IMG/VR virus record: IMGVR_UViG_3300037467_000275
Location: 1-40,682 of that record
DNA: 40,682 nt
Reading direction: 5' to 3' (one strand)
Origin: a virus
Lineage: Duplodnaviria; Caudoviricetes
Positions 1 through 40,682 of this stretch are shown one piece after another. Position 1 is the stretch's first letter, and every line of letters begins with the position of its first letter. The notes under the pieces are model-generated. The model was not told where the DNA came from, ran no database searches, and saw only the letters and a program-made list of their open reading frames with translations. The position numbers and the translations under genes were made by a program.

Positions 1-47
1 ACTGACGCTTCTCTCCCCACGCTGTTTCGAGCACCGCAGGAGGCGCT

Positions 48-296
48 GTGAGCGACGTGGAGCGCCTGTCTGACGTGGTGGGAACTGGCAGTCGCCGGGC
101 GTCTCTTGAGGCGCTTCGGGGTGTCCTAGCGCGCACCATTGAGGACGCCGAGCCGGGTCAGGTTGCGGCATTGTCGCGCCAGCTTGCTCTGGTGCTCAAG
201 GAGATCGACGAACTACCTGCAGCGAAGGGGGCGTCGAGCCTTGACCAGCTTGCCTCGCGCCGCGCTGCTCGGAAGCCAAGAGCCGCGTCTCAGTAG
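48..296 (+). CDS. Terminase small subunit
   Basis: 82 aa helical protein (SRRASLEALRGVLARTIE...LSRQL...LDQLASRRAAR) typical of actinophage TerS. First gene, AGGAGG RBS, overlaps TerL. Confidence 0.8.
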   Translation: MSDVERLSDVVGTGSRRASLEALRGVLARTIEDAEPGQVAALSRQLALVLKEIDELPAAKGASSLDQLASRRAARKPRAASQ

Positions 297-1701
297 CGCG
301 CCGAAGTCGGTCTCGTCGTCGGGTGACGATGCGATCGAGTTGGCGCGCATTGCCGGCCTGGATCTTGACCCGTGGCAGCAGCACGTTCTGCGGGTTGCTC
401 TCGGTGAGAAGCCGGACGGTCGGTGGTCCGCGTTTGAGGTGGGGCTGATCGTCCCACGGCAGAACGGCAAGGGCAGCATCCTTGAGGCGCGCGAGCTGGC
501 TGGCTTGTTCCTGTTCGGGGAGCGGCTGATCCTGCACAGCGCCCACGAGATGAAGACGGCTGTCGAGGCGTACCTGCGGATCAAGTACCTGATCGAGTCG
601 ACGCCTGAGCTGAACGAGCAGGTCGATCACTTCTACCAGTCGAACGAGAAGACTGCGATCGAACTCAAGAATGGGTCGCGCCTGCGGTTCATGGCCCGCT
701 CGTCGGGTTCGGGTCGAGGCTTCACGGGCGACGTCATCATTCTCGACGAGGCGTACAACCTGCCGTTTGAGACTCTGGCCGCGGTGCTGCCGACGATGTC
801 GGCGAAGTCGATCACAGGTAACCCGCAGCTTTGGTACACCTCGAGCGCCGGCCTTGACTCGTCTGAGGTTCTGGCGACTGTCCGCGAGCGTGGCATCAAG
901 GGCGACAAGGGCCTAGCATTCTTCGACTGGTCCGCGCCTGATGATGCGGACCCGGACGACCGCGCGATGTGGGCGATGGCGAACCCTGGGCTCGGCATCC
1001 GTATCGGCGAGGACTTCGTCGAGAAGGAACGGGCCGCGTTCGGTGAGGACGATGCCGGGTTGAAGATGTTCCTTCGGGAGCGTCTCGGCGTGTGGCATGA
1101 CCCGAACCGCGGCACGGTGATCGACCCGGCGCTGTGGTCAAGGCTTGCGCTCGAGCCGACTGAGGTTGAGCGCCCGGAGCTTGTGGCGTTCTCTATCGAT
1201 GTCCCGCCTGACCGTTCGACGGCGAGTATCGGCATTGCCGGCGCCCGCTCCGATGGCAGCTTGCACGTCCAACTCGACCAGGAGTCAGTCGGCTATCGCG
1301 GCACCGCTTGGGTGCCAGCTCGCGTGGCGGAACTGGTCGCGAAGTGGTCGCCGTGCGCGGTGGTCCTTGACGCTTCCGGCCCGGCCGGTTCACTGCTGGC
1401 TCCGCTGCAGGAGGCGGGTGTCGAGGTGGTGACGACGTCGGCCCGCGAGATGGGCCAGGCGTGCGGCATGTTCTACGACGCCGCAACTGAAGAGGCGCTG
1501 CGCCATCTGAACGACAACCGCCTGAACCTCTCTCTTGCTGCGGCCCGTAAGCGCCCTCTGGGTGATGCGTGGGCGTGGCATCGCAAGGGTGTCTCTGACA
1601 TCAGCCCGCTTGTCGCCGTGACGCTCGCCGTTTGGGGATTCACGACTCGCGCGCAGCGCGAACCGAAGACCAAGGCGCCGTCCAAGGCGTTCGCTTTCTA
1701 G
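241..1701 (+). CDS. Terminase large subunit
   Basis: Walker A VPRQNGKG, Walker B IILDEA, YTSSAG coupling motif, C-terminal nuclease (FSIDV...DISPLVAVTLA). TTG start at 241 with GAAGGGG upstream is preferred to 139. Confidence 0.95.
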   Translation: MTSLPRAALLGSQEPRLSSAPKSVSSSGDDAIELARIAGLDLDPWQQHVLRVALGEKPDGRWSAFEVGLIVPRQNGKGSILEARELAGLFLFGERLILHSAHEMKTAVEAYLRIKYLIESTPELNEQVDHFYQSNEKTAIELKNGSRLRFMARSSGSGRGFTGDVIILDEAYNLPFETLAAVLPTMSAKSITGNPQLWYTSSAGLDSSEVLATVRERGIKGDKGLAFFDWSAPDDADPDDRAMWAMANPGLGIRIGEDFVEKERAAFGEDDAGLKMFLRERLGVWHDPNRGTVIDPALWSRLALEPTEVERPELVAFSIDVPPDRSTASIGIAGARSDGSLHVQLDQESVGYRGTAWVPARVAELVAKWSPCAVVLDASGPAGSLLAPLQEAGVEVVTTSAREMGQACGMFYDAATEEALRHLNDNRLNLSLAAARKRPLGDAWAWHRKGVSDISPLVAVTLAVWGFTTRAQREPKTKAPSKAFAF

Positions 1702-1713
1702 CCCGTCGAAGGG

Positions 1714-3099
1714 GTGACCGTGGCCGACGAAATCGCACCTGGCTCCCCGAAGTGGTGGCTGAAGCGTCTCGATGACGAGTTGACTGCACGTTCTGGGGAC
1801 ATGCTCACGTACCGCGAGCTTGTCGATGACGTGCATTCGGCGCCGGAGTCGGCTGAGACGTCGCGGAAGTTCCACCGCATGGCGGGCCTTGCGACGACGA
1901 ACCTGACCGGCCTCGCTGTTGAGGCGACTGCTGAGCGCATGAACGTCGAGGGCATCCGTATCGGTGACGAGCCGGACGCCGACAAGGACGTTTGGGATGG
2001 AATCTGGCAGGGCTCGGACTTTGACGCCGGCAGCCAGGATGCCATCACGTCGGCGCTGGTTTACAGCCGTTCATTCGTGTCGGTGTCGCCGCCCAAGCCG
2101 GGCGGTCGCGCTCGCCTGAACTATGAGGACCCCCGTCAGGTGGTCCTCTCCTACATGCCCGACGGTTCACGTGGGCCGGCGCTGAAGGTCTTCACTGACG
2201 AGTGGACGGGCGACACCTTCGGGACGCTCTACACGAACGAGGTCATCGTCAAGATGGTCCGCCGCGGCAACCCTGCGGTGGGCGAGGATCTGCGCTGGCT
2301 TGCCCGTGACACCCGGTCGGAGTCGGCGGTCATCCGCAACCCGCTCGGTGAGGTGCCGTTCTTCGAGCTGCAGAACAAACTGACTGGGTCGATCCGGTCT
2401 GAGGTGGCGCCTTTGGTGGTGCCCCAGCAGCTCCTGAACCAGACGATGTTCAACATTGAGGCGATCGCGGAGTATGGCGCGTTCCGTCAGAAGTGGGCGA
2501 CGGGCATTGAGGTGCCGCGCGACCCGGTGACGGGTAACCCTGTTGCCCCGTATGAGGCGCACATCGCGAAGCTGTTCGTTGCTGAGGGTGCCGATGCGAA
2601 GTTCGGCGACTTCGGCGCGTCGGACCTCGGGCCGCACATCGACTTCGCTCGGGAGATCGCGGCGCACATGGCTCGCCTGTCGCGGGTGCCGATCACTTAC
2701 TTCCTGTCGAACATCAGCAACCTGGGCGGCGACGCTCTGGCGCTGCTCATCTCAGGGCTGGTGCTGAAGTGTCAGCGCCGCGTGAAGGGTTACGAGCCTG
2801 CGTTTGAGGGCGCGATCCGGTTGGCGTTGAAGGCTGAGGGTGACGCTCGCGCGAACGCGGCGAACATCGAGATCAAGTGGGCTGACATGGAGACCCGTTC
2901 GATGGCTCAGTCTGCCGACGCTGCAGTGAAGCTGACGCAGGGCGACGACCCTGTCATCACGCCGCAGACGGCGCAGGAGAAGTTCCTGGGCATGTCTCAG
3001 ACGGAGCGTGACCGGGACGACGCTTGGCGTCAGGCTGGCCGCGCGACGAGCAACCTGGCTGCGGTTCTTGATGCGGCGCAGGCCGCTCCGCTGCCGTGA
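1714..3099 (+). CDS. Portal protein (SPP1 gp6-like)
   Basis: 461 aa directly after TerL; motifs NPLGEVPFFEL, AFRQKWATG, IKWAD. Start may be the GTG at 1720. Confidence 0.9.
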   Translation: MTVADEIAPGSPKWWLKRLDDELTARSGDMLTYRELVDDVHSAPESAETSRKFHRMAGLATTNLTGLAVEATAERMNVEGIRIGDEPDADKDVWDGIWQGSDFDAGSQDAITSALVYSRSFVSVSPPKPGGRARLNYEDPRQVVLSYMPDGSRGPALKVFTDEWTGDTFGTLYTNEVIVKMVRRGNPAVGEDLRWLARDTRSESAVIRNPLGEVPFFELQNKLTGSIRSEVAPLVVPQQLLNQTMFNIEAIAEYGAFRQKWATGIEVPRDPVTGNPVAPYEAHIAKLFVAEGADAKFGDFGASDLGPHIDFAREIAAHMARLSRVPITYFLSNISNLGGDALALLISGLVLKCQRRVKGYEPAFEGAIRLALKAEGDARANAANIEIKWADMETRSMAQSADAAVKLTQGDDPVITPQTAQEKFLGMSQTERDRDDAWRQAGRATSNLAAVLDAAQAAPLP

Positions 3100-3800
3100 C
3101 CCCGAGGGCGCTGACTCAGCAACACCGCGCGCAGCAGTTGCTCCTACGTAGGGCGACCATCGCTCAGGTGTCGCGGCTGTGGCCGGCACTCGACTGGGCT
3201 CGTCTCGACGAAACCTATCCGGCGTTCGCGGTCAGTGTGGCGGCGCTCGTTCAGCGCAACCGGCAGACGTCGGCCGGGTTGGCGGCACAGTACCTCCGCG
3301 CTTTCCGCAAGGCGTCGGGTGTTCCCGGCGAACTCAAGGTGGTGTTCGCTGAGCCGCTGATCGTGGACCAGTTCTCGACGTCGCTTCGCGTGGTGTCGGT
3401 AGTCGCTGCGAAGAAGTCGGCCGCCGCCGGCATTGATAAGAGTGATGCGATGCGTAACGCACTGACCCTGACTGGCGGTGCAATGGCTCGCCTAGTTCTC
3501 GACTCTGGCCGAGACACCACCCTATTCACAGTCGACTCCGACCCCAAGGCGTCCGGCTGGCAGCGGGTAGTGGGTGGCGAAGGCTGCGGATTCTGCCAAA
3601 TGCTGGCTGATCGAGGCGCCGTCTACGGCGAAAACTCCGCCGACTTCGCGAGCCATGACCATTGCGGATGTAGCGCCGAGCCCGTGTTTGGTGGCGAGGG
3701 CAAGCGCGTCCGCGACTACGCCCCATCCACGCGCGACATTCCAGATGCCGACAAGGCGAGGGCGCGCGCATACATCGCCGAGCACTACGGCGACAACTAG
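3096..3800 (+). CDS. MuF-like minor capsid / capsid maturation protein
   Basis: WQRV...CGFCQMLADRG.VY...HDHCGC motif; lies between portal and scaffold. Confidence 0.8.
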   Translation: MTPRALTQQHRAQQLLLRRATIAQVSRLWPALDWARLDETYPAFAVSVAALVQRNRQTSAGLAAQYLRAFRKASGVPGELKVVFAEPLIVDQFSTSLRVVSVVAAKKSAAAGIDKSDAMRNALTLTGGAMARLVLDSGRDTTLFTVDSDPKASGWQRVVGGEGCGFCQMLADRGAVYGENSADFASHDHCGCSAEPVFGGEGKRVRDYAPSTRDIPDADKARARAYIAEHYGDN

Positions 3801-3851
3801 ACCACCGTCGCCGCAACGGGGACGGACGATCCCGAAACGGGAGACATCACC

Positions 3852-4349
3852 ATGTCCGAGGCAACCATTGACGCTCAGCCGACCGAAACGGACGGCGCCG
3901 AGCAGGAGACGCCTAAGCCCAAGCCCACCGAAACGGTGGAGTTCTGGAAGCAGAAGGCGCGCGAGCAGGAGCAGCGTGCGAAGGCCAACGCCGACGCAGC
4001 GAACCGACTCAAGGAGTTCGAAGACCGCGACAAGACCGAGGCGCAGAAGCTCGCGGAGCGCGCCGAGGCTGCCGAGCGGCGCGTCGCCGAGATCGAGGCG
4101 CACGCCATCCGGCTCGAGGTCGCGGCTGAGAAGGGTTTGACCCCGGCGCAGGCGAAACGCCTCGTCGGTTCGACCCGTGCCGAACTCGAGGCGGACGCCG
4201 ACGAACTGCTCGAAACCTTCAAGCCGGCCGCGCCGGCTGAGGAGCCCGTCGGGCTCCCGTCGCTGGACCTCGGGACCAGGGGCAGCGCCCCACTCCCGCT
4301 CAACGGAGACCCGCTGGAGCAGGCCCTCCGCAAATCGCTTGGCATCTGA
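3852..4349 (+). CDS. Capsid scaffolding protein
   Basis: Acidic coiled coil (KTEAQKLAERAE...RLVGSTRAELEADA), directly upstream of the capsid gene. Confidence 0.85.
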   Translation: MSEATIDAQPTETDGAEQETPKPKPTETVEFWKQKAREQEQRAKANADAANRLKEFEDRDKTEAQKLAERAEAAERRVAEIEAHAIRLEVAAEKGLTPAQAKRLVGSTRAELEADADELLETFKPAAPAEEPVGLPSLDLGTRGSAPLPLNGDPLEQALRKSLGI

Positions 4350-4375
4350 CGATGCCCACACTATAGGAGCACATC

Positions 4376-5278
4376 ATGGCGGTTACCGCCGCAACGAAGA
4401 ACTCGGACTTCTCCGGGTTCCTGAACCGCGACCAGTCCGCGGGCATCTTCGACAAGGCCGCGCAGCAGTCCGTCGTGCAGCGCCTCGCGCGTCAGATCCC
4501 CCTCGGCATCAACGGCCAGAGCATCCCCGTCGTCACCGGCAACCTCACCGCTGGGTGGGTCGCTGAGGGCGCGCAGAAGCCGGCCAGCTCGGGCTCCATG
4601 TCCCTCAAGACGATGGACCCGAAGAAGCTCGCCGTCATCGCGGTCGTGTCCGCTGAGGTTGTCCGGGCCAACCCCGGCAACTACATGAACTTCATCCGCA
4701 ACGACGTCGCCCGCGCGTTCGCGGTCGCGTTCGACGCGGCTGCTCTTCACGGCACGTCGACGCCGTTCTCGACGTACATCGACCAGACGTCCAACTCGGT
4801 CGAGTTCACGGGCACCACGCCCGCGTTCACGTCGGTGTGGGCTGACCTGAACTCGGCGCTCAACACGCTCGTCACCGCGGGCAAGGATGCCACGGGCTGG
4901 GCTCTCGACTCGCGCTTCGAGCCGGTCCTCAACGGTGTCGTCGACACCGCGGGCCGTCCGCTGTTCATCGAGTCGCCGCTCACCGAGACGGCCGGCCCGA
5001 TCCGCTCGGGTCGCCTCATGGGCCGCGAGGCCTTCGTCGGCCCCGGCGTCTACGCCGCCACCGGCAAGATCTACGGCTACCTCGGCGACTGGTCGCAGGC
5101 CGCCTGGGGCACCGTCGGCGGCATCTCCTACGACATCAGCACGCAGGCGACGGTCACCGTCAACGGCGCGCTCGTGTCGCTGTGGGAGAACAACCTCGTC
5201 GCGGTCCGCGCCGAGGCTGAGTACGGCTTCCTCGTGAACGACACCGCGTCGTTCGTGAAGCTCCAGAACAACGCCTGA
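4376..5278 (+). CDS. Major capsid protein (HK97 fold)
   Basis: AGWVAEGAQKP, PKKLAVIAVVSAEV, FDAAALHG, LWENNLVAVRAEAEYGF; AGGAG RBS. Confidence 0.95.
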   Translation: MAVTAATKNSDFSGFLNRDQSAGIFDKAAQQSVVQRLARQIPLGINGQSIPVVTGNLTAGWVAEGAQKPASSGSMSLKTMDPKKLAVIAVVSAEVVRANPGNYMNFIRNDVARAFAVAFDAAALHGTSTPFSTYIDQTSNSVEFTGTTPAFTSVWADLNSALNTLVTAGKDATGWALDSRFEPVLNGVVDTAGRPLFIESPLTETAGPIRSGRLMGREAFVGPGVYAATGKIYGYLGDWSQAAWGTVGGISYDISTQATVTVNGALVSLWENNLVAVRAEAEYGFLVNDTASFVKLQNNA

Positions 5279-5289
5279 TCGGAGTCCTG

Positions 5290-5469
5290 ATGGCAGTCAG
5301 CAAGGCAACTACCAAGGCAGACATCCAGTCAACCGATGAGTCGCCGGCTGTCGCCGACGCTCCCGCTGAGAAGACCGTTGCGTTCACGTCCCCGTGGGGT
5401 TCGAAGGTGACGGTCGGCGAAGACGTCGCGGAGCTGTTCAAGGACGCCGGCTACAAGCCGGCCAAGTGA
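5290..5469 (+). CDS. Small virion-associated hypothetical protein (59 aa)
   Basis: Not in the ORF track. GGAG RBS and ATG at 5290; MAVSKATTKAD...TSPWGSKVTVGEDVAELFKDAGYKPAK; fills the gap after the capsid gene. Confidence 0.7.
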   Translation: MAVSKATTKADIQSTDESPAVADAPAEKTVAFTSPWGSKVTVGEDVAELFKDAGYKPAK

Positions 5470-5487
5470 TCGGAAGGGGTGGTCAGC

Positions 5488-5853
5488 ATGGCGTTCCTCG
5501 AAGTCTCTGATCTGGCGCCGTTCGCGACGATTGACGCCGCGAAGGCTCAGGCGATGATCGACGACGCTGAGGCGATGGCCGTGCTGGCCGCCCCTTGCAT
5601 CACTGATGAGGGCTTCGCGCACGCCGCCGCCGTTAAGGCGGTTCTGCGTGGGGCTGTTCTGCGCTGGAACGACTCGGGCTCGGGCGCGTTGCAGGCGCAG
5701 CAGGCCGGCCCGTTCGGTCAGACGCTTGACACGCGGCAGGAGCGGCGTGGCATGTTCTGGCCTTCGGAGATCGCGCAACTCCAGTCATTTTGCGCCTCTG
5801 GCACGTCATACACGGTGAGCCTGGCCGGTCCTGACTATGAGCCGATCGTCTGA
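5488..5853 (+). CDS. Head-to-tail adaptor
   Basis: AMIDDAEAMAVLAAPC...AVLRW...QQAGPFGQT...MFWPSEI pattern; synteny. Confidence 0.8.
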   Translation: MAFLEVSDLAPFATIDAAKAQAMIDDAEAMAVLAAPCITDEGFAHAAAVKAVLRGAVLRWNDSGSGALQAQQAGPFGQTLDTRQERRGMFWPSEIAQLQSFCASGTSYTVSLAGPDYEPIV

Positions 5854-6200
5854 TGGCTGGGTTCGCCTACGGTGAGACGGTCGTCATCCTGGGGCCGGGT
5901 GTCACACAGGACGACTACGGCAATGACGTCGAGGACTGGGAGTCGCCCGACGAGGTTGCGACGATCCCCGGTGTGGGCGTCGAGCCGAGGCCGTCTGGCG
6001 AGTCTTTCACGGAGGACCGCAACGCCGTGACGGACGGCTACACCCTCTACTTCCCTGCGGGCTCGACGGTGCTGCCGACGCAGCGGGTCCGGGTCCGAGG
6101 TTCGGACTGGCCGGTTCTGGGCGCTCCTGCCGTGTGGCGTAACCCGTTCACGGGTTGGGAGCCTGGCGTCGTTGTTCAGGTTGGGCGGACTGATGGCTGA
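5853..6200 (+). CDS. Head-to-tail stopper
   Basis: DDYGNDVEDW...YTLY...RVRVRG..W.V.G.PAVW.NPFTGW; synteny. Confidence 0.8.
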   Translation: MAGFAYGETVVILGPGVTQDDYGNDVEDWESPDEVATIPGVGVEPRPSGESFTEDRNAVTDGYTLYFPAGSTVLPTQRVRVRGSDWPVLGAPAVWRNPFTGWEPGVVVQVGRTDG

Positions 6201-6444
6201 CTTCAGAATCGTCTTCAAGCGAGGCTCGCTCGGACCGGTCCTGAAGTCCGGTGAGATGCGCGCCGCCATCAGCGAAATAGCTGAGGGCATGGCGGCCAGG
6301 GCGAGGGGCATGACCGATGACGACATCGAGGTCAAGGTCCACGACCGCAGGGACCGGGTGGGGGCCTACATTAACCGGCTCGGCTCTGGCGGTCGCGGCG
6401 AGGCTCTAGACCGTGCTCTCGGGCGTTCCATCGGAGGTGCCTGA
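6193..6444 (+). CDS. Neck/tail completion protein
   Basis: 83 aa between stopper and terminator, ending ALGRSIGGA. Confidence 0.6.
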   Translation: MADFRIVFKRGSLGPVLKSGEMRAAISEIAEGMAARARGMTDDDIEVKVHDRRDRVGAYINRLGSGGRGEALDRALGRSIGGA

Positions 6445-6854
6445 TGCCCGTCGTGGTTCCCGCTGACGCCGAGCGTCTCCTCACCGACTTCACGCTGACC
6501 GTCATCGACGGCGGCCACCTACCCACCCCGCCAACCGGCTCGGCGTGGAAGCGCGGCACGACCATCGCGCCGAACGTCACCCCCAAGTGGTTCATCCAAG
6601 TGCGTCAGATCGGCGGTGAGGACGCGGGCCGCGTGGCTGAGCGTCCGCTGCTCGACGTGCGCGTGTGGGCTGACGGCACCCCCGCCACGGAGGCGACACG
6701 CTCACTTGCTGCGCGCATCCTCCTGGCCCGTATACGGCAGGCCTTCCCGTGCAACGTGTTCGCGCTTCCGGTTCCGCTGCCGGACCCGGTGGACCCGTCG
6801 AAGGTCCACACCCTCTTCACCGTCCAGCTACTCACGCGAGGAAGTCAGTCATGA
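6444..6854 (+). CDS. Tail terminator
   Basis: FIQVRQIGG...LDVRVWA...PVPLPDPVD..FTVQL; synteny. Confidence 0.7.
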   Translation: MPVVVPADAERLLTDFTLTVIDGGHLPTPPTGSAWKRGTTIAPNVTPKWFIQVRQIGGEDAGRVAERPLLDVRVWADGTPATEATRSLAARILLARIRQAFPCNVFALPVPLPDPVDPSKVHTLFTVQLLTRGSQS

Positions 6855-7030
6855 GCGACACCGTCAAGGTCGAGTTCGCGTACCCGTACACGGACGCGGC
6901 CGGCAAGAACCACAACGCCGACGCGACTGCGAGCCTGCCGCGCGAAGAGGCGAAGAACCTCATCCACTTCGGACGCGCCCGCGTCGCGAACGAGTCGGCC
7001 CCCAAGGCCACCGCCAAGAAGGAGAGCTAA
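6851..7030 (+). CDS. Small virion hypothetical protein
   Basis: MSDTVKVEFAYPYTDAAGK...EEAKNLIHFGRAR; ATGA overlap with the upstream gene. Confidence 0.65.
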   Translation: MSDTVKVEFAYPYTDAAGKNHNADATASLPREEAKNLIHFGRARVANESAPKATAKKES

Positions 7031-7033
7031 GCG

Positions 7034-7567
7034 ATGGCTAAGGATCGCGACAACGTCAGGATTTACGGTGACGACGCTTCGGGCGTCTACGTCGGCGACA
7101 AGGGCACGACCGGCCCGACCACGCTCGCAGCGCCCGGCGTCGGCTTCGACGAGGTGGGCTGGCTGTCCGAGGATGGCGTCGACTTCGACCGCTCGGAGGA
7201 TGTCGCCGAGTTCAAGGGTTGGCAGGGCGGCACGACGCTGCGCAAGAAGGTGACCTCCCAGGAGGACACCTTCCGGTTCGTGTGCCTTGAGGAGACGGCC
7301 CTGACGATGGGCCTCTACTATAAGGGCGTCGCCCCGACGACCGCCACGGGTGTCGACACGTTCGCCATCACCAACCAGGCCGTCTCGGACGAGCGGGCGT
7401 GGGTGGTTGACGTCGTCGATGACACCATCACCAAGCGTTACGTCATCCCCTCGGGTGAGATCACGGGCCGCGCGACGGTCCCCCACAAGAACTCGGACCT
7501 CACCATGTACGAGTTCACGGTCACGATCTACGGCGACTACTCGATCCTGAAGACCGCCGCAGCCTGA
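7034..7567 (+). CDS. Major tail protein
   Basis: VGWLSEDGV...GWQGG..LR...LEET...RYVIP.GEIT...YEFTVT, an actinophage tail tube pattern. Confidence 0.9.
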   Translation: MAKDRDNVRIYGDDASGVYVGDKGTTGPTTLAAPGVGFDEVGWLSEDGVDFDRSEDVAEFKGWQGGTTLRKKVTSQEDTFRFVCLEETALTMGLYYKGVAPTTATGVDTFAITNQAVSDERAWVVDVVDDTITKRYVIPSGEITGRATVPHKNSDLTMYEFTVTIYGDYSILKTAAA

Positions 7568-7576
7568 CCCCACGAC

Positions 7577-7628
7577 CCAACGCCCCCGGTTCGCAGGCGC
7601 CGGGGGCGTTGGCCTGCCTGCAGCCTGC
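7577..7628 (+). promoter_or_regulatory. 13-bp hairpin with possible pseudoknot between major tail and chaperone genes
   Basis: CCAACGCCCCCGG (7577-7589) pairs with CCGGGGGCGTTGG (7600-7612); loop GCAGGC is complementary to downstream GCCTGC copies; no U tract. Confidence 0.6.
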
Positions 7629-7644
7629 TTGAAGGAGCACCACC

Positions 7645-7980
7645 ATGACCAAGATCCCTGTCGGCGCAAAGGTGCCCACAGACCACCAGCCGAAGGCCGA
7701 GGCCGCCGCACAGCACCTCGACGTGTTGCACAACGGCGAGACGTACCGCATCGACCGCGACAACGCCGACAACCTCGAACTCATGGAGTTCACCGAGGAC
7801 GGCAAATACATCAGCGCCATCCGCGGCTATCTCGGCGAGGACCAGTGGTCCAAGTGGAAGAACGCGAACCGTGATGAGAAGGGCCGCGTCCGGTCGGGCG
7901 ACTTCGAGTCGTTCCTGCAGTCCGTCATGGACGCGATCGGCGGCAAGTCGGGAAACTCCTCGGGCTCTGCTACCTCCTGA
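7645..7980 (+). CDS. Tail assembly chaperone (short form)
   Basis: GAAGGAG RBS; follows major tail; contains slippery GGGAAAC at 7950-7956. Confidence 0.85.
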   Translation: MTKIPVGAKVPTDHQPKAEAAAQHLDVLHNGETYRIDRDNADNLELMEFTEDGKYISAIRGYLGEDQWSKWKNANRDEKGRVRSGDFESFLQSVMDAIGGKSGNSSGSATS

Positions 7981-8360
7981 GAGAGCACGCAGGGCCGCTC
8001 GAGGCTGACTTCCAGCGGTACTACCAGCTTGATCTGCTGGACCTGTGGCGTGGCCGGTTGACGCCGCGCCGCGCCGCGGTCCTGGCGATGCAACTTCCGT
8101 CGGGCGCGCAGACGTGGGTGTCGTGCGGCTTTGACAATGCATGGACGCTCGGCGAGCACCTGACTGCAGCCGTTGTGGATGCGGTGCGGGCGGGCAATTG
8201 GCAGCGCGCTGGCGACCCGAAGGCGAGGCGCCCTGAGCCCGTGAAGCGCCCTGCTGACCTGCGCGCCCATGATGCGACCGCGGCCCGCAATGACACTAAG
8301 GCGCTGGCGTTCCTTGAACGCCAGAAGCGCCGACAACTTGAGCAGACCGAGGAGGCGTGA
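7645..8360 (+). CDS. Tail assembly chaperone, long form via programmed -1 frameshift at about 7950-7956
   Basis: G GGA AAC slip. The -1 frame is open to 8360 and reads GKLLGLCYLLREHAGPLEADFQRYYQLDL..., a typical G-T extension. Confidence 0.85.
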
Positions 8361-10456
8361 TGGCCGGCGTTGATGTTGGAACCGCCTACCTGACCGTTGT
8401 CCCGTCGGCTAAGGGCTTCGCCGGGAACCTGCAGCGCGAGCTCGGTTCGGGCATGTCCGCTGCCGGTAAGCGCGCCGGCTCGGATGCGGCTGACGGGTTC
8501 GGGTCGTCGTTCAAGAGCGGCGTCTCCAACGTCGCAAAGGCTGGCGCGCTGCTCCTCGCTGGAGCTGCCGCTGGCGGTGTCGCGTTCGTGAAGGGCTCCA
8601 TCTCTGAGGCCCGTGAGGCGCAGAAGGTCGGCGCCATCACGGAGCAGATCATCAAGTCCACGGGCGGCGTCGCGAAGGTCACTGCGGCTCAGGTGGGCGA
8701 CCTCGCCACGGCCATCAGCAACAAGACGGGCGTCGACGACGAGGCCATCCAGGCTGGCGCGAACATGCTGCTCACGTTCAAGAATGTGCGCAACGAGGCC
8801 GGCAAGGGCGCCGACGTGTTCGACCGCGCCACGAAGGCTGCTGCGGACCTGTCTGCGGCCGGGTTCGGCGACATGGCCGGCCAGTCGAAGATGCTCGGCA
8901 AGGCACTGAACGACCCCGTCAAGGGCATCAGCGCGCTGTCTCGCTCGGGTGTCACGTTCACCGAGCAGCAGAAGGCGCAGATCAAGACGCTTGTCGCGTC
9001 GGGCAAGACGCTCGAGGCGCAGAAGATCATCCTCGGCGAAGTCGAGTCCCAGGTCGGCGGCACTGCGGAGGCGTCCGCTACTGCTGGCGAGAAGCTGGCG
9101 ACGGCATGGGGCAACTTCAAAGAGGGCATCGGCACAAGCTTGCTGCCTCTCGTGGACAAGCTCGCTACGTTCCTCAAGGACCGGCTGCTGCCAGGCGCTC
9201 AGGGCATCATCGACATCTTCGCCAAGGGCAAGGTGACGGACAACTTCGCCAAGGCGTTCAAGATCGAGGACGAGTCGAAACTGGCCGACTTCCTGTTTCG
9301 CGTGCGCGACGGCCTCAAGGCCGTGTCCGCGAACGTCAAGGAGTTCGTTGCCGGGTTCAAGTCTGGCGAGGGTGCGGGCGGCGCGTTCCGCGAGAACCTC
9401 GCGAAGCTCGTCGACATCGCCAAGGAGCTGTGGCCGTCCCTCAAGGACATTGCCAAGCAGTTGTATGCGGCGCACAAGGCTGTCGGTATCTCGACGTGGT
9501 CGGCGTTCCAGCCGATCATCGCGGCACTGCCGGGCATCCTCGAGTCGCTGGCCCCACTGCTCGCGTCCGTGGCGAAGTTCATGGGCGAGAACAAGGAACT
9601 CGTCGGAGCTCTCGTTGCCGCGCTAGGCGCAGGCATCGCGGCATTCAAGATCCTCTCCCCCATCGTCAAGGCTTACACGGTCGTTCAGGGCTTGCTCAAT
9701 GTAGTGATGACTGCGAACCCGATCGGCCTAGTCGTGGTGGCGCTCGCTGCTCTCGCCGCAGGATTGATCTACGCCTACAACAACAGTGAGACCTTCCGGT
9801 CATACGTGACTACGGCGTTCAGCATGGTGAAGATTGGCGCGCTGACGCTCGCCAGGGTCGCCGTGACGGCGTTCCAGTTCCTCGCGAACGTGTGGCTCAC
9901 GGTCGTTGGCGCGCTCCTCGACGGCGCCGCTACGGCGTTCGGCTGGGTGCCCGGCATTGGGCCGAAACTGCAGGGCGCCGCGACGGAGTTCGGCAAGTTC
10001 AAGACTGCAGCGAACACGCAACTCGACGCGATCAAGAACGACCTGCAGGTCAACATCAACACCGAGCTGGCGAGCGTCGCGCTCGAGGAGTTGCACCGCG
10101 AGTTCATCAACAAGGGCTGGACGGTGACGGCTGAGGTCAACACGCGCATGGTGTACGCGGGCGCTGGACAGTTGGTCCCGGCCCCACGCGCCACGGGCGG
10201 CCCCGTGTCTGCGGGTGGCGTCTATGCCGTGGGCGATAACCCTGACGGGTCGTGGAACCGCACGACGGAACTGCTCGTGCCTAGTCGTCCGGGAACCGTC
10301 GTGAACCAGGAGCAGATCGCTGCGGCGCTCGGCGGACGATCTGGCGGCCTGTCGCAAAGCGACATTGACCGGCTCGCTTACGCCTTCTCGCAGGTTCAGG
10401 TGAAGGCGTCCATCTCGGCCCATTCGGTCAGTGAAGCATTGGTGGCGGGAATGTGA
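8357..10456 (+). CDS. Tape measure protein
   Basis: Start VGTAYLTVVPSAKGF, Ala/Gly-rich helical repeats, ANPIGLVV, C-terminal RATGGPV; 699 aa. Confidence 0.92.
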   Translation: MMAGVDVGTAYLTVVPSAKGFAGNLQRELGSGMSAAGKRAGSDAADGFGSSFKSGVSNVAKAGALLLAGAAAGGVAFVKGSISEAREAQKVGAITEQIIKSTGGVAKVTAAQVGDLATAISNKTGVDDEAIQAGANMLLTFKNVRNEAGKGADVFDRATKAAADLSAAGFGDMAGQSKMLGKALNDPVKGISALSRSGVTFTEQQKAQIKTLVASGKTLEAQKIILGEVESQVGGTAEASATAGEKLATAWGNFKEGIGTSLLPLVDKLATFLKDRLLPGAQGIIDIFAKGKVTDNFAKAFKIEDESKLADFLFRVRDGLKAVSANVKEFVAGFKSGEGAGGAFRENLAKLVDIAKELWPSLKDIAKQLYAAHKAVGISTWSAFQPIIAALPGILESLAPLLASVAKFMGENKELVGALVAALGAGIAAFKILSPIVKAYTVVQGLLNVVMTANPIGLVVVALAALAAGLIYAYNNSETFRSYVTTAFSMVKIGALTLARVAVTAFQFLANVWLTVVGALLDGAATAFGWVPGIGPKLQGAATEFGKFKTAANTQLDAIKNDLQVNINTELASVALEELHREFINKGWTVTAEVNTRMVYAGAGQLVPAPRATGGPVSAGGVYAVGDNPDGSWNRTTELLVPSRPGTVVNQEQIAAALGGRSGGLSQSDIDRLAYAFSQVQVKASISAHSVSEALVAGM

Positions 10457-11193
10457 GCAGATGGCCCAACACAGTAACGATCGGCGACTTCGTCGCGGAC
10501 CTCGACGACCCCGGCGACTTCCGGCTCACAACCAAGGTTGAGGGCTGGGCGTCACCGCCTCGCCGACTCGACAACAACGACCTCACCGGCCGCGACGGCG
10601 GGTGGCGTTCCGGGGGCCTATTCGCCGCACGGACCATCGTCCACTCGGGGTTCGTCGACCAGGCTACGCCCGCAGCGGCGGCGTCGATCGTTGACTCTCT
10701 GGCGGCGATCCGGCCAGGCGCGCTCACGCCTTACACGGTGGAGCACGAGTCTTTGGGCGCCCGGCAGGTCGATGCGTGCGTCGCTGTCGGTATCGAGCCG
10801 AGCTGGATGGATGACAGGTCGTTCACGTACTCGATGACCCTTGTCGCCTATGACCCGTTCAAGAGGTCTACGACGCCGCGCACGACTGTTGTTGCGGCCG
10901 GCGCGACTGTCGCGGTTGACAACGACGGGACGGCTGCGGCTGACCTGATCGTGACGCTCACCTCGTCGGGCACGGTCTTGCTGACGTCGGGTGGTGTCAC
11001 GTTGACGACGGGCACGCTTCCGTCGGGTGCGGTCATCGACACGGGCGCGTGCACGGTCGTTTCGAGCGGCGGCGTGGACTTGTTCTCGTCGGTGCTGGTG
11101 CCGCGGTTCCCTGCGCTGCCTGCGGGTGGCGGGTCGGTGCATCAGGCGGGCACTGCTGGCCTGTCCGTACAGACCTTCGACACTTACGCCTAG
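10453..11193 (+). CDS. Distal tail protein (Dit)
   Basis: Follows TMP; VEGWASPP...GRDG...L.AYDPFK...NDGT. Confidence 0.75.
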   Translation: MSRWPNTVTIGDFVADLDDPGDFRLTTKVEGWASPPRRLDNNDLTGRDGGWRSGGLFAARTIVHSGFVDQATPAAAASIVDSLAAIRPGALTPYTVEHESLGARQVDACVAVGIEPSWMDDRSFTYSMTLVAYDPFKRSTTPRTTVVAAGATVAVDNDGTAAADLIVTLTSSGTVLLTSGGVTLTTGTLPSGAVIDTGACTVVSSGGVDLFSSVLVPRFPALPAGGGSVHQAGTAGLSVQTFDTYA

Positions 11194-11201
11194 GAGGGCG
11201 C

Positions 11202-11567
11202 ATGGCTACGTTCCCCACTTCTTCGTTTGGTGGCGATCTGCTCGACCAGCTCTCGGGGCACACGACGGCGTTGGCGATTTACACGGTGCCTCCGACGAAG
11301 GCTGGCGGCGGCACTGAGGTGCAGCGTGTGACGTTTTCGTTGGCGGCGTCGGTGGATGGTGGCGTGGGTCGCACGTCGCAGCGCACGGGCACGAACGTGC
11401 TGTTTCTGGCGGTGCCTGAGGACTCGGGCGACCTGCTCGGCATCGCGATCGTGGACGACGATACGGACGAGATCCTCGTGGTGGATGACGCCTGGACGCC
11501 TGTCAACACGTTCTCGGCCGGCGACAACATGCTTGTCGACGCGCTGACCGTGTTCACCGAGAACTGA
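11202..11567 (+). CDS. Minor tail protein
   Basis: AGGAGGG RBS and ATG at 11202; LAIYTVPP...GGTEV..., beta-rich. Confidence 0.6.
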   Translation: MATFPTSSFGGDLLDQLSGHTTALAIYTVPPTKAGGGTEVQRVTFSLAASVDGGVGRTSQRTGTNVLFLAVPEDSGDLLGIAIVDDDTDEILVVDDAWTPVNTFSAGDNMLVDALTVFTEN

Positions 11568-11590
11568 CCTGAGACTCTAGGAGATTCGCA

Positions 11591-12040
11591 ATGGCCGCTA
11601 CCGGCAAGTTCTACCCGATGGCTCACGACTCCTTCGCTCAGAAGAAGATCGACATCGACTCGGACACGATCAAGGTGATGCTGCTGTCGGCGTACACGTA
11701 CGCCGCGACGCACCAGTACGTCAGCGACGTGAAGGGCGCCGGCACGGAGGCGTCTGGCACTGGCTACTCGGCTGGCGGCGCGACGCTGGGCTCGGTGACG
11801 TGGACACGGTCGACGGACGTGTACAAGTTCGACGCAGCTGACACGTCGTGGACGACGACAGGCGGCGCGCTCACCGCGAAGTACGCCGTGATCTACGACT
11901 CGACGCCCGGCTCGGACGCTACGAACCCAGTCATCGGCTACATCAACCTCGACGGCTCTGGCGGCGACGTCACGTCGACCAATGGCACGTTTTCCATCGT
12001 GTGGAACGCGGGCGGGATCTTCACGCAGACCGCCTCCTGA
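11591..12040 (+). CDS. Minor tail / fibre-associated protein
   Basis: DTIKVMLL...SGTGYSAGGATL...FDAADTSW...YAVIYD...NGTFSIVWNAGGIF, a common virion protein pattern. Confidence 0.7.
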   Translation: MAATGKFYPMAHDSFAQKKIDIDSDTIKVMLLSAYTYAATHQYVSDVKGAGTEASGTGYSAGGATLGSVTWTRSTDVYKFDAADTSWTTTGGALTAKYAVIYDSTPGSDATNPVIGYINLDGSGGDVTSTNGTFSIVWNAGGIFTQTAS

Positions 12041-12084
12041 GCCACTCCCCCATTCAGCCTGTCGTCGTCGTGAGGGAGTGAATC

Positions 12085-15000
12085 GTGCCTTTCGACCCCT
12101 CGTCGCTGGCTAGCAATGTCCTTTGGCTGCGCGCCAAGGATCTCGGCGCCAACGGCTCGAGCATCACTACGTGGGCCGACCAGTCGGGCGCGGGCCACGA
12201 CGCGACGTCTTCGGTCGTCAACCCGACTGTCCAGACGTCCGCCACTCCTGGCGGCGGCAAGGCTGCGCTTTTCAACCACTCGATCCTGAACGCCCCGGCG
12301 CTCGGCCTGTCCGGCGACGGCGAGATGTGGCTGGTCATCAAGTCGACCGCTGTCGCCGACACTGCCGCCACGACGTGGAAGTTCGGCACCGCCTCCGGTG
12401 CGGATATCAACAACTACTACCCGTACTCGGGTGTCGTCTACGACGACTTTGGGTCTAACATGCGTCGCTCGTTCACGCCCACGGTCAGCCTGTCGTCGTG
12501 GCGGCTCGTGCGCGTCGGAATCACGGACGGCGGCTCAGGCACCGGCACGTGGTTCTACGAGATTGACAACGTGTCGCAGGCGTCGGTGGCCGGCGCGACG
12601 ATCTCGTGGCGCACCACCCCCTACCTGTCAAACTCGTCGTTCGGCAACAGCGGCGGGTCGGGTCTGGTAGGCAGCATCGCTGAGGTGCTGGTTCGCAACG
12701 CCGTGTCGTCGTCGGCCGAGGTCGCTGACCTAATCACCTACTTCAACACCGAACATGGGCTGTCGGTGTCCGGTGGGTCGGTGTCGGCGACGGTCAATGC
12801 GCCAGCCTTGGCGGCAACCTCTGACGTCCTCGACCCGACCGTGTTCGGCGGGTCGAATGTGAGCGTCTCCGCGCCGCTGCTTGCGGCCACGTCGGACGCG
12901 CTCGACCCGACGATCTCGCTCGGCGGAGATACTCTGGTCGACGCGCCAGCTCTGGCGGCCGTAAGCGATGTCCTCGACCCGGCTGTCGACATCGTGTCGA
13001 ACATCGCCGTCGACGCTCCCGTCCTGGCCGCCGTCAGCGACTTGCTCGACCCGACTGTCATTGGCGGCACGGACGTTTCCGTGTCGGCTCCGGTGCTTGC
13101 CGGCATGTCGGACGCGCTGAATCCGACGGTGATCCTCGACTCTGCGGAGGCTGTCGATCTTGGCATCCGCCTCGGGCTCGAGGTCTCCGATCAGGTCGTC
13201 ACATTCGACACGGAGACCGTCGACGTCGGCATCCGGCTCGGGCTCGAAGTGTCCGACGTCATCATCCACGCCGTCGAAACTGTCGAGCTCGGCATCGGTC
13301 TCGGGCTGCGCACCTACACCCCGAAGGCTTGGGGTGAGGATGTCCGCACGGGTCGGCCGGCGCCGCGGATCGACATCGCAGATCGTGACGGCACGCTCGT
13401 CGCGACCCTGCCGAAGTCGACGCTGAAGCCGCTCACGACCGGCGTCAACGTCCTCGACCGGTTCGGGTTCACGGTCGACCGGAACGACGACCGGGCGCGC
13501 CTGATTCAGCCTGTCGCGCATGAGGCGTACCTGTACCGCGGGAACGTGCTGATGGCGAAGGGCCCGATCGGTCCCGGCCAGTCCGGTGACGCGTTCACGT
13601 CGTACGACTGCGCCGACCCGCGCTGGCACTTCGCGGACGGGCGGCGCCGCATCGGCCGCATCCCGAAGCGTCAACTGCTCCTGAACCCTGGCTTCACCGA
13701 GGGTGCGAACGGTTTGGCGCACTGGGTCGGCGGCTGGGATGACGGGTCTGCTCTGGAGTCCGCTCCTGAGGCGTCCGTCGTCGACGAGTCCTACGCCCGG
13801 TCGGGTAAGGCGCTCGAGCTCGGCGGCGTCGACAAGGTGCTGCGCGGCACGGAGACGCTGGAGACGGCTGCCGTGTTCAAGGGCAACCGGCCGTACGCGT
13901 GGGAGCCGCTCGCGAACGGGTTCCTGCCCGGTGGCGAGGCCGCCATCACCGCGATCGCGAACATGATGACCGGCCCCGCGCCCGTCGTGCACATCACGGG
14001 CCACACCGCCGACGCGGACGCTGGCGACGGTCAGGCACTGTCGGAGCGGCGCGCGCTCGCGGCGAAGGCTGTCGTGCTCGCGCGCTGGCCCGCCGCTGTC
14101 GTCACGACCGAAGGCAAGGGCGAGACAGAGCCTGCGGTCAAGGGCCACACCGAGGCGGCGTACCGGAAGAACCGTCGCGTCGTGTTCGACTTCGACCGGA
14201 ACGTCTCCGCGGTCGGTCACCGCCAGTTCTATTACCAGTGGGTGACGGTCACACAGCCGACGTCGGCGAAGGTGCCCCTGCCTCTGACGTTCGCCGCGGA
14301 CATGCGGATCATCGAATGGCTCGGTGCCCCTGGCGACGGGTGGGCGATCCTCGTCCGCGCCAAACGCGGCTCGACCGTCATCGACGAGGCGAACGCGACG
14401 ATGGACGAGTTCACGCCGCGGGTCCGGTGGGCGCACTACGAGGGGACCGTCGAGATCCCCGCAGACGGCATCGCCACCGCAGTGCAGGTCCGGCTGTACC
14501 CGCCCGCAGGTTCGTCGCGGTGGGCGAACGCCGGCCTGTGGCCGCAGGACCAGCTCGGGTTCTTCGACGTCGACCAGGCGCTCATCGTCAAGGGCATCGT
14601 CGAGCACGTGCAGGACGAGTCCCTCGGTCACGGCGACCTCGGCATCGGCACCCGCACCCCGCTCACGGGCGTCCCGCGAACGCGCGAGTACCCGTACCAC
14701 GAGCGGATGCCAGCCGACACGGCGATGGAGTGGTTCACGTCCATCGACAAGGGCATGGATATCGACTATGACCAGGTCCGCAATCAGGTCGTGACGCACT
14801 ACCCGCGCCAGGGCACTTCTGTGGATCTGGCGCTGGTGCATGGCGGTCGCCGGTCGAACGTCGTGGCGTACAAGCCGCTGTCGACGTCCGCGCTGGCGTT
14901 GGCGTCGAACGTGATCGTGCAGGCTGACGGTTCGGGCGCGTCCCGACCGGAAGGCTACGCGCGCGACTCGGCCGCTCTGGGCGGGACTCTGGTTGAGGGT

Positions 15001-15267
15001 GTCATCTCCGCTGAGGAGGAGACGCCGCTGTCGGAGCTCGACGAGGGCGCCGCGTCCGCGCTCGCTGCGTCGCTGCGTGCCCGGCCCGGCTGGGAGGTCA
15101 CCGTGTCGCCCGACTGGACGACGCGCGTGCTCGACGAGACCGGCAAGGGCGACACGCTGCGGCTGGCGCTCCCTGACGAGGGTGTGGACGGCCCGCACCG
15201 GCTCGTCTCGTCCCAGTGGGACCCGGAGACGGACATCGTGACCCTGACGCTCATCGAGGAGGCGTAA
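12085..15267 (+). CDS. Multidomain tail tip/hub protein: LamG-like N-terminus, repeat stalk, Gp37-like hub with inserted CBM and OmpA-like domain
   Basis: LWLRA...WADQSG.G...GSIAEV (lectin-like); 24-aa repeats; hub motifs DVDQALI...GDLGI...RTREY...KGD; NPGF CBM; HITGHT...LSERRA...GKGE..P...NRRV. Confidence 0.85.
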   Translation: MPFDPSSLASNVLWLRAKDLGANGSSITTWADQSGAGHDATSSVVNPTVQTSATPGGGKAALFNHSILNAPALGLSGDGEMWLVIKSTAVADTAATTWKFGTASGADINNYYPYSGVVYDDFGSNMRRSFTPTVSLSSWRLVRVGITDGGSGTGTWFYEIDNVSQASVAGATISWRTTPYLSNSSFGNSGGSGLVGSIAEVLVRNAVSSSAEVADLITYFNTEHGLSVSGGSVSATVNAPALAATSDVLDPTVFGGSNVSVSAPLLAATSDALDPTISLGGDTLVDAPALAAVSDVLDPAVDIVSNIAVDAPVLAAVSDLLDPTVIGGTDVSVSAPVLAGMSDALNPTVILDSAEAVDLGIRLGLEVSDQVVTFDTETVDVGIRLGLEVSDVIIHAVETVELGIGLGLRTYTPKAWGEDVRTGRPAPRIDIADRDGTLVATLPKSTLKPLTTGVNVLDRFGFTVDRNDDRARLIQPVAHEAYLYRGNVLMAKGPIGPGQSGDAFTSYDCADPRWHFADGRRRIGRIPKRQLLLNPGFTEGANGLAHWVGGWDDGSALESAPEASVVDESYARSGKALELGGVDKVLRGTETLETAAVFKGNRPYAWEPLANGFLPGGEAAITAIANMMTGPAPVVHITGHTADADAGDGQALSERRALAAKAVVLARWPAAVVTTEGKGETEPAVKGHTEAAYRKNRRVVFDFDRNVSAVGHRQFYYQWVTVTQPTSAKVPLPLTFAADMRIIEWLGAPGDGWAILVRAKRGSTVIDEANATMDEFTPRVRWAHYEGTVEIPADGIATAVQVRLYPPAGSSRWANAGLWPQDQLGFFDVDQALIVKGIVEHVQDESLGHGDLGIGTRTPLTGVPRTREYPYHERMPADTAMEWFTSIDKGMDIDYDQVRNQVVTHYPRQGTSVDLALVHGGRRSNVVAYKPLSTSALALASNVIVQADGSGASRPEGYARDSAALGGTLVEGVISAEEETPLSELDEGAASALAASLRARPGWEVTVSPDWTTRVLDETGKGDTLRLALPDEGVDGPHRLVSSQWDPETDIVTLTLIEEA
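12781..13317 (+). repeat. Coding tandem repeats in the tail protein
   Basis: Five 24-aa units (V.AP.LAA.SD.LDPTV) followed by about three 21-22-aa units (E.VD.GIRLGLEVSD). Confidence 0.85.
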
Positions 15268-15854
15268 TGCGCGCACCTGACGGCAGGCCCTACGTCCGCG
15301 ACGGCATCGGTGAGCAGTTCCGCGCCGGCCGCAAAGCTGACGACGTGCTGTCCCGTCGCCTGAACCGTCAGCCACGCATCCCCGAAGCCACGTCCGGCAT
15401 CACGGGTGTGACGCGGTTGACGGCCGGCAGCATCGTCCAGGCGAACGATGTGGCGCCGGTCGGGTCGTCAGTGACGTTCGCCGACTACACCATCGCCGCC
15501 CTGTTCGGCGACGCTGTGTCGGTCACGGAGGACATCGACGGCAAGATCACGCTCGGAGCTGCCGGGTTCTACGAGTGCCGCGCCTATGTGCGGCTCGCGT
15601 GGGACTCCACGGACGCTGTCGACGAGGTGCGCATCTCTGCCGACTACGAGGGCGCCGGGGACGACTACCCGCTCGACTTCTACCGGCTTGGTTCGGCGGA
15701 TGGTTTGGGCGGTTCACCGTCGCTGCGCCGCACGTTCTCGTGGGGGCCGTTCCATGTGGATGCGGGCGGCTGGACGTTCTTCGGTGTGAACTGGATGACG
15801 AACGAGAACTGTTTCCTGTCGTCGATGGCGCTTGACGTGTGGCGGGTCGGCTAG
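15267..15854 (+). CDS. Minor tail protein, possible receptor-binding head
   Basis: ATG overlaps the upstream TAA; DGKITLGAAGFYECRAYVRL resembles C1q/TNF-like beta heads (inference). Confidence 0.6.
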   Translation: MRAPDGRPYVRDGIGEQFRAGRKADDVLSRRLNRQPRIPEATSGITGVTRLTAGSIVQANDVAPVGSSVTFADYTIAALFGDAVSVTEDIDGKITLGAAGFYECRAYVRLAWDSTDAVDEVRISADYEGAGDDYPLDFYRLGSADGLGGSPSLRRTFSWGPFHVDAGGWTFFGVNWMTNENCFLSSMALDVWRVG

Positions 15855-15857
15855 ACG

Positions 15858-15949
15858 CACGAAACCCCGCCCGTGTCGCGTTCGGGTGGCCGGGCTGGGA
15901 GGAGCCCATTCTTCCCAGGGGGCGCCGCGACAGGGGCGGGGCAGTTCGT
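15858..15949 (-). terminator. Long branched hairpin between convergent genes
   Basis: CCCCGCCC-TGTCGCG pairs with CGCGACA-GGGCGGGG around an internal CTGGGA..TCCCAG hairpin; followed by TTTCGT on the minus strand. Confidence 0.6.
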
Positions 15950-15954
15950 GACGG

Positions 15955-16104
15955 TCAGCGCGACTGGGTCTTTCCACCCGAGGTCGGCTGCGTGCGGTGG
16001 TTCTCGCGATCGTGACGCAGGGTGTCGCGCATGTGGACGTGCGCACCGCAGATAGCGCAGCGCTGCAACTTCCCGCCCTGCTCGTGTGTGCCGGTCCAAG
16101 GCAT
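15955..16104 (-). CDS. Small zinc-finger-like protein (49 aa)
   Basis: Not in the ORF track. GAAGGAG RBS; MPWTGTHEQGGKLQRCAICGAHVHMRDTLRHDRENH (CxxC...HxxxxH). Confidence 0.65.
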   Translation of the reverse strand: MPWTGTHEQGGKLQRCAICGAHVHMRDTLRHDRENHRTQPTSGGKTQSR

Positions 16105-16121
16105 GCGGATCTCCTTCTGGG

Positions 16122-16265
16122 TCAGTCGACGGTGAGCTTCGCGAGGGCCTCGGCCAGTGCGGGCCGGGAAGCGTTGGCGAGACGCTGACGCAGCACGTAC
16201 GCGGCGAGGTCCTTGTCGGTGTCGCAGGCGGCGATCCGTCGGTCGCGGTTGCTGGTGGTGTCCAT
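16122..16265 (-). CDS. Small hypothetical protein (47 aa; alternative in-frame start at 16295)
   Basis: Not in the ORF track. GAGGAG RBS; MDTTSNRDRRIAACDTDKDLAAYVLRQRLAN... Confidence 0.65.
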   Translation of the reverse strand: MDTTSNRDRRIAACDTDKDLAAYVLRQRLANASRPALAEALAKLTVD

Positions 16266-16363
16266 GTCGTGCTCCTCGGTTGGCTGCTGGCTCATCGTGT
16301 CCCCTGCTGGTCTGGTGCCTGTCAGTGCGCCTTGTTGCGGGTCTGATACATCATGACACAGAT

Positions 16364-16433
16364 TTGTCGACCGACAAGTGGTAAAGCCAAAGATTCACGC
16401 AAGAAACCGTGAGCCTTGCTTGGCGACCGTCAA
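16364..16433. promoter_or_regulatory. Two related palindromic operators in a divergent promoter region
   Basis: TTGTCGACCGACAA (16364-16377) and TTGGCGACCGTCAA (16420-16433). Each overlaps a putative -35 (leftward -10 CATGAT; rightward -10 TAGGGT at 16442-16447). Confidence 0.65.
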
Positions 16434-16453
16434 CACCCAGATAGGGTGCAGAC

Positions 16454-16645
16454 GTGGACAGCAAGCTCGTAGGCGTCGCGGAGATGGCGCTCATGCTCGG
16501 GGTCACCCGTCAGCGTGTGCAGCAACTCACCCAGCGACCCGACTTCCCCGAGCCGCGCCACCGCTTCATCATGGGCAACGCCTGGCTGCTGACCGACTTC
16601 ACGGAGTGGGCCAAGGCGAATGGGCGCACGCTCCGCAAGATCTGA
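16454..16645 (+). CDS. AlpA/excisionase-like HTH DNA-binding protein
   Basis: LVGVAEMALMLGVTRQRVQQL...DFPEP...W; probably leaderless (TAGGGT-6nt-GTG). Confidence 0.85.
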   Translation: MDSKLVGVAEMALMLGVTRQRVQQLTQRPDFPEPRHRFIMGNAWLLTDFTEWAKANGRTLRKI

Positions 16646-16757
16646 GCATGCAAAGACCCACCCCCCGCCGCTGGCACAGCGAGGGGTGGGCGCATTAGTC
16701 AGAGGCGCCAAGTCCGCCCCTGATACAAGCCAGCACCCAGCAGATGAGGACAGGGAA

Positions 16758-17219
16758 ATGCCCACCGTACTGCACCGCACAGCCCGACGACTGACCAAGA
16801 AACTCGGGGTTCACGGCTCGGGCCTAGTGCTCATCGCCATCATGTGGACCCTCATCGGAATCAGTGCACTGTCACCGCAGCCGGCGCAGCCACAACCAGG
16901 CGCATACCTTTTGCACCAATACATCCCGCCCGTCATCACCGCAACGATGTGGTTCACGGCCGGGCTGGGATGCCTCGCCGCAGCCCTCGACCGCAACGGC
17001 CCCCGGCGCGACGGACTCGCCCTCGCCCTCGCTGTCATCCCGCCCGTCATCCGAGTCACGTCCTACCTGTGGTCGTGGGGCATCAGCCTCATCCCTGGCG
17101 ACCCAGCCGGCTCCCCTCGCGGGTGGTACGCCGCGGCCCTGTTCTCCTGCCTCGTCGCGCTTGTGTGGCTCGTCGCCGCCATCCCCGAGGAGAACGGAAA
17201 CGGCAAGCCGCACCCCTAA
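16758..17219 (+). CDS. Membrane protein (about 4 TM), lysis cassette
   Basis: Four hydrophobic segments; GAGGA/AGGG RBS before ATG 16758; lies upstream of the endolysin. Confidence 0.7.
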   Translation: MPTVLHRTARRLTKKLGVHGSGLVLIAIMWTLIGISALSPQPAQPQPGAYLLHQYIPPVITATMWFTAGLGCLAAALDRNGPRRDGLALALAVIPPVIRVTSYLWSWGISLIPGDPAGSPRGWYAAALFSCLVALVWLVAAIPEENGNGKPHP

Positions 17220-17237
17220 CGAGAGGCCCCGGCGCCC

Positions 17238-17681
17238 ATGGAAAGCACACTCCTCACGGTCTTCGGGGCTGTGGTGGTGGCACTCATCACCGGCATCGTG
17301 ACTTGGGCGGTGGCCCGCACGAACGCGCAGAGCAGTGAACGGAACGTGACCATCCCGCCATATGGGGCTCTCGCCGACCGCGTGACCAAGCTCGAGGTCA
17401 GCGACGCGAAGAAGAGCGACAAGCTCCAAGAGCAGGACCAAGTCATCAGCATCCTGCGCAACCGCCTGACGGTTGTCATCAGCGACAGGGACTCCCTGGT
17501 TGCCTACGTGCGCCAGTGGAATGCGTGGTTCATGTCGGGCGCGACACCGCCACCTCCACCCGTGCCGACGCATCTGCGTGACCTGCTGGACCCGGACTCG
17601 TGGGACGTCGCGCGCATCACTGAGACGACCACGACCACGACGTACGCGACCCCACCGAACAACGGCGGTGGCGACGTCTGA
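17238..17681 (+). CDS. Membrane protein (N-terminal TM, coiled coil, Pro-rich tail), lysis-associated
   Basis: TM at about residues 5-26, coiled coil, PPPPPVP; typical pre-lysin gene. Confidence 0.7.
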   Translation: MESTLLTVFGAVVVALITGIVTWAVARTNAQSSERNVTIPPYGALADRVTKLEVSDAKKSDKLQEQDQVISILRNRLTVVISDRDSLVAYVRQWNAWFMSGATPPPPPVPTHLRDLLDPDSWDVARITETTTTTTYATPPNNGGGDV

Positions 17682-17695
17682 CCTTAGGAGGCCGC

Positions 17696-18535
17696 ATGGG
17701 TGGCTCAACCCTGCCCACCGCATCAACGCCCGGCTACACGTCCTTCCGCGGCTGGGTCGCCTGCGTGTGCCTCGCCCAGTGGCTCCCCGCCTACGAGCGG
17801 CTCCTACTCGCCCGCGGCCTGATCAAGTCGAACATCGACATTTGGCAGCTCACCGGGGGCGCGGCAGCGTCGGGCGGCACCCACTCGCAGGGCGGCGCGT
17901 TCGACCTGCTCTACCAGACCACCGCCGCTCACGTCGCCGTCGCACGCGAGATGGGCGCCCCTGCTACGTGGGCTAGGACCGTCTCGCAGGGCTTCTCCAA
18001 GGCCCACACCCACGGCGTGCTGTCCGGCTGCCCACACAACGCCCCCGCCGCCTACCAGATCACCGCACAGAAGCGCGGCTACAACGGCCTCGGTCAAGCC
18101 ACGTCTGGCACCTACGCCGGCATGTGGGGCTATGGCTTCAAGGACGAGTTCCCCGACCCGAAGACGTACCGCTCGTGGCGTGAAGGCATCGCCTGGGCCG
18201 AAGCGCAGATCAAGACACTCACCGCCCAGCAGGAGGACCCCATGCCCACACCCGCCGAACTCTGGGCCGTGCCATTCAAGTCGCCCACCGACGACGTGTC
18301 CTACCCTGCGAGCTCGTGGCTCGTCATGGCGAACGTCAAGGCAGGCGAGGCCCGCGCGCTCGCGTCGAAGGCACTCGCTGAGGTGGCCGCACTCCGGTCC
18401 GCGTTCCAGGCCCTCGCCGCCAACCCTGACATGACGCCCGAGCAGGTCACCGCCGCAGCGAAGGCTGGCGCGCAGGCTGCCCTCGACGAGAAGATCACCG
18501 ACGCCGTCACCACCCTCAACGTCAACCCGACCTGA
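17696..18535 (+). CDS. Endolysin, M15-like Zn peptidase
   Basis: SGGTHSQGGAFD (H-x6-D) and HTH metal motifs; AGGAGG RBS; flanked by membrane genes. Confidence 0.8.
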   Translation: MGGSTLPTASTPGYTSFRGWVACVCLAQWLPAYERLLLARGLIKSNIDIWQLTGGAAASGGTHSQGGAFDLLYQTTAAHVAVAREMGAPATWARTVSQGFSKAHTHGVLSGCPHNAPAAYQITAQKRGYNGLGQATSGTYAGMWGYGFKDEFPDPKTYRSWREGIAWAEAQIKTLTAQQEDPMPTPAELWAVPFKSPTDDVSYPASSWLVMANVKAGEARALASKALAEVAALRSAFQALAANPDMTPEQVTAAAKAGAQAALDEKITDAVTTLNVNPT

Positions 18536-18538
18536 CCA

Positions 18539-18673
18539 GTGCGCCGCGACTTCCGGCAGATCGGCAGGCTCATCGGCCGGGAGCGCGTCACCGCAGCCAT
18601 CGCTGCATGTGCCCTGGCCGGCGCGCTGATCGCCACCGGCATCGAACTCGCACGTCAACGGAGGCGCGCATGA
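18539..18673 (+). CDS. Small membrane protein (44 aa)
   Basis: VRRDFRQIGRLIGRERVTAAIAACALAGALIATGIELARQRRRA; ATGA-coupled to the next ORF; weak RBS. Confidence 0.4.
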   Translation: MRRDFRQIGRLIGRERVTAAIAACALAGALIATGIELARQRRRA

Positions 18674-18819
18674 GCAGCCCCGAGCCGCCGACCCTCATCA
18701 TCCCGACCCGACGGTGCTGGCAATGGTGGGCGCGACGTGCCCACCGGCCGCACCTCCACGGAAACGTGCCGAACACCCGACGGTGCCCCGGCATCCGACC
18801 CACTGAAGGAGCAGCATGA
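18670..18819 (+). CDS. Small hypothetical protein
   Basis: GGAGG RBS; ATGA overlaps on both sides. Confidence 0.5.
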   Translation: MSSPEPPTLIIPTRRCWQWWARRAHRPHLHGNVPNTRRCPGIRPTEGAA

Positions 18820-19055
18820 ACCTCGACCGAGTGAAGCCATTCGCCAAAGCCGTCGTGGCGTTCGTCACCCCCGGCGCCGTCGTCATCGGCTCAGCCGTCA
18901 CCGAAGCATCCCAAGGCGGCTCCAACATCACCGCCGCCGAATGGGTCACCGCCATCGTCGCGTGCGTCGTCACGGCCGGCGCGGTCTACGGCGTCCCGAA
19001 CAAGGACCCGCAGGCCACGCACCAGCACGAGTCCGTTCAACCTCCGCTCGCGTGA
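18816..19055 (+). CDS. Holin
   Basis: KAVVAFV...ITAAEWVTAIVA...VYGVPN, a 2-TM actinophage holin pattern. Confidence 0.8.
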   Translation: MNLDRVKPFAKAVVAFVTPGAVVIGSAVTEASQGGSNITAAEWVTAIVACVVTAGAVYGVPNKDPQATHQHESVQPPLA

Positions 19056-19243
19056 CCGGCGACGACAAGCCGCCCACCTCGAGCGGCCTCACTGACATCG
19101 TCCACGAGGCGCTGTCCCAGCCCGTCCAACGCCCGTCGCTGTGGCAGCGGTTCCGGTCGTGGCTGTCACGGCAACGGTCCAAGCTCGCCACGATGGGCGG
19201 CTATTGGGGCGGAGTCACTATGAGGTGGCGCGACAAGCCCTGA
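19052..19243 (+). CDS. Hypothetical protein
   Basis: GTGA overlap with the holin; ends just before a terminator. Confidence 0.45.
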   Translation: MTGDDKPPTSSGLTDIVHEALSQPVQRPSLWQRFRSWLSRQRSKLATMGGYWGGVTMRWRDKP

Positions 19244-19252
19244 CGCACGACT

Positions 19253-19290
19253 GAGCCCCGCTCACCTTCGGGTGGGCGGGGCTCTTCGTC
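19253..19290 (+). terminator. Intrinsic terminator ending the late/lysis operon
   Basis: GAGCCCCGCTCACC-TTCG-GGTGGGCGGGGCTC followed by TTCGT. Confidence 0.8.
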
Positions 19291-19302
19291 GTAGGTGCCG
19301 AC

Positions 19303-19377
19303 TAGGATGGCCATGCAAGACCCCCGCGACACGGTCAGGTGTCCGGGGGCGCGACCGACTGTTAAGGAGTCGATATG
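19303..19377 (+). promoter_or_regulatory. Structured leader, copy 1
   Basis: -10 TAGGAT; AGACCCCCGCGAC..GTCCGGGGG hairpin; CGACT/AGTCG stem over the AAGGAG RBS. Confidence 0.7.
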
Positions 19378-19869
19378 AGCAACCCTACACTCGTCTCACG
19401 GGTGAGCCTCGAACACCTGGCGGCACTGGCTTTCTGGGGTCGCGTCGACCAGCACGGAGACTCCGAGTGTTGGCCATGGATGGGCGGCAGGTCCAAGCAG
19501 GGATATGGCGTCGTTCACGTTCCGGGCCGCATCACCGGCCTAGGACGCCCAGTCGCGATCCACACTCATCGAGTGGCGGCATCGCTCGCTCGTGGCGCGG
19601 TCCTCACCGCATCTGAGGTAGTCGACCACCGTTGCTACAACACTGCTTGTTGCAATCCCGCACATCTCGACGTGACGACGCAGCTCACCAACGTTCGCCG
19701 ATCCCGCAAGCCACTATGCCGGCCCATGCCGTTCCCTCGGCCCGACGGCTCGATCCGGTGGCAGGTTCGCTGGTACGACTACTCGGGACCGAAGCGGCGC
19801 TACCTGTCGCGCTCGTTCGAGTCCGAGGCCGAGGCGTGGGCCTTCTCAGGGGCCAATCGGGTGGCCTGA
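19375..19869 (+). CDS. HNH endonuclease with C-terminal AP2/integrase-arm-like domain
   Basis: CWPW.G...GYG...HR...VDHRC.NTACCNPAHL...N; C-terminus WQVRWYD...RSFESEAEA. Confidence 0.88.
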   Translation: MSNPTLVSRVSLEHLAALAFWGRVDQHGDSECWPWMGGRSKQGYGVVHVPGRITGLGRPVAIHTHRVAASLARGAVLTASEVVDHRCYNTACCNPAHLDVTTQLTNVRRSRKPLCRPMPFPRPDGSIRWQVRWYDYSGPKRRYLSRSFESEAEAWAFSGANRVA

Positions 19870-19993
19870 GGACATGGCATATATACACACTCAACCCCAC
19901 CGGACCCCAGAAAACACCACACTATCGGAGATTGGAAAGGGCCTCTGACCTGCGCAAACGTCGTTTTCGTGCTCAGCTTAGCACCGTCTGACA

Positions 19994-20020
19994 CGGGTTC
20001 AAGTCCCGTCACTCACCCCA
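19994..20020 (+). other. attP core, matching the 3' end of tRNA-His
   Basis: CGGGTTCAAGTCCCGTCACTCACCCCA = T-arm, acceptor 3' strand CACTCAC, C73 discriminator and CCA; no 5' half; near the integrase. Confidence 0.85.
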
Positions 20021-20030
20021 AAGTAGGACT

Positions 20031-20085
20031 GAACGAAAAGGCCCCGTCACCTGCGGAAACGCAGGCGGCGGGGCCTTCGTCGTTC
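20031..20085 (+). terminator. Hairpin downstream of the attP core (terminator for the restored tRNA)
   Basis: AAGGCCCCGTC-ACCTGCG-GAAA-CGCAGGC-GGCGGGGCCTT followed by CGTCGTTC. Confidence 0.7.
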
Positions 20086-20128
20086 CGCGGCGCGCACGCC
20101 TAGGGCACAAATATGCGCACCTCAGGCG

Positions 20129-20203
20129 TAGACTGGAGGCATGGGAGACCCCCGCGACGGGCAAACGTCCGGGGGTGTGACCGACTAGCAAGGAGTCGAT
20201 ATG
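20129..20203 (+). promoter_or_regulatory. Structured leader, copy 2
   Basis: -10 TAGACT; same AGACCCCCGCGAC / GTCCGGGGG / GACCGACT / AAGGAGTCGATATG blocks as copy 1. Confidence 0.7.
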
Positions 20204-20407
20204 GGCAAGGCTAGCAGTGACGGGTGGCTCGACTATGCGGAGGTGGAGGCCACTTCGGCTGGCCTGTCGAGGGATCAAGTGTCGGGGATGCAGGCGTTTC
20301 TGCTGGGCGCAGTGCTGACCTTCTTCGACGAGTCGCCTATCGTTCCCATGACCGACTCGCGATGGCGCAGGCTCGTGCGCGCCGCGATCGAGGAGGAGCA
20401 GTCGTGA
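20201..20407 (+). CDS. Hypothetical protein
   Basis: AAGGAG RBS; coupled to the next gene. Confidence 0.6.
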   Translation: MGKASSDGWLDYAEVEATSAGLSRDQVSGMQAFLLGAVLTFFDESPIVPMTDSRWRRLVRAAIEEEQS

Positions 20408-20595
20408 CCGCGCCGACGCTGACCGAGTTCCTCCTCGCCCGCATCGCCGAGGGCGGGCCGAAAGCCGAACTCGTGACTCGCTTGGGTGACGACGTCACCG
20501 ACGGCGACCTCACGACGGCGAGCGACGCCACCCTGCGGGCGCTCGCAGGGGTCTACGCCGACCACCCCGACTACGACGAGGCGTGGCGTGCCTAG
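20404..20595 (+). CDS. DUF6221-like small protein
   Basis: LTEFLLARIAE...LRALAGVYADHPDYDEAW, a shortened version of a common actinobacterial prophage family. Confidence 0.65.
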   Translation: MTAPTLTEFLLARIAEGGPKAELVTRLGDDVTDGDLTTASDATLRALAGVYADHPDYDEAWRA

Positions 20596-21766
20596 CGTCA
20601 ACTCCCGCACCCTCAAAAGCGGCCGGACCGTCTACTTCGTCCGAACCCGCAACGCCCTCGGCAAGCAGACGTCCGAACGTTTCGACACCAAACGCGAAGC
20701 CGAGACCTTCGCCAAACGCGTCGAACGCATCGGCGGCCCCGCAGCCATCGCCGAACGCGCCCGCAAAGACCGCGCCGACAGCGACTATGTGCCCACCCTT
20801 GCCGAGTGGCTCCCTCAGCACATCGAGCAGCTCACTGGAGTCACCGACCGCACGCGCCTCGACTACGCCTCAATGGCTGCGCGCACGTTCATGCCGATCC
20901 TCGGCGACACGCCCCTCGACGGGATCGATCGCGCCGCCGTGGCCAAATGCATCAACGCGCTCGACGCGAAGGGTCTGTCCGCGAAGAGCATCGCCAACGC
21001 ACACGGGCTGCTGTCCGCTGTCATGGCGTCCGCGGTCCTGGCCGACCATGTCGGCACCAACCCGTGCCACAAGATGCGCCTCCCCCGCTCCCGCGAGACC
21101 GAACGCCGAGACGAACGGTTCCTGACGCACGCCGAGTATTACCGGCTGCTCGAGCAGATCCCCGCCGCGCACAAGCCGCTCGTCATCACCATGTTCGGCA
21201 CTGGCCTGCGCTGGTCCGAGCTCACCGCGCTCGAGGTCCGCGACGTCATCCTCGGCAACCCGCCCACGCTGCGCGTCAACAAGGCGTGGAAGTCGACACC
21301 CGGCCGGGCGCGTGAGATCGGCCCGCCGAAGTCCACCAAGTCGCGGCGCACTGTCATGCTTCCAACCCAGGTCGTCGACGCCCTCACGCCGCTACTGGAC
21401 CGGCCCGGCGACGCCCTGTTGTTCACGGCACCCCGAGGCGGCCCGATCTACCACGGCTGGTGGCGAGCTCGCGTGTGGGTGCCAGCGTGCCAACGCGCCG
21501 GCCTGGCATCGCCCCGAGTCGAGGGGAAGCGGTACGTGTACGACGGGCCGCGCATCCACGACGCACGCCACACCCATGCCTCATGGCTGATCGAACAAGG
21601 CGCAACCCTCGAGATGGTGCAGGACCAGCTCGGCCACGAGTCAATCCTGACAACACGCAAGGTCTATGGCGCGCTGCAGCCGGCGATGATGTCTGCGCTC
21701 GCTGAGGCCGCTACCCGCGCGATGGCGATGGGCGCTCCGGAACCTGTCGCGCATATCGAGGCCTAG
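20588..21766 (+). CDS. int: Tyrosine integrase
   Basis: N-terminal arm-binding domain; TGLRWSEL, PKS, HDARH, LGH, VY catalytic residues. Confidence 0.95.
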   Translation: MPSVNSRTLKSGRTVYFVRTRNALGKQTSERFDTKREAETFAKRVERIGGPAAIAERARKDRADSDYVPTLAEWLPQHIEQLTGVTDRTRLDYASMAARTFMPILGDTPLDGIDRAAVAKCINALDAKGLSAKSIANAHGLLSAVMASAVLADHVGTNPCHKMRLPRSRETERRDERFLTHAEYYRLLEQIPAAHKPLVITMFGTGLRWSELTALEVRDVILGNPPTLRVNKAWKSTPGRAREIGPPKSTKSRRTVMLPTQVVDALTPLLDRPGDALLFTAPRGGPIYHGWWRARVWVPACQRAGLASPRVEGKRYVYDGPRIHDARHTHASWLIEQGATLEMVQDQLGHESILTTRKVYGALQPAMMSALAEAATRAMAMGAPEPVAHIEA

Positions 21767-22110
21767 CGTCTCGCCCGCGCCGCCTGCTCAGCCATCATCA
21801 CCAGCAGCTCGCGCGCGTCAGGTGACATGAGGCGCCACGAGTCCAGCAGCCGCACGAGCAGCGGGTCATGCTCCCGGCGCACACGACCGCCCTGCACAAT
21901 CCGCAGACACGACCCAGGCGCCCAACCAAGCGCAGCCTCGATCGCCGCCAGGGTCGCGTCGAGATAGTTCGACCGGTTCCCGTTCTCGATGTCGTCGATG
22001 ACGCGCTCCGAGACCCCCGACGCTCGAGCGAACGCCGCACGGGACCGCCAGTGCCGCCCCCGCTCCGATGCGATCTCGCGCCCGAGCCGCTGCCAACCAA
22101 CCTCCGTCAC
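21763..22110 (-). CDS. XRE-family HTH protein (second repressor-like gene)
   Basis: SRAAFARASGVSERVIDDIENG...TLAAIEAALGW.PGS. Confidence 0.85.
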   Translation of the reverse strand: MTEVGWQRLGREIASERGRHWRSRAAFARASGVSERVIDDIENGNRSNYLDATLAAIEAALGWAPGSCLRIVQGGRVRREHDPLLVRLLDSWRLMSPDARELLVMMAEQAARARR

Positions 22111-22208
22111 GTTGCGTCACCATTCCCGGCTTGCCCGCCGTGTGCACGCTCACATCGGGCCATGCGTCGAAGCGATGGCAAACTCCCGCAAATGGGCGCA
22201 ACGTCAGG

Positions 22209-22511
22209 TCAATGCTTAACGACCCGAAGCATGCGCCGCGCATCGAGACGCGGCACGCCATCCTCCTGCTCGGCCCGCAACTCCCGTTCGTAATCCATGC
22301 GGCCGACCCTCTTCCCCGCCTCGTACAAGTCGATCGCTGGAGCCATCAGGCGCCGGAACAACCAGCCGATGGTGCCGGTGCCCGCGACCAGCATCGAGAG
22401 GCGCCCGACATGGTCAGACACGTCGGGCCCGAACGGGATCACGGCATAGAGCTGGATGGTCCAGGCGACGATGGTTGCGGCGTGAGAGGCGTTGTGGACG
22501 ATCTTTCGCAT
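22209..22511 (-). CDS. Membrane protein (2 TM)
   Basis: ATG at 22511; two hydrophobic segments and a charged C-terminus. Confidence 0.65.
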   Translation of the reverse strand: MRKIVHNASHAATIVAWTIQLYAVIPFGPDVSDHVGRLSMLVAGTGTIGWLFRRLMAPAIDLYEAGKRVGRMDYERELRAEQEDGVPRLDARRMLRVVKH

Positions 22512-22599
22512 GGAGGGTTCCCTGACTGTTCCGGGTGGTGCCGGCTCGACCCAGCCGCGGCCCCGAGCGGCTTCAAGTCGGGCTGGTGTCTGTCCTGCG

Positions 22600-22621
22600 A
22601 ACGTACGTCGGACCACCGACA
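22600..22621 (-). promoter_or_regulatory. RecA-NDp / PafBC-type DNA-damage promoter
   Basis: Minus strand reads TGTCGG-TGGTCCGACG-TACGTT, i.e. TGTCGG-N10-TA-N3-T. Confidence 0.7.
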
Positions 22622-22657
22622 CTTACCACCCAAACCGGGTAAAAAGCCCCGATCGTC

Positions 22658-22957
22658 TCATGCGTGCCGCGCCGGCCGCTCCTCGCCCTCCGCTTCGCGC
22701 CGCAGACGCTCCTCCGCGCGCATGAACAAGTCGATCATCGGCAGGGTCAACGCCTTGCAGATCATGTCGAGCTGCGCGACGTCGATGGTTCGCTCTCCGG
22801 AGACCAGTCGTGACAGGGTCCGCTCGGGGATGCCGGACTTCTGGGCCAGGGTGCGCACTGTCATGCGGGCGGCACCCATCTCGGCGCGGATCTGCGCTGC
22901 CATGGCGAGTGAGAGCGCGCTGTGTTTGCGCGCGTTCGATGCCTTATCCATGTCCAC
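22658..22957 (-). CDS. Immunity repressor (XRE HTH, no peptidase domain)
   Basis: MTVRTLAQKSGIPERTLSRLVSGER.IDVAQL; divergent from Cro; probably leaderless (TACGGT-6nt-GTG). Confidence 0.85.
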   Translation of the reverse strand: MDMDKASNARKHSALSLAMAAQIRAEMGAARMTVRTLAQKSGIPERTLSRLVSGERTIDVAQLDMICKALTLPMIDLFMRAEERLRREAEGEERPARHA

Positions 22958-23067
22958 ATGAGCACCGTACCGCCAGCTTGATACGTCGAGTTACGGGATC
23001 TGGGCAAAAACTTTCCGCAAGGTGCTTCCCGTATGCCCATATAGGCAGTAGTCTGCCCATATGGACA
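22951..23067. promoter_or_regulatory. Repressor/Cro operators and divergent promoters
   Basis: TGTCCACATGAGCA (22951), TGCCCATATAGGCA (23034), TGCCCATATGGACA (23054); -10 TAGTCT 6 nt before the Cro ATG. Confidence 0.7.
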
Positions 23068-23291
23068 ACACGACGGACACATCAAGGAAAGTCGCAGCAG
23101 CCGTGTCCGCCGCACTCGGGGTAGCTGGGATCAGCGTCCTCACCGCGGCAGAGCAGACCGGCATACCCCGATCCACCCTCACCCGACGCCTCACCGGAAC
23201 CAGCCCCTTCACCATCGTCGAACTCGAACTCGTCGCGAACCTTCTTGGGCAGAGCGTAGAGCACTTCATCGTCGACGAGGTGGCAGCGTGA
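23061..23291 (+). CDS. cro: Cro-like HTH protein
   Basis: AAEQTGIPRSTLTRRLTG.SPFTIVEL; divergent from the repressor. Confidence 0.8.
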   Translation: MDNTTDTSRKVAAAVSAALGVAGISVLTAAEQTGIPRSTLTRRLTGTSPFTIVELELVANLLGQSVEHFIVDEVAA

Positions 23292-23503
23292 TGGCCGGCC
23301 AGTTGCTCACGGTCGACCAGGTCGCCTCCATCCTGAATGTCAGGCCCTACACGGTCCGCGACTACGCCAAGTCCGGCGCTCTCCGCGGCTCCAAGCCAGG
23401 CAAGCGCTGGCTGTTCGAGCAGGCCGACGTGGACGCATTCGTCGAGTCCGCGCAGAACCGTCCGCGTGAGACCGAGCGTCGTCGACGGAGGCGTGCAGCA
23501 TGA
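23288..23503 (+). CDS. Excisionase-like HTH_17 protein
   Basis: LLTVDQVASILNV...TVRDY...G.L.G.K.GKRWLF. Confidence 0.8.
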   Translation: MMAGQLLTVDQVASILNVRPYTVRDYAKSGALRGSKPGKRWLFEQADVDAFVESAQNRPRETERRRRRRAA

Positions 23504-23931
23504 CTGCCATCTACGCCGACCCGACCCTGCTGTGGGAGCGCCTGCTCAGCCGCGTCACGGTCACCAGCTCGGGATGCTGGCTCTTCACCGGCTGCACGAA
23601 CTCCCGCGGCTACGGGCAGGTCTGCTCCGGCCGCAAGGGCAAGAACGTCCTCACCCACCGCCTGGCCGTGATCGTCCGCGACGGCGGCATCCCTGACGGA
23701 ATGACCGTCGACCACCAGTGCCACGACTCGCAGACGTGCCGCCTGGACGCCGACTGCCCGCATCGCCGCTGTGTCAACCCGGCCCACCTCAAGGTGATGA
23801 CCGGCGCGGACAACTTGCGCCGTCGCTGGATCGCAGGGAAGTGCCACCTCGGCCACGAGCTGACGTGGCGCAAGGACCGCCGCTCCCGCGAATGCGTTAC
23901 CTGCCGCGCCGATTCGCTCGAGCGCGCCTAG
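23500..23931 (+). CDS. HNH endonuclease
   Basis: CWLFTG...GYG...HR...VDHQC...RRCVNPAHL...N plus C..GH...C..C. Confidence 0.88.
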   Translation: MTAIYADPTLLWERLLSRVTVTSSGCWLFTGCTNSRGYGQVCSGRKGKNVLTHRLAVIVRDGGIPDGMTVDHQCHDSQTCRLDADCPHRRCVNPAHLKVMTGADNLRRRWIAGKCHLGHELTWRKDRRSRECVTCRADSLERA

Positions 23932-24069
23932 AACGCCGTCGGGTCGGGCTTGACCTCCCACCCCCCCGGATCGGTCGCCCGACCCGACGTGCACACCCCA
24001 CACCAAAGCAAGTGGGACCGCCCAACCCTCGCAAGGCCGCGGTCCCAACTCACCCGCAAGGAGTATCGC

Positions 24070-24384
24070 ATGACCACTTCACCCGCCACCACCCACCAGA
24101 GTCACGACACCCCGGTTCTGATACACCCCACGACCGCCGACATGGTCGCGTCCGCGTCCGTCGCAGCCGTGTTCCTCGACTCCCTCGGCATCACCGGCCA
24201 CTCCATCCGCGTCACGCCCTGCGGCCGGGTCGAGGTTGAGGTGGACCGCGCTGACTTCCTCGCGGCCGCGAACGCCGCCACCGCGGAGTGGGGTGGCGCG
24301 CGCACGACTGAGCCGGGTGCCGTGTTCGTGGACGCCCGGATTCATGGGGTGCCGGTTCAGGTGTGGACGGCGGTGGAGCTGTGA
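24070..24384 (+). CDS. Hypothetical protein
   Basis: AAGGAG RBS, ATG at 24070. Confidence 0.65.
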   Translation: MTTSPATTHQSHDTPVLIHPTTADMVASASVAAVFLDSLGITGHSIRVTPCGRVEVEVDRADFLAAANAATAEWGGARTTEPGAVFVDARIHGVPVQVWTAVEL

Positions 24385-24881
24385 ACGCCTACGAGCCCGG
24401 CACCGTCGCTGTCGCCACCGTGCGCGGCGTGCCCGACGTCCGCGTCATGCGCTGTGGCCCCGAACAGCCGTTCTGGATGTCGCCTGCCTATGAGGGAGAC
24501 GCTGACGGCAGTGAAAAGCGGTGGCGGATGCACAAGGACCGCGACGTCACCGACGTCCGCCCGCTCGTCGTGCTCGACCTCGACGACATCGGCATGTCCG
24601 TGTCTGACCTCGTTCTCGATCTGCGGGGCATCGGGTCAGTGGCTGGCGAGATCGTCGCTGACCAGATCGAGGCGCAGACGAAGCCGCAGCGCATCCCCGA
24701 GCCCGGCCTGTGGGGCGTCGTCGAGGCGCACACCAAGGACAACGCCGAGCGCCGCCAGTTCGGACGCGTTCCCGAGACGGACGAGCAGCACTGGATCGAG
24801 ACCGACGCCATGGGCTGGTTCGAGTGGCGCCACCTCGTCGACCCGGTCCTCGTCCGCGACGGCATCGAGGAGACCTCATGA
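24381..24881 (+). CDS. Hypothetical protein
   Basis: GTGA overlap; PGTVAVATVRG...DVRPLVVLD. Confidence 0.65.
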   Translation: MNAYEPGTVAVATVRGVPDVRVMRCGPEQPFWMSPAYEGDADGSEKRWRMHKDRDVTDVRPLVVLDLDDIGMSVSDLVLDLRGIGSVAGEIVADQIEAQTKPQRIPEPGLWGVVEAHTKDNAERRQFGRVPETDEQHWIETDAMGWFEWRHLVDPVLVRDGIEETS

Positions 24882-25081
24882 TCCTCGAAACCTGGAACCC
24901 CGCACCCCTGCCCACCCGCGCACCCCACGCACCCCGCGTCCACGTCAACCCAGAACGCATCCCCTACCTGTTCATGCGCGACGTCACAAGGCACATGCGC
25001 GACGGCGCCGGGATCGACCGGGCCATGACCCTCGCCGGAATCGACGCCGACGACGCACTCACCGCATGGAGGATGTCGTGA
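24878..25081 (+). CDS. Hypothetical protein
   Basis: GAGGAG RBS, ATGA overlap. Confidence 0.6.
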   Translation: MILETWNPAPLPTRAPHAPRVHVNPERIPYLFMRDVTRHMRDGAGIDRAMTLAGIDADDALTAWRMS

Positions 25082-25380
25082 AGACGACGACGCGCAGCCG
25101 CCGACTCGGGAACCTCTTCACCCGCATGTACGGGCTCGGCCTCATCAGCGGGTCATCACACTCCTACGGCGGCACCGACGGCGAGAGCCACACCGCCTAC
25201 TGGAGCGGCAAGCGTCCATACATCCTCGGTCTCCAGCGCGGTCAGTGGGCATGCCTCATCAAGCGGCGACACATCGCCAAGCCAGAAGAGCGCTACGGGA
25301 CGATGTGCGGCCGGTGCATGCCCTGCCCGTCATGCGGCGAAACCACCTGGGACCACTACTGCCCGGAGCGTGCGTCATGA
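25078..25380 (+). CDS. Hypothetical Cys-rich protein
   Basis: GGAGG RBS; CGRCMPCPSC...HYC. Confidence 0.55.
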   Translation: MKTTTRSRRLGNLFTRMYGLGLISGSSHSYGGTDGESHTAYWSGKRPYILGLQRGQWACLIKRRHIAKPEERYGTMCGRCMPCPSCGETTWDHYCPERAS

Positions 25381-25520
25381 GCCGCAGCTTCGATTTGTAT
25401 GCAGCCGAGAGACGCGCCGGGCACGTCGTGTTCATCGCCGGACTCTGGCTCATCCGCGCCTACATCCTCACCAAATACCGGGCAGGCGACGCACGCCGGA
25501 TCATCCGAGGCGCCCGATGA
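25377..25520 (+). CDS. Small hypothetical protein
   Basis: ATGA-coupled; one hydrophobic stretch. Confidence 0.45.
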   Translation: MSRSFDLYAAERRAGHVVFIAGLWLIRAYILTKYRAGDARRIIRGAR

Positions 25521-25708
25521 GCGCCACTGACGAGAACTGGCTCCGGCGTGAGTTTGCGCGAGCACGAGCGCGATCAGCGCAACTTCCGAACTTCGCGAGA
25601 CCCGTGGTTGTCCGTGCCGCACGCAGTCAGAAGGGCCACGACGACTCGTGCGAGTTCCACGCCTACGGAACTTGCGACTGCGCAGCACGCGCCGAGGTGA
25701 CCCGGTGA
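25517..25708 (+). CDS. Hypothetical protein
   Basis: ATGA-coupled; HDDSC...CDC. Confidence 0.5.
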   Translation: MSATDENWLRREFARARARSAQLPNFARPVVVRAARSQKGHDDSCEFHAYGTCDCAARAEVTR

Positions 25709-26127
25709 GCACCCAGCCAGAGTGGCGGCAGGTCGAGCGGATCGTCTCTGCCGCAAGCGAATCGCAGAGTGGCTGCTGGGTCGTGTCCACCTGGCTGAAT
25801 CGCCAAGGGTACGGCCTCGCCCGGTTCCGTGGCGCTCGGATGATGGCACATCGGGCCACGTACACCTACTTCCGGGCGGACATCCCCGAGGGCCTCGAGC
25901 TCGATCACTTGTGCCGCACCCGCGCATGCATCAACCCGTGGCACCTCGAGCCCGTCACGCGGCGCGAGAACGCCCTTCGGTCTGAGCCGGCGTCGCGACC
26001 CAAATGCATCCAGGGCCACCCGCTGAGCGGAGAGAACCTCTGGATTCGCCCGAACGGGTGGCGCGTCTGCCGAACCTGTCAGCGCAAGTCTCGCCGCGAG
26101 TCGGCAGCAAGGAGGGCAGCCGCATGA
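25705..26127 (+). CDS. HNH endonuclease
   Basis: CW...GYG...AHRATY...LDHLCRTRACINPWHLEPVTRREN plus CIQGH...CRTC. Confidence 0.9.
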   Translation: MSTQPEWRQVERIVSAASESQSGCWVVSTWLNRQGYGLARFRGARMMAHRATYTYFRADIPEGLELDHLCRTRACINPWHLEPVTRRENALRSEPASRPKCIQGHPLSGENLWIRPNGWRVCRTCQRKSRRESAARRAAA

Positions 26128-26234
26128 TCGGGCGCCCCATCGGTGAAACACATGGAGAGCAGTGCGATTCGGACGATCCGTACTGGTGGTGCGATTCCTG
26201 CCGCCACAACCTCCGCTGCGACGAGGAGGACTGA
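26124..26234 (+). CDS. Small Cys-rich protein
   Basis: GGAGG RBS, coupled to neighbours. Confidence 0.45.
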   Translation: MIGRPIGETHGEQCDSDDPYWWCDSCRHNLRCDEED

Positions 26235-26368
26235 TGACCGGCCACGAACTCATGGACTTCGGCGCGCTCCTCTGTGGAATCGCCACCATCACAGGCTCAC
26301 TCGTCATCTGCGCCATCTTCGGCCTCTACCAACTCGACGACTCGCTCAGGAGGGACGACGACCAATGA
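26234..26368 (+). CDS. Small membrane protein
   Basis: GAGGAGG RBS; single TM. Confidence 0.55.
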   Translation: MTGHELMDFGALLCGIATITGSLVICAIFGLYQLDDSLRRDDDQ

Positions 26369-27042
26369 GCCAGCCCAAGCTCCTAGACCTGTTCTGCGGT
26401 GCAGGCGGCACTGGCATGGGCCTTCACCGCGCTGGCTTCGACATCGTGGGGGTCGACAAGGAAGCGCACCCCGAATACCCGTTCCCGATGTTCGTCGCCG
26501 ACGCGCTCACATTCATCGACGACGGGTGGATGGAGGCGGGCAACTTCGACGCCGTAGCTGCCGGGCCACCATGCCCGCGCTACTCAGTCGCCACGCCGGA
26601 ACATGCCCGCGACAACCACCCCGATCTCGTGCAGCCCGTGCGGGAACGCCTCATCGCATCCGGACTCCCCTACATCATCGAGAACGTCCCCGGCGCGCCG
26701 CTGATCGATCCGATCCTCCTGTGCGGCTCAATGTTCGGCCTCGGGGTCCGCCGGCACCGCCTGTTCGAGTCGAACATTCCGCTCGAGCAGCCGACCTGCC
26801 GACACAGCCAGCAGCAGCAGGTGTGGGGCGTCTACGGGCAGCACGGCGACCTCCGCGGCCCAGTGCCACGCCCAAACGGGACGAGTCGCGGCGGCAAGGC
26901 GAGGGATGCAGCTCACGCACGCGAAGTCATGGGCATCGACTGGATGACCCAGTGGGCCGACCTCGCCGACGCAATCCCACCGTCTTTCACGGAGTTCATC
27001 GGCCGACAGCTCATCGCGCATATCGAGGAGAAGGCCGCATGA
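26365..27042 (+). CDS. C5-cytosine DNA methyltransferase (compact)
   Basis: DLFCGAGG (motif I), GPPC (IV), ENV (VI), R.HRLF (VIII), AIPP (X). Confidence 0.88.
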   Translation: MSQPKLLDLFCGAGGTGMGLHRAGFDIVGVDKEAHPEYPFPMFVADALTFIDDGWMEAGNFDAVAAGPPCPRYSVATPEHARDNHPDLVQPVRERLIASGLPYIIENVPGAPLIDPILLCGSMFGLGVRRHRLFESNIPLEQPTCRHSQQQQVWGVYGQHGDLRGPVPRPNGTSRGGKARDAAHAREVMGIDWMTQWADLADAIPPSFTEFIGRQLIAHIEEKAA

Positions 27043-27290
27043 ACCTCACCGTCGGCACCTTGACCGGCGCCCACCATGGCCTGCGAGCCCGAGTGACCCT
27101 CTCCCTCAGCGAGATTCGCGAAGGCATCCTCTCGTTCGCCGCGAACCCTTCCTACCGCCGACACGTCCGCCACTGGTGGCTCATCGTCCCGTCGGCATTG
27201 CCGCACTTCAAGCACGACGCCCTCAGCCTCCAATGGTCCGGGGATGCCGCCGTGGAAACCCTCGCTTCGGAAGGCATGACTGATGACTGA
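27039..27290 (+). CDS. Hypothetical protein
   Basis: GAGGAG RBS, ATGA overlap. Confidence 0.55.
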   Translation: MNLTVGTLTGAHHGLRARVTLSLSEIREGILSFAANPSYRRHVRHWWLIVPSALPHFKHDALSLQWSGDAAVETLASEGMTDD

Positions 27291-27420
27291 CCCGAACCCG
27301 GCCCAGCGCCGCGACTGGTGGTCCAACAACTACGAGTGCGTCATGCCGGCCGATCCCGACGAGCGCGCCGCCTACGAGGCGCAGCTCGCCGACGAAGCGG
27401 AGAACGGGCCAGCCGCATGA
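27283..27420 (+). CDS. Small hypothetical protein
   Basis: MTDPNPAQRRDWWSNNYEC...; overlaps the upstream stop. Confidence 0.5.
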   Translation: MTDPNPAQRRDWWSNNYECVMPADPDERAAYEAQLADEAENGPAA

Positions 27421-27490
27421 ACCCGCCACTGTGGCCGACTCCGAAACCGACCCGCTGCCCCTGCAACACCTGCACCGAAAGGCGCAACAC

Positions 27491-27763
27491 ATGACCACCG
27501 ACACCGACCAGCGACCCCGCGCCGCATGCGCCGACAAGGTCGACGACTGGCTGTGGACTGAACACCGACCGTCCGAGGAGCCCATCGCACTCGCCGAAGC
27601 CAAGCCGATCTGCGGCGGCTGTGCCGTGCGCGAACGCTGCCTGGAGTACGCCCTCGCCGACCTGAGCCTCGTCGGCATTTGGTCGGCGACCACACTCGCC
27701 GAGCGTCGACGCATCGTCCGCAACCGAGCCCGCAAGTCACGCGCCCAGGAGGCGACCGCATGA
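27491..27763 (+). CDS. whiB: WhiB-family transcription factor
   Basis: AAC...AKPICGGCAVRERCLEYAL...GIWSATTLAERR (4 Cys; GVWGG variant). Confidence 0.9.
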   Translation: MTTDTDQRPRAACADKVDDWLWTEHRPSEEPIALAEAKPICGGCAVRERCLEYALADLSLVGIWSATTLAERRRIVRNRARKSRAQEATA

Positions 27764-28515
27764 CCCTCAAGTTCAACGAAGCCGCCCACCGTTACTGGCT
27801 CGACGGCAAGGCCATCCCTGGAGTCACAACGCTTCTCGGCAAGGGACTGCCCAAGCCGGCACTCCCCCGCTGGGCCGCGAAGTCCGCCGCGGAGTACGTC
27901 GCCGACAACCTCGAAGTCCTCAACGCGCTGCCCGATCGCGAGTCGATCATCGCCACCGTCAAGCAGTCGCCATGGACGGCGCGTGACCGGGCCGCTGTGC
28001 GCGGCACCGACGTCCACGCGCTCGCCGAGGAGCTGATCCACGGTCGCGACGTCGACGTCCCCGAGCACCTCGCTGGATACGTCAACGGCTACGTCCGGTT
28101 CCTCGACGAATGGCAGCCCACGCCGATCATGACCGAGCGTCCGGTGGCGAACCGGAAGTGGTGGTACGCCGGCAAGCCCGACGCGATCGTGGCCCTGCCG
28201 TCGGGCGAGCGGCTGCTCCTCGACTGGAAAACGTCGAAGGGCGTTTACGGCGAGACCGCGCTCCAGACCGCCGCCTACCGAGGCGCCGAGTTCTATGCCG
28301 ACGAAGACGGCAACGAGCAGCCCATGCCCGAGGTCGACGGCCTCGCAGTCGTACACATCACCGAGCACGCCACCGAGGTCTACCGGTTCACAGACGCCGA
28401 CGCCGCGTGGAAGGACTGGCTCCACGTCCTCTGGGTGGCCCGCGCCGAAGACCGCATCCGGTCCCAGATCACTTCTCCCGCAACCGCTCCGACAGCCGAG
28501 GACATCGCATCATGA
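27760..28515 (+). CDS. PD-(D/E)XK exonuclease (RecE/Cas4-like)
   Basis: HRY.LDG..IPGVTT, RGTDVH, YAGKPD, DWKT, LQTAAY. Confidence 0.85.
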   Translation: MTLKFNEAAHRYWLDGKAIPGVTTLLGKGLPKPALPRWAAKSAAEYVADNLEVLNALPDRESIIATVKQSPWTARDRAAVRGTDVHALAEELIHGRDVDVPEHLAGYVNGYVRFLDEWQPTPIMTERPVANRKWWYAGKPDAIVALPSGERLLLDWKTSKGVYGETALQTAAYRGAEFYADEDGNEQPMPEVDGLAVVHITEHATEVYRFTDADAAWKDWLHVLWVARAEDRIRSQITSPATAPTAEDIAS

Positions 28516-29396
28516 CCGAACTAACTCACTACCAGGCGCCCATGAGTGCCACCGGCAACGGCCTCGTCCAGTGGGGCGAAGCGCTCACCGCGGCGCACCG
28601 CATCGGGTCCGCGCTCTGCTCCACCGCGTTCGCCCCAGCACACTTCCGCGGCAAGCCTGAGGAGGCCGCGGCCGCGATCCTCTACGGCGCCGAGCTCGGC
28701 TTCTCACCCACGCAGGCCCTCCGGTCCATCTTCATCATCGGCGGGTCGCCCGGCCTCTACGCGAAGCAGATGGTTGCACTCGTCCTCACCCATGGGCACG
28801 AGGTGTGGACCGAGGAGAAGGCCGACGCCAAGGTCACCGTTAAGGGCAAGCGCGCCGGGTCGTCCCACGTCATAACCGAGACGTGGACGACCGCCCGCGC
28901 ACAGAAGGCCGGTTACACGAAGAACCCGAAGTACGGCACCGACCCGCAGGCCATGCTGTACGCCCGCGCCGCCGCCGACGTGTGCCGCCAGGTCGCGCCA
29001 GACGCCCTCGCCGGCCTCGCCACCTCAGTCGAGGAGCTGGAGTATGAGCAGCCTCTCCCGACCGTGCGTGTCAGCCGCGCCAAGCCCGAGCCGGCGCCGA
29101 TCCCCGAGCCGGACCTCGAGCAGATCGAGGCGCCGCGGTCGACGCCCGAGCCCGACCTCGAGCCGACCGTCGACGCCGAAGAGGTCACCGACGAACCCAA
29201 GCTGACTGCACGCCAGCGCGGCAAACTGTTCGCCCTGTTCGGCCAGAAGGGAATCCCCGAGCACGAGCAGATCCCCGGCATCGCACACATCGTCGGCCGG
29301 CCCGTGGAGCACCGCGACGCGCTCACGTCGGACGAGTTCGACAAGGTGATCGCCGCCCTCGAGTCACGCCCCGACGCCGTCGAGGTGGAGTCGTGA
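28512..29396 (+). CDS. RecT-like single-strand annealing protein
   Basis: P.HFRGKPE..AAIL.GAELG..P.QAL..I..I.G.P...WT..RA..AG...P.AML.ARA; follows the exonuclease. Confidence 0.8.
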   Translation: MTELTHYQAPMSATGNGLVQWGEALTAAHRIGSALCSTAFAPAHFRGKPEEAAAAILYGAELGFSPTQALRSIFIIGGSPGLYAKQMVALVLTHGHEVWTEEKADAKVTVKGKRAGSSHVITETWTTARAQKAGYTKNPKYGTDPQAMLYARAAADVCRQVAPDALAGLATSVEELEYEQPLPTVRVSRAKPEPAPIPEPDLEQIEAPRSTPEPDLEPTVDAEEVTDEPKLTARQRGKLFALFGQKGIPEHEQIPGIAHIVGRPVEHRDALTSDEFDKVIAALESRPDAVEVES

Positions 29397-29593
29397 GGCC
29401 CGAGTCGATCCCCGCCCAATGCGTCACCGGCAAACGCAAGTTCGCCACCGAACGCGACGCACGCATCGAACTCGTCGGCGCCTGCGTGGACCGCAACCGG
29501 GGCCGCAACCACCGCAAAGAGATCCGGGTCTACGCCTGCCACATCTGCGGCCAGTTCCACCTGACCAGTTCGCCACTCAGGAGCGACGCGTGA
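29393..29593 (+). CDS. Small zinc-finger protein
   Basis: C.TGKRKF.TE...RVYAC.ICG.FHLTS. Confidence 0.7.
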   Translation: MRPESIPAQCVTGKRKFATERDARIELVGACVDRNRGRNHRKEIRVYACHICGQFHLTSSPLRSDA

Positions 29594-29825
29594 CCGACAC
29601 CCCCTGGCACTGCGGAGACGGATGCCCGCTTCGCGGCTGCACCGACTGTGTGTTCCGTGGCGGTGATTCCGTTGCGCCGCAACAGGATTCGTGCTCAGAG
29701 TGGGCGAGTTTCGGCGGGTCTGTGGCGTATGATGGGGGTAGCAAAACGGCCCCCGGATCGCGTCAACGAATCCGAGGGCCTCGCCCCACCGAAGCCGCTA
29801 AGCCTGACGGAAGGACGTGCATCAC

Positions 29826-30275
29826 ATGATGCCACAGACACCCACCCCCGATACACCCAGCGAGCGCATGGCGCGCTACGGCGAAGCCATCTGGACCGCC
29901 TCTCGCGACGACGAGGGCACCATCTCGGCCACCGGCGCAAACATCGTTGCCCGTGCCGCGATGGCCGTGGCTGACGCCGAGGTGACCGCCATGGCTCGCA
30001 AGGCGGCTCGCCGGATCGTGGATGAGCGACGCGAACTGGCGCGCTACAAGCGGGGCGGCAAGACGCTCGGCGAGATCATTGAGTGGCAGTGCCGCGCAGT
30101 CCTCGACGCCTCCGGGATGCACCACCTGATCAATGAGGATGGTGACGGCGACTGGGGGCTCGTCTGGGAGCGCCTCGCAGAACTGCGTCCACGCCTAGAG
30201 GCCGCCGAGGTCAAACTGGCGCGAGTCGAGGCGCTGGCTATGGAGTGTGAGCGTCGCGCTAAGGGCGCGGACTGA
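29826..30275 (+). CDS. Hypothetical protein (MAVADAE family)
   Basis: GAAGGA RBS; preceded by -10 TATGAT and a GC hairpin. Confidence 0.65.
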   Translation: MMPQTPTPDTPSERMARYGEAIWTASRDDEGTISATGANIVARAAMAVADAEVTAMARKAARRIVDERRELARYKRGGKTLGEIIEWQCRAVLDASGMHHLINEDGDGDWGLVWERLAELRPRLEAAEVKLARVEALAMECERRAKGAD

Positions 30276-30346
30276 ATGCGCCGGCCATCGTCAAATCGAT
30301 GGGCGGCCGAAGCCGTCCGAATCCGCGTCGCGCTGGACGGTCCCGC

Positions 30347-30994
30347 ATGAGTCTCTACTATTCCGACGAGTCGGTGACGCTCTACCATGGCGACTGCCGC
30401 GACGAGGTCGCATGGCTGGCCGCCGACATCCTCGTCACTGACCCGCCCTATGGGATCCGGTGGTCGAACCACTCGGCCTACAACGGTGGCACGGCTGGGA
30501 AGTCGATCGCTGGCGACGTCGACACGTCGTGCCGAGACGCGGCGCTGTCCGCATGGGGCGATCGCCCTGGCATCGTCTTCGGCTCATGGGCTGCGCCGTT
30601 CCCCGAACATCGACAGGCCCTCGTGTGGCGCAAGCCGTCGGACTCCGGTGTCATCGGCAGCACGACTGGATACCGCCGCGACACGGAGTTGATCTTCCTC
30701 ACCGGCTCATGGCCCAAGCGATCCGCCGCGCGCTCATCCGTGCTGACCACCGACGCGGGCATGGGCTCATACCTGAACGGTCACCCACACGCCAAGCCGA
30801 CATCGCTGCTCCTCCGGCTCCTTGAGTGGACCGAAGGCAAGGTGGCCGACCCGTTCGCCGGCAGCGGATCGACCCTTGTCGCGGCCAAGCAGCTCGGACG
30901 CAAGGCCATTGGCGTCGAGCTTGAGGAGCGCTACTGCGAGGTCATAGCCAAGCGTCTCGCGCAGGGCGTCCTCGACTTTGGCGAGGCGGGCTGA
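30347..30994 (+). CDS. N4-cytosine/N6-adenine DNA methyltransferase (beta class)
   Basis: LYHGDC, TDPPYG, HP.AKP, DPFAGSGSTL, GVELEE.YC. Confidence 0.92.
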   Translation: MSLYYSDESVTLYHGDCRDEVAWLAADILVTDPPYGIRWSNHSAYNGGTAGKSIAGDVDTSCRDAALSAWGDRPGIVFGSWAAPFPEHRQALVWRKPSDSGVIGSTTGYRRDTELIFLTGSWPKRSAARSSVLTTDAGMGSYLNGHPHAKPTSLLLRLLEWTEGKVADPFAGSGSTLVAAKQLGRKAIGVELEERYCEVIAKRLAQGVLDFGEAG

Positions 30995-30995
30995 C

Positions 30996-31370
30996 GTGCC
31001 TTGGTTCAAGGTCGACGACACCATGCACAGCCACCCCAAGGCGCGGCGAGCCAGCCTCGCAGCGGTGGGCCTCTGGACACTCTGCGGCACTCACAGCATG
31101 GCCTACAAGCTCGACGGTTTCGTGCCGGACTGGGTCGTGGGCGATTACCCGAGTGGCAAGCGTCTCGCCGCCGAACTCGTGCGAGTCGGCCTGTGGGCCA
31201 ATGCCATCCGCACCGACGAGGCTGGCGATGAGCCGGGCTACCAGTTCCACGACTGGCTGCACTACCAGCAGTCGGCCGAGGAGATCGAACGCGACCGCCA
31301 GCACAACCGTGAGCGGCAACGCAACTTCCGCAAGAAGCTCCGCGAGGGCAAGCCGAAGGAGAGTGGGTAA
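30996..31370 (+). CDS. Replication initiator-like (RepA N-terminal wHTH) protein
   Basis: MPWFKVDD..HSHPK...AVGLW...DGFVP...LV.VGLW...YQFHDW..YQ. Confidence 0.75.
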   Translation: MPWFKVDDTMHSHPKARRASLAAVGLWTLCGTHSMAYKLDGFVPDWVVGDYPSGKRLAAELVRVGLWANAIRTDEAGDEPGYQFHDWLHYQQSAEEIERDRQHNRERQRNFRKKLREGKPKESG

Positions 31371-31450
31371 CGGTGTCTGTAACGCGTTACGTAACGGGTG
31401 AGTCACGGCGTGAGTCACGAGACCCGTACCGAACCGATCCGAACCTGACC
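31367..31450. repeat. Iteron-like repeats, candidate origin
   Basis: GTAACG x3 including palindrome GTAACGCGTTAC; GTGAGTCACG x2; CCGAACC x2. Confidence 0.5.
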
Positions 31451-31524
31451 GGCCCTACCGCTTTCTTGTGGCTGAGTTCCCCATCATGGCGTTCAGTTAC
31501 GTACCGCGCGAGCGGGGCGACGCC

Positions 31525-31989
31525 ATGATGCACATCGACCACACCCAAGCCACAGCCCTCGCAGCGTTCGTCGGACGCATCCGGCCCGACTGGGACCACC
31601 CCGGCATCGTCGCCGCCATCGGCAAAGCCCGCAGCCTCGGATCGGCCGCCGCAGTCGGCGCCGCGCTGTGCCGCCTCGCCGAGAACCTCGAACTGCGCAC
31701 CCCGGCCATGCTCGCCGAACCCGGCAACCACTGGGGCGGCACGTCGGTCGCGTCACGCCAAGCGCCGAGCATGTGCCCAGACCACCCGACCGAGAAGGCC
31801 GGCGCGTGCCTCGTCACGGGCCCTTGCTCGCACGAAGTCGTCACCGACACGAACCGCGCGCACGAGCTCGCCGCACAGGTCAAGGCCGCGATCCCGCGCC
31901 GGCAGACCATCCACAAACACCCCGCCCCGCCCGCGACCGACGTGCGCGAGGCCAGGAACCGCATCGACGCCGAGGAGGCGACCCAGTGA
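31525..31989 (+). CDS. Hypothetical replication-region protein
   Basis: ALAAFVGRIRPDWDHPGI...RTP...CPDH; commonly follows RepA-like genes. Confidence 0.65.
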   Translation: MMHIDHTQATALAAFVGRIRPDWDHPGIVAAIGKARSLGSAAAVGAALCRLAENLELRTPAMLAEPGNHWGGTSVASRQAPSMCPDHPTEKAGACLVTGPCSHEVVTDTNRAHELAAQVKAAIPRRQTIHKHPAPPATDVREARNRIDAEEATQ

Positions 31990-32192
31990 GTGAACCAACC
32001 CTGACTGTCGGCATCGACAAAGACGAGTGGTACCCCGTCTACTCGATCGTTTCGGCAGACGCCACCTATGCAACGCGCTGCGAGATCCCGGCCGACCTCG
32101 TGGTGCGAGCGGAACAAGCTCTCAGCGAGTTCGGCAAGGTGCAGAACGAGATCGAACGCCACCTTTTCCGTGACGGGGAGGCGCAGCGATGA
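31986..32192 (+). CDS. Hypothetical protein
   Basis: GGAGG RBS, GTGA overlap. Confidence 0.6.
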   Translation: MSEPTLTVGIDKDEWYPVYSIVSADATYATRCEIPADLVVRAEQALSEFGKVQNEIERHLFRDGEAQR

Positions 32193-33028
32193 CCTGCATC
32201 CGCAAGCCCGGAAGCGTCTGGACCTCATGCCGCTGCGACCGCTGCCTACCCGTTCGCAGCCGCATGGCAAAACTCCACCGCAACAACCGGCTCCCCGTCG
32301 ACAGCCGCGACAAAGCATGGCGGCGCATCGTCCAGTGGGAAGCGGCCGGCTACACCGGGGGCGTCATTGCCGGCATGACGGGGCTCGCCGACCGGACAGT
32401 CCAGCCGATGCTCTACGCGGCTCGTGACGGCTCGCGCATCCGCATCACCCACGCCACCGCCGCCAAGATCCTCGCCGCGCCCGCCCAGCCCGTCGACGGC
32501 TCCGGCTGGATACCGTCGCTCGGCACAGTTCGCCGCCTCCGAGCGCTGACCGTGATGGGCTGGTCGATGCGTGACCTGTCTGAGCGGTGCGAGCTGCAAG
32601 AGTCCACTCTGGCCGCGCTGCGCAACCCGGTTCACAAGATGACCCGCCCGAAGTTCGCGGCTATCGTCGCGGGCCTTTACAGCGAACTGTCCGGCACGCA
32701 CGGGCCGGGGCGTCACGCGGCGACTCGGGCGCGTAACCGCGGGTGGCTTCCACCGGCGGCCTGGGACGACGACTCGATCGACGACCCGAACACTGAACCG
32801 GCCGTGACGAAGCAGGCGACCGCGAACCGTGGCCGGCCTGTCGAGCACGTCATCGAGGACATCGAGTGGATTCTCGAGCACGACCCGCTCATCACGTCGA
32901 CCGAGCTCGCGCAGCGTCTCGGGTATGCGACGAAGTCTGCGATCCAGCACGCGCTCGAGCCTGGCCGCGGGAACCGGCCTGACCTGCTCGCGCGCCTCGC
33001 ACGCAACGCGGAGGTGAAGGCCGCATGA
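32189..33028 (+). CDS. Multi-HTH DNA-binding protein
   Basis: CRCDRC; RRLRAL..MGWS...; GW.PPAAWDDD.IDDP; C-terminal HTH. Confidence 0.75.
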   Translation: MTCIRKPGSVWTSCRCDRCLPVRSRMAKLHRNNRLPVDSRDKAWRRIVQWEAAGYTGGVIAGMTGLADRTVQPMLYAARDGSRIRITHATAAKILAAPAQPVDGSGWIPSLGTVRRLRALTVMGWSMRDLSERCELQESTLAALRNPVHKMTRPKFAAIVAGLYSELSGTHGPGRHAATRARNRGWLPPAAWDDDSIDDPNTEPAVTKQATANRGRPVEHVIEDIEWILEHDPLITSTELAQRLGYATKSAIQHALEPGRGNRPDLLARLARNAEVKAA

Positions 33029-33363
33029 GCTCGTATTCACAGGGCCGTGACGTCGAGTACGCCGTCATCGACGACCTCAAGGGCAACGGCTACGACACTG
33101 TCCGCGCGGCCAGCAGTAAGGGCCTTGCCGACGTTGTGGCCATCAAGCCCGGCCAAGTCCTGATGGTCAACGTCAAGAGGACCACGCCGCCCGGACCTGC
33201 CGAGCGTGCCGACCTGCTCAGGGTCGCCGGCTACCTGCCCGGTGTGGGTGTGCCGCTCGTCGCGCTCGGTCCGGCGTCCAGGGTCACGTACCGGCGCCTG
33301 ACGGGTGTGGGCGCGAAGGACTGGGTGTCGTGGACGCCCGACGAGATCGGAGACGCCGCATGA
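33025..33363 (+). CDS. Hjc-type Holliday junction resolvase
   Basis: G...E..V...L...GY..VRAASSKG.ADVVAIK....MVNVK. Confidence 0.75.
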   Translation: MSSYSQGRDVEYAVIDDLKGNGYDTVRAASSKGLADVVAIKPGQVLMVNVKRTTPPGPAERADLLRVAGYLPGVGVPLVALGPASRVTYRRLTGVGAKDWVSWTPDEIGDAA

Positions 33364-33536
33364 GCGACCAGATCCGTGAAGGCGACATCGTCCACGTCAC
33401 CATCGACGGCGTCACCCACGAAGCCATCGCAGACGGCGGACCCGAGAACGGCGAAATCTGGGTCAGGTTCACGACCCGCGGCCGTGAGCAACCCATCCCA
33501 GCGAAGTACGTGACGAAGGCGAGCAACGCATGGTGA
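33360..33536 (+). CDS. Small SH3-like hypothetical protein
   Basis: IREGDIVHV...IWVRF...IPAKYV. Confidence 0.55.
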   Translation: MSDQIREGDIVHVTIDGVTHEAIADGGPENGEIWVRFTTRGREQPIPAKYVTKASNAW

Positions 33537-34090
33537 ACGACGAGCGGGTCCAGCGATACGCCAAGGCTCTTGGCTGGAGGCGTGACATTGAGGCCGGCGC
33601 GATCCGAGCCATGCTCGACGAGCAGGTCCAGCGGGTCATGGCCGTGGCGGACGCCGAGCTGGCCGAACTGCGCTCCGAGAACGAGCGGCTGCGAGAGGAG
33701 CGCGATGCCGCACAGGAGCACGTCGCCTATCACCTTCGGGACTACAGCCTCAACGGAGAAGCGGCGGGTGATCTGGCGGTCGACATGGCTGCCTACTCGG
33801 GGCGACTGAGGATTCGCGCTGAGGCTGCCGAGCGTGAGTTGGCCGACGAGCGGGCCATCCGCGCGCGAGTCGAGGTGTTGCTGTGTGAGTACGAGACCAC
33901 CCAACCGAAGCGGCCCGCGTGGCAGTCGGTCGCCAACAATATTCGCGCCGCCCTGGCCGGTCCCGAGCGTTGCCACGCTGACCGCGACGGCGACTGCTGG
34001 GAGACGTCTGTCTGCCCGCAACTCCGCGACGGTGAGCCCAAGGCCACAGGACGTCACTGCCCTCTGGACATCCCCGAGGTAACCGAATGA
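33530..34090 (+). CDS. Coiled-coil hypothetical protein (MAVADAE family)
   Basis: Coiled coil plus C-terminal CHADRDGDC...CPQ..HCPL. Confidence 0.65.
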   Translation: MVNDERVQRYAKALGWRRDIEAGAIRAMLDEQVQRVMAVADAELAELRSENERLREERDAAQEHVAYHLRDYSLNGEAAGDLAVDMAAYSGRLRIRAEAAERELADERAIRARVEVLLCEYETTQPKRPAWQSVANNIRAALAGPERCHADRDGDCWETSVCPQLRDGEPKATGRHCPLDIPEVTE

Positions 34091-34260
34091 GCGCCCAGCC
34101 GGAAATGGATGCGCTCAACGCCCAACGCATATACGAGAAGTTCCGCGACCTCGCCGCCATCGGCTGGGTCATCGAATCCCGCGAACGGCAAGGGCTGCCC
34201 GTGCCCTCCACCTATGACGAGATCCACAGTATGGCCGACGAATGGAAGGCGAAACGGTGA
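34087..34260 (+). CDS. Hypothetical protein
   Basis: Not in the ORF track; GAGGT RBS, ATGA overlap, 57 aa. Confidence 0.55.
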   Translation: MSAQPEMDALNAQRIYEKFRDLAAIGWVIESRERQGLPVPSTYDEIHSMADEWKAKR

Positions 34261-34464
34261 GCACACGCAAGGAGCGCGCCGAACGTGCAAACCGCAGTCT
34301 CAAGCGCTGCCGCGGCTGTGGCGGATGGAGAGTCGGCCCGCACTTCGACCCTTGGACAAAGACCTACATCTGCCAGCGCCCAAAGGAGACGAACGCATGA
34401 CCACAACGGCTGCCACCGAGCTGGCACTCACGACAGCCCTGAACACCACCCACCGGAGGAACCG

Positions 34465-35169
34465 ATGACCGACTGCGCCAGAGGATGCCTCCTCTACGGG
34501 CTGCACATACCCGGCTGCGGGTGCACCCTCGAATGCCCCGAACACGAACCCCACTGCGAAGGCTGCCTCCCACGAGAAGCCGAAATCGGCCACTACTGCC
34601 AGAAGTGCGCCTTCAACCTCCGCGACGCCATCGACGCGCTCCCACCACTCATCCACGACGTCCACGCCCTCCCCGGAGGATCGCTCGCACCACCCGACCG
34701 GCCCAACAACGGCGACCCCACACGCCGCTCCACCAAGGTCGATCAGATCAGCCCCTCACCCGCCCACGACACCGCCGACGAAGCCGCTAGGTGGCTTCAC
34801 TCCTGGGCCATCGCAGTCGCCGACGAACTGTCCGACCGTGGCCCGTTCGAGTACCGCCGCGACGGCATCCCAGTCCCCAACCCCGCCGCAGAGGCCCGCT
34901 ACCTGACCGCTCGCCTCGCGCACGTCTGCGCCTCCGGGTACGCCAACGACCTCACCGACGAGGCTCGTCAGCTCCGGCACCGCCTCACGCGGGCTGCCGG
35001 CGCCGACAACGCCGACCAGCGCATCGCCAAACCCTGCCCGCACTGCGGCCGGCGCACGCTGATGCGACCCAACGGTGAGGAGTTCATCCAGTGCCGCAAC
35101 CGCGAGTGCGCTGCCGCTTGGGCGTCCGACGAGCTCGGACTGCTCGCTCGTGAGGTGGCGGCGTCGTGA
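34465..35169 (+). CDS. Zinc-ribbon protein, probable late transcription regulator
   Basis: N-terminal Cys cluster and C-terminal CPHC...CRNREC..W; lies before the HTH gene and late promoter. Confidence 0.65.
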   Translation: MTDCARGCLLYGLHIPGCGCTLECPEHEPHCEGCLPREAEIGHYCQKCAFNLRDAIDALPPLIHDVHALPGGSLAPPDRPNNGDPTRRSTKVDQISPSPAHDTADEAARWLHSWAIAVADELSDRGPFEYRRDGIPVPNPAAEARYLTARLAHVCASGYANDLTDEARQLRHRLTRAAGADNADQRIAKPCPHCGRRTLMRPNGEEFIQCRNRECAAAWASDELGLLAREVAAS

Positions 35170-35378
35170 TCCACGACCCGCTCGTCACCACCGCGCAGGC
35201 AGCGTTCCTCCACGGCGTCGAACCGGCCACCATCCGCTCCTGGGCGTCGCGCGGGCTCCTCACCGCAGAACGCCGCGACGGACGATCGCCGCTGTACCGA
35301 CTGTCCGACGTGGACGAGGCAGAACACCTGTCCCGCACACGAGACAACACCGGCCGGACCTCTAGACGCACCGAGTAG
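35166..35378 (+). CDS. MerR/Xis-like HTH protein
   Basis: LVTTAQAA...GV.PATIRSWASRG.L...LYRLSDV. Confidence 0.8.
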   Translation: MIHDPLVTTAQAAFLHGVEPATIRSWASRGLLTAERRDGRSPLYRLSDVDEAEHLSRTRDNTGRTSRRTE

Positions 35379-35398
35379 AGACGCGCTACGTTGAAAGG

Positions 35399-35427
35399 TT
35401 GCGGATGCAACGTCGATGCAGTAGGCT
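35399..35427 (+). promoter_or_regulatory. Putative late promoter
   Basis: TTGCGG-17nt-TAGGCT with GATGCA direct repeats 11 bp apart. Confidence 0.6.
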
Positions 35428-35432
35428 GCGCC

Positions 35433-35804
35433 TAGCGCGACGTCCACATCCTTACGGACGCCGCGTTTTGCATTCCCCAAGCTCCCCACGACACCCATCG
35501 GCGCAACTCGGCCGACATGAACGGCATTCGCGATGCGAGTGCGTGGGTAGATCTCACGGCCCGACAACCAAGGTGCGCGGCGCAGAGTCGCGACGGACCG
35601 TGGCCCCAGACGGACTACTACGCCGCTCTGGGGCGTAAACCTCGGCACCACTCGACCCGACGCGGCACGGGAGCGGTGCACCGCCAGACGCGAAGAGCAC
35701 TGGCAACCTTCGGCGCGGCCCCGATTGACACGGGGCCGCGCCAACCCCTTCCCCCTGCCCGACGCCCATGCGTCCGGCCGAGCGAAACGAGCACCGACAT
35801 GGGC
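35433..35804 (+). ncRNA. Candidate structured non-coding RNA / long leader
   Basis: About 370 nt with no well-supported gene start and a series of complementary helices (see findings). Confidence 0.4.
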
Positions 35805-36044
35805 ATCGCCGATCTCGTCGTCTCCACCGAGAAAGTCCGCAAAGGGCCACCCTGCTCCGTCTGCGAGGCGTTGAACCGTCTCCCCGAGGATGAGGCTGCC
35901 GCGCTGGTGCGGTTGCTGTCTGACCCTGCGGTGCGGTACACGGAGCTGTCTGCTGCGTTGGCGGGTGAGGGCCTGGATTTGGCGGATGGGACGTTGTCGC
36001 GTCATGCCCGCGGTCGCTGCGAGGCAAGGACGAAGCTCCGATGA
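35799..36044 (+). CDS. Zn/HTH-like hypothetical protein
   Basis: PCSVC...TLSRHARGRC. Confidence 0.7.
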   Translation: MGIADLVVSTEKVRKGPPCSVCEALNRLPEDEAAALVRLLSDPAVRYTELSAALAGEGLDLADGTLSRHARGRCEARTKLR

Positions 36045-36205
36045 GGTGGCTGGTCGAGCGCACTCGTGACCAGTTCGAGGACGTCGACGCTGAGTACGTC
36101 AAGATCGTCGACGGCTGCCTTGAGTTTCGCGACTCCGTTTGGGAGGCGCCGAAGCTCCTGATCGCCGCAGGTCAGTGGATCACAGTGTTCGAGGCTGCAG
36201 AGTGA
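36041..36205 (+). CDS. Hypothetical protein
   Basis: ATGA/GTGA overlaps on both sides, 54 aa. Confidence 0.55.
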   Translation: MRWLVERTRDQFEDVDAEYVKIVDGCLEFRDSVWEAPKLLIAAGQWITVFEAAE

Positions 36206-37047
36206 GCATCGCAGGGATTGAGTCGCGCATCAACGTCACGAAGATCGCTCCCGGCGTCCGAAACCGCATCCTCGTCCTCGACGTCGAGCGTCTCGGCGGC
36301 ATCACCCAGCAGCACTACTGGGACCGCCGCGACCTCCAGAAACGCTACATCCACCACGAGAGCGTAATCCGCGAGCCGCGCACCACCATCGTGTGCGCCA
36401 AGTGGTACGACCAGCCCGACGTGATCCGCCTCGCCGAATGGGACAAGGGCGGCCGGGGCGCGTTCCTCAAAGCCGTGCACACGCTCGTCGCAGAAGCCGA
36501 CATCATCGTCGGCCACAACCTTGACGGGGCCGACATTCCCTGGCTCGAGGGCGACTTCTACTTCCCGCGCATAGGCCACTCGCACCGGCCGCGGCTCAAG
36601 CCGCTGCCGCCGTTCAAGACGGTCGACACGCTCAAGGTCGCCAAGCGGTTCAAGTCCGGCGTGCCGTTCAAGTCGCTGAACGCGCTGTGCCAGATCCTCG
36701 GCATGCCCGCCAAGACAGACGTGTACGACCGTGAGGCGATGGAGCGAGCCGTCGCCGGTTCGGTCGAGGACCGTGAGCGGCTGACGGACTACTGTGCTGG
36801 CGACGTGATCGCGACGCAGGGCCTGTACGACTGGTTCCGCCCGCACATCAAGAACCACCCGGCGCTATTCGTCGACGGCCAGTCGAAGCTGACGACGTGC
36901 AACCGTTGCGGCAACGAGACGAAGGACGTTGCGCGCCGGTACGTCGCGAACGTCTTGACGTATTCGATGGTCCGCTGCACTGAGTGCAAGGGCTATTCGC
37001 GGCTCAGCATCGAGCCGGAGCGCATGACAATCGTTCGGGGTGTCTGA
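36202..37047 (+). CDS. RNase H-fold / DnaQ-like (DEDD) exonuclease with C-terminal Zn ribbon
   Basis: ILVLDVE, GHNLDGADI, VDTL, YCAGDV, CNRC/CTEC. Confidence 0.82.
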   Translation: MSIAGIESRINVTKIAPGVRNRILVLDVERLGGITQQHYWDRRDLQKRYIHHESVIREPRTTIVCAKWYDQPDVIRLAEWDKGGRGAFLKAVHTLVAEADIIVGHNLDGADIPWLEGDFYFPRIGHSHRPRLKPLPPFKTVDTLKVAKRFKSGVPFKSLNALCQILGMPAKTDVYDREAMERAVAGSVEDRERLTDYCAGDVIATQGLYDWFRPHIKNHPALFVDGQSKLTTCNRCGNETKDVARRYVANVLTYSMVRCTECKGYSRLSIEPERMTIVRGV

Positions 37048-37196
37048 TGGGCTGCGAGAACTGCGCCATATGCACCGCGCTCGACTCCATCAAGGTGCGC
37101 GACGTGCTGTGGTGCCCGATCTGCGCGCTGCGTGAGATCGCGCTCGGCCTGCCGACGTGCATCATGTGCGCCGCCGACCAGCCCGCACCGTCGTGA
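37047..37196 (+). CDS. Small Cys-rich protein
   Basis: CENCAIC, CPIC, CIMC in 49 aa. Confidence 0.5.
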   Translation: MGCENCAICTALDSIKVRDVLWCPICALREIALGLPTCIMCAADQPAPS

Positions 37197-37285
37197 GTGA
37201 CGAGATCCAAGCCGCCACGTGGGTGTTCCTGATCGCGGCGTCCCTCATCGGGGCGCTGCTGTGGTGGCTCGTCAAGGGCGAGTAA
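37193..37285 (+). CDS. Single-TM mini-protein (30 aa)
   Basis: MSDEIQAATWVFLIAASLIGALLWWLVKGE. Confidence 0.45.
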   Translation: MSDEIQAATWVFLIAASLIGALLWWLVKGE

Positions 37286-37443
37286 GCCCCTGCGCTTCAC
37301 ATCGCCTTAGTTAAGCGAAGACGCCAAGTCTTAGTAAGCGCGGAAACCTATAAGGGTTTAAAGGTTTCCTGCAATCCACCCCCGACGCCCTCCTCCACGG
37401 ACGCCGACCAAGCAGCCGCGAGGCTCCAAGCTCGGAGTGCCCC

Positions 37444-37638
37444 ATGACCGCAGACGAAGCAATGGCCTACTACGCCACCCGCGCCAAAATCGCCGGACTC
37501 AACGGCGACGAAGCCGCGCGCGAACACTGGATCGAACGCATCAACCGTGTCAGCGACCAGCGAGAAGCGGAACGACGCCGGGCCGAGTTCGACCTGCTCA
37601 AAGGCTCCCCAGACCACTCGGCGGTGCGCCATGGCTAG
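37444..37638 (+). CDS. Hypothetical protein
   Basis: GGAG RBS. Confidence 0.6.
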   Translation: MTADEAMAYYATRAKIAGLNGDEAAREHWIERINRVSDQREAERRRAEFDLLKGSPDHSAVRHG

Positions 37639-37801
37639 ACGCATCGTGACATGGGACGAGCAGGACGCCTACACGCCGTGGCGGAAGCTCTACTGCTACC
37701 TACAGCGCCCCGGCGCCGTCAAGGGCATCAAGCGCCGCACCCACCGCCGCGAACGCCGTGAGGGCAAGGCTGAGATCCGTGAGCAGGTGCGCGATGTCTG
37801 A
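37631..37801 (+). CDS. Small basic hypothetical protein
   Basis: WDEQDAYTPWRK...KRRTHRRERR. Confidence 0.6.
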   Translation: MARRIVTWDEQDAYTPWRKLYCYLQRPGAVKGIKRRTHRRERREGKAEIREQVRDV

Positions 37802-37997
37802 ATGGCACGGCTGCCACTACTGCGGCCCAGGTGTCCGCGGCTACGTCTACTGGACGCACTCCATGATCGACGTCGAACGCCACACGTGCTACCACCACGC
37901 CCGCGAGCTCAGCATCGACCTCGGCGTGGCCGGCTGGATCAGGGTCACCGAAGACGAATGGTTCACCGAAGCCAACCGACTCGAGGGGGCGCTGTGA
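37794..37997 (+). CDS. Small Zn-binding hypothetical protein
   Basis: CHYC...CYHH. Confidence 0.55.
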   Translation: MSEWHGCHYCGPGVRGYVYWTHSMIDVERHTCYHHARELSIDLGVAGWIRVTEDEWFTEANRLEGAL

Positions 37998-38191
37998 TTT
38001 TGCAGGCCGGGTTCTCCGACGGCGCCTACGTCCGCTTCGACGACGAAAACCGCAAAGGGCGCATCCCCACACCCGAAGTCATCGACGACATCCTCGGCCG
38101 CATCGAACGCACCGTGACCCGCATGAACGCCGGCATCGTCCTCGACCTAGTCGACCTCAGCGACGTGGACATCGACGCGCAGAGTGACTGA
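37994..38191 (+). CDS. Hypothetical protein
   Basis: GAGGGGG RBS, GTGA overlap. Confidence 0.5.
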   Translation: MILQAGFSDGAYVRFDDENRKGRIPTPEVIDDILGRIERTVTRMNAGIVLDLVDLSDVDIDAQSD

Positions 38192-38327
38192 CGCCGAACG
38201 CGACGCACTCTGGCGCTGCGCATGGTGCCACACATGGTGGGTAGTGCCAAGCCTCGCCAGGTGCTGCGAGCAACGCTGCTCTACATCGATCGGCGGAACA
38301 CCGGATACGCCTCAGGCCGGCCCTTAG
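38184..38327 (+). CDS. Small Cys-rich protein
   Basis: WRCAWC..WWVVPSLARCCE; its 3' end overlaps the convergent gene. Confidence 0.45.
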   Translation: MTDAERDALWRCAWCHTWWVVPSLARCCEQRCSTSIGGTPDTPQAGP

Positions 38328-38535
38328 TGTCCATCGCCACAGACCAATGCTCAAGGCGCCAACCTGCAGCCTCCACCTCGGCAACCATCATCGACCAGTC
38401 AGTGATGGCGCCAGTCATGCCGTGCATGGTCTGCGGGAAGTTGAGTCGCGGCGTGAAGATCGGTTCGCCGTCCTCGATGGCCTTCGACGCTTCCCGTGCC
38501 AGAGCTGCAGCCTTCGTGTCCTTGAAGAATCCCAT
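38281..38535 (-). CDS. Lone reverse-strand small protein (moron-like)
   Basis: MGFFKD...VEAAGWRLEHWS...VFRR; probably leaderless (TAGGCT-6nt-ATG). Confidence 0.75.
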   Translation of the reverse strand: MGFFKDTKAAALAREASKAIEDGEPIFTPRLNFPQTMHGMTGAITDWSMMVAEVEAAGWRLEHWSVAMDTKGRPEAYPVFRRSM

Positions 38536-38595
38536 TCGCGCAGCCTAGAACCGCCAGCCTCGTGAATGTGGACAAATAGCCACTTTGGAGGGGTC

Positions 38596-38802
38596 ATGCC
38601 AAGGATGTTCGTTGAGGACACACCCACGGCGACTGAGACGCCTCGCGCGCTCGTGTCTCGGCTCATGGCTGAGCTCGACGACCGGGCGGCCCGAGAAGGT
38701 CACCGGGTCGCCGGAGACGTCACGATCCTCGAATACCCCAAGAGCGTCTTCGAGTTCGCACCAAAGATCCGCCTCGAAGCGGACGTCCAGCCTGCCGTCT
38801 AG
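38596..38802 (+). CDS. Hypothetical protein
   Basis: GGAGGGG RBS. Confidence 0.6.
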   Translation: MPRMFVEDTPTATETPRALVSRLMAELDDRAAREGHRVAGDVTILEYPKSVFEFAPKIRLEADVQPAV

Positions 38803-38837
38803 CCGCTGAACAAGCGCACCTGATCGGAGAGGCCGAC

Positions 38838-40370
38838 ATGCCCACGTACACATTCCAGATGGCCGGGAACCTGGCAGGCTTCCCCGTGACGGTAACGGAC
38901 GCTACCGCTACCACAGTCACGACCGGAACCCTCGACGGGAATGCGCGATTCAGCGCCACTCTGCCGGTGGGCGACTACATCGCCAGCGCGGAATACGCCT
39001 CAAGGACCTACAGGTCCGGTGGCGTCGTAGACCAGGGCGACGCTGACCGACTGTCCCCCGAAGGCGTGGCTGACACCTCCAGAAAGTCCCTTGCGGCATT
39101 CGCGGCGCTCCGGGCTGCCCTCGTCGACGGGTCCCGCTCGTGCGGCATTCAGGTGCTCGGCGACTCTACCGGAAACGACACGTTCGAGTGGCCGTACAAG
39201 CTCGCCGAGTCCATCGCTGAGCGTTACCCGGCGTGGACGGTCCAGCACCGGCTCTGGTCTGATGCGACGCAGCAGTACGCCGCCCCGACGACCATCCAGA
39301 CCGGCACGGCTGGCGCGCGCTATCTCGACTGCTCGACCGGGTCCACGACGCGCCGCCTCGACACGTCCGTGACGACCCACCCGACCAGCGGTGTCCTCGA
39401 CGTTCGCGTCAAGGTCTCACTGACTGACTGGACCCCAGCCGCAAACGTGAACTTCTGCGGCCGCTCCGCATCCGACCCGAACCGGTCATGGTACTGCGGC
39501 CTGTTCGCAGGCTCAGGCAACCCGTTCTTCTCGTTCACGCCCAACGGGCTCGGCGCCAGCATGGTGACCAAGAACCTTGGTGTGACAACGGGATTTGTGG
39601 ACGGCTCCACGAACTGGCTGCGGTACGTGTTCATCCCCGACAATGGCGCCAGCGGCTACGACTTCAAAGTCTACACCTCGGCAGACGGCGTCACTTGGAC
39701 ACAGCTCGGCTCCACCGTCACCACCGCAGGCGCGACCGCGCTCTACAACAACACCGCAACCGCCTACGAGGTGGGTGGTGTCGCTGGCGCCGTCAACTCC
39801 ACGCTGAAGGTGTACGAAGTGCAGATCCGCGACGGTGTCGATGGGCCCAACCTCGTGCCCGCGCTGCCCGACCTGTGGCCCCGGAACAACAGTTCAGGCG
39901 TCCTCGTCGCAGGCGCACCCGTCCTGACCATCGTCAACGGCTCGCACACTGGAGCGCCCATCTCCTACCTCGGTGATGCGACTCGGCTACCCAAAATGAC
40001 GCCCGACTACGGTCAGCTCGTCACCTTCCTGTCCGACCAGCACAACGAGACGACATGGCAAGGCCCAGCGTGGATCGCGAAGTACGACACATGGCGCCAA
40101 CAGGTCGAGGCCCAAGTGCCCGGTTCGCCGGTCATCATCCTCACACAGAACCCCAAGACCAACGCTGACACGTGGTACCGCGAAGGCGCAGCCCGACGAC
40201 TCGACCTGATCGCCTACGCGCGTTCCAAGTCAATCGACTACATCGACACATACCAGGCCTTCCTCGACGCAGGGTGGCCCGGCAACCTCATGGCCGACGC
40301 AATCCACCCCAACGCGGCTGGCCAGCTCGTCTGGCGAGACGCCATCCTCAACAGGTTCCTGATCTCCTAA
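38838..40370 (+). CDS. SGNH/GDSL esterase with inserted lectin-like domain
   Basis: Blocks GDSTG, NGSHTG, HNE and DAIHPN; beta-rich insert between blocks I and II. Confidence 0.85.
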   Translation: MPTYTFQMAGNLAGFPVTVTDATATTVTTGTLDGNARFSATLPVGDYIASAEYASRTYRSGGVVDQGDADRLSPEGVADTSRKSLAAFAALRAALVDGSRSCGIQVLGDSTGNDTFEWPYKLAESIAERYPAWTVQHRLWSDATQQYAAPTTIQTGTAGARYLDCSTGSTTRRLDTSVTTHPTSGVLDVRVKVSLTDWTPAANVNFCGRSASDPNRSWYCGLFAGSGNPFFSFTPNGLGASMVTKNLGVTTGFVDGSTNWLRYVFIPDNGASGYDFKVYTSADGVTWTQLGSTVTTAGATALYNNTATAYEVGGVAGAVNSTLKVYEVQIRDGVDGPNLVPALPDLWPRNNSSGVLVAGAPVLTIVNGSHTGAPISYLGDATRLPKMTPDYGQLVTFLSDQHNETTWQGPAWIAKYDTWRQQVEAQVPGSPVIILTQNPKTNADTWYREGAARRLDLIAYARSKSIDYIDTYQAFLDAGWPGNLMADAIHPNAAGQLVWRDAILNRFLIS

Positions 40371-40645
40371 TGCCAGAGAAGATGGGGCGCGACGACAAGG
40401 CCTACCGCCGACTCACCGCCAAGGCACGACGAACCATGCCACCCATCTGCGCCGGACCCGGAGGCTGCGGCCGAGAAATCGACCTCACCCTCCCCTACAC
40501 CGACGCACTGTCATGGACCTACGACCACGCCGTGCCGCTCAGCCTCGGCGGCGACCTACTCGGACCAGGCTGGCCCAAGCACAGGTCATGCAACTCGCGA
40601 CGTCAAACCGGAGCGAACGACCCGAACGTGACCCTTTCATGGTGA
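40370..40645 (+). CDS. Packaging HNH endonuclease
   Basis: C...CGREID...DH.VPLS.GG...HRSCNSRR; last gene, adjacent to TerS across the genome junction. Confidence 0.85.
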   Translation: MPEKMGRDDKAYRRLTAKARRTMPPICAGPGGCGREIDLTLPYTDALSWTYDHAVPLSLGGDLLGPGWPKHRSCNSRRQTGANDPNVTLSW

Positions 40646-40682
40646 GGGTGGGGGGCGACCCCTCAACCGACCCACAGTCAGG

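Follow-up and report, generated by a model that had tools for sequence, protein, structure and literature searches.

An OmpA-type domain nested in a phage tail hub, a putative adhesin for glycine-bridged peptidoglycan

OmpA-type domains are the meso-DAP anchors of bacterial envelope machines. We found one inside the tail-tip protein encoded by the window (the whole virus record analysed here, 40,682 bases with a GC content of ~67%), and on balance we read this insert as a putative accessory wall adhesin retuned to glycine-bridged LL-DAP (A3-gamma) peptidoglycan, a proposal built from sequence comparison. The domain likely grips a bridged wall, because it has lost the same two residues as the MotB proteins of peptide-bridged actinobacteria. 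To our knowledge, few phage proteins that bind peptidoglycan stems have been identified.

The layout of the window is that of a temperate siphophage. Pfam and PHROG searches gave terminase, portal, capsid, tail tube, tape measure (TMP) and Dit genes, after which come two small genes and then the 1060-aa ORF (Table 1). An assembly chimera or misassembly of the tail-tip gene was ruled out by two other viral contigs, which hold the same stretch at 99% and 96% identity. The putative endolysin had no Pfam or PHROG family match.

Table 1. Domains of the tail-tip protein and other features of the window (res, residues of the 1060-aa protein).
Feature	Position	Strand	Basis or remark
TMP (tape measure)	8357-10456		upstream of the tail-tip gene
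Dit	10453-11193		after TMP; two small genes separate it from the tail-tip gene
Tail-tip protein, 1060 aa	12085..15267	+	N-terminal lectin-like domain, repeats, then hub::CBM::OmpA_C
N-terminal domain, likely LamG/concanavalin-A-like lectin (res 1-230)	12085..12774	+	ESM Atlas feature score 0.97 to PF13385 cluster
Five 24-residue repeats (res 237-353) and three ~22-residue repeats (res 357-415)	12793..13329	+	likely spacer
gp27/Tal hub, N-terminal half (res 420-524)	13342..13656	+	fold alignment; comparison with relatives
CBM-type jelly roll, first part (res 526-583)	13660..13833	+	fold rows 2zew, 5x7o, 5w6h; ends in the stalk's outgoing strand
OmpA_C-like domain (res 588-705)	13846..14199	+	Pfam, phmmer, fold; A642 at Asp site, G649 at Asn site
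CBM-type jelly roll, second part (res 711-821)	14215..14547	+	fold alignment; comparison with relatives
gp27/Tal hub, C-terminal half (res 824-1060)	14554..15267	+	fold alignment
Putative endolysin	17696..18535	+	assigned by position and a motif that we take to be M15-like; served as host marker
HNH endonuclease	19375-19869		adjoins integrase
Integrase	20486-21766
C5 and N6/N4 DNA methyltransferases	26143-27042 and 30299-30994
Tail-fibre-like N-terminal match (phrog_15641) with GDSL/SGNH-like domain	38838-40370		isolated gene near genome end, remote from tail operon

Earlier inspection of the letters alone had proposed an OmpA_C domain in the tail protein, nested in a CBM-type sandwich that is itself nested in a hub, and the motifs it quoted are present in the 1060-aa ORF. 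The Pfam check suggested at that time was run and placed PF00691 at residues 618-697, just above threshold (E 3.5e-6, 27.7 bits against a cut-off of 27.2); the family reached 32.7 bits in a genome-wide profile search, and phmmer with the insert alone matched Pal/P6 structures at E 4e-7. In an AlphaFold2 model covering residues 420-1060 (22-sequence alignment, pLDDT 87.3), positions 169-286, equal to residues 588-705, align to TagL 5m38 (Z 15.1, rmsd 2.1, 109 aligned), and the target TM for 3td5 is 0.76. A chance motif was ruled out by the PF00691 match together with the fold alignment. Model positions 107-402, or residues 526-821, align to the CBM16 structure 2zew (Z 13.8, rmsd 2.6, 139 aligned); several CBM-like fold rows tie at Z 13-14, and no Pfam CBM family matched the jelly roll. 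The hub, at model positions 5-641, aligns to 3cdd (Z 22.2, rmsd 3.4, 298 aligned) and to 1wru (Z 21.6), with gp27-like rows at Z 18.5-22.2 and a Foldseek E of 2.9e-10. In the predicted structure the three fold ranges (588-705, 526-821 and 420-1060) nest as had been proposed, OmpA_C inside the CBM-type jelly roll inside the gp27/Tal hub. The same reading had called the hub Gp37-like: the hub assignment stands on the fold, while the family name does not, since Sipho_Gp37 (PF14594) had no match in the tail-tip protein at E 0.01. Two relatives (P0008, P0009) match Prophage_tail PF06605 weakly. No C-terminal spike or hydrolase extension follows the hub in residues 824-1060. The N-terminal domain gave no Pfam match over residues 1-230, a sequence search of the PDB with the N-terminus returned nothing informative, and a single-sequence fold of residues 1-420 had a pLDDT of only 39.6. 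Among relatives this domain is replaced by discoidin, LamG or DUF4082 or is missing, a pattern of free swapping.

We then compared the ligand pocket with those of solved or mutated OmpA-type domains. When PorE is bound to peptidoglycan, the DAP amine is contacted by Asp576 and Asn584, and the carboxylate by Arg591 together with main-chain amides (PMC7192894). In A. baumannii OmpA, D271A and R286A are critical and D271A removes DAP binding (as cited in PMC6572160); wall binding by TagL depends on Asn494, Leu497 and Arg501 and is abolished by mutation of Asn494 (PMC8253398). The phage pocket has Ala642 at the Asp site and Gly649 at the Asn site, and retains L652, R656, R697, R698 and N601. Of the hallmarks of a canonical meso-DAP binder, the carboxylate-bridging Arg (R656) is thus present and the amine-binding Asp and Asn are absent, in agreement with the sequence-only reading; the lost residues correspond exactly to the amine binders of PorE. 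Given that the equivalent Asp-to-Ala change costs A. baumannii OmpA its DAP binding, ordinary meso-DAP binding is unlikely, and by this analogy free-amine meso-DAP should not be bound in the usual manner. In domains with Ala and Gly at the two sites (A/G domains), R656, R697 and R698 are present in 45/45. The residue after the Ala site is D in 24 of these, N in 19 and Y in 2, so the lost Asp has no fixed substitute; Asp643 as a shifted ligand Asp was ruled out as a rule (N or Y in 21/45). Across 38 A/G proteins, conservation reaches 95% or more at 17 of the 118 positions of the insert, including A642, G649, L652, R656, R697 and R698; the corresponding shares in other parts of the core of the same proteins are 1/101, 5/58, 4/111 and 7/235. 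As the insert has the highest conserved share in the core, the pocket looks remodelled under selection and not decayed.

FemAB-family transferases add the peptide bridges of bridged peptidoglycan, and FemAB presence is only a proxy for wall bridging. MotB must anchor to the wall, and its pocket should therefore track wall chemistry. In the bacterial family of the Intrasporangium bin G001, MotB was found in 58 of 301 genomes: none of the 12 FemAB-positive cases keeps Asp (9 Ala/Val, 3 Asn/Asp), whereas all 46 FemAB-negative ones keep Asp and Asn, 2 of these being split over frames (motB in L073 of G283 and in L120 of G229), which may reflect either a sequencing error or a pseudogene. A class-wide sample had MotB in 30 of 171 genomes, and exclusion of two unpublished genomes and one repeat left 27. 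Asp and Asn are kept there in 0/17 FemAB-positive genomes (15 without Asp, 2 Asp/Glu) and in 9/10 FemAB-negative ones. With both samples joined, the pair is kept in 0/29 FemAB-positive versus 55/56 FemAB-negative MotB, counts that overstate independence because the genomes are related (phylogenetically clustered, with about two host events). This covariation of the MotB pocket with FemAB is a finding in its own right; it was seen across Actinomycetia (loci L058-L065, L068-L097, L103-L106 and L111-L159). The Asn/Asp-Glu swap shifts the acid to the Asn site, where a short bridge might be bound by its terminal amine. One host of the tail gene, G152, has an A/V MotB. OmpA domains other than MotB are more mixed, which counts against the link: 9 of 27 canonical ones lie in genomes with some FemAB match, and among nine strong-FemAB genomes with resolved non-MotB OmpA domains (two further such genomes were left outside), 3 keep Asp and Asn, 3 carry Ala in place of Asp and the other 3 are changed differently.

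Trees suggest that the phage and host changes arose separately. In a FastTree of inserts from which the two diagnostic columns had been taken out, the 44 A/G domains group as a single clade (0.967). Compared with host domains, the A/G clade joins neither MotB A/V nor other Asp-less host domains, the deep supports being weak; the closest group to MotB A/V is a canonical MotB, its sister, and the Asn/Asp-Glu group lies apart. Since phage A/G, MotB A/V and MotB N/D-E fall in separate clades, Asp and Asn were lost at least 3 separate times. Capture from an already Asp-less host domain is unsupported, as the A/G clade groups with no such host domain (deep supports weak). The specificity shift raised by the sequence-only reading as a possibility gains comparative support from the same change in host MotB of FemAB genomes. 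It is this parallel that one alternative leaves unexplained, namely that the pocket, together with the CBM, recognises a carboxylate of the wall outside the DAP stem, be it on a glycopolymer (pyruvylated or with uronic acid) or at the free C-terminus of a peptide. A carboxylate clamp is all that remains in the pocket, and the domain is grafted on a CBM-type fold beside swappable lectins; MotB, however, is a known peptidoglycan anchor, and we regard this alternative as unlikely.

The insert is a family-wide feature and not a one-off capture. A first search gave 29 matches with 24 family-wide homologues, of which 24/24 carry the insert and 23/24 the altered pocket. A one-off recent capture was ruled out by this distribution and by GC3, which is 0.91 in the insert and 0.92 and 0.90 in the hub halves. 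So that the insert itself would not bias the sample, 1.84 billion representatives were searched with a profile built solely from the sequence that follows it, which yielded 1036 matches at E 0.001 or better. This amounts to the survey of hubs with and without the insert that had been suggested earlier: among the best 150 of the 1036, the insert is present in 59 and absent from 77, and the other 14 are too short for a decision. The pockets of the 59 are Ala/Gly in 28, canonical Asp/Asn in 15 and of other form in 16. The layers can also be followed singly, since the hub halves of P0039 lie 5 residues apart, P0036 and P0037 have the CBM only, with a jelly roll that runs uninterrupted, and P0034 has the CBM and a canonical OmpA domain. 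A FastTree of hub halves (335 alignment columns from 147 proteins, with P0039 chosen as the root) places 68 of the 69 proteins that carry the insert in one clade (0.905), along with 6 that lack it, and 70 insert-free hubs lie apart (0.969). The pattern would fit one old gain of the insert followed by later losses, with a root and supports that are modest.

These same data feed a further alternative, in which the domain survives only as a relic that serves as a rigid spacer or a decoration, binding having been lost, perhaps so that progeny avoid wall debris after lysis. Asp to Ala is the classic binding-dead mutation (PMC6572160), 16/59 inserts among the best 150 of 1036 matches are further changed, and 6 hubs of the insert clade have no insert; all three observations count against retuning, as does the loss of wall binding on mutation of TagL Asn494. 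A relic is nevertheless hard to square with a core in which no positions are more conserved than the pocket residues, and with R656, R697 and R698 in every A/G domain, and we consider it improbable.

Several relatives vary the arrangement. The order TMP, Dit, hub is repeated in L004-L008 and in two prophages, as judged from ORF lists. Hubs 95-98% identical to that of the window, and without the N-terminal lectin, are found in L004 (7749-9926) and L005 (7746-9926); in L005 the Dit is divergent (49%) and the tape measure is not that of the window, so the tip module is exchanged among phage backbones. Canonical OmpA domains also occur, at other sites, in further phage hub families (P0180-P0182, P0188 and, on a 137.6-kb contig, L163:9353-11116), in at least 2 layouts: within a beta-rich insert of another kind, or set straight into the hub. 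One group of inserts has a rewritten pocket with no GHT motif and, in some members, no Arg (P0067, P0076, P0078, P0081, P0082, P0089, P0096, P0105, P0107, P0109, P0126 and P0140); several have a C-terminal extension of ~185 residues. P0005 has a duplicated module with two OmpA inserts, P0045 and P0065 have a single OmpA domain in an insert ~120 residues longer, and the long hub inserts of P0131, P0135 and P0158 gave no OmpA match.

Source names of the relatives include Intrasporangium mesophilum, Intrasporangium sp., Aeromicrobium sp. and a Solirubrobacteraceae bin. With the best 2 candidates per genome considered, the full tail gene was found in 3 of the 301 family genomes (G001, G152 and G155), and in G152 and G155 it sits in a prophage tail operon; an order-wide sample had it in 1/401, the search centre itself. 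A FemAB match is present in 124 of the 301 genomes, among them all 3 tail-gene hosts, and a strong match in 10/10 genomes of the genus Intrasporangium. The host link is thin: it comprises 3 genomes, including the search centre itself, and the FemAB background is 41%. Two other genes of the window point to similar hosts. Its TMP and the one encoded by the G155 prophage share 63.5% identity, and the nearest relatives of its putative endolysin are in G191 (66%) and G155 (47%), both with FemAB. The catalytic part of the endolysin is matched in 2/66 FemAB genomes versus 0/80 FemAB-negative ones, and these 80, out of 177 FemAB-negative genomes, gave one weak endolysin match outside the catalytic part. 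Intrasporangium has LL-DAP of type A3-gamma, with triglycine as the bridge in I. calvum (PMC3035309, PMC6113628), and the DAP amine would therefore be acylated.

Weak binding of ordinary meso-DAP stems, with the avidity of three copies as compensation, would call on the Arg and backbone contacts that are still there and on canonical-pocket relatives in the same hub family (15/59 inserts among the best 150 of 1036 matches). We think this very improbable: among the best 2 candidates per genome, no prophage with the tail gene was found in the 177 FemAB-negative of the 301 genomes, and the fixed double change is left unexplained. Least probable of all is that the domain binds a protein, either of the host surface or elsewhere in the tail, through a surface outside the pocket. 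The variable loop of the fold may bind partners (PMC8253398) and is diverse among phage inserts, yet conservation is centred on the pocket and not on this loop.

We therefore return to an adhesin retuned to glycine-bridged LL-DAP. If the protein behaves as known trimeric hubs under Dit do (PMC7533335, PMC13252515), a trimer below the Dit ring would present three CBM::OmpA arms and three N-terminal lectins, and the lectins and the CBM would bind wall glycopolymers. Judging from solved complexes, Arg656 and backbone amides may clamp the free carboxylate of glycine-substituted LL-DAP, and loss of Asp and Asn would leave no free-amine site and make room for the acylated amine. Docking would be weak and avid, holding the tip against the wall after glycan recognition. 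Insert losses within the clade, in the 6 insert-free hubs, suggest that this role is accessory and not the sole receptor-binding step. A broader rule can be offered tentatively: Asp and Asn may serve for directly cross-linked meso-DAP walls and Ala and Gly for glycine-bridged LL-DAP, so that a lineage of actinobacterial phages would directly read the peptidoglycan chemotype of the host with a captured OmpA domain, and MotB, having made the same switch independently, would extend this to a sequence code for OmpA-type ligands. If true, these proposals would place a stem-peptide adhesin on a phage hub and supply a two-residue rule for adapting the OmpA fold to bridged peptidoglycan, one that bears on flagellar stator anchoring in motile bridged-wall actinobacteria. 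Host prediction for uncultured phages would be aided by one motif, and small probes for LL-DAP walls could be obtained.

In 50,697 phage records, the core of the tail-tip protein had no match, and a canonical phage OmpA domain matched 28 records, none of them an actinophage; P0034 matched solely the hub of Streptomyces phage mu1/6. Prevalence of the insert in annotated actinophage tails, which would have removed its novelty, was accordingly not seen among cultured actinophage records. Within full-text literature at title and abstract level, a body that has most subscription journals outside it, we found no report of an OmpA domain in a phage hub, nor any that ties the MotB pocket to bridged walls. 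Huge-phage OmpA proteins (bioRxiv 10.64898/2026.10.24.761521) are likewise phage-encoded members of the OmpA family, but they are 8-stranded outer-membrane barrels expressed in the host and not tail domains. Phages alpha2, Bam35, A511 and phi11 use peptidoglycan as receptor or co-receptor, which resembles the role proposed here; in section 8 of PMC6115969, glycan units are bound or the binding protein is unnamed, and no OmpA-type stem binder is named. The 'evolved' Tal of S. thermophilus pac group B phages (PMC7533335) has adhesion-type inserts in loops of the gp27 fold, as here, but these are CBM or hydrolase-like, with no OmpA domain or nesting described in the accessible sections. With other gp27-like hubs (MuSo2 3CDD, Mu gp44 1WRU, 80alpha Tal, and those of mycobacteriophages Douge and Bxb1) the protein shares the hub fold and the position after TMP and Dit; it differs in its two-level insert, its 420-residue N-terminal lectin/repeat extension and its lack of a C-terminal extension. 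The fold, the Leu, the Arg and the NRR motif are common to the phage domain and the OmpA/Pal/MotB domains of PF00691 (TagL 5M38, A. baumannii OmpA 3TD3/3TD5, P. gingivalis PorE), whereas the phage domain sits in a virion hub instead of an envelope protein and has Ala and Gly in place of Asp and Asn. The PF00691 fold, gp27/Tal hubs and CBM inserts in Tal were already known; new here are the nested hub::CBM::OmpA family and the link of its pocket to wall type.
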